From Octopus vulgaris (taxonomy: Eukaryota), in contig OX597820.1 of NCBI GenBank assembly GCA_951406725.2, positions 79,980,001 through 80,044,000 of the forward strand: a stretch of 64,000 bases of DNA, written 5' to 3'. A program made the position numbers and the translations under genes. Positions 1 through 64,000 of the stretch are shown here, piece by piece; position 1 is the first letter of the stretch; each line of letters starts with the position of its first letter. The notes beneath the pieces were generated by a model that saw only the letters and a list, made by a program, of their open reading frames with translations, made no database searches and had not been told where the DNA came from.

Positions 1-150
1 TGACTATGATGCTTCCCCACTACTTCTGCTCATGATCAGAGATGCGCATATCGTCAGCCACTAAGGGACATGCTCAACTGGTTAAGGTCAAACAACTGAC
101 AAGCAAATCTGTGGTATTGAGCAGAATATTTGCTGTAGTCCATCTTTTAA
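1..150 (-). mobile_element. Fragment of ~560-bp non-coding (TAA)n-embedded retroposon (T560 family), running off the window edge
   Basis: Reverse complement of part of the copies at 41617-42171 and 58249-58762; abuts (TTA)n. Confidence 0.85.
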
Positions 151-428
<278 letters not shown>

Positions 429-984
429 CTAGCACTGTGAATCACTGAATGGGCAATGAATCAGGAACTGAAATCTCAGCCACATTCGACGTTGTCTCCA
501 AACTTGCGAAGACACTGATGCGCAGTTGTGTCTGTGTCTTTGACTTCCTTTGAAACTAAGCCTGTCTTGTAGAAAGTGCAGACTTACTGCATGGGCAAAT
601 GTTGGTATTTTAGGCATGCGCCCTGGAGACGGCACATCACGGCGATCTTCAGACTCATTCTGAAGTAAGACTGCAAGTTCAGTTCCATGATCTGCTCTGG
701 TCACACACGCCGTACATCTTCTGCTGAAGTACAGTCGATGTTTAGAAGATGATGACTTGGTTTTGCCTTACTGGTCTGGACATATTCTTGAGTGTGAATG
801 CCTAACAACAGACAGGCAGTATTTGTTAAAACGAAAGAGGGGGGTCAAACACGATAACTAACTGACAGCCATCATATATGTATGTATACAAGAGGTAGCC
901 AGATTCTGCTTAAGGAGTAGACAACCACCATGTGTGTGCATGTGTATGTGTGTGTGTGTATGTCTCTCCTATTTTTTAATCATT

Positions 985-1375
985 ATAAATCTTCCATTGA
1001 GGTGGAAGCCGGTTTCCAACAAAGATACAACGCTCTATCTTTGGGATGTATTTAACATAGACAAATTCACATTTGGAACTTGAGAAAAGTCTTGCATATT
1101 TTTATTGTTCTACTTACTGATCGCACTTGTAACGTACGAATTAGCCGGTCGATTTCTCTTTCTGAAAATCCCAGTTTATCTAGATTTTCCTTTAAGCATT
1201 TACTAACAAAACCTAGTGCTCCAATAATTATTGGTATGAATATGAATTCATAGTTTGGATAAAGAAGCAGGAGGTTTCGAAGCAGTTGTCGATAGATATC
1301 CTCTTTTTCTTTGATTTTCAAAGAGATATTTATGTCTGCTGCGCAGCTGACCTCTATGACGGTATTTACCTTTGC
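985..1375 (-). mobile_element. 3' fragment of RLE-type non-LTR retrotransposon (end of restriction-like endonuclease plus 3'UTR)
   Basis: ORF 1067-1321 KIKEKEDIYRQL...IPIIIGALG...KICKTFL, preceded by VIEVSC..D; matches the K..KY..L / P.IIGALG tail of RLE LINEs. Confidence 0.8.
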
Positions 1376-1407
1376 CCCACTGTCTCAACCTAAAATATCC
1401 GGCCTTT

Positions 1408-1840
1408 TATGTATGTATGTATGTATGTATGTATGTATGTATGTATGTATGTATGTATGTATGTATGTATGCATGCATGCATGCAAGTACGTATGTATGA
1501 ATGTAAGTATGTGTTTGCATGTATGTATGTATGAATGTATGAGTGTATGTATATATGTATTTCGGTATGAATGAATGTATGTAAGAATGTGTGTATGTAT
1601 ATTTATGAATGTATATATGTATAGATATATGAATGAATACATGCATGTATGTTTGTATTTACGTATGTATGCATGAATGAATTAATGTATGTATTTATGA
1701 TGTATGTATTTGTCTTGAACATGAATCTACAGTGCAGCAGTATGCATGTATGTGTATGTGTGCATATGTGTATGTGTGCATACGTGTATGTGTGTGCGTA
1801 TGTGTATATGCATGTGCGTATGTGTATATGTGTGTTTGTC
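1408..1840. repeat. (TATG)n / (TG)n degenerate microsatellite
   Basis: Direct reading. Confidence 0.95.
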
Positions 1841-2029
1841 GGCGAGAAATATATACATCAACGTACACAAAGAAAATTATCGACAAACTGATAGGTCAGA
1901 CAAAAATTCCTGGCGATGTTTATTCCATCCGAATTGCACAGACAGTCTATTTCAACCTTTGCTCTCAGGAAATACAGCGCTTTTGTTCATAAAATGTATC
2001 ACACACACACACACACAACGCACATTAGG

Positions 2030-2226
2030 TCATTAAATTGCGGCCATGCTGGGGCACCGCATTGAAAAGTTTTAGTTGAACGAATCGACCCAAATACTGT
2101 TTTTTCTAAGATAGGAACTTATCCTATCGGTTTTTGTTGCCAAACCGCTAATTTACGGTCAAGTAAATACACCAACGCCGGTTGGCAAGCGGTGGTAATG
2201 GGGGTGGGGTAAATACAGACATAAAG

Positions 2227-2255
<29 letters not shown>
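2030..2255 (-). mobile_element. SINE family S2, 3' half
   Basis: gcggccatgctggggcaccgc...gccaaaccgctaa shared with the fuller S2 copies, e.g. 61900-62325. Confidence 0.8.
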
Positions 2256-2257
<2 letters not shown>

Positions 2258-2329
2258 TATCTGATACTTGTCCTCTCACCTGTCTCTGTTTTCTCTCTTT
2301 TGTTTTCTGTACATATGATTTATATGTAC

Positions 2330-2527
2330 AGAAAACGGAACAGCCTGCTCGTGAAATTGGCTGAGTACTCCACAGACACGTGCACCCTTAACGTAGTTCT
2401 CAGGGAGATTCAGCGTGACATAGAGTGTGACAAGAGTGGCCCTTTTGAAATAATACAGGTACACCAGAAAAAGGAAGAACGAGTGAGAGAAAGTTGTGGT
2501 GAAAGAATGGAGCTTTAGGTGTTTTCG

Positions 2528-2530
<3 letters not shown>
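2330..2530 (-). mobile_element. SINE family S3 variant fragment
   Basis: gagtgagagaaagttgtggtgaaag...gagctttaggtgttttcgctca shared with 23975-24255; cagggagattcagcgtgaca matches 48080-48400 in reverse. Confidence 0.75.
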
Positions 2531-2588
<58 letters not shown>

Positions 2589-2615
2589 ATGTGTATATAC
2601 ATTTACATATACATA

Positions 2616-2702
<87 letters not shown>

Positions 2703-2724
2703 CATACATACATACATACATACA

Positions 2725-2800
<76 letters not shown>

Positions 2801-3074
2801 TATGTATGTGTGTGTTTTTGTTTATGTATGTGAATGTATTAGGCAGTAAGAGCAAGAAAGATAAAGGTAAATAAATTGATAGATAGATAAGGAAAGAGAG
2901 AGCGAGATGGAGGAGAGGCACAAAGAGAAATAATAACCAGAGTGCACCAGGTTATTCGCTGTTGGCATTCACTTTTGTTAGGCCGGGAATCGTGTCACTG
3001 TACGTAGATTGAATAGAGTTGTATCAACATATTATTGAAAGTTTAGTAGTAAAGATGGAGTCGCTGATCTAAGA

Positions 3075-3111
3075 ATATCTGAAGAAGGAATATTATTCCG
3101 AAATATCATAT
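3075..3111 (+). ncRNA. Minimal type-I hammerhead ribozyme motif (family E), core intact
   Basis: atat-CTGAAGA-a-GGAAT att ATTCC-GAAA-ta-TC-atat: 4-bp stem I, 5-bp stem II, AUC triplet, palindromic ATAT in place of stem III. Confidence 0.6.
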
Positions 3112-3505
3112 AAGACTATGGATGACTAAATTATTACAGGTATATGCAGCCCATTGTCTGTATTATTGTGCATTGTTGTACCATTCAAAACTTATTATTC
3201 TTTACAAACAATACACAATGCTTCAAGCGAACTACAATACTCTCCTAAAGTTTAGTAGCTTTTATTCTTATCATAACCAGGAAATAGTCGGAGCGGACAT
3301 TTCTCAGTGTCTAGCTCAGTGATTTATGATTTTACCTTGCTTCTTCAGAAATAGTTCCAGTTAGCGTTTTTAAGCAGACTTTAAATCGGAAAGGTCATGC
3401 TGAAGTAGGACCATAAACTAGATTCCATTCCACACCAATGTATTTTTTGCTACATGGTCTGCAAATGGAGCAGCCCATGAATGTTGCAATTTATCATAAA
3501 ACTTA

Positions 3506-4010
3506 AGGCGGCGAATTGGCAGAAACGTTAGCCGAGCGAAATGCTTAGCGGTATTTCGTCTGCCGTTACGTTCTGAGTTCAAATTCCGCCGAGGTCGACT
3601 TTGCCTTTCATCCTTTCGGGGTCGATAAATTAAGTACCAGTTATGCACTGGGGTCGATGTAATCGACTTAATACCTATGTCTGTCCTTGTTTGTCCCCTC
3701 TGTGTTTAGCCCCTTGTGGGTAATAAAGAAATAGGTATTTCGTCTGCCGCTACGTTCTGAGTTCAAATTCTACCGAGGTCGACTTTGCCTTTCATCCTTT
3801 CGGGGTCGATTAAATAAGAACCAGTTACGCACTGGGGTCGATATAATCGACTTAATCCGTTTGTCTGTCCTTGTTTGTCCTCTCTGTGTTTAGCCCCTTG
3901 TGGTTAGTAAAGAAATAGGTATTTCGTCTGCCGTTACGTTCTGAGTTCAAATTCCGCCGAGGTCGTCTTTGCCTTTCATCCATCCGGGGTCGATTAAATA
4001 AGTACCAGCT
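3506..4010 (+). mobile_element. SINE family S1 (tRNA-like head), tandem array of about three units
   Basis: Head ggcggcgaattggcagaaacgttagc with B-box-like gagttcaaatt; ggtatttcgtctgccg...gcctttcatcctttcggggtcgat recurs at ~3550, ~3735 and ~3918. Confidence 0.9.
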
Positions 4011-4177
4011 GAACGTCTGTCATGTTTTATAAAGAGTATAGATTCAAGTGCTACAGTCAACCTTCGAATTTTCTCTATTCAAAAAGTCTTTCAACTCAAT
4101 ATTTACACGCTTTTCTTTATAGCTTTATTTACATCGAGTTCAATCGTTAAAAGCGAAATATTACGTTGGAAAATTCT

Positions 4178-4303
4178 ACTTGTTTAAGTCATTAGATTGC
4201 GGCCATGCTGGGGCACCACCTGAAGCAATCTTTTAGTCGAATGAATCGACCCTGCAGTACTAACTCTTTTTTTGCTGAACCGTAAATACATCAATACCGG
4301 TTG

Positions 4304-4339
<36 letters not shown>

Positions 4340-4610
4340 GCGCACACACATCCTTCTCCTCCTCTTCATCATCATCACGCTGGACGAAATGCTTAGCGGC
4401 ATTTCGCCCGTCGTTACATTCTGAGTTCAAATTCCATCTTTGATTTTCCTCCTTTCGGAGTCGATAAAATTACACACACGCACACATGTTATTATTACTA
4501 AAGGCTTCTTCCAGTTTTTGTCTACCAAATCCACTGCCAAGGCTTTGGTCGACCCGGGAGTATAGCATAAGGCACTTGGCCAAAGTGTTACGCTGTGGGA
4601 TTGAACCCAG
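4178..4610 (-). mobile_element. Degenerate SINE S2 with a nested S1 fragment (~4375-4470, + strand)
   Basis: S2 tail and head motifs flank (CA)n and an S1 piece. Confidence 0.75.
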
Positions 4611-5063
4611 CTAAAAAAACAAAAGAAGAAAAAAGAAAATAGATGAAAAAGCCGCTGGTCGCAGCTTTGGTGTGTTTAAAGAGAGCCGGTCTGGATAAAA
4701 TAACACCACCAACAAAGGACTTATTGATTGGTTGTGCTGTCCAGTATATGAATTTTAATGGAAAGTCTACTGTGATGGCTGCAGCAGTGAGAACAAAAGT
4801 GATTCGAAAAGTATGGATTTTATGCGATTCATTGAGTTCCGACACAGCTGTTATGAAGTAAAAAAAAACTCACTACAATCGATTTTCTTTTTATGTTCAA
4901 ATTGTCGATAAAGAAAAATAAAACAGCCACAATATTGTGGAGTCTATCATAAGTAGACATTTTATATTCTATAATACTGCTTAAGCGTTTAGAGTTCTGA
5001 CTAAGCTGTGGTTTCACTCAGGACTTCTGACAACGCTATACACTTAATAGATATATGAATATA

Positions 5064-5270
5064 AGGCGGCGAGTTGGCAGAAGCGTTAGCACGCCAGGCA
5101 AAATGTTTCGAAGCATTTCATCTGTCTTTACGTTACGAGTTCAAATTCCGCTGAAATCAACTTTCATCGTTTCGGCGTCGATAAAATAAAGTATCAGTCA
5201 AGTACTGGGATCAATGTAAGCAATTTATTCCACCCATAAAATTGCTGGCCTTGTGCCAAAATATGAAGCC
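5064..5270 (+). mobile_element. SINE S1
   Basis: aggcggcgagttggcagaagcgttagcacgcc...gagttcaaattccgc. Confidence 0.85.
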
Positions 5271-5454
5271 AATGTGTGTGTGTATTTTCTTTAATACTTT
5301 ACCGTTTACTTATTCTAGTCATTGAACTGCGACCGTGCTGGTGCACCGCTCGGGAGGGCTCACAAGTACCCCTCAACCCACAAAAAGTACCCCTCACAAG
5401 TACCCTTCTACCCACAAAAAATGAAGCAAAACATTAGAAAGAGCCAATTAGATA

Positions 5455-5868
5455 TTAGTAAATGTCTATAAAAGAGGTAGGGTAGGGGTGACATTGATTC
5501 ATGACGTTGTTACCAGTTAAAGGAGCATACACTGTGAAAATTAAGATGATACCTTGATTGAGATCTAGGAAAACATTAGGGACTCAGTGGGACCCCTATG
5601 ACCCCCATTGTGTTCCATGCCACTTTAAACATTGTAGGCTATTCTTCTCTTAACTTTTCTTGCTGCAATGGTGACAACATGAAATTTTCTCATCTTCTTG
5701 CTCTGTTAAAATATTTAAGAAAAATTAAATTAATATATCTTGCCTGTTGAAAATCCATATTTCTTGCAGCTGAAGATAGCGCTGCATTGATGTAATGCTT
5801 GCATTGTTCAGTTAAATGGAGGCACTTGAAACGGCCGTACTGCAATACTACTTGACATCCTGTTACTT
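5455..5868 (+). mobile_element. Non-coding HHR-bearing element, family C (Penelope pLTR / retrozyme-like)
   Basis: 5590-5865 is homologous to 18650-18925; 5461-5488 matches 17081-17110; ends in an HHR. Confidence 0.7.
5764..5845 (+). ncRNA. Type-I hammerhead ribozyme, family C, core intact
   Basis: TTGCAG-CTGAAGA-[long imperfect stem II]-GAAAC-GGCC-GTA-CTGCAA: perfect 6-bp stem I, palindromic ACGGCCGT, GUA triplet. Confidence 0.8.
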
Positions 5869-5920
5869 CATTATTTACATTATTTACATTTGACGGATAT
5901 TTGTCCTCATCTTTGTTGCT

Positions 5921-5966
5921 AATACAATGTTTCGGCTAATATACCCTCCAGCCTTCATCAGGTGTC
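5921..5966 (-). ncRNA. Minimal hammerhead ribozyme, family A (left arm)
   Basis: Reverse complement gacac-CTGATGA-a-GGCTG..TAGCC-GAAA-ca-TT-gtatt; core intact, one stem I mismatch, palindrome decayed. Confidence 0.7.
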
Positions 5967-6013
5967 CTGGGGAAATTTCGAACCTGGGTTCTCATTCCTA
6001 AGTCATTTTGCGA

Positions 6014-6073
<60 letters not shown>

Positions 6074-6078
<5 letters not shown>

Positions 6079-6150
6079 TCACTGCCTAGAATCGAAATCG
6101 GAATTTTGGGGTTAGTAACCCGGGCTCTTAACAACTACACCATATGCCTG
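6074..6150 (-). ncRNA. tRNA-like (Pol III A/B box) module inside the family A element; not a functional tRNA
   Basis: Reverse complement ggtgtagttgttaagagcccgggttactaaccccaaaattccgatttcgattctaggcagtgacctg; second copy at 44471-44541 has the clearer B box gagttcgattcc. Confidence 0.65.
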
Positions 6151-6220
6151 AATAATAATAATAATCATAATAATAATAACAACAACAACAACATCAATAA
6201 TAATAATAATAATAATAATC

Positions 6221-6288
<68 letters not shown>

Positions 6289-6363
6289 AATGATAATAAT
6301 AATGATAATGATAACATCGAAAAATACCTTAGGAATGAGAACCCAGGTTCGAAATTTCCTCAA

Positions 6364-6409
6364 GACACCTGATGAAAGCTGGAGTGTATACCAGCCGAAG
6401 CGTTGTGTT
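6364..6409 (+). ncRNA. Minimal hammerhead ribozyme, family A (right arm), GAAA>GAAG
   Basis: gacac-CTGATGA-aa-GCTGG agtgtata CCAGC-c-GAAG-cg-TT-gtgtt. Confidence 0.7.
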
Positions 6410-6519
6410 AACAACAAACAAGATGAGGACAAATATCCGTCAAATGTAAATAACGTAAATAATGTACATAATTCCTCATCTCTTAAATCTAGAACTGTAT
6501 TATAGTGTTACTTATTTTG

Positions 6520-6563
<44 letters not shown>

Positions 6564-7467
6564 TGCATACATACGTACATACATTCATCCATACATATGT
6601 ATGTATGTTAAAGATTTATAATAATTAAAAAATAGAAGAGACATACTAATAAGTTTATGTTTGTCTCTGTGTAAAGCTATGTAAAAATATCCCAGACATA
6701 ATTCATGTAATTTTACGGAACATAGGGTTTCAAAAAATGTCTGCGGAATCGATTTACTTGAGAGATGTTCATAGAAATAATCCATCGAATCTATTAAACA
6801 TAATGGTTGGCCTTTCGCAAAAAAGGTTGAAGTCGTCTTTTGAGGAATGATCTCGGTAATTTTTCGATATATTTCCTGAAATATTCATTGAAAAGATTCA
6901 TCATGGGGAAATAATTCAGTTTAAAAGTACTTAGCAAATGAAGTCGTTCTTTAAAGAATGACATTTAGAAGTCCTAATGATAGCATCAACTCTTTTTTAT
7001 GCCATAGGTGAACTGATATAATATAATATGGCATGATATAATATGATGTAGCATCCAAGTGCGGTGGGGAGCAAGTGGTGTCGGTAGTATAGTGGATGAA
7101 ATACTTTGAAGTTTTCGGTTCCGTCTGTTTTACCATTCCAACTCAAAATCCCGCCGGGGCCGATTTTGCTTTTCATCGTTCTCTGGGTTGATGAGATAAA
7201 CGCGCAGTCATGGAAATATTCGTATCGAGTTATTTAATTGCGTCTTTTAACGAAATTTTTTTTCTTCAACAAATCTTAGAAAATTATGATTAGGATTGTA
7301 TACAGAATCTGGGCAAAATAAGGTTATTGTTGGTGTTGGTAGTGGTGGTGCTGCTGCTAGAAAAAATTGAATATTGATTCATTTAACCGCACTATTTCCA
7401 TAAAAATGTGTCTTGTGTCAATGTTAAAAAAATCATCATCATCATCATCTTATTATTATTATTACTA

Positions 7468-7665
7468 AGGCGGCAAGCTGGCCGAATCGTTAGCACGCTG
7501 GATGAAATGCTTAGTGGCATTTCGCCCGTCGTTACGTTCTGAGTTCAAATTCCACCTTTGCCTTTCATCCTTTCGGAATCGATAAAATTAGTACCAGTTA
7601 CACACTGGAGTCGATGTAATATTATTATTAATCCCTTCCCTCAAATTTGAGGCCTCGTGATTCCA

Positions 7666-7667
<2 letters not shown>
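7468..7667 (+). mobile_element. SINE S1
   Basis: aggcggcaagctggccgaatcgttagcacgc head plus the central domain. Confidence 0.85.
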
Positions 7668-7719
<52 letters not shown>

Positions 7720-7724
7720 GGCAT

Positions 7725-8372
7725 TATTATGTGATGAAAACACACAGCTTATTTTGCTGGGTATTGTGGAAAGTGTCAGCTGTCCACAGCCAGCAGACTA
7801 AGGTGACACTTGTTTACTAGTCATGCTTCAAGTACCCTGCGAAGAATTCTTGCAGTTCCAAGCAATACTGGTTTTTGTAGGTGTTCTACCTTCACACTTA
7901 CATCGACCTTTTCCAGCCATGCTGGTTGGTGACTGCTGATACTTCCAAGTATGTAAATTACTATTGATATCATGTCTACTCTCTTCATTGACCACAACCT
8001 TCGTATTTCCCACTTCAAATTGTCGTAGTTGTTTATCTTTTCTTCTTCTTTCACATTGAACATGTTGTCCCCGGGGCATGCTATGTCGATTATCATACAT
8101 GTTCTTTCTTTTTTATTTAGCACAACAATGTACCGGTTTCCGATATCTGGTCGGGTGATCGCTATGGACCATTGTATCCCAGAGGATTTTGCAATTCTCA
8201 CTTACGGTCACTCCTGGAGTTTTCTTATATCACCTCTTTGCTCTTTGTAGGCCGTAATTTCCACAGAGTTCTCAATGGATCATTTTTGCCACATTGTCAT
8301 GGCGTCGTTTGTATTCGCGTTGTGCTAATTTCGGGCATTCGCTAACGATGTGCCATACCATTTCACTCCTCT
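7725..8372 (-). mobile_element. RLE-type LINE 3' fragment (CCHC knuckle end plus RLE), frameshifted
   Basis: HIVSECPKLAQREYKRRHDNVA; CMIIDIACPGD...KEEEKINNYDNLKWEIRRLW...LLGTARILRRVL; 3' end abuts a TAA-type repeat. Confidence 0.9.
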
Positions 8373-8575
8373 TAATATTGAAAAGAGAATCAAATCAATT
8401 CTATGGTTCGGGTCCCGCTTAACAACTTGTTGAATCAAACTGATTAAACAAGTTATGTGAACATGGAAGTCTTACTCAACAGAAAGTTAAAAATATATTT
8501 TGTACGCATACACACAGACATACATACAAGCATACACACTCATTTATATGTATATATACATATATACCCTATAAT

Positions 8576-8607
<32 letters not shown>

Positions 8608-9004
8608 CCCTATAATATATTAATGCTCACGAGATAGATTTTCGATGAAACAATTGTAAATCAAAGGAATAAAGGGACTTATGTACTCCATTCTCTTTGG
8701 TTACAATTACAGAAGCGAAGCAGATTTTTGTGGATTTTCTGACATGTGTTTGCCATAACAAATAATCTCCGGATTACCATCTGTCTGATACCCGACATCC
8801 GTGTGTGTGCTTTACAGGGTTAATACCCATATATGTATATATAATCAATTCAAATAAGCAATCGATTCACAATAAACGAATATTAATATTAACGGACTAC
8901 AAAAAGATCTGCAAAAGGAATATATCAGCTTGACGCTCGGTGAAAAGAGGGAGTTTGACGTTTAGAGCATAGCTTTTTAAGAAGGAAAAGAAATCGCCAA
9001 CAGC

Positions 9005-9290
9005 ACGTGTGCGTGTGTGTGTGTGTCTGTGTGTGCGTGTGTATGGGTGCGTGTGTGCGTGCGTGTGTGCGTGTGTGTGTGTGAGTGTGAGTGCATGTGC
9101 ATGTGTGTGCGCGTGTGTGTGCATGTGCGTGTACGCGTGCGTGTATGTGCTCGTGTGTGCGTGCGTGTTTGCGTGCGTTCGCGTGTGTGCGTGTGCATGC
9201 GTGCGAGTATGTGCTCGTGTGTGCGTGCGTCTTTGCGTGCGTTCGCGTGTGTGCGTGTGCATGCGTGTGTGTGTGAGTGTGTGTGTGTGT
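9005..9290. repeat. (TG)n/(TGCG)n compound repeat
   Basis: Direct reading. Confidence 0.95.
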
Positions 9291-9536
9291 ACAATTCTAT
9301 GTAGCGTATGATGTTGGCATAGCTTGGAACGTGAAAAGTGTTTGGCTGCAGCAACTGTCTCAGGAGAGTAATTCTCCTTATGAATAGTGTGTGAGAAAAA
9401 CACACCACTGGGGCATCGATGACGTCAGTGGATCATAGAAACACGTGTCTCACCATATTTAATTGAAAATAATTATATTATCGTAATTGCAACAACTACC
9501 TCTTCATTTATACAAGTTTGCAACTTAGCCTCTACA

Positions 9537-10000
9537 TGTGTGGTAAGTAGCTTGCTTACCAACCACATGGTTCCGGGTTCAGTCCCACTGCGTGGCATTT
9601 TGGGCATGTTTCTTCTGCTATAGCCTCGGGCCGACCAATGCCTTGTGAGTGGATTTCATAGACGGAAACTGAAAGAAGCCCGTCGTATACACACACACAC
9701 ACACATACACACACATATATATATATATATACAGAGAGAGAGAGAGAGAGACTGAGAGAGAGAGACTGAGAGAGAGAGAAAGAGAGAGATGACTGTATTT
9801 GTGTGTGTTCTCTCTATCTCTTGACAGTTTTTGTTTCTTTGCGTTCCCTTAACGTAGCGGTTCGGCATAAGAGAAACCGATAGACTAAGTACAAGATCTA
9901 AAGGAAAAATAATCACTAGGGTTGATTTGTTCGCTTAAAACCTCTAATGTAGTGTCCCAGCAGCATGGCTGCCATCCAATGACTCAAGCAAGATAAAGGT
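9537..10000 (+). mobile_element. SINE S2 with internal microsatellite
   Basis: tgtgtggtaagtagcttgcttaccaaccacatggttccgggttcagtcccactgcgtggca head; S2 tail motifs. Confidence 0.9.
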
Positions 10001-10679
10001 AAAAAATAAATTATATATATTTTCAGATTTATGTACCATAAAATTGAGTAGGAATCGATACATATCAATTAGTTAATTATGATTTGGTTATGTGAGAGAA
10101 GAAGATAGTTTTCAATATTTCAATCCATAAACGTACACATATTTAAGAAAGAAAGTCTGAAAGACGTTAAAATTTAGAGTGAGAAGAATTCTTGATTTCA
10201 ACCATAATAGCATAAAATATATTCTTGGTAATGTTGTTAGTAATGGAGCTGATAAAAGTTTGTAGAAGAAACAACGGTGTGAAAATCACTGCCTGGGGGT
10301 ATTTTTTGAGGATTTGAATTAGTTAACCTCATAATAGTTTTGCGGTCAGAGAAAATTGCATTTGAAGAAATATTATTTAAGAACTTAATATTCAAATCAC
10401 TTCAGCTGTGATAAGCTCCAGTTCCACTTCATCAAAAGGAGTGAATGAAGTGATAAAGAGGGGAGAGAGTGGGGGAGAGAGGAAGGGAGGGAGGCAGAGA
10501 GGGAGAGAGAGAAGTGAGGGAGGGATAGAAAGACAGAGAAAGAGAGAAAAAGAGAGAGAGAGGACGGACTGACGGAGCGAGGGACAGAGAGAGGGCGTAC
10601 TGAGGGAAAAAGAGGGTGGGAAATAGAGAGAAAAGAAAGAGGGATAGTAAGAGAGAGTGAGGGGGGAATCGAAGTGCAC

Positions 10680-10725
<46 letters not shown>

Positions 10726-11289
10726 GCGGGGAGATTTTCGCGTGCTTAGACTGGATTTGATCACGCGACAGGCCGATGTAACAAGATGTTTTTTCAAAAT
10801 GGTGTCAGTCACATGTGAAAGCGCGCGCGTATGTGTGTATGTTTAACTAAATCTATGTATGTGTTTGTAATCTCGTATAAGTAATTAATTCTAAAAAATT
10901 AACCGCAATATTTAATTTCATTATATCTACATACATTTTCTTGTATGTATATGTGTAAATATACACATACGTATATACATACATACATACGTATATACAT
11001 ACATACATACATACATACATACATACATACATACATACATACATACATACATGCATACATACATACACATACATACATCGTGCATACATATATATACATA
11101 CATGCTTGTGTATTTATGCCCCACTGGTTGCGAATGCATACGTTCTCTTACTCGGGTGTTTATATCGTATCACATCTGCATGCATGCGTGCGTATATTTA
11201 TGTATATGCATGTATGTATGTATGTATGTATGTATATATATATATATTATAAGAACTTATATTATATGTATATATATATAGCCTCAGAG

Positions 11290-11403
<114 letters not shown>

Positions 11404-11439
11404 CATACATATCTTTCAACTTACCTACCTACCTACTTC

Positions 11440-11531
<92 letters not shown>

Positions 11532-11654
11532 GTAAATTAGTGAAGGAAGAATGAAAGAGAATTCTGCGACTGAACTGCGCGCAACACCGAGGTACGTCGG
11601 GTCTGAAGCGCCTTAATCGAGGAGAGTTGCAATGCAGAGAGTAGCATAGAATGG

Positions 11655-11710
11655 GGTTTCTATGAGTCATTCCCCCATATATGGCCCGGTTCCCTAAGAG
11701 TATAAGAAGT
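11655..11710 (+). promoter_or_regulatory. Candidate promoter/enhancer: AP-1 site, CArG box and TATA-like motif
   Basis: TGAGTCA 11663-11669, CCATATATGG 11675-11684 and TATAAGA 11701-11707 lie within a GC-richer stretch with no other copy in the window. Confidence 0.35.
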
Positions 11711-13046
11711 TAAAGCGCCGAAACACTTGCATGGTGGTGGTGGGGGCTTCTTCTCGAAAGACCCTTTGCTGCTCAGAACCCTCCGTCGAGTGTCATGTTA
11801 TATACATGTATATTCCCCATTGAGATGTATATATATTCGTTTACTCTAAAATCTCGCACGATCTCACGTGATTTTATTGTGTTTTTGTTTTTACCAAAGC
11901 TGCAGACGAACACCAATGTCCCATGTAGCAAACTTGAACAATTGCTGAGAGATATCAACTCTTCAAGTCCAGTCACTGAAACAAGTGAAAGACAAAGAAA
12001 TACTTTCCTAGTTACACTCTTTTTTTCTTCCCTGTTTCTTCGTTTCCTCCATCTGTGTGCACATTTCCAGGTACACACAAAATTAGACACGCACAAAAAA
12101 AAAAAAAAAGTTTGCTTATTACTAGAGAGAATCGTTGGTGTTTACAAATATTTCAGTTTTATTTTAGAGCAGAAGATGGATAATGTTAATTGCTGACTGT
12201 ACCGTCTCAAGTTGGAAGAAGCTAAATCTATGCAATGACTTGTCTCGTTGACGAGAACTACCTTAGCCTGATTAAGAAAAAAGCCATGAGGTATATGTGT
12301 TTCAGGGGACAACGGCTTTTACCGAAGACGCCATATAACTCACTAACGCGTAAAATGAGAGAAGACGTGACAACGATACATTCTAGAAAATGAGTCAGTC
12401 ATTTAAGGGTCTAAATTGAACCAACCGGATTTGATCAATTCACAGGTTCTCCGCATTTTACTTATTTCGAATAATTCTCAGTTCATAATTGATGAGCCTT
12501 CTTTTGCTAGATTCTTTGTTTTAAAATTTTTCTTTGCCAAGATTTACCGCCAGTTTTCAACTACGATATTCAATGAGGAAGCTATACATGAATATAAAGC
12601 TGTGCTGATGTATGACTTTAAAAAATTGAAGAGAAGACAAAATAAATACCACATAATTTGTATTAACAGTTCGTGTATTCTCTTCAAGATTTACCTTGTA
12701 CCTAAAATATCTTAGCATTGACCGTCAGATGGTGTATTTAAAATGTCACTGGAAGAATCCTGGCCATAGAAAACATTTTTTCTGCCTATTCATTAAGATT
12801 TCTTTCCCCCATAAATAACAATGACAATGTCTGCATCAACCAATTGGGGTCTCTAAGCAGTAGCTCGATCTGTTGGAAATAACAGCCAACGTCTTGGAAC
12901 TCACACTTTACTGTCTTAAAACGCCATATCTTGTCTTAGCTACATAACCATAGAGCTTGGCCATGAAATGAATGTTTTATAAGAGGTTTACTCTGGTTTA
13001 GACTTAAAGAACAATAACCCAGTAAGTCTGTGCACTTCATGAATAA

Positions 13047-13320
13047 AGGCGCGTGGCCTAGTATTTAGGGGCTGCACTTATGTTTGAAAGATCATGGTTT
13101 CGATCCTCAGTTTTGTTTTTGAGTAAAAAAACTCCATTTCACATGGCCTAAGTTGACCCAGTTTTAAATGAGTAACTCTGAAATGGTTTAGAGTCTTGTT
13201 CTGGTTGAATGTTTTGATCTCGGTCATATTCACGATGGGAACTGGTCAACCGGCCGGCCCTACTTGTCCTAGGACTCAAGACACTAATGACTAGGGGGTT
13301 AATGATGATGATGATGATGA
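13047..13320 (+). mobile_element. Degenerate S3-like SINE ending in (GAT)n
   Basis: ggcgcgtggcctagtatttaggg...ggtttcgatcc head. Confidence 0.6.
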
Positions 13321-13459
13321 CGATGTCGTGGTCTTCATGTATTCGTAACTTTATTTTCAATTCGAAGACGAAAGCATAACACGCTACTCAGGGTAACACC
13401 ACGGTGTAGGATTCTACTTGAAAGTATTTTTTTTCAACGTCAGTCGGGAAAACGTTTAC

Positions 13460-13574
13460 CGTTCGTTATCAATCAACAAATATCGAGGCTGGGAATCAGC
13501 TGCCTCACTCTCACCAATCTCACCAATATGGAGGACAACCTCAGAACTCATTGGCACTATCCCGTCCCCAACCA
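13460..13574 (-). CDS. Candidate internal coding exon (115 nt), product unknown
   Basis: Acceptor tttcttattattttgtcAG, donor cg|GTAAAC; one open frame VGDGIVPMSSEVVLHIGEIGESEAADSQPRYLLIDNER; the other two frames stop. Confidence 0.3.
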
Positions 13575-13794
13575 CTGACAAAATAATAAGAAAAAGATGC
13601 CTTGTTTCATGAAAGTATTCCTTTATATATTTAAGATTAAATGAAATTTCAAATGTTAGGCCCGTCCATCGCATCTTATAAGTAGCATGAGAATCGAACT
13701 CTCGATCCATCTTATTGGTGATCGTGATATTACTATTTGTATTATATTCATATTACTGTTTATTTTTTCGGCATATTTATCCTCTTTATCTCAT

Positions 13795-14180
13795 ATCTTT
13801 TACTTGCTTCAAGCATTGGACTGCGGCCATGCTGAGGCACCCTTCGAAGGGTTTAGTCGAGCAAGCCGACGTCAGTATTTACAATTTTAAAAGTTTGGTA
13901 CTTATTGATACCTATTCTATCGGTCTCTTTTGCTGAGCTGCTAATATTACAAGACGTAAACAAACCGACACCAGTTGTCAAATGATAGGTGAGGACAAAT
14001 GATAGGTGAGGACAAACACGGACAGAAAGGCACACCAGATCTACTCACACGGCATTTGCCGCCGCGGGTCTACAAATGTAGAAACATTTGCCTCAAGTGT
14101 TGTTCAGTGGGACTGAACCCCAGACCACGTGACTGTTTGAAAAGCGAGCTTCTTAACCGCACAGTCATTCCTGCTTTCAC
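13795..14180 (-). mobile_element. SINE S2, degenerate
   Basis: S2 tail and head motifs in reverse orientation. Confidence 0.8.
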
Positions 14181-15409
14181 CTGTAATTTATAGGTAGAAC
14201 GAATTGTAAAAATTAACAACAAATCATCACTTTACATAAAATTCAAGGTTGAAAAGACATAATTTCATGTTGGCGATTTTACACAATTTCCATAATTTAA
14301 TTAGTAGATAAAACTAATTTCTGTTTATATTTTATTCGAAAGAAATGATGAATCACCAAATGACCAAAAGGAAATGTTCAGCTCTAAGTACTTAATAACT
14401 GTATGACATTATTTCAGTGATTTATTTTAATGTTAAATTACGTTTTTTGTTGTTGTTTCCATTACAAATTTTATAAATTACTTTATATACAATTTTTGTA
14501 ATAAATCATGTTAACTTATCAATGATTTCATTTCTCCTTGGAGAACGAAATTCAAATGAACTTTAAAAGTGAAATCATATAGACACATATATGCACACAT
14601 ATACACATTTAAAAATACACGCATTCATAGAAACTTCGTTTTTCTTCACAATGGAACTCAGAAGATATAAAACTATGAATAATGGTGTGTAAATACTATG
14701 TTAAAAAAAAAAGCCACTGGATAGAAAAAGTTGAAGGCTGACTATCGGACTCAAAACTTGCTTTTCTACTAACATGAAAGACGTTCTACCATTGAATCAA
14801 ATCATCCATTTTAGAAGCTGAAGCAACCAAATGTGAGTGGAAGAGCGGCTGATACCGAATGAATTTCATAGTTTAGTTATGTCCCTTTACCGTAACTGCT
14901 TCTTCATTTTGAATTTTTAAAATGTTTTCTTGGGTCCAAGGATTCATAAGATCAGCTACTCGGTTGGTATCAAGATATAAACTGATATGAATATCATATT
15001 AATTAAAATGCTTTAGTGATGACGTCCAACAATATGCAATAAAGAGGATTATTTTGTTACACATGCACACACACATACATACATATGTGTGTGTGTGTAT
15101 TTTCTTATATACGTGTGTGTTTATGTGCGTGCTTATCTGAGTACGATTGAGTTATACACGTATGTGTAACTTTGTAAACTACTTTTTACGAGAATAAAAA
15201 AAATATAAAGCACTCACAGTCTTTCAGGACTTTACAATCTATCACAACTGCATTTTATTTTAGCAGCCTCGTTGATAGTACAAAGAAGGCATAACATGTG
15301 GGACGTTAAAGAAAATTTCCATTTCGTAGTAATTCTTCATATTTTCAAAGTTTCCAGTTGCACTTTATTAGCACTCAACAATGTTCTATTTAACACACTA
15401 TTCATTAGA

Positions 15410-15447
<38 letters not shown>

Positions 15448-15491
15448 ATATAATACATAAGTATGTAATATAATTTTTCTGAAACGTCAGA

Positions 15492-15688
<197 letters not shown>

Positions 15689-16694
15689 TAGAGAGAGAGA
15701 GAGAGATGATAGGTAGATATAAACATACATACACACACACACACAGACACATATATATGTATGTATATATACATATACATATATGTGTGTGCGTGTGTAT
15801 TTATATATATACATATATTTACACACACACAGACATATGTATATATATGCATGAATGTAAAATGCATGTATATATATACATATGTGTGTGTGTGTGTGTG
15901 TGTATGTGTATATATATATTTATATATCTGTATATATGTATGTATATGTAAATATAATATGTATATATAAGTTTTTTAAAAGCAAATTGGCATGATGGAA
16001 GACAACGTCTGTTTAAGCACTTTCTCTATACGTTCGATAACAGTTGTCCTTAGTTCCGACTTAGTTCTGGATTTAAAATCTTTGTACAAAATTCTTTTGT
16101 TTTCTTAATTGATAAATCGTTCCTATATTTTGAAAAAGAATATATTTTGAATTTCCAGTTAGCACAAAGGTGTAGAGTTTCACAACCAGGAACATTCCTA
16201 GCCGAAGGACCTTCCATCTGTTCTCTGTACTCTGGCTCAGTCCAGTAATTCGCTTCGTATTTGGCCAATATCGTTCTCATTTCACTATGGGCATGTAATA
16301 CAAAAAATGGGATATTTTCTGTAAATTTGATAATTGGTGTAAGATGACTGGCTATCATTTTGATAGATGTAAAACGTTGTGGTTTCTGGAAGTGTAGGTT
16401 ACTACAAGTGGAATATTTTTGTTTGTATCTTTCGCCACATGGTGAGAAATTCTCCGTAGATCAGGAATTAGGATTTGTTTTGCTTTGATTATGGCATTAT
16501 TTTTTGGTATTTTTGTCTCTGGAGAAATAACATTTTTTTTTAGTTACCCCCAGAGACAAACATGTCTGGAAAACTTAATATGTAAATTATCCAGAATAAT
16601 CTGAACGTGGAACAAATGATACTGTTTGAAATATTTTATAGGAAGAGCATAAGAGAAAACGAATTGCGGGGTGTGGGGAGAGTATCTACTCGTT

Positions 16695-16732
<38 letters not shown>

Positions 16733-16784
16733 GACACACACACACACACATGTATATATAAATACACACTCACACACACGTGCA

Positions 16785-16839
<55 letters not shown>

Positions 16840-16844
16840 ATGTA

Positions 16845-16886
<42 letters not shown>

Positions 16887-17108
16887 AACACTATGCCTTC
16901 AAAAGGACGTAAAACATACAATTCTAACAGGTACAACAGTTGAATACGACAGATAAACACACAAATATATTTATCTCTTTATCATCTATTAAATCTGAGA
17001 CTAGAAGACTGTCTGTTTTGCATAAAGAACAAGAGTGAGAAAAGAAATAAAACTTACGAAGTGTCAATTTGATAGAAGAAAGTGTCTATAAAAAAGAGGC
17101 AGGGTAGG

Positions 17109-17191
<83 letters not shown>

Positions 17192-17234
17192 TTATATATA
17201 TATATATTTATATATATATATATATATATTTATA

Positions 17235-17272
<38 letters not shown>

Positions 17273-17851
17273 GAAATGAAGAAAATGCTGACAAATAATT
17301 GAAGTAATTTAAGTAATTTAATTAGGTGAAAGTTCTTTTTACCGGTTGCGCATTTGTTATGCTTATCAAAATATAAAAGAGAGATTAGAGTTCCTTTCTT
17401 ATAGAATTTTTCCTCTTATCTGACTTTATGTTGGGTTTGCTGTCTCTTATATGTGAAAAAAGAGGCTCCAGAGTTGTTTTGGATTTGCTTGGTTTCGCGC
17501 CTAAAATTTTGATTGGTCATTATGAAGGGGTCACGTGAATGTTTGAATGGAAGTTGGTGTTGGGGTAAGAAAAAAGGCTCCAGAGAAGTTAAAATTTGGC
17601 TAGTGTCCCGCCTAAAATTTCTTATTGGCCATAATAAAGAGGTCACGTGAATGTTTAGAATTTTCGAAAATAGTGTTGTTGAAAATTCTTATTGTTCAGG
17701 CTGGTCAGTAGACGTCATGTGGATATTTTAAATAGCTTTTTAGCGCGTAGTTAGGGAGTGTATTTTCCGCTTGACTGGATAAGTAAGTTCGTTTAGAACA
17801 GGGAGAGCTGTATGTATGTATGTGTGTGCGCGCGCGCACACACATACATAT

Positions 17852-17888
17852 ATTTTGATAAGCATAACAAATGCGCAACCGGTAAAAA
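17852..17888 (+). ncRNA. Degenerate hammerhead motif, family G (identical inverted copy at 17336-17372)
   Basis: tt-TTGATAA-GCAT aacaa ATGC-GCAA-ccgg-TA-aa: correct topology with palindromic ACCGGT but three core substitutions. Confidence 0.5.
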
Positions 17889-17993
17889 GAACTTTCACCT
17901 AATTAAATTACTTAAATTACTTCAATTATTTGTCAGCATTTTCTTCATTTCCTTTTTTATATATCACCACTCGTGTTCGACATCTCCTTTTTT

Positions 17994-18058
<65 letters not shown>

Positions 18059-18815
18059 TCTTATATGAGACATTATTATTATCGGTTGAATTAGGTACTT
18101 AAATTGAAGCACCAAGTCAGACAGGTATTATCCGCATACTGGAAATAAGGTTAATAAAATCAAAATTAGCAACAGGATATCAAGTAGTGATGCAGTACGA
18201 CCTAATAATTAATTAATTAAGAAACAAGAATGCTATTAAACTGATTCTACATAATCTTCCTTTTTAATCTTTATACTTGATACATCCACATCTTTTAGCT
18301 ATTTTGGTTATGTTATCATTTGGAATTCATAAATTTTATCTTTATACAACATAACAATATTGTTTATAAACGTTCCACCATCATGCCCCTGATAAAATTT
18401 CCTTGTGTTAGCATCTTAATTTTCTTTGTGTCTTGCCCCTTTAACTGGTTATGAATATCATAATTTAAAATCTACCCCTACCCTGCTTCTTTTTTTATAG
18501 ACAGTTTCTTCTATCAAATTGACTCTTCTTAATGTTTTATTTCTTTTCTCACTCTTGTTCTTTATTCAAAATAGACACAGTCTTCTAGTCTCAGATTTAA
18601 TAGATGATAAAGAGATAAATAAATTAGAAATGAATTACAACCCTTACAATCCTATGACCCCACTATGCACAATACGATTCTAAGAAATTGTAGTCTATTC
18701 TTAACCACTTTCCTGCAATAGCGACAACATAAGTTTCTTCCATTGTCGTAATCTGTTGAAATGTTTAAGAAAAATTATATTAATGTGTCCTACTTGTGAA
18801 AAATTCTATATTTTG

Positions 18816-18901
18816 TGTAGCTGAAGATAGCACTGCATTTAAATTGATGTAATGATTGCATTGCTCAATTAAATGGAGTCGCTTGAAACGATCGTACTGC
18901 A
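18816..18901 (+). ncRNA. Type-I hammerhead ribozyme, family C, core intact
   Basis: TGTAG-CTGAAGA-[long stem II: cattt..attga/tcaattaaatg, gtaatg/cattgc]-GAAAC-GATC-GTA-CTGCA. Confidence 0.8.
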
Positions 18902-18934
18902 TTATTACTATTTGATATTCTGTTGATTATTTTG

Positions 18935-18977
<43 letters not shown>

Positions 18978-19009
18978 ATGTGTGTGTGTGTGTGTGTGTG
19001 TCCACTCAA

Positions 19010-19280
19010 CTGACGAGGCTCCGACAGGGGTTGGTGGTGAACCTTGCTGTACTCTTCCATCACATCTTTCACTCTTTCTTCCTGTTTCTGTTGTACCTGT
19101 AATTCAAAGATCCAGCCTTGTCACATTCTGTGTTACGCCGAATCTCCCTAAGAACTATGTTAAGAATACATGTGTCTGTAGAGTGCTTAGCCACTTGTAC
19201 GTTGATTTCATGATCAAGCTGTTCCATTGATTGGCTCAACTGGAAGCCACGTTATCGAAATCGACGGAATGCCAGCTGTT
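19010..19280 (+). mobile_element. SINE S3 variant, 5'-truncated
   Basis: gaggctccgacaggggttggtggtgaaccttgctgtactc; body resembles 48080-48400. Confidence 0.7.
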
Positions 19281-19307
19281 ATATGCATACATACAATACA
19301 TACATAA

Positions 19308-19338
<31 letters not shown>

Positions 19339-19363
19339 AATATACATGCATACAAGCATACAA

Positions 19364-19407
<44 letters not shown>

Positions 19408-19684
19408 ATATATATATATATATGTATATATGCATATATGTATGTTTGTATGTATGTGTGCATCTATGTAGATATATATATATGTGTATGTTCATGTATG
19501 TATGTATGTATGTATGTATATATATATGTGTATATATATATATAGTGAATGGAAGAAATGGAGTTGAACGAAGATTGTACAGAATTCCTTGCTGTGATTT
19601 TTGCTACCCAGGTATCGGTTAAACTTTTGAATAATCCGTTACAAGATAATTCATCTTTCCATTTCAACAAACATATATATATAT

Positions 19685-19738
<54 letters not shown>

Positions 19739-19854
19739 CTATATATAAGCAGAAACTCACGCATACTCACACATAGATATATACATGCATACACATTTGC
19801 ATACATATATACACACGTAACCGATGCATATTGACGAGTCGAGGAGAGAAGTTG

Positions 19855-19889
<35 letters not shown>

Positions 19890-19913
19890 GGAAAGAGAGA
19901 GTGACAGAAAGAG

Positions 19914-19949
<36 letters not shown>

Positions 19950-20439
19950 CAATCAGACAGTCAGAAAGACAGAGGCCGAGATAGAGAGAAAGAGCGAGAA
20001 AATGAGGGATGGAGAGAGAAAGAGAGATAAAAAAAGTGAGCTTTTATCTTTATTCAAGTATATTGAATAATCTTAAGTGGTGGCGGTGGTATGTGTTATC
20101 AATCATTTAGACAAATAGTAAATTCGACAGTGTGAAAAATGTCTGAGCAAAACGGCAAAGTATGGGCATGGAATATCAAATACCAACTCATTGTCGATGT
20201 AGAAAGACAAAAATGTATCAAGGTGTGAGTTTATGTCTCATTCTATAGACATAAATACACTTAGGCTCGTCTATAAGAGAAGACTGTAGGTAAATGAATG
20301 GGTGTTTATTCGTCTATATATGTACTTGAATGAGTGAATATGTGTGAGTGCGCGCGCGTGTGTATAAGTATATATATGTCTATTTATTTGTGTATATAAT
20401 AATGATAATAAAAAAATAATAATAATAATAATAATGATA

Positions 20440-20655
20440 ATGGTTACAAATTTTGCCACAAGAGAATCAGTTTTTTTGTGGCGGAGGAGATTGAGTCGGT
20501 TACATCGACCCCAGTGTTCAACTGGTACATATTTTATCGACCCTGAAAGGAGGAAAGATAAAGTCGACCTCGGCGGAATTTGAACTCAGAACGCAGCGAT
20601 GAGCGAAATACCGCTAAGCATTTCGTCCAGCGTGCTAACGATTCTGCCAACTCGT
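20440..20655 (-). mobile_element. SINE S1
   Basis: aaagtcgacctcggcggaatttgaactcagaacg. Confidence 0.85.
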
Positions 20656-20664
20656 TGCATTATC

Positions 20665-20711
<47 letters not shown>

Positions 20712-20736
20712 TATTATTATTATTATTATTATTATA

Positions 20737-21070
20737 AGGGGAGCATCAGATCCATGTGTTGAGAGGAATTCTTTGGGGTTTGGATAATTCACCTTTGGAA
20801 ACATGGGTGTTTCGTTTAACATCCTTAAACAACCCTTATTCAGGGACTTTTGAGCAGGATGGGCTACTCGACCTGTAGAAAATTCAAACTGGGCCCCACC
20901 TCGAGGTCATGCACTGCTAATCTTGATATGAGGTCACCATGTCGCTCACATGTGGTTGTGAGGCATGTGCCTGGTGTACCCTTATCAGATGGATTGTCAT
21001 GATGGTTATACTGGGCTTCGCATATTTGTATCCCAGTGTCACTCTGATGGCATGCACTGCTCTCTCACTC
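20737..21070 (+). mobile_element. T560 element, 5'-truncated
   Basis: Matches the 3' ~330 bp of 58249-58762; ends cactgctctctcactc(aat)n. Confidence 0.9.
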
Positions 21071-21193
21071 AATAATAATAATGACCTGTAGAAGACACAC
21101 GAGATGTCAAATTATCGTTCACTTGATGACAATGGCACTCTTCTCTGTTTTTGCTTCTATGTCTTCTGGGGGGAGTTACCTTAATCCTATAAA

Positions 21194-21264
<71 letters not shown>

Positions 21265-21265
<1 letters not shown>

Positions 21266-21622
21266 CGCCAGCAGATGACAACGTGTCTCTAAAAGAAATG
21301 GAGAAATTTTCAAAATACAAAGACCTGGAAACAGAGGTAACTAGAATGTGGAATATGAAAACAGAAACAATTCCTATTATAGTAGGTGCATTAGGCATGA
21401 TAAAAAAATATTCAGACAAATACATAACAAAAACATCAGGACTTACAAACACACATAACATACAGAAAATTGCACTACTAGGCACTGCACACATCCTACG
21501 CAGAATACTTTCAATACAGTAACCATCAGAGCATCACAACAAATCACAGTGCATACCCAAGGCACACAGTGCTGCGCTCAGTAGTGGAGGGAAAATACGT
21601 TATAAAAATAAAACTACTGAAT
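21265..21622 (+). mobile_element. RLE-type LINE 3' fragment
   Basis: PADDNVSLKEMEKFSKYKDLETEVTRMW...IPIIVGALG...LLGTAHILRRIL; close match to 59728-60077. Confidence 0.92.
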
Positions 21623-21644
21623 GATAATAATAATGATAATGATA

Positions 21645-21784
21645 ATATGTGCATCCCTTATCACGAGCAGAAGTAGTGGGAGAGCATCATAGCAATGTGT
21701 TCATGACTACACGTCTGATGAGTATACTGCGTTTCGAATATTTAACCCCAGTGTCAATTTGATGGTATCCGCTGCTCTCTCGCT
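21645..21784 (+). mobile_element. T560 element, internally deleted
   Basis: atcacgagcagaagtagtggg... joined to the 3' end cccagtgtcaatttgatgg...ctctctcgctc(aat)n. Confidence 0.75.
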
Positions 21785-21785
21785 C

Positions 21786-21855
<70 letters not shown>

Positions 21856-21862
21856 GTATCAC

Positions 21863-21904
<42 letters not shown>

Positions 21905-21906
<2 letters not shown>

Positions 21907-22774
21907 TATGTTTGAATTTTGCTTGATGTCTGTACAAGTTGGCTCCAAGTCTCACCCAGAGACCTCAAGAGACAACAGGTTGGAAGTTCACGTTGTTGTT
22001 ATGCCTAGTGCGCCATATATTTGGGTTTTTTTGGTGTTGTACTAGTGAATGTCTAATACATAAAAAAAAAAGTTTGTTTAAAAAAAAAAGTTTGTTTTAA
22101 ACCTTGGGATTACATAGAGAGTATTTTGCGTAGGATATGAGCAGATCCCATGTGCACTATCTTTTGAATTTCTGCCATTTTGGGGTTTCCTGGTATCTGA
22201 GTTAGGTAGCAATCAGTCCCTTTCGCTATCATTCCCAGGGCACCTATGACAACAGGTATTGTTTTAGTCTTCAGCTTCCACATTTTGCTGATTTCTATTT
22301 CAAGATCTTTATATTTGCTCAGTTTTTGGTAGGTCTTGACAGATACGTTTATATCGATTGGGACAGTCTTATCAATGAGGAGGCATGTTCTTTGTCTGAA
22401 GTCTTTCAATATGATGTCTGGCCTATTTGCATCTGTCTTTCTGTCAGTTTGAATGGTGAAGTTCCAGAGGAGTGAGATGTGGTCATTTTCAAGCACTGGA
22501 GGTGGATTGTGTTCCCACCAGTTTTTTTCATGGGGCAAATCCAGGTTTTTGCAAATTACCCAGTGAATATATTGTGCAGCTCTATCATGCCTGTTGAGGT
22601 ACTCTGTAGGCGCTAGAAGACTGCATTTGGAGACAACATGATCAATGGTTTCATTTTGTTGTCCGCATACACGACATGTTGGGCTACTGCCGTTCTTTAG
22701 TATGTTGGCCTGATAGTTTCTTGTTGGTAGGCATTGACCTTGAGCTGCTATGATAAACCCCTCTGTTTCAGATT
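21905..22774 (-). mobile_element. RLE-type (R4/Dong-like) LINE 3' fragment with an intact CCHC plus RLE frame
   Basis: ORF 22110-22790: ETEGFIIAAQ, CRVC..ETIDHVVSKC, RHD, RPDI, LID, KLSKYKDL, PVVIGALG; (TTA)n on both sides. Confidence 0.95.
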
Positions 22775-22775
22775 T

Positions 22776-23023
<248 letters not shown>

Positions 23024-23974
23024 AATTTTTTTCCTTCTTTCTTCAAATTTTCTTCCGTTTCTCGCCGAGTGTTTTTAGGTGTACGGAAAACACTCGGCGA
23101 GAAACGGAAGAAAATTTGAAGAAAGAAGGGAAAAATAATAATAGTGATACACTCACACACACATACGCATATATAAATGTATATTGTGTTTGAACACATC
23201 TTTCAATTTTAAGTAACGACGTTTATGCTACCGACAATAATGTAGGTAAATGTGTGTAGGTATAGAAATTTGCAGAGAAATATTTCTCTGGTTGTTAACA
23301 TGTTAAGTCATAGATCTGTCATCTTGCTTCTATGTAAAGTATGAAAAATGATACTACGACGTTACTTCTAAAACACACGCCATTGTCATTTCACTAACAA
23401 AACATAACCTGAAACACAAAAATGAAAACATTTACATTAACAGGCATCGTGACTTCACTTGTCTGTCCTCCTGTTTACTTTTATATGTATGTATGTACGT
23501 ATGTATGTATGTATGTATGTATGTATGTATGTATGTATGTATGTATGTATGTATGTATGTATGTATATATACACACGCACAGACACATACATATACATAT
23601 GTATACGTATAAACACACACATGCACACCCGCATAAATACACATTTATACATGCATACATATAAATACATACACATACATAACGGATGCCTATTGACGAG
23701 ACGGATAGAGAAGTGGGTGCGTATGTATTTATGTGTGTGGGAAGAGAAAGAAAGAAGAGGAGGGAAGGAGTCTGCTTAATGTTTCTTTAACGAAGTATTT
23801 GAAACAATGCTACATATCAAAATAATGCTTCTACATCTCCATTCAGAGTTGAGGGCCGCCATCTATTCATGACCAAGTATACTCTAGTTATACGCTGGTC
23901 CAGAGGTTCCCAACCTTTTCACATGAGTTTTCACATGGACCTCTTTTAATATGCCTATCCTTCTGTATATATTG

Positions 23975-24255
23975 CTGTTTGTTCCTTCTCGAGCCATGCC
24001 TGGCTCATAAGGGTCGGTCACCCGGTCTCCTTGGCATATAGGTTCCCCACCTGGACGGGACGCCGGTCTGTCGCAGGTGAGCTGCAAGATGCAGGAGGAA
24101 AGAGTGAGAGAAAGTTGTGGCGAAAGAGTCAGCAGAAGTTCGCCATTACCTTCTGCCGGAGCCGCGTGGAGCTTAGGTGTTTTGCTCATAAACACACACT
24201 CGCGATCCCTCGACCGCGAGTTCGCTGCTCTAACCACTAGGCTTAGTACCTCCAC
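23975..24255 (-). mobile_element. SINE S3 (tRNA head; V-domain-like segment)
   Basis: Reverse complement contains cctgcgacagaccggcgtcccgtccaggtgggg; similar to 37862-38168 and 35575-35853. Confidence 0.85.
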
Positions 24256-24373
24256 TCTGTGTGTGTGTATATATATATATATATATGAAATTTTTAATTT
24301 AGTTCACGGACCCCCGGTACTACCTTTTATTTAAATGAGTTTTTCCCATGGACCTGTTTTAATATGCTTATCC

Positions 24374-24437
<64 letters not shown>

Positions 24438-24444
24438 ATGTATA

Positions 24445-24577
24445 GATGCAATTTACAGAAACACAAAAGACAAAGACAGGTATATAAACAACAAGCAGGT
24501 GTATTAGTTTAACGCTCGTTAATGTGAGAGAAAGTTTGTTACGTTTAGAGCCTACGCTCTTCATCAGAAAGGAACAC
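24445..24577 (-). mobile_element. Short HHR-bearing element, family B (HHR at 24536-24571)
   Basis: Reverse complement cttt-CTGATGA-a-GAGC gtag GCTC-TAAA-cg-TA; homologous to 55266-55397. Confidence 0.7.
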
Positions 24578-24789
24578 CCCACCCACACACATGTATATAT
24601 GAAATTTTGAATTTAGTTCATGGACCCCCGATACTACCTTTGCGGACCCCAGTTGGGGAATCACAGTGCTAGTTTAATAGGGTATTGATTAGTGAGACCC
24701 ACTTCAATGTAATTTCAGATAGTTTGGCAATGTTCCGTCATTGAAATGTCTATAATTTTGTGTCTAAAACAAACATTTTAGAATTACTA

Positions 24790-25185
24790 TCTTTCATCTT
24801 TCATCTTTCCCTTGTTTCAGTCATTAACCTGCGGCCATGCTGGGGCATCCCACTGGAGAATTTTTAGACGAATGAATCAACCCCAGAACTTACATTGCTT
24901 TTAAGGCTGGTACTTATTCTAGCGGTCTGTTTTGCCGAACCACTAAGTTACGGGGGCATGAACAGACCATCACTGGTTGTCAAGCGGGGAAACAAACACA
25001 CACAAGTACGCACAGTCATATACATACGATGGGCTTCTTTCAGTTTCCGCCGACCAAATCCACCCGCAAGGCTTTTAGTCGGCCCGAGACTGTATTAAAG
25101 ACAGTTAACCACCTTGCAGTGGGACTGAATCCGGAACCATGTGATTGGGAAGCAAATATCTTATCCCACAACCGTACCTGCGCCT
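24790..25185 (-). mobile_element. SINE S2
   Basis: Full set of S2 motifs in reverse. Confidence 0.85.
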
Positions 25186-26124
25186 ATACTATTATATTAT
25201 TTTGTCAGGTTTATGTCTAATTTAGATTCGTTAGGAAATTAAGGACACACTAATAAAGAAAACATGAAGCTAAGTTCACTTGAGAAATACGGTTCTTTCA
25301 TTTGGTTGTCAAAGACAAAGAACAAGCGAATAATAGCAGTGGAAAACGAAATGTTGGCCATCAAGGCAAGGCTAATACCTCAGGTTTCAGATAGCAAAAT
25401 CTCAGAAAAATAGCAAAGGATATGTCTCTGGGCGTTATTAGACTGTTCAAAGCCGCAAAAATTTCATTAAAATGTGGACTTTATCCTTGTGTAATCGGGC
25501 ATTGTTGTAAAATCAATCACTTCCAGCGTTTTTCGCGTTTTTCTCTAAATTTCTGACTATGAATAGCAATCGTTACGTCATGATATCTCCGAAAATAATT
25601 GATGTAATAGACTGAAATTTAGCATGTGTATTACTTTGATACTTGTCTAGATGTTGGTCTAGTATGATCAGATACACTTTATTTGTTCATCTTCCAGAGA
25701 TAATTGACTACTACTACTACCCAAGCGTCAAAAACACTTGAAACGCTGTATATGGCTATGAGCGAGCCCACAACGAAATAAAGGTCAACTTTATCAATTT
25801 CTTTGATTCAGAATCTAGTCTGTACTCCAATCTCTTGGCATTCCAAGTTAGAACATTATCTTTGATAGTTTGTCGGTCATTTTGAATTTATAATTAGGTC
25901 ATGAATAGATAATGTGGAAATTTGAATATTATGTCATTTGATAGAACTAACATTGTTCTTGATGTATGCCATATTTGGTTTGCTTAGGTATATACATACA
26001 GAGAGAGAGAGAGAGCGAGAGAGGAAGAGGGAGGGGAGAGAGAAATAGGAAAAGAGCGTTGAGAAGAGTAAACGGTAGATAGATAGATAGATAAATAAAC
26101 AGATAGATGGATTTATAGATAGAC

Positions 26125-26159
<35 letters not shown>

Positions 26160-26310
26160 CAGACAGAATTTCATTTTACAGCTCTTTGAATTAATATTAT
26201 TATCGTCGTCTTGTCTTATTTGCGATTTTGCAGTTTTGTGAAAGCAAATCAATTTCTTTTATGTTTTACTGAATAAAAGAGTTCGTAGAGCATATGAATG
26301 CGATATCATG

Positions 26311-26345
<35 letters not shown>

Positions 26346-26595
26346 GTCTTAAATGTATGCGTCCTGGCTGTAAATGTCACTCGAACGTTTATTACTTGGA
26401 CTCAACTGGTCCAAACTGTTCCTCGCACCAATTGCGATCTGATCACTGACACAGATCTACCAAATACAGTTTCGGTGTAGACAACAGTGTATGAATGTTT
26501 TGCAATTGCTAATACTTTTTCCACGCCGCAATTATTTTAGTTCAACACATACATACATGGAGGTGTTGAACGGTTAATTATGACTTTATTTAATA

Positions 26596-27109
26596 CTAGC
26601 AGTATCGCCCGGCGTTGCTCGGGTTTGTAAGGGAAATAACTATATAAGCACTTTTAGAGAGTTACTTCCCTTATAGATGCCAATTCGGGCTTTCTTAGCC
26701 ATTTCTGTTTTGGTGTCTTCAAGCCATGAAGTCGTTGTTCTAAAAGAACGCTGGTCTCCTTGACAACGCTTTACCACGTTGATTTCCTTACACTCCCTTC
26801 CCCACAGCTTCACGAGGGAGGGAAGAAGGGGGAGAAGCAACACAGGTGCAGGTGTGACCATGGACGCCAACTCCGCCGCCATCGACACACGAAAAAATAT
26901 GCATTAAAATGGAATAAAAAATGATGTTAAATTATTTTTAAAATCGTAGACTCATCGTAGACGCGCGCTAATACCCAGACGGGCTCGATATGAATCACGA
27001 CTATAAGATACCCGAATTTGGTTAAACTGCACCGCAAAATGTCGGAGTAGTTAGGAATCTAAATCGAAGGGGACAGACACTCACACAACTACAGTTTTAT
27101 ATATATAGA
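26596..27109 (-). mobile_element. Non-autonomous Helitron
   Basis: Minus strand: 5' a|TCTATATATATAAAA; 3' hairpin cccgagcaacgccggg followed by CTAG|t; homolog at 39122-39514. Confidence 0.88.
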
Positions 27110-27249
27110 TATTTCTTTCTTATATTCACGCACTTACTGCAGTGGTCCTTCAGATTTTCTAAGCCCTGTAAAAGAACTCGGAAGGTTGAGCTTCCAGCCA
27201 GGCCTTTCGCGATACCCTTAAAGCCAGGAACTTTTCGGTATCTCTCGTA
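27110..27249 (-). mobile_element. Mariner-like terminal region
   Basis: Reverse complement TA-CGAGAGATACCGAAAAGTTCCTGG; homolog at 52130-52241. Confidence 0.7.
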
Positions 27250-28494
27250 TATATATATATATATATATATATACACGTGGGTTGTCCAATGCGTATGTAA
27301 ATTGTTTTTATTGCGTGTTAGTCTCGTATATAAATTGGTTCCATTTATGATTAGTTAATCTTTTCTCTTTTACTTGTTTCAGTCATTGGAATGTACTTAT
27401 GCCATAGTCGATCAATTGATACCCTGTTCATATTGTTAAGTCTAATGCTTATTTTATCGGTCTGAGGAGACACTTACCCAAGGCGTCGACTGAACTCTAA
27501 ATCATGTGGTGGCTTTCTAGGCGATTAATTAATAAATTGGTGATATCCAAGTCACCAAACAACGATGAAAAAACAGCAACGGACAAAGTATAAAGTGAAT
27601 ATAATACAGTGGAAGGAAGAAAACAAAAACAAGCTGACTGGAGTCCTTCGTCAAAACTGAAATATGGAGAAGAGGGTTTAAAACCAAAGACCTCAAGCAA
27701 AGCCTCATTGCTATTCGATGCTTAAAAATTCCTATTATATTTTTATGATTAGAAATTTTATTTTGTGTTTTGTAGAAGTATAAACAATCTATTGCAGATA
27801 AATCTTAATAAAATCTTATTTGGGCCCCAAAGGGTTAATATGGATCCCGTTGAGAAGCACTGGGCTAAAATGTAAAATTGAAGAGGAAAGAAAAAAAGAT
27901 GACTGTGCAGAGTTGTGGTTTGGTTGGGAAAGAAAAAGTAAAAGAACGAAGTCACTTTTAGAAGATCAAGATTGAAGTGTCGGGGATGTCAATGTAACAA
28001 GTAACGGCGGAGGGTGCATAGGATAGCAGAGCTAATGGGGGAAATGGAAATAAGGGATAGAGAAGCTTGTGTGCCTGCGAGCGTGCGTGTGTGTGTGAGC
28101 GTCTGTGTATGCGAAGTAAAGCTTACGTAGTGTTTTTACAAGGCGCCAGAGAGTGTATGGGTGAATGAGGGGGGAAGGATTTGTGAAGGAAGTGAAATAT
28201 GTGGGAAGTATGTTCGGGATATGTACGAGGTGTCTTCGGTGAATGTGTGTATTTAAGTTATTTGTATACAATGTTGGATCGCCATATTTATTAGTTATAT
28301 AGCTTATATAAAGGTTAAGTCCTGTGTATAAATTGTTTATATATAGTGTTAGCACAAGATTTGTTGCATAGATTATTTTGAGGGTTCATCTGCTATATAA
28401 ATTGTTTATACACAATGTCGGCTTCGGATATGAACGGGATATTCTCAAAACTGGATAGACACAAAATTAGGGAAGTGAATAGGCTTTATATTTT

Positions 28495-28730
28495 TCTTTT
28501 CTGTTTTATTTGGTTTAGCCATATGATTGTGGCCATGCTGGGGCATCCCCTTGAAGAGTATAGTCGAAGAAATTGATCCCAGGACTTATTTTTTGAAGTC
28601 TCGTTCTTATTCTGTAGGTGTTTTTTTGCCGGGTCTATGTTACAGGGACGTAAACAATCAACACGTGTTCTTAAGGGGCATTAGTGGTGGTGGACAATCA
28701 CAAAAACTAACACACACGTATATATTCATA
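28495..28730 (-). mobile_element. SINE S2 3' half, degenerate
   Basis: gtggccatgctggggcatccc...gatcccaggacttatt. Confidence 0.75.
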
Positions 28731-28736
28731 CACACA

Positions 28737-28814
<78 letters not shown>

Positions 28815-28842
28815 ATGTGTATATATATATATATATATATTA

Positions 28843-29428
28843 TATAAAAGGGCTTAGTAAAATAAATTACTTTGCCGCATACTGAACTCATTAGAAATAG
28901 CAGCTAAAAAACTTTTTTAAAGCTATTTCTAATATATAGAAAATATATATAGTGTTTGCTTAATTCAACTCACAAAAGTTTGGGGGTAAGGACATTAAAA
29001 AATCAAATGCTAAGGTTATTTGAGAACGTACGTTTCAAGATTAGTCAAAACAACACTTCTATCTTCAGCTCAGAAACTCCTTGGTTTGGATTTGGAAACA
29101 CTGAAAGTAAGAACATACCCTTTCGAAGATCCGCTCGTAACTAACAGTGCCAACAAACCCAAATAAGCAAGTGAAGAATTTCTGTTCTCCCCTTTCCACC
29201 AGCGTGGGTTAAAATCATCAAACGCTATGCTTATTTCGGTAAAATCCGAAGCATTAATCAGAGGGAGATTAATTATAATTTCAACAATTGAGGGTAAATT
29301 CAATTAATTATTAATCAATTTCACCAAGTGTTAGTATGCATTTGCGTTGAATTCGCCTTAAATGGTCCCTTTGCATACTGAACACTTGGTGAAATTGATT
29401 AATAATTAATTAATTTTACCCTCAATTG

Positions 29429-29432
<4 letters not shown>
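28843..29432 (-). mobile_element. HHR-bearing fold-back element, family D, inside (TA)n
   Basis: Homologous to 48601-49411; terminal inversion 29283-29340/29373-29430. Confidence 0.8.
29021..29072 (-). ncRNA. Type-I hammerhead ribozyme, family D, core intact
   Basis: Reverse complement TGAG-CTGAAGA-[weak stem II]-GAAAC-GTAC-GTT-CTCA. Confidence 0.75.
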
Positions 29433-29521
<89 letters not shown>

Positions 29522-29525
29522 GTAT

Positions 29526-29576
<51 letters not shown>

Positions 29577-29697
29577 TAAGAAAGTTGGTTTGTGAAAGCA
29601 CGTGGTTGAATATATAGAAAATAGTACAAAGTGAAAAAACTACAGAAGGCTTAAGGTTATAAAAATATATATATTTATCAATATGTCTGAAGAATAT

Positions 29698-30842
<1,145 letters not shown>

Positions 30843-31392
30843 TAAATTCACAAAGTGAATACATAAATTCATTAATTAATGAATTCTTCAATTTGGCATA
30901 CAAGATATGCTTTCAATTATACTTGATAGAGATTTTGAAGTGATAAAATGCTGTAATGTTATTTATGCGAAAACTACACCGCAAATAACTGAAAAAGAAA
31001 TAATTGAATTTATTGAAGCTGATCTTTATAATAGCATTTATAATGGAAACACTAGAATACAATAATATAAATTAAAATACTTGATTGCTACTATATATGC
31101 TATAAATAATATATTCAAAGGAAAGACGTTTGCAATAACAGATACTCAAATACAATTGGCCAGGTTTATGCTTCTGCTTTGATACTAACTTGATCGTCTG
31201 CCTGATTTATTCTTCACGTTTTATCTTTTTATGCAAAGCAGGGAAAATAAATTTGTTAAAATCATCTTTAAACAAAGATCATAAAAGATGAAAATAATTA
31301 CTTTGGTCTGTAATATTTATAGAAATGTTTGATAAAAGAAATTAGTTTCATGACGCATTTTTACAATACCGTTTATAATATATTTCCGCAAA

Positions 31393-32165
31393 TACAGGGT
31401 TGTTAGATAAATTTGTTCGTTTTCTTTCATTTATTTTAATCCTTATTTTTATCAACAATTTTAACAAATCAGTCATTGTTCACCGCTTCTTGCCAATGTT
31501 CCACTAGCTTATCAATGCCATGTCTCTAGAAACCACCGTCCTGATAGGAAGAATTCATCAAGCTATGTTTTCAGCTCCATATCATTGTTAACCGAAACGC
31601 TTCACAGACTGTTAGAAAGTCACTGAAAAAGATGATAACCTGAAGGCCCTACATAAAAAAAAATACGGTAGGTGCGATATACCTTCCCAACCAAGCTTTG
31701 AATAGCATTTTTGGTAAAATTAGCAATGTCATGATGAGCGTTATCGTGTTGAATAAGCACGTCGCTGGTTGTGTTGTTCGGACTGTATTCATCGAATGAA
31801 AGTGACGGGCGACAGTGTCATGAGAGCATCCCATCTGCTGACCCAGTTCTTTAGTGGATTGGTGTGGATCCACGTCGATGAGTTCGTTCACTCGAGCCTC
31901 ATTGAACTGAACAGGTCAACCGGAACGCAAAGCCTGTGAGGTCGAATTTCCACTCCTTGAAGCGTGAAAACCATTTCTGCGCAGTTCTTTCAGTAATAGC
32001 ACCTTCTATGTACACAGCACAAATATCTCAAGCGGCTCGGTTGACGCGCACAAGGGTTGTGAGAGAGTAGCAGATAGAAAAGGTGTGGGCGCAAAAACCA
32101 AAACCTTACAGAATTCTTGAAGGTGTAGAGTTTATCTGACATCGTCTGGACTTCATGAATGCACC
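31393..32165 (-). mobile_element. Mariner transposon remnant (internally deleted transposase pseudogene)
   Basis: DICAVY.EGAITERTAQKWFSRFKE; NELIDVDPHQSTKELGQQMGCSHDTVARH; PSGYHLF; GIDKLVEHW; end TA-CAGGGTTG. Confidence 0.88.
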
Positions 32166-34344
32166 AACCTTTTATGTCACCTTTGAACTGCCTTTCAGCC
32201 TTTTGGGATCGATAAATTAAGTACCAATTAAGTACGGAGGTCGATGTAATCGACTATCCCCCTCCCCACAAATTGTAGGCCTTGTCCCTGTAGTAGATGG
32301 GATCATCATCATCATCATCATCATCATCATTATTATCATTATTATTATTATTATTATCATCATCATCATCATCATCATCACCATCATTACTTTTAATCTG
32401 CAAGTTTGTTACAATCACTTGCCAAGACACACCCACCGTCCTAGGGCGAGTGAAGGATAAGACATGTTACAGTATAACTGAAAGCTTGGGGAAGGGTAGT
32501 AGCAGGAGCAAAAGCGAAATATTTTCATGTAATACATCACAGATTTAAATAGATAGACCTTTTTCTAAGGTCCTATGTTAAGCTTCATCGCGCAGACTAT
32601 CGTCTAAGACTGTCATGCCGAGCATAACCAATCCGTCGATGTAGGAGTAGATAGCACCATAGTATTTCTTGTATTGTCTTCTTATAGAATCATTATATAA
32701 GATATGTATGATTTGAGAGTTTTGTAGTTACAGGTAGCGGATTCAGCAACTGCGTAAAGTCTGAACCCATTCTTATTTGTTGGAGAATTACCAACAAATT
32801 GTCTTGTAGTAGTATAAGGGGTATGCTGCTGGATGGGAGAGGTAGCTAGGCGCTAATCAATATACCTTACTGTGATATATTCGCGTAAACTCATATAACG
32901 CGTTCGAATACACATGGATGTGAGGAGAGCTTCTATTACTCTGCTAGTCTCAGAACATTCTTCTCTTAGTTATGGGTAAAATACAAAATGGACCATGAAT
33001 AACGTCATTGGATCATAAAATGCATGCGTTTCTTTATCGAGACACTTTGTTAGCTACGAACACCAAATCTGTCACTCGTAGCCCGATAAGTAGAAATTAT
33101 TCGAGTTAAAAGAATTTGCTGAAGTGTATAAAGGTCGGTTAACAGAGAATTAAATAAAAGTGCATAAAGGTTGGTTAACAGAGAATTAAATAAATACTGT
33201 CATACGGAGAAGTGTTGAATAAAATATATTTCATATAAAGTCATATTCAACGCTTCGAATGCACTCGGATGTGAGTGAGCCTTTCGCTGTGGAGTTAGTC
33301 CCGGAAGAAAATTCTCGTCGAGTGTACTAGAATGTATTTAATATAACTTTATACCATTATATTTCATTCAACGCTGCTTCGTGTGGCGTTATTTACATTT
33401 TTCTTTATTTTGTTACGTCCCTGAACTAAAATTCTGGAGTCGACATTGCATAGTTTTTCTTTGTAGGTCGATAAAAACATATAAATCATGGCTGGTTGCC
33501 GGCAAATTTTTCTAATCTGAAAAAGTTTTTATCCTTTATATATACTCTTCAGTATTTACGTGTTGAAAAAAAATATATATCTTTCTACTTGTTCTATAAA
33601 AATCAAATATTGATGAGCAATTCAGTAAAACTACAGTATTTCACTAAAATGTGTGCTGTTCAGAAAATGAAACTCTGAGTGATCGCTCGATCTGCTAGGA
33701 ACAGTTTCTAAATTACCTTTAAAACATACATTATTTTCTTAAAGAAAAACAAGTATCACATTACAGATTGTCGGTGAATATGTCTGAAAATAAGAATAGT
33801 TGATAAGAATATAAATTATAGGATGAGACGATACAACAACAATAACAACAACAACAACAACAACAACAACAATAACAACAACAATAACAACAGCAGCAAC
33901 AGTAACAATAACGACACAACAATGTCTTGTGTCAATATAAAACAGAATTATAAGTGGTTGTATTAATTTTAGTAACAACGGTATTTATCTACATCCATTA
34001 TTCTTCCATCTTTGTATGTCTGTGTGTCGTGTATGTATATATGTGCGTATGTGCGTATGAGAGGAAATGTGTGCGTGTGTGTGCGCGCGTAGGAGGAGAA
34101 GAAATGAGGTTAGTTTAAAAAAAAAAAATGTTTTCTATTGCGCATAAAATTAGTTTGTGTGTGTGTGTGTGTGTGTATGTTTGTATGAGCAACTATATAC
34201 TCACGCACGCATCACAAATACACACACATACACGCAAACACACACAACACGCACGTACATACACACACAAATAGATGCAAATCCTCAATGAATCGTTTAT
34301 TTGTATAGCCTTGTATTTATCGTAGACTTTGTCTTTGTACAATA

Positions 34345-34403
<59 letters not shown>

Positions 34404-34668
34404 CTCAGCTGCTGCTGCTTTTCCTTATTGGCCACAAACTTCTGTACATATTGCATTAGATGTGCTAAACAAAGGAGATGCAATTCTTATGGGATGTATA
34501 TTCATACCTCGTCTATTGATTGTAGTCAAATGTAATATGCTATATACTGAAGCGAGTTATGAATATTGTAAAATAAACAAAGGGCAAAACATCCGCGAAT
34601 GGATAAGACTAGGGAACTTCATCACTCTAACCATGTTAAAAAGGGTCTTCCAAAATTACCCGTGTATA

Positions 34669-34831
34669 GGCGCAGGAGTGGTTGTGTGGTAAGTAGCTTG
34701 CTTACCAACCACATGGTTCCGGGTTCAGTCCCACTGCGTGACACCTTGGTCAAGTGTCTTCTACTATAGCCTCGGGCCGACAAAAGCCTTGTGAGTGGAT
34801 TTGGTAGACGGAAACTAAAAGAAGTCCGTCG

Positions 34832-34864
<33 letters not shown>

Positions 34865-35080
34865 ATATGTGTGTTTGCGTGTCTGTGTCTTCCCAGCATC
34901 GCTTGACAACCGATGTTGGTGTGTTTACGTCCCCGTAGCATAGCGGTTCGGCAAAAAGAGACCGATAGAATAAGTACTAGGCTTACAAAGAATAAGTCCT
35001 GGCGTTGATTTACTCGACTAAAGGTGGGCTCCAGCATGGCCGCTGTCAAATGACTGAAACAAGTAAAAGAGTAAAAGAGA
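34669..35080 (+). mobile_element. SINE S2, full length
   Basis: ggcgcaggagtggttgtgtggtaag...ccgggttcagtccc...(TA)n...gactgaaacaagtaaaagagtaaaaga. Confidence 0.95.
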
Positions 35081-35334
35081 AAGCGTATTCTGTCGGTATT
35101 CGCCAAACCGCGAAGGGCCCTTTATCGTATAGAGCAATGATTCTCAACCATTTTCACCATGTAGATGCCTTTGGTTCCTATTTTATTGTAATAGATTTCC
35201 ATAGCCATTTGCTGTGTATGAAAAGAAAATCTTACTGTATTTTAGTGATTAAATATTATTAGGAATTATATTTAAAAAAATGTTTAATATCTGGTGTATT
35301 GTAGAGGTACAGCCAATTTATTTCACGTAAATAT

Positions 35335-35520
35335 TGGTTTCAAATTTTGGTATAAGGCCAGGAAGAGGAGTGGGGTAAATCGATTATATAGACCCCAGTG
35401 CCAACTGGTACTTATTTTAACGACCTTGAAAAGATGAAAGACAAAGTCGGCCTCGGTGGAATTTGAACTCAAAACGTGAAGACGGACGAAATGCCGCTAA
35501 GCATTCTGCCAGGTCTCTTA
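35335..35520 (-). mobile_element. SINE S1
   Basis: aaagtcggcctcggtggaatttgaactc. Confidence 0.8.
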
Positions 35521-35574
35521 CCAATGACTTTCTATTTTAATTTTACTATATATATATACATTTTTTTTATACGC

Positions 35575-35853
35575 CCTTTTCAAACCTATGGGCCCGGTTT
35601 CCCGGTTTCAATGGCGTATGTGTTTCCCCCAGCTGGACGGGACGCCAGTCCATCGCAGCGTTACTCAAGAAACAGGAAGAGAGAATGAGAGAAAGTTTGG
35701 TCGAAAGAGTACAACAAAGGTCGCCCCCCCCCTGCCGGAGCCTCATGGAGCTTTAGGTGTTTTCGCGCAATAAACACACGCAACGCCCGGTCTGGGAATC
35801 GAAACCGCGATCCTCCGACCGCTGCCCTAAACACTGGGCCATTGCGCCTCCAC
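35575..35853 (-). mobile_element. SINE S3, full length
   Basis: Reverse complement ggaggcgcaatggcccagtgtttagggcagcgg...ggtttcgattcccagacc. Confidence 0.9.
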
Positions 35854-35863
35854 TATATATATA

Positions 35864-35960
<97 letters not shown>

Positions 35961-36309
35961 ACAAGGCATGAATAATGTTCAGTATTTTTCTTTATTGAAG
36001 TAAATTTGACTTACATATGTTCCTAGTAGTCATTATGGTTTCGTTATTGATAGTTCTACTCAATCAGCCCATTGACGACATACGACCGCGCTGTTACTCG
36101 ATCACCTGAACTGGTTATTCGCTGAGTAAGAACGTTGTTGCTTCCCTTTACGTTCCCCAGTTTTGATGTAGTAACCGATTAATGACTGCAACCAGTGAAA
36201 TAATAAAAGAATGAAAAACATATATCTGCGTATGTTTGTACATTTGAACCTGTATCTCTTCTCAGATGCTTGTGTATTAGTGTAGAGGCCCTGTGTACAG
36301 ATGCTCTAT

Positions 36310-36486
36310 ACTCTTTTACTCTTTTACTTGTTTCAGTTATTTGACTGCGACCATGCTGGAGCACCGCCTTTAGTCGAGCAAATCGACTTATTCTTTAGAA
36401 GCTTAGTACTTATTCTATCGGTCTCTTTTTGCCGAACCGCTAAGTTACGGGCACGTAAACACACCAACATCGGTTGTCAAGTGATG

Positions 36487-36521
<35 letters not shown>

Positions 36522-36735
36522 GGAAAAACACAGACACACAAGCATATACACACACATGCATATATATATATACATATATACGACGTGCTTCTTGCAGTTT
36601 CCGTCCACTCACAAAGCTTTGGTCGGCCTGAGGCTATAGTAGAAGACAGTTGCCCAAGGTGCCACGCAGTGGGAATGAACCCGGAACCATGTGGTTGGTA
36701 AGCAAGCTACCTACCACACAGCCATTCTTGCGCCT
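36310..36735 (-). mobile_element. SINE S2, full length
   Basis: Reverse complement of the 34669-35080 type. Confidence 0.92.
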
Positions 36736-37247
36736 CTCTATATATGTATGATATATGCTATATGAATCTGATGAGGCAGAGCCATTTCCTAGACTCGGTC
36801 TATTTTTGACGCTTGCATCAGATTGTTTAGCTGACTGAAACTTTCTATGGTAGTCTTGAGGCACCGATCGTCAGCGATATTTCAGGAAGGGCCAAAATGA
36901 AAGCGGTTGTGACATTCAATATATTTCTATGAAGATATTAATAATATACCTGTAACCGTTCCAAATAGAAAATGAAATCATGGTATTTCCACAAATCATT
37001 CGAAATAAATTAATCAAATTGCTTTATAGCTGGATATACGAATTAAATATGTATAATTCGTGGCTTGAAGTCACAAACAAATTTCCAATTATAACGTAAA
37101 TATATTGGAAACGTATCAACCATTAATCGAGTCTAAGCCACCCTGTGGCAATGGATATGGCTGTGTAGTTAAGCTTCTGTCGTTGCAACAAAGTACAGAG
37201 TTCGTTACTACTGAGAAGCATTTAGGATAAGTGGGTTTTTTTTGTAC

Positions 37248-37410
37248 ATGCGCAGGAGCGGATGTGTGGTAAGCAGCTTACTTACCAACCACATAGTTCC
37301 GGGTTCAGTCCCACCTCGTGGCACGTTGGGCAAATGTCTTCTACTATAGTCTCGGGCCGACAAAAGCCTTGTGAATGGATTTGGCAGACGGAAACTGAAA
37401 GAAGCTCGTC

Positions 37411-37465
<55 letters not shown>

Positions 37466-37620
37466 TGTGTGTCTGTGTTTGTTTCCTCCACCATCACTTG
37501 ACGACCGATGCTGGTGTGTTTACGTCCCCGCGACCTAGCGGTTCAGCAAAACAGCACGACAAAATAAGTAACTAGGCTTCTAAGAGAATAAGTCTCGGGG
37601 TTGATTTGTTTCGACTAAAA
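37248..37620 (+). mobile_element. SINE S2
   Basis: gcgcaggagcggatgtgtggtaag head. Confidence 0.9.
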
Positions 37621-37861
37621 TCTATTTACTAACTACTAGAATCTATTTACTATATTTTTTTTACGCTGACACACATAGTGAAGGTGGAATAAGTCTTGTA
37701 TTTTAACTGTTCTGTTCCCTGGTTTATTTTACTGAACCAGCATTTAGCCTTTGTCTTTTGTTCATCGCCGAACAACTGCTAACTTTTCAAAATTACTTAA
37801 CAACTAATATTTATAGTTATAAATGCAAATTTATACTCTGGGCATACAATATATTAGTTGT

Positions 37862-38168
37862 TGTTGTTTGTTCCTTCTCGAGCCATGCCTGGCTCATAAG
37901 TGTCGGTTTCCCGGTTTCCTTGGCGTGTAGGTTCCCCGCCTGAACGGGACGCCGGTCCGTTGCAGGTGAGCTTACAAGATGCAGGAGGAAAGAGTGATAG
38001 AAAGTTGTGGCGAAAGAGTCAGCAGAAGTTCACCATTACTTTCTGCTGGAGCTGCGTAGAGCTTAGGTGTTTCGCTCATAAACACACACATCACCCAGTC
38101 TGAGATTCGAACCCTCGATCCCTCGACCGCGAATCCGCTGCTCTAACTACTAGGCCATGTGCCTCCAC
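37862..38168 (-). mobile_element. SINE S3, full length
   Basis: Reverse complement gtggaggcacatggcctagtagttagagcagcgg...gggttcgaatctcagac. Confidence 0.9.
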
Positions 38169-38255
38169 AATATATTAGTTACGAGAACATAAACACTCCA
38201 ACACTCTTTGTTAAGCGATGGTGGGGGACAAATACAGACACAAAGACGCCTCCTC

Positions 38256-38347
<92 letters not shown>

Positions 38348-39121
38348 TATTATAAAAGGCAGATTTTATCTGCCTCCCTTTGTAACTTATAGAAATCTAC
38401 AATATAGGATTTCTTCAATTACAATTTACCTAGCATTTTTAAGAGTAGAATGCATCGGGTTTTGCCAGGTCCAGTTTTTAAAATTTAAACTCCAATTAAG
38501 CAAAATTTACAGAAAACTCACATTCTGGTGTGTATGTCAAATGCTTTTCTTAGTCTGGTTTACAGCACACGCAAACGCACACACACAGTGTGCAACGAAT
38601 AAAGTGAAACTAGATGTAATATTTGTTTCTGTCTATCACGCTGATAGATACATGAGTAAAATGTATGGCAAGCTAACAGATAACAGTGAGTGAAAATGTT
38701 CTTGGAAGAGAGTAAATAGCGACAAAGTGATTTGAGGAAGACTAAACTGAAAGTATGAAACAGTGTTTATGTATAAACAGACGACACTTATATAAACCCT
38801 TTCGTTACCAAACCGCCCGAATTTACCTATTCATATTTAAATGAGAATATCAGAGTAAATCTCTTTAGTACATTCGTGAAAACACGTATTATACTTCGTA
38901 AACACTTCAAATACAGTTTTGTACAAAAATCGAAGTGTAATTTTAATTCCGTGAATTATGGGAGATTTTTTTCCGAAATTTGTTCCTATTGTGTTTTCAA
39001 AATTTGTAATTCTGACAAAAAATGGATACAAATTTCATTATATCAAGCAGCGAGTCAGAATTCGAAGGATTTTCTACTGAAGACCTTCATAAATCTAACT
39101 CTATGACTGAAAAAAAAAGCA

Positions 39122-39514
39122 TCTTTATATAAGAGTGAAGTTGTGTGTCTGTCTCCTACGATTTAGATTCGTAACTACTCCCACATTTTGCGGTGCAGTT
39201 TAACCAAAAGCAGGTATCTTATAGTCGTGATTCATATCGAGCCCTTCTGGGTATTAGCGCGCGTCTACGATGAGTCTACTATTTAAAAAAAATTTACCAT
39301 CATATTTTTCCATTTTAATGCATTTTTTCGCTTTTATATAAGGGAAGTAACTCTCTAAAAATATCTACGATGTGTCAACGATTAAAAAAAAAATTACCTT
39401 AATTTTTTTTCAATTTTTAATGCATTTTTTTGCTATTTTTTGGCTATAACTCTCTAAAAATGCTTATATAGTTATTTCCCTTACAACCCGAGCAACGCCG
39501 GGCGATACTGCTAG
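39122..39514 (+). mobile_element. Non-autonomous Helitron
   Basis: a|TCTTTATATAAG ... cccgagcaacgccggg cgatactg CTAG|t; homolog of 26596-27109. Confidence 0.88.
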
Positions 39515-39527
39515 TATATATATATAT

Positions 39528-39985
39528 ATTTGGCGAACAAAAGTGTGGAGTGGAGTGAAAGCATTTGAAGAGGTCAGGATGACACATGCAAGACTCAAGG
39601 GAGATTTAAAAAAATATGTTGCGGTCGAGAAGGTGAATCTCAGTGACCATTCTGTGTGCACAGTTTATGACAGGCAATACCTTTCTTTTGCTGGGTTCAA
39701 ATCTCATTTGTGGACCCATGAAAAACCGAACCTCCACTAACTATTCTGCCGATATATATATATGCACCTTTCAATCCGTGTATGCCATAAGAGCTGCAAA
39801 TCTAACGGAAGCCACAAAGGTAATTTTAAGATCCACAAAGATCAGAACTTAACAGCAGCTCTTGGTGGTCCAAATCGGATATGCAATCTATGTGGGTGTC
39901 TTTTCAATACATTGCCTGGTTTAAATAGCCACGTCAGACGCCATGACGAATCTAAGGTGTATGTCCATAACTTGTAGACAACCAC
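39528..39985 (+). mobile_element. RTE-clade LINE C-terminal fragment with up to three C2H2-like zinc fingers
   Basis: IWRTKVWSGVKAFEEVR...CTVYDRQYLSFAGFKSHLWTH; RVCHKSCKSNGSHKGNFKIH; CNLCGCLFNTLPGLNSHVRRH. Confidence 0.7.
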
Positions 39986-40091
39986 CATATATATACATAC
40001 ATATATATTTGGTTGACTAAAGGCGGTGCTCCAGCATGGGCGCAGTCTAATGACTGAAACAAATAAAATACTAAAAGAATATATACATATT

Positions 40092-40205
40092 GGGGTTCAG
40101 TCCCACTGCGTGGCATCTTGGGCAAGTGTCTTCTGCTATAGCCCCGGGCCGACCAATGCCTTGTGAGTGGATTTGGTAGACGGAAACTGAAAGAAGCCTG
40201 TCGTA

Positions 40206-40270
<65 letters not shown>

Positions 40271-40500
40271 GTGTGTGTGTTTGTGTGTCTGTGTTTGTCC
40301 CCCTAGCATTGCTTGACAACCGATGCTGGTGTGTTTACGTCCCCGTCACTTAGCGGTTTGGCAAAAGAGACCGATAGAATAAGTACTGTGCTTACAAAGA
40401 ATAAGTCCCAGGGTCAATTTGCTTGACTAAAGGCGGTGCTCCAGCATGGCCGCAGTCAAATGACTGAAACAAGTAAAAGAGTAAAAAAAGAGTAAAGAGT
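40092..40500 (+). mobile_element. SINE S2 (extra tail piece at 40010-40078; inverted head at 40505-40675)
   Basis: S2 motifs. Confidence 0.92.
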
Positions 40501-41202
40501 ATATTCACGATAGGCTTCTTTCAGTTTCTATCTACCAAATCCACAAATCCACCCACAAGGCTCTGGAAGGCCCGTGGTTATATTGGAAATCATTTTCCCA
40601 ACGTGTCATGCTGTGAAACTGAACTTGTAGCCGTGTGGATGGAAAGGAAGCTTCTTACCACACTGCTACATCTGAAACAAGATTTTAAGAGCGTTATTCC
40701 GTGGACAAAAGAAACACACGTTGCTGAAGTAATTTGCCAAAGCTTTTAGCTTGTAGCGTTTTCAATGAGTTCCTTGTAATGTGTCTTTGTACAAATTTGT
40801 TTTTAATAAGCATACCTATCATACAATATCACTTAGTCAGGCAATTAACAACAATATCAAACCCGCCAGGACAGATTCCACTTAAGTTCCTTTGCTAGCG
40901 AAATGAGCATTTAGAACTTTTACAAAGAAATCAACTGAGATTACTTCAGTACACAAGTCGTGTAGTTGTACGTTCTTATACACATACACAGCAGCCAAGA
41001 GTGTACAGTAAAGACTTTAATTTCATGTTTCTGTATGAATTTCTGTTGTTTATTTGAAAGTATGACACAGCTTGAACCGGTATTTCTGACCGTATGATAA
41101 TATTTAGGCAAACAAAATTAAAAGAAGAAAAACTAATAACAACAATAATGGTGGTTATGATCTTGATGATGATGATTATGATGATTAAGATTATGATATA
41201 AT

Positions 41203-41294
<92 letters not shown>

Positions 41295-41324
41295 TGATGA
41301 TGATGATGATAATAATAACAATAG

Positions 41325-41509
41325 GGCTGCAAATATGTGGAACAAATAGAAGCTGCAATAAAGGTGGAGCACTTGCAGAAAACTGCACTGCTTCGAACCG
41401 CTCGAGTACTCTGGAAGGTGCTCAAAAAATAAGAGGTGTTACCTTAGTTCACTGGTAGTGAACATCTGACACAGTAGTACATCTTCAATGTTAGAAGCTG
41501 TGCAAAGTC

Positions 41510-41510
<1 letters not shown>
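41325..41510 (+). mobile_element. RLE-type LINE extreme 3' fragment in (TAA)n
   Basis: KYVEQIEAAIKVEHLQKTALLRTARVLWKVL* plus 3'UTR. Confidence 0.8.
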
Positions 41511-41605
<95 letters not shown>

Positions 41606-41616
41606 TAATAATAATT

Positions 41617-42171
41617 GCTCTGATGCAATACCAGTCAGTGTTTCTCATGGCTGCTGATCTTAACTGATTGGAAGTGGTATCATGTACATTGTTTTGTCTT
41701 GGTATAAAAGATGGGCTACAGCAAATATTCTGCTCAATACCACAGATTTGCTTGTCAGTTGTTTGACCGTAACCAGTTGAGCATGTCCCTTAGTGGCTGA
41801 CGATATGTGCATCTCTGATCACGAGCAGAAGTAGTGGGGGAGAATCATAACCATGTGTTGAAAGGAATTCTTTGAGGTTGGATAATTCACCTTTGGAAAC
41901 ATGGGTGGTTCGTTCAACATAATTAAATAATCCTTATTCAGGGACCTTTTAAGCGGGATGGGCTACACGACCAGAAGAAAATTCTTACTGGGCCCCACCT
42001 GCAAGGTCATGTGCTGTTTATCTTGATATGAGATTACCATGTCGCGCCGAACATATGGTTGTGATGCATGTGCCTAGTGTACCCTTATCAGACGGGTAGT
42101 CATGATGGGTATACTGGGCTTCGTATATTTGTACCCGTGTCACTTTGATGGAATGCACTGCTCTCTCACTC
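41617..42171 (+). mobile_element. T560 element, apparently full length
   Basis: Same 5' start as the 57578 copy; fixed 3' end; (TAA)n on both flanks. Confidence 0.92.
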
Positions 42172-42264
<93 letters not shown>

Positions 42265-42269
42265 AATAA

Positions 42270-42545
42270 ACCAATTATTATTGGGTTCTTAGCGACAGTA
42301 TCAGACAGCATCAAGACGAACACAAAGGAAATAGGAGTTGAGTGCCCAGTAGAGCTGTTGCAAAAAAGGTTTACCTCCTTGCCACGGCCAGAATAATCAG
42401 GAAAATTATTGGATAGTTGAAAAAGAACAGCTAGCATGATACCGTAGGCAGTAAGTAGCAAGTCCGCTATGCATGCAAGACTCCAGGAGTTACAATGAGA
42501 AAAAAACAGAAAAGAAAGAAATCTGAGTTAAAAATAGTAAAAATA
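42270..42545 (+). mobile_element. RLE-type LINE extreme 3' fragment (different subfamily)
   Basis: PIIIGFLATVSDSIKTNTKEIGVECPVELLQK..LATARIIRK. Confidence 0.75.
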
Positions 42546-43134
42546 ACGCATCAGTATATTCGATTTCTTATATCCCAATTGTTTAAATCTATTGATTTGA
42601 ATAATATCTACTTCCTAATCCAATAGAACGGAGACACTTTTTAATTTCCTTTCTCAATAGATTTTTAAAAACAAAAGTGCAACTTTAGAGAGGTGAGAAT
42701 AATATCAACGCCAGTACTTAAAAGGAAGAGAGGAGATTAATTCAATATAATTTCCTGTCACTAGCGATTCTGACGGTAAAACTTAGTCAGTGATGTGACA
42801 GCATCCATATTAATAATAAATATTTCAATGATACACATTTAAAGAATGCAACAATTTCGCTGTTGCAATGAAGAAAATGAAATTTATTGCACGTCGTTTG
42901 TCCATTAATATGGAATGGCAGTAGCATATGCTACTGGCACTTATATTCAAGGAATGTGCCAAATCTACTTAGCATAGAAATGGTCCCGGAGGAGATATCA
43001 GTATGGTTTTAACTGCAAAAGAAAAATTGGAAAATATGCTAAAGATATTTAGTATTAACACGTTAACGACATTTTGCAGTTGCTGAGTCTCTAAAGCTGG
43101 ATAATCTTTGTATATATTAACACATTTTAATAAT

Positions 43135-43325
43135 GTTTCAGAGCGGAGGGGGTCAAGTTGAGTACAGCAACCTCAGTGTTCAACTAGTACATCATTTTAT
43201 CGACCCCAAAAGGATGAAAGGCAAACTTCATTTAGGCGGAATTTGAACCCAGAACATAAAGAGTCGGAAAAAATGCCGATGAGCTTTTTGTCCGACGCGC
43301 TGACAATTCTGCTAAGCTTGCCGTC
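43135..43325 (-). mobile_element. SINE S1, degenerate
   Basis: tcgaccccaaaaggatgaaaggcaaa...ggcggaatttgaaccc. Confidence 0.8.
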
Positions 43326-43359
43326 CCAGATTTGAAATCAATTTGAAGTGAAGATTACA

Positions 43360-43567
43360 TACTCTTTACTCTTTTAATTGTTTCAGTCATTGGACTGCGG
43401 CCATGCTGGAGCACTGCCTATTAGTCGAGCAAATCGCCCCCAGGACTTATTCTTTGTAAGCCTAATACTTATTCTCTCGGTCTCTTTTGCCGAACCGCCA
43501 AGTTACGGGGACGTAAACAAACCACCATCGGTTGTTAAGCGATGTTGAGGGACCAACACAGACACAT

Positions 43568-43634
<67 letters not shown>

Positions 43635-43806
43635 CATATATACGACGGACTTCTTTCACTTTCCGTCTACCAAATCCACTCACAAGGCTTTGGTCGACCT
43701 GAGGCTATAGTAGAAGACACTTGCCCAAGGTGCCACGCAGTGGGACTAAACCCAGAACCATGTGGTTTGTAAGCAAGCTACTTACCACACAGTTACTCCT
43801 GCGCCT
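43360..43806 (-). mobile_element. SINE S2, full length
   Basis: S2 motifs in reverse, internal (CA)n(TA)n. Confidence 0.93.
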
Positions 43807-43831
43807 ATTGAACTGCGTCTATTGAACTAAC

Positions 43832-44055
43832 ATTGATTTCAAATCTTGGCACAAGGCCTGCAATTTGGGGAGATTAGAGAGGAGATTAGTCAATTACAAT
43901 GTTCCCAGTGCTCAACTGATACTGATTTTATCGAGCCCGAAGCGATGAAGGTAAAATCTACCTCAGCGGAATTTGAACTCAGAACGCAAAAACAGGCCAA
44001 ATGCAGCTCTGCATGTTGCCCTGCGTGCTAACCATTCTACCAGCTGGCCGCCTTA
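43832..44055 (-). mobile_element. SINE S1, degenerate
   Basis: gcggaatttgaactcagaacg...cagctggccgcctt. Confidence 0.8.
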
Positions 44056-44304
44056 TGGCAATAAATGATATTGATTACTAGAATTACTCCAAAGTGGCAT
44101 ATTTTGGAAGTCGCAACCAGTTTATTACTGGTACTTACTGAGCTAAGGTAGGAACGTTCTGGAAATGTTAGAAATCATAAACCCATATGAGGATACATTA
44201 ATTCATCCAAGTAGATTGCAGCACTGCATTGTAATTAGATTCATCGAATTATTAAAAACCTTGCGGACGGAGATAAAACAACAGAAAACAAAACATAATC
44301 TTCG

Positions 44305-44542
44305 TTCTAGATTTAAGAGATGAGGAATTATGTACATTATTTACATTATTTACATTTGACGGATATTTGTCCTCATCTTGTTTGTTGTTAACACAACGTT
44401 TCGTCTGCTATACCCTCCAGCCTTCACCAAGTGTCTTGGGGAAATTTCGAACCTGGGTTCTCATTCCTAAGGTATGTCATAGTGGTTAAGAGCTCGGCTA
44501 CTAACTTCAAGATTCCGAGTTCGATTCCAGGCAGTGACCTGA
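44305..44542. mobile_element. Family A element, partial: HHR arm (44390-44435, - strand, core mutated to TTGGTGA) plus tRNA-like module
   Basis: Reverse complement of 6328-6497, followed by tagtggttaagagctcggctactaac...gagttcgattccaggcagtgacctg(aat)n. Confidence 0.85.
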
Positions 44543-44559
44543 ATAATAATTATAATAAT

Positions 44560-45175
44560 CACTTTTAGTCATCCACAGCCATCTTTTTTCTCTGTATGTC
44601 TTATCTTCAACATCCCTACGAAATTGACCATGCACTCTTCTTTACCCACCTATTTTCAGTTTCTTGTATAGTGCTTTATCTTTGTAATCTTTCATCCTAC
44701 ATAAGCCTGACCTTCTTACTTCTAGTAATAGCGGTTCTGTGGTATTTTTTACATACCATGCTATGTTGTTTTCTTCTGCTCTAATGCTGTGTTCGCATCC
44801 AGTAAGTCCTCTTCCCCCTCTTTTTCTTTGTACATACAGTTTGTGTGTGCAACTTTTTGATTGGAGTGACCCATATCTAGTTAGCAACTTCCTTGTCTTT
44901 TTGCCTAAGCTGTTTAGTTCGTCTACCGTCCATGCGATTACCCCTGATCCATATCTAAGGAATGAAACCGCCCAGGTGTTGATAGCTTCGATCTTATTAC
45001 GTCCGTTTGATTTCGACTTAAGGATCAGTCTCAGTCTGCGCAAGTACTACACCTTAAATTTGTCTGTCATTTCTTTCTCCGTCAATTTATCCATATCCAA
45101 ATTCCCCAAGTACTTATAGCCCGTCTCTTCTATTTGCTTCATAACCTCTCCCGACGGTATCGTTAGTCCGCCCAT
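44560..45175 (-). mobile_element. R4/Dong-like LINE fragment (end of RT / thumb region)
   Basis: GYKYLG...RRLRLILKSK.NGRNKIEAINTWAV..LRYG...KTRKLLT...LYV.RKRGGRGL. Confidence 0.92.
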
Positions 45176-45567
45176 ACTCAACTGGACGTCCTGTTCGATC
45201 TTCATCTTCAAGGCTGAAATCTCCACTTCTGAATTTTGCAAACCATCTTCTGCAAGTTCTTTCATTCAAGCATTCTTTCCCATAAACTGAGTGTAGGTTT
45301 CGAGTCGCTTCGGTTGTTGAGTTTTCTTTTTTGTACTCGTAAAGCATTATGTGCCTCAAATGCTCTTTGGATACTTCCATGTTAGAAAGGTTTTTAATCG
45401 GAGAAATTTTCATTTTATTATTCTGTAAAATAATTTTTAATTAGTTTAAATGTACACAAATGCATAAAAGTAATTTTTAATTCCATTAGACATTCTAAAA
45501 TACTATTAAATTTCATTCAAGTTTAAAAAATATAAAATCGGACAGAATTTATGGGAATGACCTGATA
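45176..45567 (-). mobile_element. Mariner 5' fragment (TIR plus transposase N-terminal HTH)
   Basis: MEVSKEHLRHIMLYEYKK...ATRNLHSVYG...RTCRRWFAKFRSGDFSLEDEDRTGRP; end TA-TCAGGTCATTCCCATAAATTCTGTCCG. Confidence 0.92.
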
Positions 45568-45749
45568 AACATTTGTACAAGTCATGCGCATTAAACATTC
45601 CATTGATGCATGCATTGGGAGATGCTTGTGCTGATTACTTTGGGCGTATCAACGTCAAATAATATCAATGTCAACTGTCCTTCAAAATTATTTAATTTAA
45701 ATACATCTTTTTAAATACGACGTGTAACTAGAAGAACTGCATACTTTTT

Positions 45750-46190
45750 TGTCTTTTCTACTCCAGGTACAAGGCTCCAAATTTTTGGCAGGGACCAGTC
45801 GATTAGATCGACTCCAGTACGCAACTGGTACCTAATCTATCGACCCCGAAAGAATGAAAGGCAAAGTTGACCTCGGCGGAATTTGAACTCAGAACGTAGC
45901 GGCAGACGAAATACCGCTAAGCATTTCGCCCGGCGTGCTGACGTCTCTGCCAACTCGCCCCCTTAGAAGAACTGTATATAGTATAGAGAGATCACAAGGC
46001 GGTGAGATGGCAGAACTATTAGCAATTCGTACGCCTCTACGTCTCGAGTTCAAATGCCGCCGAGGTCGACTTTGCTTTTCATTCTCTCGGGATCGATAAA
46101 ATTAGTACCAGCTGAACACTGAGATCGTTGTTATCGATTTACCCACTTTCCAGAAGTTGTTGACCTTGTGCCAAAATTTGAAACCAACAT
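45750..46190. mobile_element. Two S1 SINEs head-to-head (45750-45965 -, 45997-46190 +)
   Basis: S1 motifs in opposite orientations ~35 bp apart. Confidence 0.85.
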
Positions 46191-46199
46191 AGAGAGATC

Positions 46200-46550
46200 A
46201 TGAATGTTGGGTAACGACCGAAAGAATATGATGCGCGAACACGTGGGGCTGAAATAGGGTTCCCTTGAAGAAGGAGCAACGTTACCCGAAAGGGTGCGTA
46301 GCTCGATGTCGGTAAAATGTTGCAGGAAAGAATCGCAAGATGGATTCTTCAAGCCGAGACAACTAATCAGATCTAGAGATAAAAGAAGATCGTGATGGTT
46401 GGATAATATCCATAGTCTCAATTGGTTATTGGAATCCAGCATGAAATGTTAGTGACAGTTGATTTTGACAGGACCCTGTGGAGCAGGCACCTGAGGACTC
46501 TACTCCAATGAACTTCGCAGAAATAATGGGATGAGAAGATGGATGGATAA
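46200..46550 (+). mobile_element. Decayed RTE-like LINE 3' end
   Basis: RSRDKRRS*WLDNI ... DRTLWSR resembles R.RGRP..RW.D.I ... DR..WR; ends in (GATG)n. Confidence 0.5.
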
Positions 46551-47082
46551 ATTGATGATGGTCACAGCAGTAAAAATTGCGACTTTAGATTCATTAGAGG
46601 AATATTTAAAAATTTGCGGTGGTCTAATTATCCTTCGACTTTCGGTGAGAGGGACATATTCAACCAAGAGCTAGATATAGTACGTAACTAGCAAAATTAT
46701 ATGATTCTTTTTTTCTTTTCCTGCTAGAGTATTACCAAAGACAAAAGTGTCGTTGGTGTTAACTAACAGGGAATTAAAATGGAAGTGTTAAAATGGTATT
46801 CTTGTGGGGAAATATTTTATGTTGTTATAGACATTTTTAGTTGTCACAATCTAAGATTTCAGATTTAATGACAAGCAGCTCGTAAAAGCATTTGATAGGT
46901 TTCTGAAAGAGTTAGGCAAATAATTTTCTCTCTCACTCCTCTCGCCTTCTCAGACAATACATACATACATACATACATACATACATACAATGAACGAGCC
47001 ATGGATCTAAATTAGAAACCAGCTAGTTCTCTATTGGCAAGAAATCTTGATATAAAACTGAATAATGACGTCTGTTTGTCTG

Positions 47083-47199
<117 letters not shown>

Positions 47200-47202
47200 A
47201 CA

Positions 47203-47702
47203 TGGTGGCTGCTCCCTCGTTATCGAATATGACCATTGCACGAAACTTAATCAATGTTGTTATCGTGCAATACCTGTGCAAGAAGATTTTTTTAAAGTGA
47301 GTAAAGGCTGTGCACTGAGTCAATCCCACTCACTAAGCAACAGCAGCCATAATCCGAAAAGAACAAGTCAACATCATCGGTAACTACTGAGCCGCAGGTT
47401 TTATCTCGGAGTTATCCCAATTACCTGAGTTACCTTCTCCTTGAAGGATGCCCTAACAAAGTCCGATTATTTCTATGTCCCCGCGCATGATACAGCCTTA
47501 AGACATTTATTGGATGGCCGTTGACTCTCAAGAGTTCCTCCGCCCTTTGACGGGTTCTGTTTTTCCTCCCGCAGGGTGTCCAATAAACCCCCTCCTCACC
47601 AAGCAAGCTTGGTGGGGTTGCCGGTTTAGTCACCGACGACCCGACCATGCAACAGGTTGTACTGGGTTACATGTTACCAGTAGCACTGGAAAGTGACCTG
47701 AC
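47203..47702 (-). mobile_element. GC-rich insert resembling an RTE-type LINE 5'UTR
   Basis: Reverse complement has gggcatccttcaaggagaaggtaactc...aaacctgcg, recalled as similar to RTE 5'UTR motifs; sits between microsatellites. Confidence 0.45.
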
Positions 47703-47745
47703 ATATCTATACATACATACATGCATACATACATACATACATACA

Positions 47746-47777
<32 letters not shown>

Positions 47778-47968
47778 GATATCAAAGATTTACGTGTAGC
47801 TGTATATAGCATCGATATATTTATATTTATGCAGGTAAATGAGCATATACTTACATGCGCGTGTCACATCAATATGAATGTATGAGCATGTGTATGCTAT
47901 AAATAGACACATGTATTTATATATACACATCAATGCATTTGAATGCATTTATGTATATATATATAAAT

Positions 47969-48011
<43 letters not shown>

Positions 48012-48079
48012 CATACACATATATGCATATATATGCATATATGTGTGTGTGTGTGTGTGTTTGTATGTGTGTCTAGTTA

Positions 48080-48400
48080 AGGCGCATGGCTTAGTGGTTA
48101 GGGCATTCGGCTCATGAGCTTAAGGTCGTGGGTTCAATTTCCGGCGACGCGTTGTGTCCTCGAGCAAGACACTTTATTTTACGTTGCTTCAGTTCACTCA
48201 GCTGGCAAAAATGAGTAGTACCTGTATTTCAAAGGCCCGGCCATGTCACACACCGTGTCACGCTGAATCTCCCTGAGGACTACGTTAATGGAACCCATGT
48301 CAGTGGATTGCTCAGCCACTTGTACGTTAATTTCACGAGCAACGTGTTTCGTTGATGGTATCAGCTGAGACCCTCGACGTCGTAACTGACAGTGCTCCAT
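48080..48400 (+). mobile_element. tRNA-derived SINE, S3 variant
   Basis: ggcgcatggcttagtggttagggcattcgg...gggttcaatttcc head. Confidence 0.85.
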
Positions 48401-48600
48401 ATGTATGTGTGTATATATATATATATATACATACATACATACAGACACACACACACATACATACATATATATTGGTTTTGTGCTGAGTTTTATTTGAGAA
48501 CATACTCTTTGTGGAGAATGGCGATTTGACGTCTATATCTAGCATATTGACTGTCCACTTTTCGTGTTCAGTCCTTAATTTGTATATATATATATATATA

Positions 48601-49409
48601 TTACATTGTATAAAAGGGCTTAGTAAAATAAATTACTTTGCCACATACTGAACTCATTAGAAATAGCAGCCAAAAAAAGAATTTTTAGCGATTTCTAATA
48701 CTTAAAGAAGATTTCTCTCAGATAGTGTTTACTCAAAATAACCCACGAAGGTATGGGGGTAAAAACATTAAAAAATCACAAATGTAAAGATTATTTGAGA
48801 ACGTACGTTTCTAGATCAGCCAAATACAATTCGACATTTCTTTCGTCAGCCCAAAATTTCTTAATTCGGATTTGGAAACACTGAAAGCAGGAGCATACTC
48901 TTTTGGCGACTTTTCACCTCAGAAGAACCGTTCAAACTAACAGTGCCAACAAATTCAAAATATGCAAGCGAAGAATTCCTGCTCTCCCCTTCCACCCACG
49001 TGGGTCAGACTAGTAAACACCATATTTTATCGGTGAAAACCGAGGCATTAAACAGAGAGAAATGAATTATAATTTCAACAATTGAGGGTAAAATTAATTA
49101 GCTATTAATCAATTTCACCAAGTATTCAGTATGTAAAGGGACCATTTAAGGCGAATTCAAAATATTACATTGTATAAAAGGGCTTAGTAAAATAAATTAC
49201 TTTGCCACATACTGAACTTATTAGAAATGGCTAAAAAATCTTTTTTTGGCTGCTATTTCTAATGAGTTCAGTATGTGGCAAAGTAATTTATTTTACTAAG
49301 CCCTTTTATACAATGTAATATTTTGAATTCGCCTTAAATGGTCCCTTTACATACTGAATACTTGGTGAAATTGATTAATAGCTAATTAATTTTACCCTCA
49401 ATTGTTGAA

Positions 49410-49411
<2 letters not shown>
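48601..49411 (-). mobile_element. HHR-bearing element, family D: 564-bp unit, partial direct repeat and 340-bp palindrome
   Basis: 48601-48665 repeated at 49165-49228; arms 49072-49228 and 49255-49411 nearly perfectly inverted; (TA)n flanks. Confidence 0.88.
48794..48855 (-). ncRNA. Type-I hammerhead ribozyme, family D, core intact
   Basis: Reverse complement TTTGGG-CTGACGA-a-aga..GTCGAAT tgt ATTTGGC..tct-a-GAAAC-GTAC-GTT-CTCAAA. Confidence 0.82.
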
Positions 49412-49466
<55 letters not shown>

Positions 49467-49619
49467 TGTGCGCGCGTGTGTAAAGGGGATTCATACAGTT
49501 TCACTTGAAAGTCAAACTGTGAATCTACTTGTAATTCTCGTTGAATACTTTATATTTCTGCAGAAAAACAAATGGTAAAAAACCTTGCTACTCGGTAATA
49601 GTTATAATCAAAGCTCTGA

Positions 49620-50145
49620 TATTGTCATGCACTTTTCCTCCTCTACACTAAACTTTAGAAAGATCAACTTCAACAATATGTATACTACGACTAGCGAAGG
49701 ATATCGTTTATCAATGTAGAGTTATTGTTCTGACACCGACAAATACTGGATATAACCCAACGCAAATCCTTTTAAGTCACATCTCGACCAAGAAAATGAT
49801 ATCCTCTTCACCAGCTCTTCACTTAAGGCTTCCGCATAGTCCTGATATATCTGGAAGGTTAAGAATGATCACATGATTTACACTGTAATGTAATATCTAG
49901 ATATAAAGTTGGAAAAGAATAGCTAGGAGCAAATTCTATCATGGTGACTTCGGACTTTGGAATATATATTGATCAATGAGATTTGCCACATTTTTTCCTT
50001 TAAGCCAATCGTTATTTCCAATCTGCTATTTCAGATGTACATCCAGCATCTCAGGCTAAAGATAAATATCATGTCCCCACCATCCTTCGCCTTCACCCCA
50101 ACAACCTATTTCAGGCTAACTTCCATCTGCACAAAACCATAACTA
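49620..50145 (-). mobile_element. Highly decayed CR1/L2-like reverse transcriptase remnant
   Basis: Traces YGF... and AILFQLYI.. in an order compatible with QYGF / PQGS.LGP.LF..YINDL; many stops. Confidence 0.3.
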
Positions 50146-51266
50146 CGAATCTACTCTCTCTCACCCTCTCTCCTCCCTCTCTCTCTCTCTTTTTCTCTTG
50201 CAAATACACGCAGACATACTCACGCATACACTCGCATACACGTATACACACAAAATATGCATCCCACATCACCACTCTGTTCGAAAAATCTGTTGTTTCA
50301 AAATGCCTTATTTTACAGCTATGAGACGTATTATTATTGTCATGATTTTATCTTACTATAATCACAAACACATTTCGTCAATATAAAAGTCTTTATTAGA
50401 TTTAAAACATTACCAAAACATGAGGGTAAAACAAAACAAATACACCTTATACACCGGAAAATACGGTAATTGCAGTGGCAGTGACAAGTTCACTCGCTGG
50501 CTGCTAGTTGATGGTGTAGAAGGGAGGGGAAAGAGCAAGGAATACACGGCGCTGACTAGAAAGGAAGAAAGGATAAAGTCGGCATCGTTTTCCCTCGTCA
50601 TACGAATAGAAGAGAGTGTGACATTTCGTAGAGATGACCCGGAAGTTGTTCCTCTTCGATTACTATCACAAACAGCAGTAGCTTTCTTCAAACGAATACA
50701 CGTCGTTGATTGGTTAAAATTACCCAAATACGATATTTTTAACACGAAATAACTTCGAAAATACGAAATTTTGTCAAAAACGTTTCTACGTGAGAAATTC
50801 TACCAATATTCAAAGTTTCAAACTGTTTAGTTAAAAAATATTGATTAAAAAATATGTGATTGAAATGGAATAGATCCTAGCCTACAACTGAAAGAGCATA
50901 TCTAGGTACTCTCATCCCCGCATGAATCACAACCACCCACAGTTGTAAACAAGCGTGTCCATAGCCGTGTTTTCACAGCTACACGCATGCAAAGTACCAT
51001 TGACGTTGATTACGTAAACATCCATACTTAGGAAATAAAATCCTCGTCTTTCTACACGTCTCCTCTCTTCATCATACTCTCACTTCCCCTTCTCATAATA
51101 TACTTCCCTATCTACTGTTGCCTGCATTGCATTCTCTTATAATTTATTGTATAAGTATCTGTACACACACACACACACACACAAGTATGCACACACATAC
51201 ACAACGTACGCAAACACATGCATGTTTATCTGTCTATCCAATTCTCTCTCTCTCTCTCTCTATCTA

Positions 51267-51313
<47 letters not shown>

Positions 51314-51322
51314 GTCAGTCTG

Positions 51323-51459
<137 letters not shown>

Positions 51460-51873
51460 AATGTGTAATTGCATGTGCGTGTATCTGTGTGTACATGTGT
51501 ATATCTGTTAAGCAGGAATGCATGTATCTGCATATTTCTATCATTAGTATCTGAAGATAATTCACTCCTGTTCGCGTCTTATCAACGACTGTTGATGAAT
51601 TCATTATCCGGTCTGTAAACACTTTGGAATCTGTGTCATTGCCATATCTGCTGGCTTTTATGTTGCCTCATGTATTTATATATAAATGCATCGCGCGCGC
51701 GCGTGTGTGTAATTGTATACTAAATATATGATGTGGTTTATGTTATTTGTCCTCTGAGTACGTTTTACTATTTCCATCCTCTGCAGTGGGTATTCTAAGT
51801 GCTCTTGGATGCTGAACTATAACAGTTCATCGGGGTCATTGAAGTTTGTGTTCGTGTGTACACACATGTGCGC

Positions 51874-51910
<37 letters not shown>

Positions 51911-52129
51911 AGAGAGAGGGGGAAAGAGGGAGGCAGTTTGTATGTGTATGGGTGTGTGTGAGTCAATGTTTGTGCGAGCGTTTTGCATATCTTCTATATG
52001 TGTATGTATCAGAATTTATGTATGTGAGGGTGTTATAAAGCTCCTGACTCTGGGTAAAAGAAAATACTGGAAGATCAATTAATTATGATTTTATTCAGCA
52101 TATTCTCCTTCTCAGATTCACATGCTTAT

Positions 52130-52241
52130 TGAAGCGGTCCTTCTGTTTTTCCAATCCCTGTAAAAGAACTCGGAATTCTGAGCTTCTAGCCAGGCGTTTA
52201 TCATTAGCCTCAAACCCAGGAACTTTTCAGCACCCCTCGTA
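52130..52241 (-). mobile_element. Mariner-like terminal region
   Basis: Reverse complement TA-CGAGGGGTGCTGAAAAGTTCCTGG; homolog of 27110-27249. Confidence 0.7.
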
Positions 52242-52289
52242 TTTATTACATGCAAGCGAGTGTGTTACCGCCGCCCTATCTGCCAGGAC

Positions 52290-52778
52290 GCATGACCATG
52301 TGGTCCGGTGTTTCACTCCCGGTCACAAGATCGTGGTTAAGATTCCTAGACCGGGTGGCGCGTTGAGTTTTTGAGCAAACGCTTTATTTCACCTTTCCCC
52401 AGTCCACTCAGCTGTAAACTGTAACCCTGCGATGGACTGACGACCCGTTCAGGAAGAATGGTGTGTTCTCAGTCATGGAAATCGAGAAACCGGTAATACG
52501 AGTCCAAGGACTCGAGACAGCAATACCCAAGAGACTTAATTATTTATTTCTTTATTGCCCACAATGGGCTAAACACAGAGGGGACAAACAAGGACAGACA
52601 AATGATATTAAGTCGATTACATCGACCCCAGAGCGTAACTGGTACTTATCTAATCGACCCCGAAAGGATGAAAGGCAAAGTGGACCTTGGTAGAATTTGA
52701 ACTCAGAACGTAGTGGCAGACGAAATACTGCTAAGCATTTCGCCCGGTGTGATAACGATTCTACCAGTTCGCTGCCTC
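52290..52778. mobile_element. S3 SINE (+, 52290-52530) tail-to-tail with an S1 SINE (-, 52545-52778)
   Basis: ccctgcgatggactgacgacccgttcagg; S1 reverse motifs. Confidence 0.8.
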
Positions 52779-52984
52779 TAAGAGATTTAATTAGTTTTAC
52801 CCTGTCTGTGCAGCAAAAGTGAACACTATTTACAAACGAAAAAAGCTGCAGCTTTCTTCTGTGTCTTACAAAATTCTGTGAGTTTGTTATTTTATGTGTG
52901 TGCGTCAAACTAGAACTATTGCTCAGGGGTCGATTAACACATCGACGGAAAATATAAAATGTGAATTAAAATTTCTTTACATGT

Positions 52985-53171
52985 CATTTGATTGCTTTAT
53001 TCATCGAACTGCAGTCATGCTGGGGCACCAGCTTAAAGTTATTAGTCGAACAAGTCGACGCTATTACTTATTTTAAAGTCTGATATAATTATCTGTCTAA
53101 TTTGCCAAACCGCTGAGTTAACGGGATCGTAAAGACAGCAACACCTGTTGTCAAACACGTACACACACGCA

Positions 53172-53225
<54 letters not shown>

Positions 53226-53385
53226 CACGGGGTCTCCGAGTAATTTCTATGTATATAATTCTTTCACAAGATATTGTTCAATCTTTGGCTAAAGTAAAAG
53301 ATATTAGCCCCAAGTGCCTGCCGCGCGTTGGGATTGAACTAGAAACCAAGTGGTTGGCAAAGCGACCCTCATAACCACACAGCCT
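52985..53385 (-). mobile_element. SINE S2, degenerate
   Basis: gcagtcatgctggggcacc...gggattgaact...aaccacacagcc. Confidence 0.75.
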
Positions 53386-54121
53386 TACTTTCGTTATGTT
53401 GACATCCAGCAAAAGTACAAAATTTATCATTTATTACAATCTTTTTTAAATATTCGAAGTTCTTTTTGAATGAAGATTACATTTCTATTCAATACCTGTC
53501 GAGGTTTTCCGATTCTATGACAAAAGATGATCTGACAAATAAAACATCATAAGAATGGCTTCGCATTTTATAGAACTTTCTTTTGATTATTGTTGGATTT
53601 AAAATGAAAGTTAGATTCTTCCCGTGTTGTATGAAGTACAGAGAAGCGAAGAGAGATAACTTTCTAAGCTTAGCTGGAAGCGATTAACAGCACTTAAGAT
53701 TCATTCATAGGATTGGTTTACATAACCTGGCGACGCTTTGCTTGCTAAAATTGAAATCTGCATCTGTTGTTCGGTAGAAATATTCCCTTACGTAGACAGG
53801 TCTCGGCCAAAAATAGCGAACGACTGTTGTTTCTAATCCCTGATTTGAAATGAAGTCCAACATTTTCTGTCACTAACGTAGCATGCGAGTAACTTTTTCC
53901 GACCGTTTTCTATCTTTTTCTATTTTGAGGATTAGGAAACCAGCGCATAGATATCTCTGTGAGTGTGTATGTGAGTGCATGCGCGCGTGCGTATAATATA
54001 ATAATATATGTATACACACACACACACATATATATATGTATATATATATACGTACATATACATACGTACATATATATTATATATATATATATTTATATAT
54101 ATGTATATATATATGTATATG

Positions 54122-54175
<54 letters not shown>

Positions 54176-54230
54176 AGTATATATATATACATATATCTAT
54201 ACATATATATCTATATATATATGTGTGTGT

Positions 54231-54268
<38 letters not shown>

Positions 54269-54337
54269 CATATTTATATATATACATATTTATATATATA
54301 CATATATATGTTCATATATGCATACAAGCATATATAT

Positions 54338-54580
54338 GGATTTGGTAGATGGAAACTGCTTGGAATCCCGCCGTATATGTGTGTGCGTTTGTGTGTGTGT
54401 GTGTGTGTGTGTCCCATCTCTTGACAACGCCTTGTAACGTCCCCATAACATAGCGTTTCGGCAAAGAGAAACCGACAGAATAAGTATCAGCCTTAAAAAA
54501 AAGTAAGTGCTGGGGTTCGATGCAATGCACCAGTATGGCCGCAGTCCAACGACTGAAACAAGTAAAAAATAAAAGAGAAA
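54338..54580 (+). mobile_element. SINE S2, 5'-truncated
   Basis: ggatttggtagatggaaactg...gactgaaacaagtaaaa. Confidence 0.8.
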
Positions 54581-55265
54581 GTACTGCCGTTATTGACATG
54601 TATATCATGCATCTAACATGTATGTTTTTCACATGTAGCAGGAGAACACGAACACCTTGCACAAAAAACTAGAGCAGCAACAAACGATTCGAATTACAGG
54701 AAGAAGAAGTCAAAAAATAAAACATTTGCAGAAGCTCGAGGCCTTAGGAATAGGAAGTTGAACTTAAAGCGTACTTTACGTGCAATAACCTACATCAATA
54801 ATGCAGCTATGCAATTAAATCTCAAGTCGTTATATCACTGCCGAACAAATCCACTGATTAAAATGCGAATAATAATTGCTTCACTTGAGGAATCACATTT
54901 AATATTCCACTTGTTCGTATTCTAAGAATTTCTTCAAAATTAACAAACGCCCAATAAGTAGAATATAACCGAGGGTACATAGGATATGACACTTCATTGT
55001 GTATATATTATAAATTAGAGGTAGGTATGCTCTGTATACGATACACTTCGTAGTGCTCAAGAGATTTAAAGCTGAGTAGGTTGCGGAGTAAATACAAGGA
55101 AATTTTAGTATTAAATGTATTTAACATGTTTGGTACATCAACTTTGCCTAAGTTGCTTGTCCTTACATTATCATGGCGGCATATATATCTGTATATATAT
55201 GCAGCCATGATTGACCGCTAGCTCCAAAAGTCTTTTTCTTTTGTTCGCTCTTTGTTTATTTTCTC

Positions 55266-55397
55266 GTGTTCCTTTCTGTTGAAGAGCATAGGCTTGAAAC
55301 ATAAAATACTTTCTCACCCTCCTGAGCGTTAAACTAATGCACCTGTTTGTTATTTATACACCTGTCTTCGTCTTTTGTTTTTCTGCAAATTTTAACT
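55266..55397 (+). mobile_element. Short HHR-bearing element, family B (HHR at 55272-55307)
   Basis: ttt-CTGTTGA-a-GAGC atag GCTT-GAAA-ca-TA-aaa; homolog of 24445-24577. Confidence 0.7.
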
Positions 55398-55492
55398 ATA
55401 TATATATGTATATATATATACACCAGGCTTATAATAAAAAATACAGAGGACGTTTAGTTCCACTAAAACTTTCTTTGATATATATATATATA

Positions 55493-56172
55493 TTTAAATT
55501 TAAAATGAGAGTGAGAAATTAGATATTAATTTAATTAACATCGATTTCACACCAGTGGTCTAGCATATAAAAAAAAACTGAAGGTTCAGTAAAATTGTAT
55601 TATATACATGTTGGAGGGAAACCACTATGTGGATACCTTTATGCTAGAAATAGATCCGCTATGGTCTAACCACTAAGAAATGTTCTCAAGAAAAATTTAG
55701 TAAAACAACCAAAGCGTAATCGAGCAAGACAAAAGAAAAAGCAATAAAATTATGGATTATTCGTATACATGTTTCACTATCAGCATATTACGTAATTTTA
55801 CTTACATAAATGTCCGTAGATCATCGGTGCGACCGTCCAGATGAATATAATTTGCAGGACTGCATACTAGGACATCCGCACGAAGTCAGATCTGTAAACA
55901 GTTCTACCCGGTACACTCGTGGTTACTATTTCAAATGTCCTCGTTTTGGCGCGCTAAATTACGAGGACATCTTCATCTCCAGTCTTGTATGTGTGTTTGG
56001 CAAGGATGGTTGCTATTTTTAGAAATAGGGTGAGAGGTTGATGGGTGGGGGAAAACATTCACATGATCTGATTTCGAACAGTTTGTGGAATTAAAAGAAT
56101 TTGTTTTTGTTTCTGAGCTAGTTTGTCATGGTTCGGTGGGTTTTGGACTGGATTTAGAGTTCAAGATGGTGT
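55493..56172 (-). mobile_element. Decayed Penelope-like 3' end: ORF tail plus degenerate HHR (family F, 55918-55982)
   Basis: Reverse complement reads TILNSK...RNKNKFF (cf. PLE tail LN.R.E....CRH.NKF.L), then ATGAAGA-TGTCCTCGT..ACGAGGACA-ttt-GAAA-tag-TA. Confidence 0.45.
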
Positions 56173-57033
56173 GAATGTGTGTGTGTGTGTGTGGGTGTGT
56201 TTGCGTGCGTGCGTATACAGTTCTATGTGTCTGTATATATATATGTGCTTGCACGAATGTGTGTATGGGTTCTTTGAGTGGTCTTAGAGTTCAGTGTGAT
56301 GTGTGTTTGTGTATGGGTCCGTGTATGTGTGTGTTTTATATTTAGCAGGGTGGTGTTTGTATGTGTGCACGTTTGTGCGTGTGTATGTGTGTGCATGTCT
56401 ATGTGTGTGCATGTCTATGTGTGTGATTTGTATTTGTCAGGGTGGTGTGTGCGTGCGCGTGTGTGTGTGTGTATGTGTTTGATCATGTGTATTATATGTA
56501 CGTCTGTGTGTGCGCGGGTTTATGTGTTTTGTGTTGGTCAGGGTGGTGTGCGCGTGTAGGTGAGTATATGTGTGTGTGTGTCTCTCTGTGTATGTTTGTT
56601 GTGTTACAATTGTCCGGGTGGTCTGTGTGTCTGTGTGTGTGTGCATACGTATGTGTGTGGGAGATGCATATGTGTGTGAATGTGTATGAGTGTGTATGCT
56701 GTATTTGTCAGATGCTCTGTGTGTGTCCGTACGTTTTATGTTTATGTACTTTTCGGGGGTCTGTGCATCTGCATGTGTGTGTGCTACATTTATAGTGGCG
56801 ACGTGTGTGTGTGTGTGTACGTGTGCAATCGTGTGTATGTGTGTTATTTTTCTATGGTGTACTCTCTTTTACTCGTTTACTTGTTTTAGTCATTTGACTG
56901 TGGCCATGCTGGAGCACCGCCTTTAGTCGAGCAAATCGACCCTAGGACTTATTCTTTGTAAGCCTAGTACTTATTCTATCGGTCCCTTTTGCCGAACCGC
57001 CTTTTGGGTCTTCTGGATACCAACGCCTCTCAT

Positions 57034-57065
<32 letters not shown>

Positions 57066-57577
57066 CACACATACACATACAGGTACGCACACACACATAC
57101 ACATGCACAGAAACATGTATGTAAATGTGTGTGTATGTGTGTATGTATATAGGGCAACAGCACTAAGCTGTGATGTACATAAATACAAACTTGTTACCAG
57201 TTCAAAGATGCTGGAAGTTTATTTGAACCCACAAAAGAAAAAAAAATAATTGTCTTTTCTCTGACAAATTACAGAGAATGGTTTTTCTTACAACTTGGAA
57301 TGAACCCAAAGCATATTTGTACTGCCAACAATACTACCAACAAGGCAATTTTTTTATGTATATATGTGTAGATTTGTATGTTTTGTTTTATGTATGTCTT
57401 GACATGCTCATATATATTAAATTATGATAAAAATCTGGAAAGTTTCACAGATTTTTAGGTTGTGCTGAGTCCAACATGGCGAGATGACTGGAAAAAAGAG
57501 AGGCTTGATGAAAAGTTGATAATGATAATAATAACAACAAAAACAACAACAACAACAATAATAATAATATTAATGAA

Positions 57578-58797
<1,220 letters not shown>

Positions 58798-58820
58798 TGA
58801 TGATGATAATAATAATAATG

Positions 58821-58896
<76 letters not shown>

Positions 58897-58897
<1 letters not shown>

Positions 58898-60077
58898 CTG
58901 ACATAGAAAGACTATATATACAACGTATAGAAGGTGGTAGAGGCCTTATACAGCTGGAAAACTACTATAAAATAACCATCATAGGACTGCAAAAATACCT
59001 ACTTCAGAAGGAAGGAAAACTGATCCAGATAGCAGCAAAACACGAGCAAAACAAAAAACTGTTCTCAGTATTTAAGGAAGCTGACAAATACAAACAAGAA
59101 ATCATACCACCTAATAAACACAAAAAGAAGAAGAAGATGATGAAGAAACAACAAAAGCTATAAAACAAATGAAATCCAAACTAAAAATAGAACAGCAACG
59201 AGCCATGATAAAACGATGGCAAGAAAAACCCCTTCATGGTAAATACTGCACTAAACTAAACGCAAAAGAAATAGACAAAGAAAAATCCCAGCAATGGTTG
59301 AGAAGCTCAGGACTCAAAGCAGAAACAGAGGGATTTTTAATTGCAGCACAAGACCAAAGCTTCCCCACCAGAAATTACCAAAAACATGTAATGAAAAGAA
59401 ATATTACAAGTAACTGCAGAATATGTGGAGATGGACAAGAAACAATAAATCATATTATCTCTAGCTGCCCAGTCCTGGCTAAGAAGGAATATATTCACAG
59501 ACATGACAGAGTTGGAACCTACATACATTGGAAGCTATGCCAACATTATGGAATAACAACAGAAAAAAGATGGTATAGGCACACACCAGAAAAGGTCACA
59601 GAAAACGAGAAAGCAACCATACTCTGGGATATGCCGATACACACAGATAGAGAAATTAAGGCCAACAGACCAGATATAGTTGTCAGAGATCATGAAGAAA
59701 AAAATGCTTTCTAATTGATGTATCAATACCGGCAGATGACAACGTGTCTCTAAAAGAAATGGAGAAACTCTCAAAATACAAAGACCTGGAAATAGAGGTA
59801 ACTAGAATGTGGAACCTGAAAACAGAAACAATTCCTATCATGCATTAGGCATGATAAAAAAATATTCAGACAAATACATAACAAAAACACCAGGACTTAC
59901 AAACACATATAACATACAGAAAATTGCACTACTAGTTACTGCACACATCCTACGCAGAACACTTTCCATACAATAACCATCAGAGCATATACAACAAATC
60001 ACAGCACATACCCAAGGCACACAGAGCTGCGCTCGGTAGTGAAGTGAAAGCACGCTATAAAAATAAAACTACTGAAT
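58897..60077 (+). mobile_element. R4/Dong-like LINE 3' 1.2 kb (post-RT, CCHC, RLE, 3'UTR), frameshifted
   Basis: SDIERLYIQRIEGGRGL; WQEKPLHG; LKAETEGFLIAAQDQ; CRICGDGQETINHIISSC; RHD; RPDIV; LIDVSIP; KLSKYKDL. Confidence 0.96.
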
Positions 60078-60093
60078 AATAATAATAATAATG

Positions 60094-60170
<77 letters not shown>

Positions 60171-60214
60171 TAATAATAATAGTAATGATAATAATAACAA
60201 CAATAATAATAATA

Positions 60215-60516
60215 GGTTGAAAAAATCACCATGTACTCCGAATTGAAAGTGGGAATGGCAAGACTGTATCGAATGCGAGAGGGTAATGTAAATGTGATAC
60301 CAGTGGTGATCGGAGTGTTGGGCTCATTCACATTAAAACTTCAATACTTCTTAAGGCAAATGGAAATTCCACGTAAGATTGATTTCTTGCAAAAAGGAGC
60401 CTTATTGGGCACAGCGTACATCTAAAGGAAAGTTTTATCTGTCTTCTAAGGTCATTGTTGTGACTTGACGACGACTAAAGACTCCGATGCATGTTTACCT
60501 ACACCGTGTTAAGAAG

Positions 60517-60517
<1 letters not shown>
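60215..60517 (+). mobile_element. RLE-type LINE extreme 3' fragment (different subfamily)
   Basis: EKITMYSELK...VIPVVIGVLG...LQKGALLGTAYI; (TAA)n flanks. Confidence 0.85.
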
Positions 60518-60574
<57 letters not shown>

Positions 60575-61357
60575 GGTAACAGTGACCCCAACGGGCTAAG
60601 GTGCGCAAAGGTGTATGTGAGAATGCTTTGTGTGGATATGTATGTATAAATGGGAGTGAGTGAGTATGTATTTGTGGGCGAGTGTGAGTGTGTGTGTGTC
60701 TGTGTGTGTGCGTATGGACGGGTATATATGTGTGGGACTAACGTGTGTGTGTTGTTTGTAGCAATTGATGCGTGCTTCCTCAGGTCGTGTGTGCACGTGT
60801 GTATGTGTGTGTGTCTCTGTGACCAAATAGTGTGCATGTGTATAGTATATGCTTGTGGGCGAAATTTGCGTGTGTTTGCATATTGTTTGTGTTCAGGTGT
60901 TATGTGTTTGTGTGCGTGTGGGAGTGTGCATGGTGGTGTGTGGTGTGTGTACTGAGTTAAACAGTGTGTGTATCTGTTTGTATAGTGGTATGTGTGGTAA
61001 CACTATTAAAGATTGTGTGTGGGTGTGTGGATAATGGTGTGTGGTGTGGGTACTAAGAAGTGTTCTATGATAGTATGTGTGTAGAGTGGGAAGGTGTCTG
61101 GAGGGGTGTGTGTAATTATGTGTGAAGTGAGTAATGAGTTGAGTAGTGTATATGGGTGTTTGTGTAGTGGTTTGTGTGTGTGAGGGTACAGAGATAGGCG
61201 CTATGTAGGTGTATAGGTGGAGGGGTGGCAGTTGAATGTGGGATTTGTGTGGGAATCCGTGTGGAGTTGGTATCAGATAAAGAGAGGTAGTGAGTTGAGC
61301 CGATATGATGCAAAAGGAGCGAAGATATATATATATATACACATATATATATAGTGT

Positions 61358-61523
61358 AGAAGTGGCTGTGTGGTAAGATGCTTGCTTATGAACCATATGG
61401 TTCCGGGTTCAGTCCCACTGCGTGGCACCTTGGGAAAGTGTCTTCCTCTATAGCCTCGGGCCGACCAAAGCCTTGTGAGTGGAGTTGGTAGACGGAAACT
61501 AAAAGAAGCCCGTCGTATATATG

Positions 61524-61554
<31 letters not shown>

Positions 61555-61748
61555 ATATATGTTTGCGTGTCTGTTTTTGTACCCCCAACATCACTTGACA
61601 ACCGATGCTGGTGTGTTTACGTCCCCGTAATTTAGCGGTTAAACAAAAGTGACTGATGGAATAAGTCCTGGGATCGATTTGCTCGACTAAAGGTGGTGCT
61701 CCAGCATGGCCACAGTCAAATGACTGAAACAAGTAAAAGAGTAAAAGA

Positions 61749-61750
<2 letters not shown>
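61358..61750 (+). mobile_element. SINE S2
   Basis: Full S2 motif set. Confidence 0.93.
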
Positions 61751-61786
<36 letters not shown>

Positions 61787-61899
61787 CTACAGTTTTTTGT
61801 GATGTTTTTGCAGCTTTAATAATAAAGTATATTATTCTACCTCTGGTATTTGAGTTAAATCTTTGCCACCTTGATTCACATTTATGTGCTTACTCTGGT

Positions 61900-62325
61900 A
61901 TACTCTTTTACTCTTTTACTCTTTTACTTGTTTCAGTCATTTTGACTGCGGCCATGCAGGAGCACCGCCTTTAATCAAGCAACTCGACCCCGGGACTTAT
62001 TCTTTGTAAGCCCAGTCCTTATTCAATCGGTCTCTTTTGCCAAACCGCTAAGTGACGGGGACAGAAACACACCAGCATCGGTTGTCAAGCAATGCTAGAG
62101 GGACAAATACAGACACAAACATACACGCACACACACACACACATATAAATATACATACATACGACGGGCTTCTTTCAGTTTCCGTCTACCAAATCCACTC
62201 ACAAGGCTTTGGTCGGCCCGAGGCTATAGTAGAACACACTTGCCCAAGGTGCCACGCAGTGGGACTGAACCCGGAACCATGTGGTCGGTAAGCAAGCTAC
62301 TTACCACACAGCCACTCCTGCGCCT
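61900..62325 (-). mobile_element. SINE S2, full length
   Basis: Reverse complement begins ggcgcaggagtggctgtgtggtaag. Confidence 0.95.
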
Positions 62326-62326
62326 A

Positions 62327-62364
<38 letters not shown>

Positions 62365-62438
62365 CTGTGTGTGTGTGTGACAGAGGGAGAAAGAGAGAGT
62401 AAAATACAGACAGGACAGAGTGACAGAGACAAAAGACT

Positions 62439-62475
<37 letters not shown>

Positions 62476-63036
62476 GTATTTATCAAGAGATACGCATGCA
62501 TACACACAAACACATGCACATTAATAAGAATAGATACTAGTTTCATCTCTCTGCTTATAGAAAGATAAAACTTGATGTGTAACCGTGTTGTTTACTTTTC
62601 ACAGCAAAGAGAAATTGTGTGTTTATTTATAAAAGCATAACTTACTTAAAACACGCGCGCAAGATTTGAAGAAAATGTATCTTTTATGTACCTTCTAGAT
62701 TTATTCTGAGATTGTATATCATTGCTAATATCATATTGTTAATGTGTTTAAAATGTTAAAATATTTTGATGTACATTTTCTTAGTTTTAAGAAACTATTA
62801 CAACCAAACTTTTGGGGTAATAGCAGTGTACTTCAAGTGGGATTTGGTGTAAGACATTCTATGAATAAACAAGGCAGTGCACATCAGTTTAAATAGTAGT
62901 TGTACCGTTTAACGCTCTCAGTCATAGAATAATTGTATTTTTGCACTTTATTAAGCCCTTTCCTGCGCCATATTTTCTTTTGAGCCAGTGGTCAAAGTTT
63001 GTTACAAATTATGTTTTATAACTTAACAATACAAGG

Positions 63037-63390
63037 GTGCAGGTGTGGTGTGTGGTAAGAAGTTTGCTTCCCAACCACATGGTTCCAGGATCCAGCTCCA
63101 CTGCGTGGCACCTGAGGCAGGTGCCTTCTGCTATAGCTTTGGGTCGACTAGAGCCTTGTGAGTGGATTTGATTGACGGGAACTGAAAGACGCCCGTCTTA
63201 TATGTAAGTGTGAGTGGTATGTGTATGTATTTGTGTTTGTGTCCCCCCCGTCACCACACTTAACAACCGGTGTCACTTTGTTTATGTCCCTGTAACTTAA
63301 CGTAGCGGTTCCGCAAAGGGGTTCGATGGAATAAGCATCAGATTTTAAAAATGAGTACCAGAGTCGATTCATTCGACTAAAAATTCTAAG
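63037..63390 (+). mobile_element. SINE S2, diverged
   Basis: gtgcaggtgtggtgtgtggtaagaagtttgcttcccaaccacatggttcc head. Confidence 0.85.
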
Positions 63391-64000
63391 GGCTGAAAGA
63401 AAAAAAAGATAAAAGACATTTATTGTACAATTGACAGAGATTATTTACATAAGATTATTTAATGCGATTAGGGATGATTTTAAGGAATGTCGGCCGAAAA
63501 TAAATCACAAACAGTAATCATTCTGGAAACGAGGCTCCTAAAATTAATTCGTTAGAGGCAAATTGACAGAATCATCAGAGCATAGGATAAAATGCTTTGC
63601 AACAGCCGTCCCTTCTCTCTGCGATCTGAGTTCAGTTCCGCTGAAGTCACTTTTATGATTTATCATGTCACCATCGACAAAAACGAATGGTAGTGAATTC
63701 GAGGCGTTGGAGTACCAGAATATTTTTTGTACTTGAATATCTCTTATAAGTATATGAAATTATTGCGTATTTGTGAGGTGTAAGGAGTTTAGCTGGTATG
63801 TCTCTATTGGAGTGCATCTTGAGGTCTGTATTAGTGAGAGATTGACAAGAAATGTCTACGTTTCTTGTCGATGACGTCTGTGTGATGATAGTTGGTAGCG
63901 GGGGGAGGAAAATGAAGAGAGATACACTTCTGAATAGGAGTGAACTTTGCTAGCAATAGCATTAAGGAAGGGGAGAGAGACGTAACGAGATAATGCGATA

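Follow-up and report, generated by a model that had tools for sequence, protein, structure and literature searches.

A Penelope-like element of Octopus vulgaris whose pseudo-LTR opens with a tRNA-like head, a candidate Pol III-type promoter

The DNA analysed in this study (hereafter the window) is a 64,000-nt stretch of the Octopus vulgaris genome (contig OX597820.1, positions 79,980,001 to 80,044,000, forward strand), to which the coordinates below refer unless a locus is named. Near its left end it carries two inverted arms of a dispersed repeat. The left arm (5869–6013, minus strand) has a short 3' end, stopping near arm position 150 without a tail, and is preceded in its own direction by an (AAT)n spacer (6014–6074, minus strand, read as TTA on the plus strand) and a 76-nt tRNA-like head (6075–6150, minus strand). 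The head contains motifs which we take, from their box consensus, to be an A box (approx. 6142–6132) and a B box (approx. 6097–6089). It is followed by an expanded, mixed (AAT/AAC/AAG/GAT)n spacer (6151–6314, plus strand) and by the right arm (6315–6503, plus strand), which has an ATG at 6335 and a long 3' end with a tail of approx. 33 nt (to 6497, arm position 183); about 6 nt beyond 6497 match the ORF continuation of another copy (L125). Alignment of 5869–6013 with 6315–6497 gave 88.6% identity over 148 nt. The whole is bordered by a likely target-site duplication (TSD), TGTTACTT, at 5861–5868 and 6506–6513, identified by the 8-nt match and by the family-wide TSD test described below.

The initial annotation had described this locus as a symmetric fold-back element, i.e. 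arm, (TTA)n, tRNA-like unit, (AAT)n, arm. All of these parts are present in their places, but the symmetry does not hold, as the arms are unequal and the head lies on the strand of the left arm, to which it belongs. The locus is a decayed insertion composed of one head-bearing copy on the minus strand and an inverted, 5'-truncated, headless second copy.

Each arm carries a minimal type-I hammerhead motif. On the left (5921–5966, minus strand) it is damaged in the CG palindrome and in stem I, while on the right (6364–6409, plus strand; predicted cut after 6404) G10.1 and A15.1 are altered. A second insertion consists of an inverted arm with a long 3' end (44304–44475, minus strand; 95% identity to the right arm), whose hammerhead (44390–44435) has core lesions, and of an adjoining 5'-truncated head (44480–44541, plus strand), which starts from about +4 and leads into a few AAT units but lacks an arm of its own. 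Thus, all three hammerhead copies in the window are damaged, and their alignment bore out the earlier observation that the lesions differ. The head at 6075–6150 differs from the commonest letter of the family by one G>T change in each box, so that the window copy is probably a dead promoter and, as judged from these changes, probably silent. The right arm and the arm 38 kb away have a rare C in common close to their 3' ends (at 6489 and 44312; present in 3 of the 74 scorable arms, including both of these), which may reflect local copying or gene conversion.

Several other repeats were detected in the window. Another family is present in direct and inverted copies beside long (AAT)n tracts (1–147, 41705–42114 and 57810–58709), and a further SINE-like family is represented in the window by at least six copies, with an inverted pair of 244 nt whose members are separated by 528 nt (61331–62346). 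There are also two unrelated tandem arrays with a period of 184 bp each (3550–4008 and 30471–30841), a near-perfect (99%) 160-bp inverted repeat with a 20-nt spacer (49072–49411), and an R4/Dong-like ORF fragment.

Analysis of further copies revealed that the true unit is directional: a tRNA-like head, an (AAT)n spacer and a hammerhead arm of approx. 183 nt, to which an inverted, 5'-truncated second copy is added. A co-oriented arm followed the head within 1.5 kb in 26 of 30 loci picked by head similarity, and in 23 of 30 loci anchored by the B box (the first 30 exact matches to the B-box motif on contig C1, two pairs of which are two heads of one insertion). Wherever both parts occurred in the loci examined, the order head, (AAT)n, arm was invariant. 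Head and arm thus form one unit, as had been supposed, and the opposite outcome, in which the two would occur mostly independently and adjoin through a shared (TAA)n target, was not observed in this co-occurrence test. That they are independent elements has next to no probability. The (AAT)n tract does draw other elements, such as an R4/Dong-like ORF in L097, and no co-oriented head was detected in 12 of 30 loci anchored by an arm motif; against this, the order, the orientation and the junction sequences are fixed, spacers are as short as 14 nt, 25 of 30 loci anchored by the endonuclease (see below) show head and then arm in that order, and the headless arms are accounted for by 5' truncation and secondary insertions.

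The (AAT)n spacer is itself a landing pad for elements targeting (TAA)n. The R4/Dong-like retroelement ORF (with a zf-RVT match) lies within the head-arm spacer at L097:1420–2472 (minus strand), and such ORFs were also found in L037 and L047. The spacer also frequently houses a second repeat, which ends in CTCTCTCACTCAATAAT (L004, L020, L027, L049, L138, L316). In one region (C4, approx. 66.16 and 66.17 Mb; L101/L109 and L110) the same insertion together with its flanks is present twice, approx. 10 kb apart, which represents a local duplication.

The 3' ends of the arms were bimodal, falling at 137–159 and 180–183. The TSD analysis proposed in the initial annotation was performed on the random and motif-anchored (i.e. 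unselected) sets, which after de-duplication provided 34 fold-backs; 32 of them combined one long with one short arm, the 3' ends being approx. 33 nt apart. Exact flank matches of at least 8 nt (typically 9–13 nt, range 8–13) were found in 16 of the 34, compared with 0.7% in a swapped-flank control. These values supersede a first count of 25/59 (control 1.4%), in which duplicated loci and matches in microsatellites had been counted as well. The same two 3' ends, 33–34 nt apart, were also present in reads or contigs of sequencing runs under four other organism labels.

The hammerhead fits the minimal type-I form, which has been described by Cervera and de la Peña (2014; PMC4209133, in its available text). 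It has the core boxes, an extra A after A9, the G10.1–C11.1 pair and a short stem I, while helix III is replaced by a CG palindrome and stem II is 5–6 bp long rather than 7–8. Among 230 arms covering it, the core was intact in 75, and the core and both stems in 40. In an intact natural copy, stems I and II form in the predicted centroid structure, although the folding energy is no better than that of shuffled sequences (z = −0.63); when cofolded as a dimer, stem I is paired between the strands and no clean active fold is predicted. Judged by sequence and predicted fold, the motif is real. Searches with Rfam, at the gathering level in the window and at E values up to 10 in three loci and two short stretches, gave no match to a tRNA or hammerhead family, and a strict hammerhead pattern revealed no further convincing site in the window (one match, compared with 6 in 100 shuffles).

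As for the ends of the element, the cut is predicted after arm position 90, and the 3' ends lie 50–90 nt beyond it. Only 1 of 207 arm 3' ends fell within positions 85–95, and the 5' starts showed no peak at the cut site. The proposal that the ribozymes define the ends is contradicted by these distributions, which already largely refute the model of which it was a part, namely a self-contained fold-back hybrid of a SINE and a retrozyme with ends set by outward-facing hammerheads. Inverted arms are indeed common (upstream in 23/30 arm-motif and 16/30 B-box loci), and in Sm-alpha of Schistosoma a hammerhead is combined with a Pol III promoter (PMC6765202, available text); yet the inverted part has a variable 5' truncation, its length being anything between a few bases and over 1 kb of ORF, and the unit is contiguous on both sides with an ORF encoding a reverse transcriptase (RT) and an endonuclease (EN). 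We regard this model as very improbable. Rather than a discrete fold-back with arms around a core, what is present is a directional unit in 1.5 copies, arranged in the inverted fashion usual for Penelope. A Foldback or MITE-type DNA transposon was likewise rejected, given the unequal arms, the variable 5' truncation, the TSDs of 8–13 nt and the RT linkage.

In two head loci the end of a GIY-YIG-like ORF was located directly upstream of the head, and a peptide search from there yielded 30 loci. The head came right after the ORF end in 28 of these EN-anchored loci, a co-oriented arm was present in 26, and both were present in 25. At the opposite end of the element, the arm adjoined the continuation of the ORF in 26 of 30 loci anchored by the ORF start. 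Eight ORF-start loci had a head upstream: three began at the head start, two inside the head, and three were partial tandems. Partial tandems with the order EN, head, arm, ORF start are represented by L344, L346 and L358. In L361 the order head, arm, ORF, head extends over approx. 2.85 kb, with ORF pieces spanning residues 54–846 of the homolog P0005. The longer copies contain RT motifs (Pfam RVT_1, E = 2.9e-8), and the homologs are RT proteins of 510–930 aa, two of which pass the Pfam GIY-YIG model. Although Pfam GIY-YIG gave no match to the family's own endonuclease, its C-terminal domain has invariant residues (Y, CxC, Y-GET, R, H, H, E) in common with the GIY-YIG-positive homologs. In the alignment with the homologs, no cysteine cluster was seen in a linker between RT and EN, where an extra Zn-finger would lie. 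Among the loci fetched no intact ORF was found, and the ORF was seen only in broken copies. The reading frame of the arm, which starts with the ATG at 6335, matches the N-terminus of P0005 in 10 of 17 residues, and by this comparison the arm, on either side of the window locus, encodes the predicted N-terminus of the RT-endonuclease ORF.

We are highly confident that the unit is the pseudo-LTR of a protein-coding, EN-containing (EN+) Penelope-like element (PLE), and not a purely non-autonomous SINE or retrozyme as had been proposed, since the unit belongs to an RT-endonuclease element and the arm codes for the start of its ORF. A Penelope/Poseidon-type placement within the PLEs is suggested by the domain layout. 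A separate SINE lineage sharing only the 3' end was rejected as well, because the whole unit, including the head, is contained within the ORF-bearing element. Comparison of 145 solo heads with 79 ORF-linked ones revealed no column differing at p<0.002 and hence no sign of a separate SINE subfamily; the arms of the two classes were distinguished by a single column and a short indel in the TAAATAATG repeats only. An ORF upstream of the head in L002, considered as a candidate Penelope RT, was rejected, as it matches another LINE (L103) and is therefore only the target site. Fragments resembling other, more distant Penelope-like families of the same genome were found at L099:4525–5316 (plus strand) and L208:3372–3932. 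A metagenome scan with P0005 for relatives, in which the presence of a tRNA head could be checked, detected none.

In the available text of reports on EN+ PLEs (Penelope of Drosophila virilis and PAc of Anolis, PMC11167929), the elements resemble the octopus family in the single ORF with an RT plus, at its C-terminus, a GIY-YIG-type domain, in the pseudo-LTR overlapping the ORF start with a hammerhead located there, in the optional tail of 30–40 bp, and in the partial tandems, the inverted 5'-truncated copy and the AT-rich targets. Similarly, Craig et al. (PMC8557442, in the text available) describe PLE insertions with an inverted 5'-truncated copy and a 30–40-bp tail at one end, and Frangieh et al. 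(PMC11167929) show two internal start sites of the RT early in the ORF, with the tail lying between them. By analogy with this published work, the endonuclease of the octopus element would nick AT-rich DNA, the RT would start at two internal sites approx. 120–165 nt into the ORF, giving rise to the short and the tailed ends, and copy back to the 5' end of the RNA, and a second, truncated cDNA would be joined head to head. At L361:5020–5085 (minus strand) the tail end and the first ORF bases form four tandem repeats, which suggests repeated re-initiation of the RT at the tail site. According to the same available text (PMC11167929), the PLE ORF begins within the hammerhead; this cleaves only when protein is present, and insertion in vitro does not depend on the cleavage. 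The octopus hammerhead lies within the start of the ORF; it would have to act as a dimer or with the help of a protein, and it does not set the ends.

Unlike the pseudo-LTRs of EN+ PLEs, that of the octopus element opens with a module that carries A and B boxes and is derived from a tRNA, together with an (AAT)n spacer. When the head was compared with tRNA genes of the same genome (35 distinct ARAGORN calls from 30 loci, covering only some isotypes), the highest z values over shuffles were obtained for Arg(TCG) (7.3), Arg(TCT) and Ala (7.0 each) and Thr (6.9). The head was not called as a tRNA by the Rfam model or by ARAGORN, which found none in the window, and has no cloverleaf fold. Its 5' ends are clustered. 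In 30 B-box-anchored heads, 25 ended at −22 to +4, four inside (one of which is an internal deletion continuing upstream) and one was a read-through to the ORF; 14 of the 18 heads in the arm-motif set ended at −18 to +2; and, among 36 heads of the arm-anchored and random sets, 24 ended near the start and one was a read-through. These head 5' ends fall 2–14 nt upstream of the A box. The start site of a type-2 Pol III promoter is expected in the same region, just upstream of the A box. Both the boxes and the pile-up of 5' ends make the Pol III-type promoter suggested in the initial annotation plausible, and judging from sequence we consider it reasonably probable that the head start serves as such a promoter for short transcripts. 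In this scheme, transcription would begin at the head, which would quite probably set the 5' end of the RNA, and short head-to-arm RNAs would, with a similar likelihood, be copied in trans in the manner of a SINE, and would hence outnumber the ORF-bearing copies. Transcription of the whole ORF by Pol III from the head seems rather unlikely.

The main competing explanation accepts the same PLE, but regards the head as passive, the remains of a tRNA-SINE once taken up into the 3' UTR, with the RNA made by Pol II or by read-through and with a hairpin that stops the RT, or primes fold-back synthesis, and so generates the pile-up of 5' ends. In ORF-linked copies a hairpin (−9.6 kcal/mol as RNA and −5.4 as cDNA) spans exactly the head start and could by itself cause both the pile-up and the inversion; moreover, several inversions break at or near this palindrome. 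However, copies without an inverted partner also start at −5 to +4 (L224, L238, L271, L274 and L289), as do, at the head start, the full-length ORF-bearing copies L332, L355 and L357, and the position of the ends relative to the A box is that expected of a Pol III start. From the available text of previous studies, the Penelope promoter of Drosophila is internal, TATA-less and LINE-like, with Inr/DPE motifs (PMC2377424), unlike the tRNA-like octopus head, and, as Kojima (PMC10886601) argues, Pol II must serve the autonomous partners of Pol III-headed TRIMs. In one raw RNA run (under another organism label, approx. 6% of which was read) the depth was equal on both strands and the reads mostly extended into unrelated flanks, which resembles read-through; in the same part of the run, molecule ends did not accumulate at the head or at the cut site. 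On the other side, no position along approx. 2.5 kb of the sense strand has TTTT in at least 25% of copies. Although 4–4.5 are expected from base composition, p is only 0.11–0.22 under a run-extension model, and three of five scorable control ORFs also had no shared TTTT (four of the nine controls had too few copies to score), so that this absence is weak evidence. We judge the passive remnant to be the less probable reading, though one with a real share of the probability.

Taken as a whole, the locus is very probably best explained as a decayed PLE pseudo-LTR, present as one copy and an inverted, truncated one, with a head that is likely a Pol III-type internal promoter setting the 5' end of the RNA. 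The strongest form of this reading is an autonomous, protein-coding retrotransposon whose pseudo-LTR has captured a tRNA promoter, from which Pol III transcribes the element end to end, and whose sense strand is kept clear of TTTT terminators; a solo pseudo-LTR would then be a ready-made SINE, and SINE and mobilising partner would be contained in one sequence. We put it forward tentatively and consider it doubtful.

In 80 evenly spaced 10-kb stretches of nine large contigs (the genome comprises 2.8 Gb in 227 contigs), the family was detected in 12, with 17 arm and 11 head matches, which suggests approx. 40,000 insertions (roughly 20,000–70,000). As exact 25-mers, the head was counted 1,784 times and the arm 5,342 times; contig depths were not taken as copy numbers. 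The median divergence from the commonest letter per column was 4.6–7.2%.

Octopus tRNA-SINEs were reportedly described by Ohshima and Okada in 1994, so that the head may have been annotated before. At the level of titles and abstracts, and mostly outside subscription journals and Repbase, we found no report of a tRNA-derived head in an ORF-bearing PLE. The closest parallels, described here from the available text of each source, each differ in an essential respect. Sm-alpha and Sj-alpha of Schistosoma (PMC6765202) are likewise short, abundant repeats with a type-I hammerhead downstream of a Pol III-type promoter, but they are non-coding tandem repeats released by cleavage, whereas the octopus unit lies within an ORF-bearing element, is inserted head to head with a tail and TSDs, and has ends that are not set by its minimal hammerhead. 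TRIMp3 elements (Cassandra, Helenus and Ajax; PMC10886601) have a Pol III promoter derived from a small RNA (tRNA or 5S), possibly a captured SINE, in the terminal repeat; they are, however, non-autonomous LTR elements with PBS and PPT, while the octopus repeat is a pseudo-LTR shared with a protein-coding element. Animal non-LTR retrozymes (bioRxiv 10.64898/2026.07.22.740005) are non-autonomous, related to PLE pseudo-LTRs and equipped with type-I hammerheads. They are defined as head-to-tail tandems, in contrast to the dispersed and inverted octopus copies, and, instead of head-to-tail units released by cleavage, we found dispersed head-to-head units with a single end in 207 near the cut. The words 'tRNA' and 'promoter' are absent from the available main text of that preprint.

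Fold-back, tail and hammerhead all belong to the textbook picture of Penelope, and the tRNA-derived head in the terminal repeat is the unusual part. For annotation, these repeats should be merged into a Penelope family and not listed as a separate SINE or MITE. The tens of thousands of young copies constitute a natural data set for the origin of PLE inversions, tails and 5' ends. A head acting as a working promoter would, if true, contradict the stated view that Pol II is required by autonomous retroelements, and would provide a direct route from PLE pseudo-LTRs to repeats combining Pol III promoters with hammerheads, such as Sm-alpha.

Follow-up and report, generated by a model that had tools for sequence, protein, structure and literature searches.

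A short hammerhead repeat in Octopus vulgaris with the insertion layout of Penelope-like elements

A 564-nt repeat of Octopus vulgaris that carries a hammerhead motif but no open reading frame (ORF), and whose copies share outer ends flanked by (TA)n, is in our judgement probably a non-autonomous, retrozyme-like Penelope-like element (PLE), copied by the enzyme of an autonomous PLE that possibly belongs to the Hydra clade. Two whole copies of the repeat lie in the window, a stretch of 64,000 nucleotides of contig OX597820.1 to which all coordinates refer: copy 1 at 48601 to 49411 and copy 2 at about 28840 to 29437. Their features are as follows.

48583 to 48600, no strand: (TA)n target tract, left flank of copy 1 (from sequence)
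48601 to 49164, minus strand (RNA sense): full ORF-less 564-bp unit, from sequence comparison and the absence of a Pfam match in 4 of its 4 longest frames; the left end is putative priming site B
48643 to 48653, minus strand: stem arm pairing with 49124 to 49134 across the unit junction; the pair 48643/49134 is A-U here and G-C in copy 2
48656 to 48699, minus strand: internal hairpin with arms of 9 to 12 bp, whose repeat fixes the copy 1 joint
48794 to 48855, minus strand: type I hammerhead motif found by descriptor (6-bp stem I, CUGACGA, long stem II, GAAA, palindromic stem III ACGUACGU), with a predicted cut after GUU at 48800
49072 to 49164, minus strand: 93-nt "tail" between putative priming sites B and A
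49165 to 49218, minus strand: 5'-truncated second unit (pseudo-LTR, pLTR), 54 nt identical to unit positions 1 to 54
49219 to 49411, plus strand: inverted 5'-truncated copy (unit 100 to 1, then 564 to 472), head to head; the right end is putative priming site A
49072 to 49411, no strand: 340-bp palindrome from the overlap of forward and inverted copies
49412 to 49434, no strand: (TA)n tract, right flank of copy 1 (from sequence)
28840 to 29340, minus strand: forward part of copy 2 (about unit 5 to 535), with the hammerhead core at 29068 to 29062 and the predicted cut after 29025
29341 to 29346, no strand: six unmatched bases at the joint of copy 2
29347 to 29437, plus strand: inverted part of copy 2 (about unit 560 to 470), ending in (TA)n at site A

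The repeat unit of copy 1 has a GC content of 34% and the length of 564 bp that a first-pass annotation of this DNA had given it. It is followed immediately by a re-entry into its own start, as that annotation had also described, of which 54 nt are identical; the similarity continues to 49231 by way of a hairpin arm, with mismatches at positions 55 and 65 of the re-entry. This partial tandem provides copy 1 with a pLTR, and copy 2 ends before one full unit is complete. The remaining 193 nt of copy 1 are the reverse complement of unit positions 472 to 564 followed by 1 to 100, with 2 mismatches, and correspond to the reverse stretch previously put at about 160 to 190 nt. The palindrome of copy 1 arises where these forward and inverted copies overlap. 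At 340 bp it is as near-perfect as had been claimed, with 160-nt arms that are spaced by 20 nt and differ at 2 positions; both mismatches fall within the hairpin, and 147 bp of each arm are identical around a 46-bp centre. The layout can be read as two primed strands: one of 618 nt from the left, which continues past both the unit junction and the predicted cut site of the hammerhead, and one of 193 nt from the right. The 93-nt tail is internal in the forward unit and terminal on the inverted copy only.

Copy 2 is 78% identical to copy 1 over 537 columns and is built on the same plan, with about 500 nt from the left, about 90 nt from the right and six unmatched bases between the two. The left outer end lies at about unit position 1 in copy 1 and about 5 in copy 2, and the right outer end at about 472 and about 466 to 476, respectively, in each case against (TA)n. 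Because both outer ends coincide, the copies are not permuted against each other, and the earlier description of the unit as circularly permuted is not borne out: the two copies start within about 5 nt of one another and have their right ends in common as well. With random starts on a 564-nt circle, both ends would fall within 8 nt of each other with a p of about 0.001, a rough figure from two copies. What distinguishes the copies is the inner joint, since copy 2 runs forward to about unit position 535 and continues inverted from about 560, in agreement with the different fold-back point that had been noticed for this copy at 28.8 kb. In the ribozyme sense, each insertion shows two outward-pointing 3' ends (2/2 whole copies), and in both an inverted 5'-truncated copy is attached head to head at the 5' end. 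Fixed 3' ends with an optional tail are thus a property of 2/2 copies, the only two whole ones.

A type I hammerhead motif, in sense orientation and upstream of the 3' end, was recognised by descriptor in both copies. Its parts follow in the order stem I, CUGA[C/A]GA, an extra base, a stem II opening with AGA/UCU, another extra base, GAAA, the self-complementary ACGUACGU and the cut site GUU. The cores read CUGACGA at 48849 to 48843 in copy 1 and CUGAAGA at 29068 to 29062 in copy 2, both on the minus strand, and inspection of the motif upheld this previously reported pair of cores together with their difference in stem I (G-U versus A-U). The 3' part is GAAAC-GUAC-GUU in both. The predicted cut lies 184 to 199 nt from site B and 292 nt from site A. 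With stem checks, the descriptor matched three times in the window (copies 1 and 2 and one site at 5770), against a mean of 0.04 matches in 50 block shuffles. The hammerhead call rests on this descriptor because Rfam returned no hammerhead, either among the 20 matches of the element at E<=10, where only miRNA-type hairpins below gathering scores appeared, or among the best 150 of 238 matches for the whole window. The minimal fold of the isolated hammerhead is not the active form (z +0.3 and +0.7), and a palindromic stem III such as this one is of the dimer type according to Cervera and de la Pena (2014; PMC4209133).

The window holds further elements of related appearance. A second family with Hydra-style hammerheads occupies 5419 to 5889, 18409 to 18945 and 16964 to 17110, with cores at 5770 and 18821 on the plus strand; the two are 74% alike and have a long stem II and a palindromic loop III. 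The copy at 18.8 kb ends about 42 nt past the cut, in (TA)n, and carries in inverted orientation a segment that lies direct, upstream of the ribozyme, in the copy at 5.4 kb. To judge from these copies, this family is likely to be built on a short unit in the same way. Yet another PLE end, the third and resembling a minimal hammerhead, is found at 5869 to 6013, 6317 to 6495 and 44304 to 44475, with inverted pairs around (AAT)n; at 6075 to 6137 and 44480 to 44541 it is joined head to head with a piece that resembles a tRNA by eye. The stretch from 17269 to 17955 is a (TA)n element with 107-bp perfect terminal inverted repeats, an internal direct repeat of about 110 bp and no hammerhead by descriptor, and is likely a MITE. 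Among the segments 22113 to 22796, 59118 to 59711 and 45117 to 45440 are LINE fragments with zf-RVT matches beside (ATT)n and a Mos1-type transposase HTH fragment. For the LINE fragment at 22113 to 22796, the best relative with a name comes from Octopus bimaculoides (76% identity), another named match from an octopus reaches 78%, and the other matches listed lie at 48 to 62%, which makes an octopus host likely.

The 564-bp unit closes without an ORF, and the element is therefore non-autonomous. Upstream of the hammerhead, the tail is reached after about 220 nt in both copies (222 nt), the space in which an autonomous PLE would hold an ORF between its pLTRs, and no RT/GIY-YIG ORF is present. 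Six-frame translation of the unit meets frequent stops, 0/4 of the longest frames of both copies matched Pfam, and the six frames of the window contain no cluster of PLE protein motifs. The 77-aa frame of copy 2 has a sole phmmer match, P0001 (E 3e-8), which we attribute to chance, the matched protein being a GC-rich tandem repeat aligned in seven stretches.

As RNA, the unit is predicted to be strongly structured compared with shuffled sequences. In the ribozyme sense (minus strand) the two copies fold with z of -5.7 and -6.1, versus -3.0 and -4.2 for the plus strand; folded as a circle, the unit reaches a z of -7.5 (30 shuffles), and the 196 nt spanning the unit junction reach -5.5. Long helices in the unit fold bring the two sides of the cut site together. 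Identity between the copies is 89% in the 93-nt tail and end regions versus 75 to 83% in the middle of the unit. Three of 136 consensus pairs are changed on both sides between the two copies, and conservation of structure in these two copies was not significant under a substitution-shuffle null (P 0.07 to 0.09 for the minus strand, 0.02 to 0.05 for the plus strand). The predicted strong fold and the conserved ends would fit a protein-binding region around the priming sites.

Contigs from four public runs were aligned to 48400 to 49600. Depth summed over the unit was about 9,000 to 1,250,000, as against 32 to 52 on the unique right flank (runs X1 to X3; depth is not copy number), and the element is a very abundant family. 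Contig depth rises about tenfold at site A, where two contigs of run X9 start after (TA)n. Of 39 joints, 15 are listed, and 14 of these pass from forward to inverted, at differing places and each in one contig of depth 47 to 180; with sides of only 20 to 28 bases at 80% likeness these joints are unreliable, and the reference reveals only some joint types. None among the contigs listed spans the joint of copy 1 itself. Two X1 contigs bridge the unit junction with at least 31 bases on each side, so that this junction occurs natively in other copies. At many sites copy 1 departs from the majority base; it probably represents a minor subfamily, of which it is likely a young member because its internal repeats show only 2 differences in 247 nt; copy 2 is likely older because its arms differ more from each other. 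Exact-pattern scans of metagenome contigs, prokaryote genomes and viral contigs gave 0 matches. To the left of the (TA)n tract, at 48480 to 48580, lies a separate short repeat of very high depth in the public runs; one 16-base word of it recurs in the hammerhead, on the 3' side, and the window has a second, weak copy of this repeat at 55640 to 55712.

The arrangement of the two copies follows a pattern described for PLEs, in which a truncated copy (the pLTR) precedes the full copy and an inverted 5'-truncated copy lies adjacent, with a tail of 30 to 40 bp at one end and microsatellites as targets (Craig et al. 2021; PMC8557442). In the account of Arkhipova et al. (2013; PMC3846280), an inverted pLTR and the direct one overlap by 15 bp, the joint shows palindromes, and self-priming is the explanation that the authors prefer. 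For a purified PLE protein, Frangieh et al. (2024; PMC11167929) report cutting and extension of both strands of AT-rich DNA, extension from two internal RNA sites that bound the tail, and dispensable ribozyme cleavage, with uncut RNA as the main substrate (PAc). On this model, the minus strand of the octopus repeat would be transcribed as more than one unit, and the PLE protein would bind the folded region spanning the unit junction and nick both strands of the (TA)n tract. One cDNA would then start from each nick, the left-flank one at site B and the right-flank one at site A, two fixed positions inside the RNA with 93 nt between them. The two cDNAs would stop at variable points and be joined head to head, and their overlap would yield the palindrome.

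The inner joint constrains the last of these steps. In copy 1 it coincides exactly with the internal hairpin's base, and the loop found there is the reverse complement of the unit loop (2/26 mismatches, versus 17/26 for the forward loop). With the loop in this reverse orientation, the strand that traversed the unit did not snap back on itself. Hence the strand flip at the hairpin proposed in the first-pass annotation is right as to place, but its copying back by the advancing strand is excluded by the orientation of the loop. Instead, the 3' ends of the two cDNAs may have annealed through the hairpin arms, or the right-primed (A-primed) strand may have passed the hairpin and then folded back. 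Copy 2 has no such hairpin at its joint and shows a 6-nt filler. The broader proposal of that annotation, reverse transcription of a circular or multimeric RNA with template switching at a hairpin, holds for the retro-origin, the absence of an ORF from the ribozyme unit, a template exceeding one unit (the 618-nt run) and a role of the hairpin in copy 1; it does not hold for random permutation, given the shared ends, or for copy-back, given that the inverted segment starts at a fixed site of its own beside (TA)n.

Read-through of the cut site in copy 1 means that the template held at least about 1.3 units, either as a circle or as an uncut linear multimer. This bears on a refinement of the PLE explanation that differs from it only in the template: tandem masters would be transcribed, dimeric hammerheads would cut out a 564-nt monomer, and a PLE enzyme would go round the circularised monomer more than once. 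This route was put forward by Cervera and de la Pena (PMC4209133; PMC7229834), and it agrees with the passage of the left-primed copy through cut site and junction (618 nt), with the identity of three internal repeats of unit 1 to 54, and with a circular fold (z -7.5) whose long helices join the sides of the cut site. We hold it as a tentative possibility, however, given that each copy has a single hammerhead and that a tandem with two or more hammerhead units occurs in 0/2 copies in the window (contigs of the public runs are too short to reveal arrays). The minimal fold, moreover, does not contain the active hammerhead, stem III is of the dimer type with GUU as its site, PAc needs no cleavage and has uncut RNA as its main substrate (PMC11167929), and an uncut linear RNA of at least 1.3 units gives the same layout. 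A more specific form of this cycle, which we regard as rather doubtful, makes the family an abundant octopus retrozyme, a hammerhead circle of about 560 nt copied by rolling reverse transcription through a Hydra-clade enzyme while keeping the two-site inverted-copy signature and a tail more than twice as long as published ones. If true, it would offer a direct genomic footprint of the mobilisation of animal retrozyme circles, and the circular-template model of PLE tandems would gain a substrate that is both young and short.

The remaining explanations are far less probable. Reverse transcription of a circle from random starts, with the advancing strand switching template at the hairpin and copying back, would place the copy 1 joint at the hairpin base and in register, as is seen; it is nevertheless improbable, for the ends are shared and not permuted, the loop is reverse-oriented without snap-back (2 versus 17 of 26 mismatches), nothing would make the inverted arm stop at one site in both copies, and the joint of copy 2 is a 6-nt filler without hairpin. 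The 5'-truncated end (pLTR) of an ordinary autonomous PLE would have the same architecture and ribozyme (PMC4209133; PMC8557442; PMC3846280). Of the two signs that the first-pass annotation had named as pointing to an ordinary pLTR and against its own reading, fixed ends are seen, as in a PLE, but an attached Penelope ORF is missing; with the tail reached after 222 nt in both copies, a unit that closes without an ORF, no Pfam match and a GC-rich tandem-repeat protein as the sole library match, we consider this origin highly improbable. Inverted repeats and (TA)n flanks, both present here, are common in foldback/MITE and Helitron-type DNA elements, and palindromes are prone to mis-assembly, with none of the listed contigs spanning the copy 1 joint. 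A DNA element of this kind or an assembly artefact is nonetheless the least probable origin of all: the outer ends are different unit positions and not terminal inverted repeats, the hammerhead motif is conserved, the palindrome has an asymmetric centre, copy 2 repeats the plan with arms that are not alike, and other joints occur in three public runs.

For the preferred reading, that of a non-autonomous PLE, the clade of the helper is suggested by the (TA)n target and the Hydra-style hammerhead, a comparison confined to the Hydra-clade table. By our count by eye in that table (PMC8557442), the core is followed by U and GAA is preceded by U in 14/25 families, 10/25 are cut after GUU, and 26/27 of those listed insert into (TA)n; copy 2 shares the U/U around stem II, and copy 1 has A/A. 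The clade also includes a family from O. bimaculoides, Hydra-1_Obim (PMC8557442), whose hammerhead and 3' end differ from the octopus unit when compared by eye. Six words of the unit found no match in the consensus file of Naiad, Chlamys and Hydra elements, searched on one strand and with wrapped lines. Among the Hydra consensus sequences (n=24), the distance from cut to end is 30 to 48 nt in 10/24 and 88 to 153 nt in 11/24, two groups that may hint at an unrecognised optional tail of about 80 to 100 nt in that clade; the octopus distances (184 to 292 nt) exceed those of 23/24 (30 to 153 nt). On these sequence features we would give a Hydra-clade helper a little over an even chance. A Neptune helper is possible, Neptune PLEs also being tied to microsatellites (PMC8557442). 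We rejected Naiad as the helper: the Naiads of octopus do insert into (TA)n, but according to the literature they have long been inactive and lack canonical hammerheads (PMC8557442), and there was no word match in the consensus file.

As far as the literature shows, the 564-bp repeat is new as a family, and its architecture and mechanism are already known. We found no paper on it; Repbase and Dfam lay outside the scope of the search, and an O. vulgaris repeat library with 190 Penelope-like families, in whose consulted description ribozymes are not mentioned (PMC13282606), may include it. A PLE specialist would not be surprised by the architecture, and the value of the element is as a test object. 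Two questions are open in print, namely how animal retrozymes are mobilised, with PLEs as proposed helpers, and how the tandem and inverted ends of PLEs form. Being short and abundant, with one very young member and with the PLE signature on a unit of retrozyme-like kind, this family could serve to tell circular templates from linear ones.

In common with PLEs, the octopus repeat has the partial tandem, the head-to-head inverted 5'-truncated copy, a short overlap at the joint, a tail at one end, an AT-rich target and a sense type I hammerhead. Unlike them, it has no ORF in the unit, its ends lie 184 to 292 nt past the cut site, and its tail measures 93 nt compared to the published 30 to 40; this long tail is the one unusual trait of the family. 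With Hydra-clade PLEs in particular it shares the (TA)n target, the CUGAAGA-U...U-GAA layout of the core, the frequent GUU site and the presence in octopus, and differs from them in its longer stem II and self-complementary even loop III. Non-autonomous PLEs are also reported from Chlamydomonas (PMC8557442; bioRxiv 10.1101/2022.05.23.493040). The Chlamys elements MRC1 and Chlamys-N4 described in these sources are likewise ORF-less passengers with pLTRs, microsatellite targets and short truncated insertions, but they occur in green algae, target (C)n or (CA)n and generally lack a canonical hammerhead.

Animal retrozymes are described as tandem hammerhead repeats expressed as circles, with PLEs as likely helpers (Cervera and de la Pena 2020; PMC7229834), and Li et al. 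(2026; bioRxiv 10.64898/2026.07.22.740005) link retrozymes to the pLTRs of PLEs, report many dispersed monomers and observed cleavage in 1/9 dimers tested. Unlike these retrozymes, the octopus copies are dispersed 1.1-mers, approximately, with an inverted copy and a single ribozyme in place of arrays with at least two. With animal non-LTR retrozymes they nevertheless share a short, ORF-less, AT-rich and structured unit, within the retrozyme size range of 51 to 972 bp (PMC7229834; bioRxiv 10.64898/2026.07.22.740005), as well as a type I hammerhead and a proposed dependence on PLEs.
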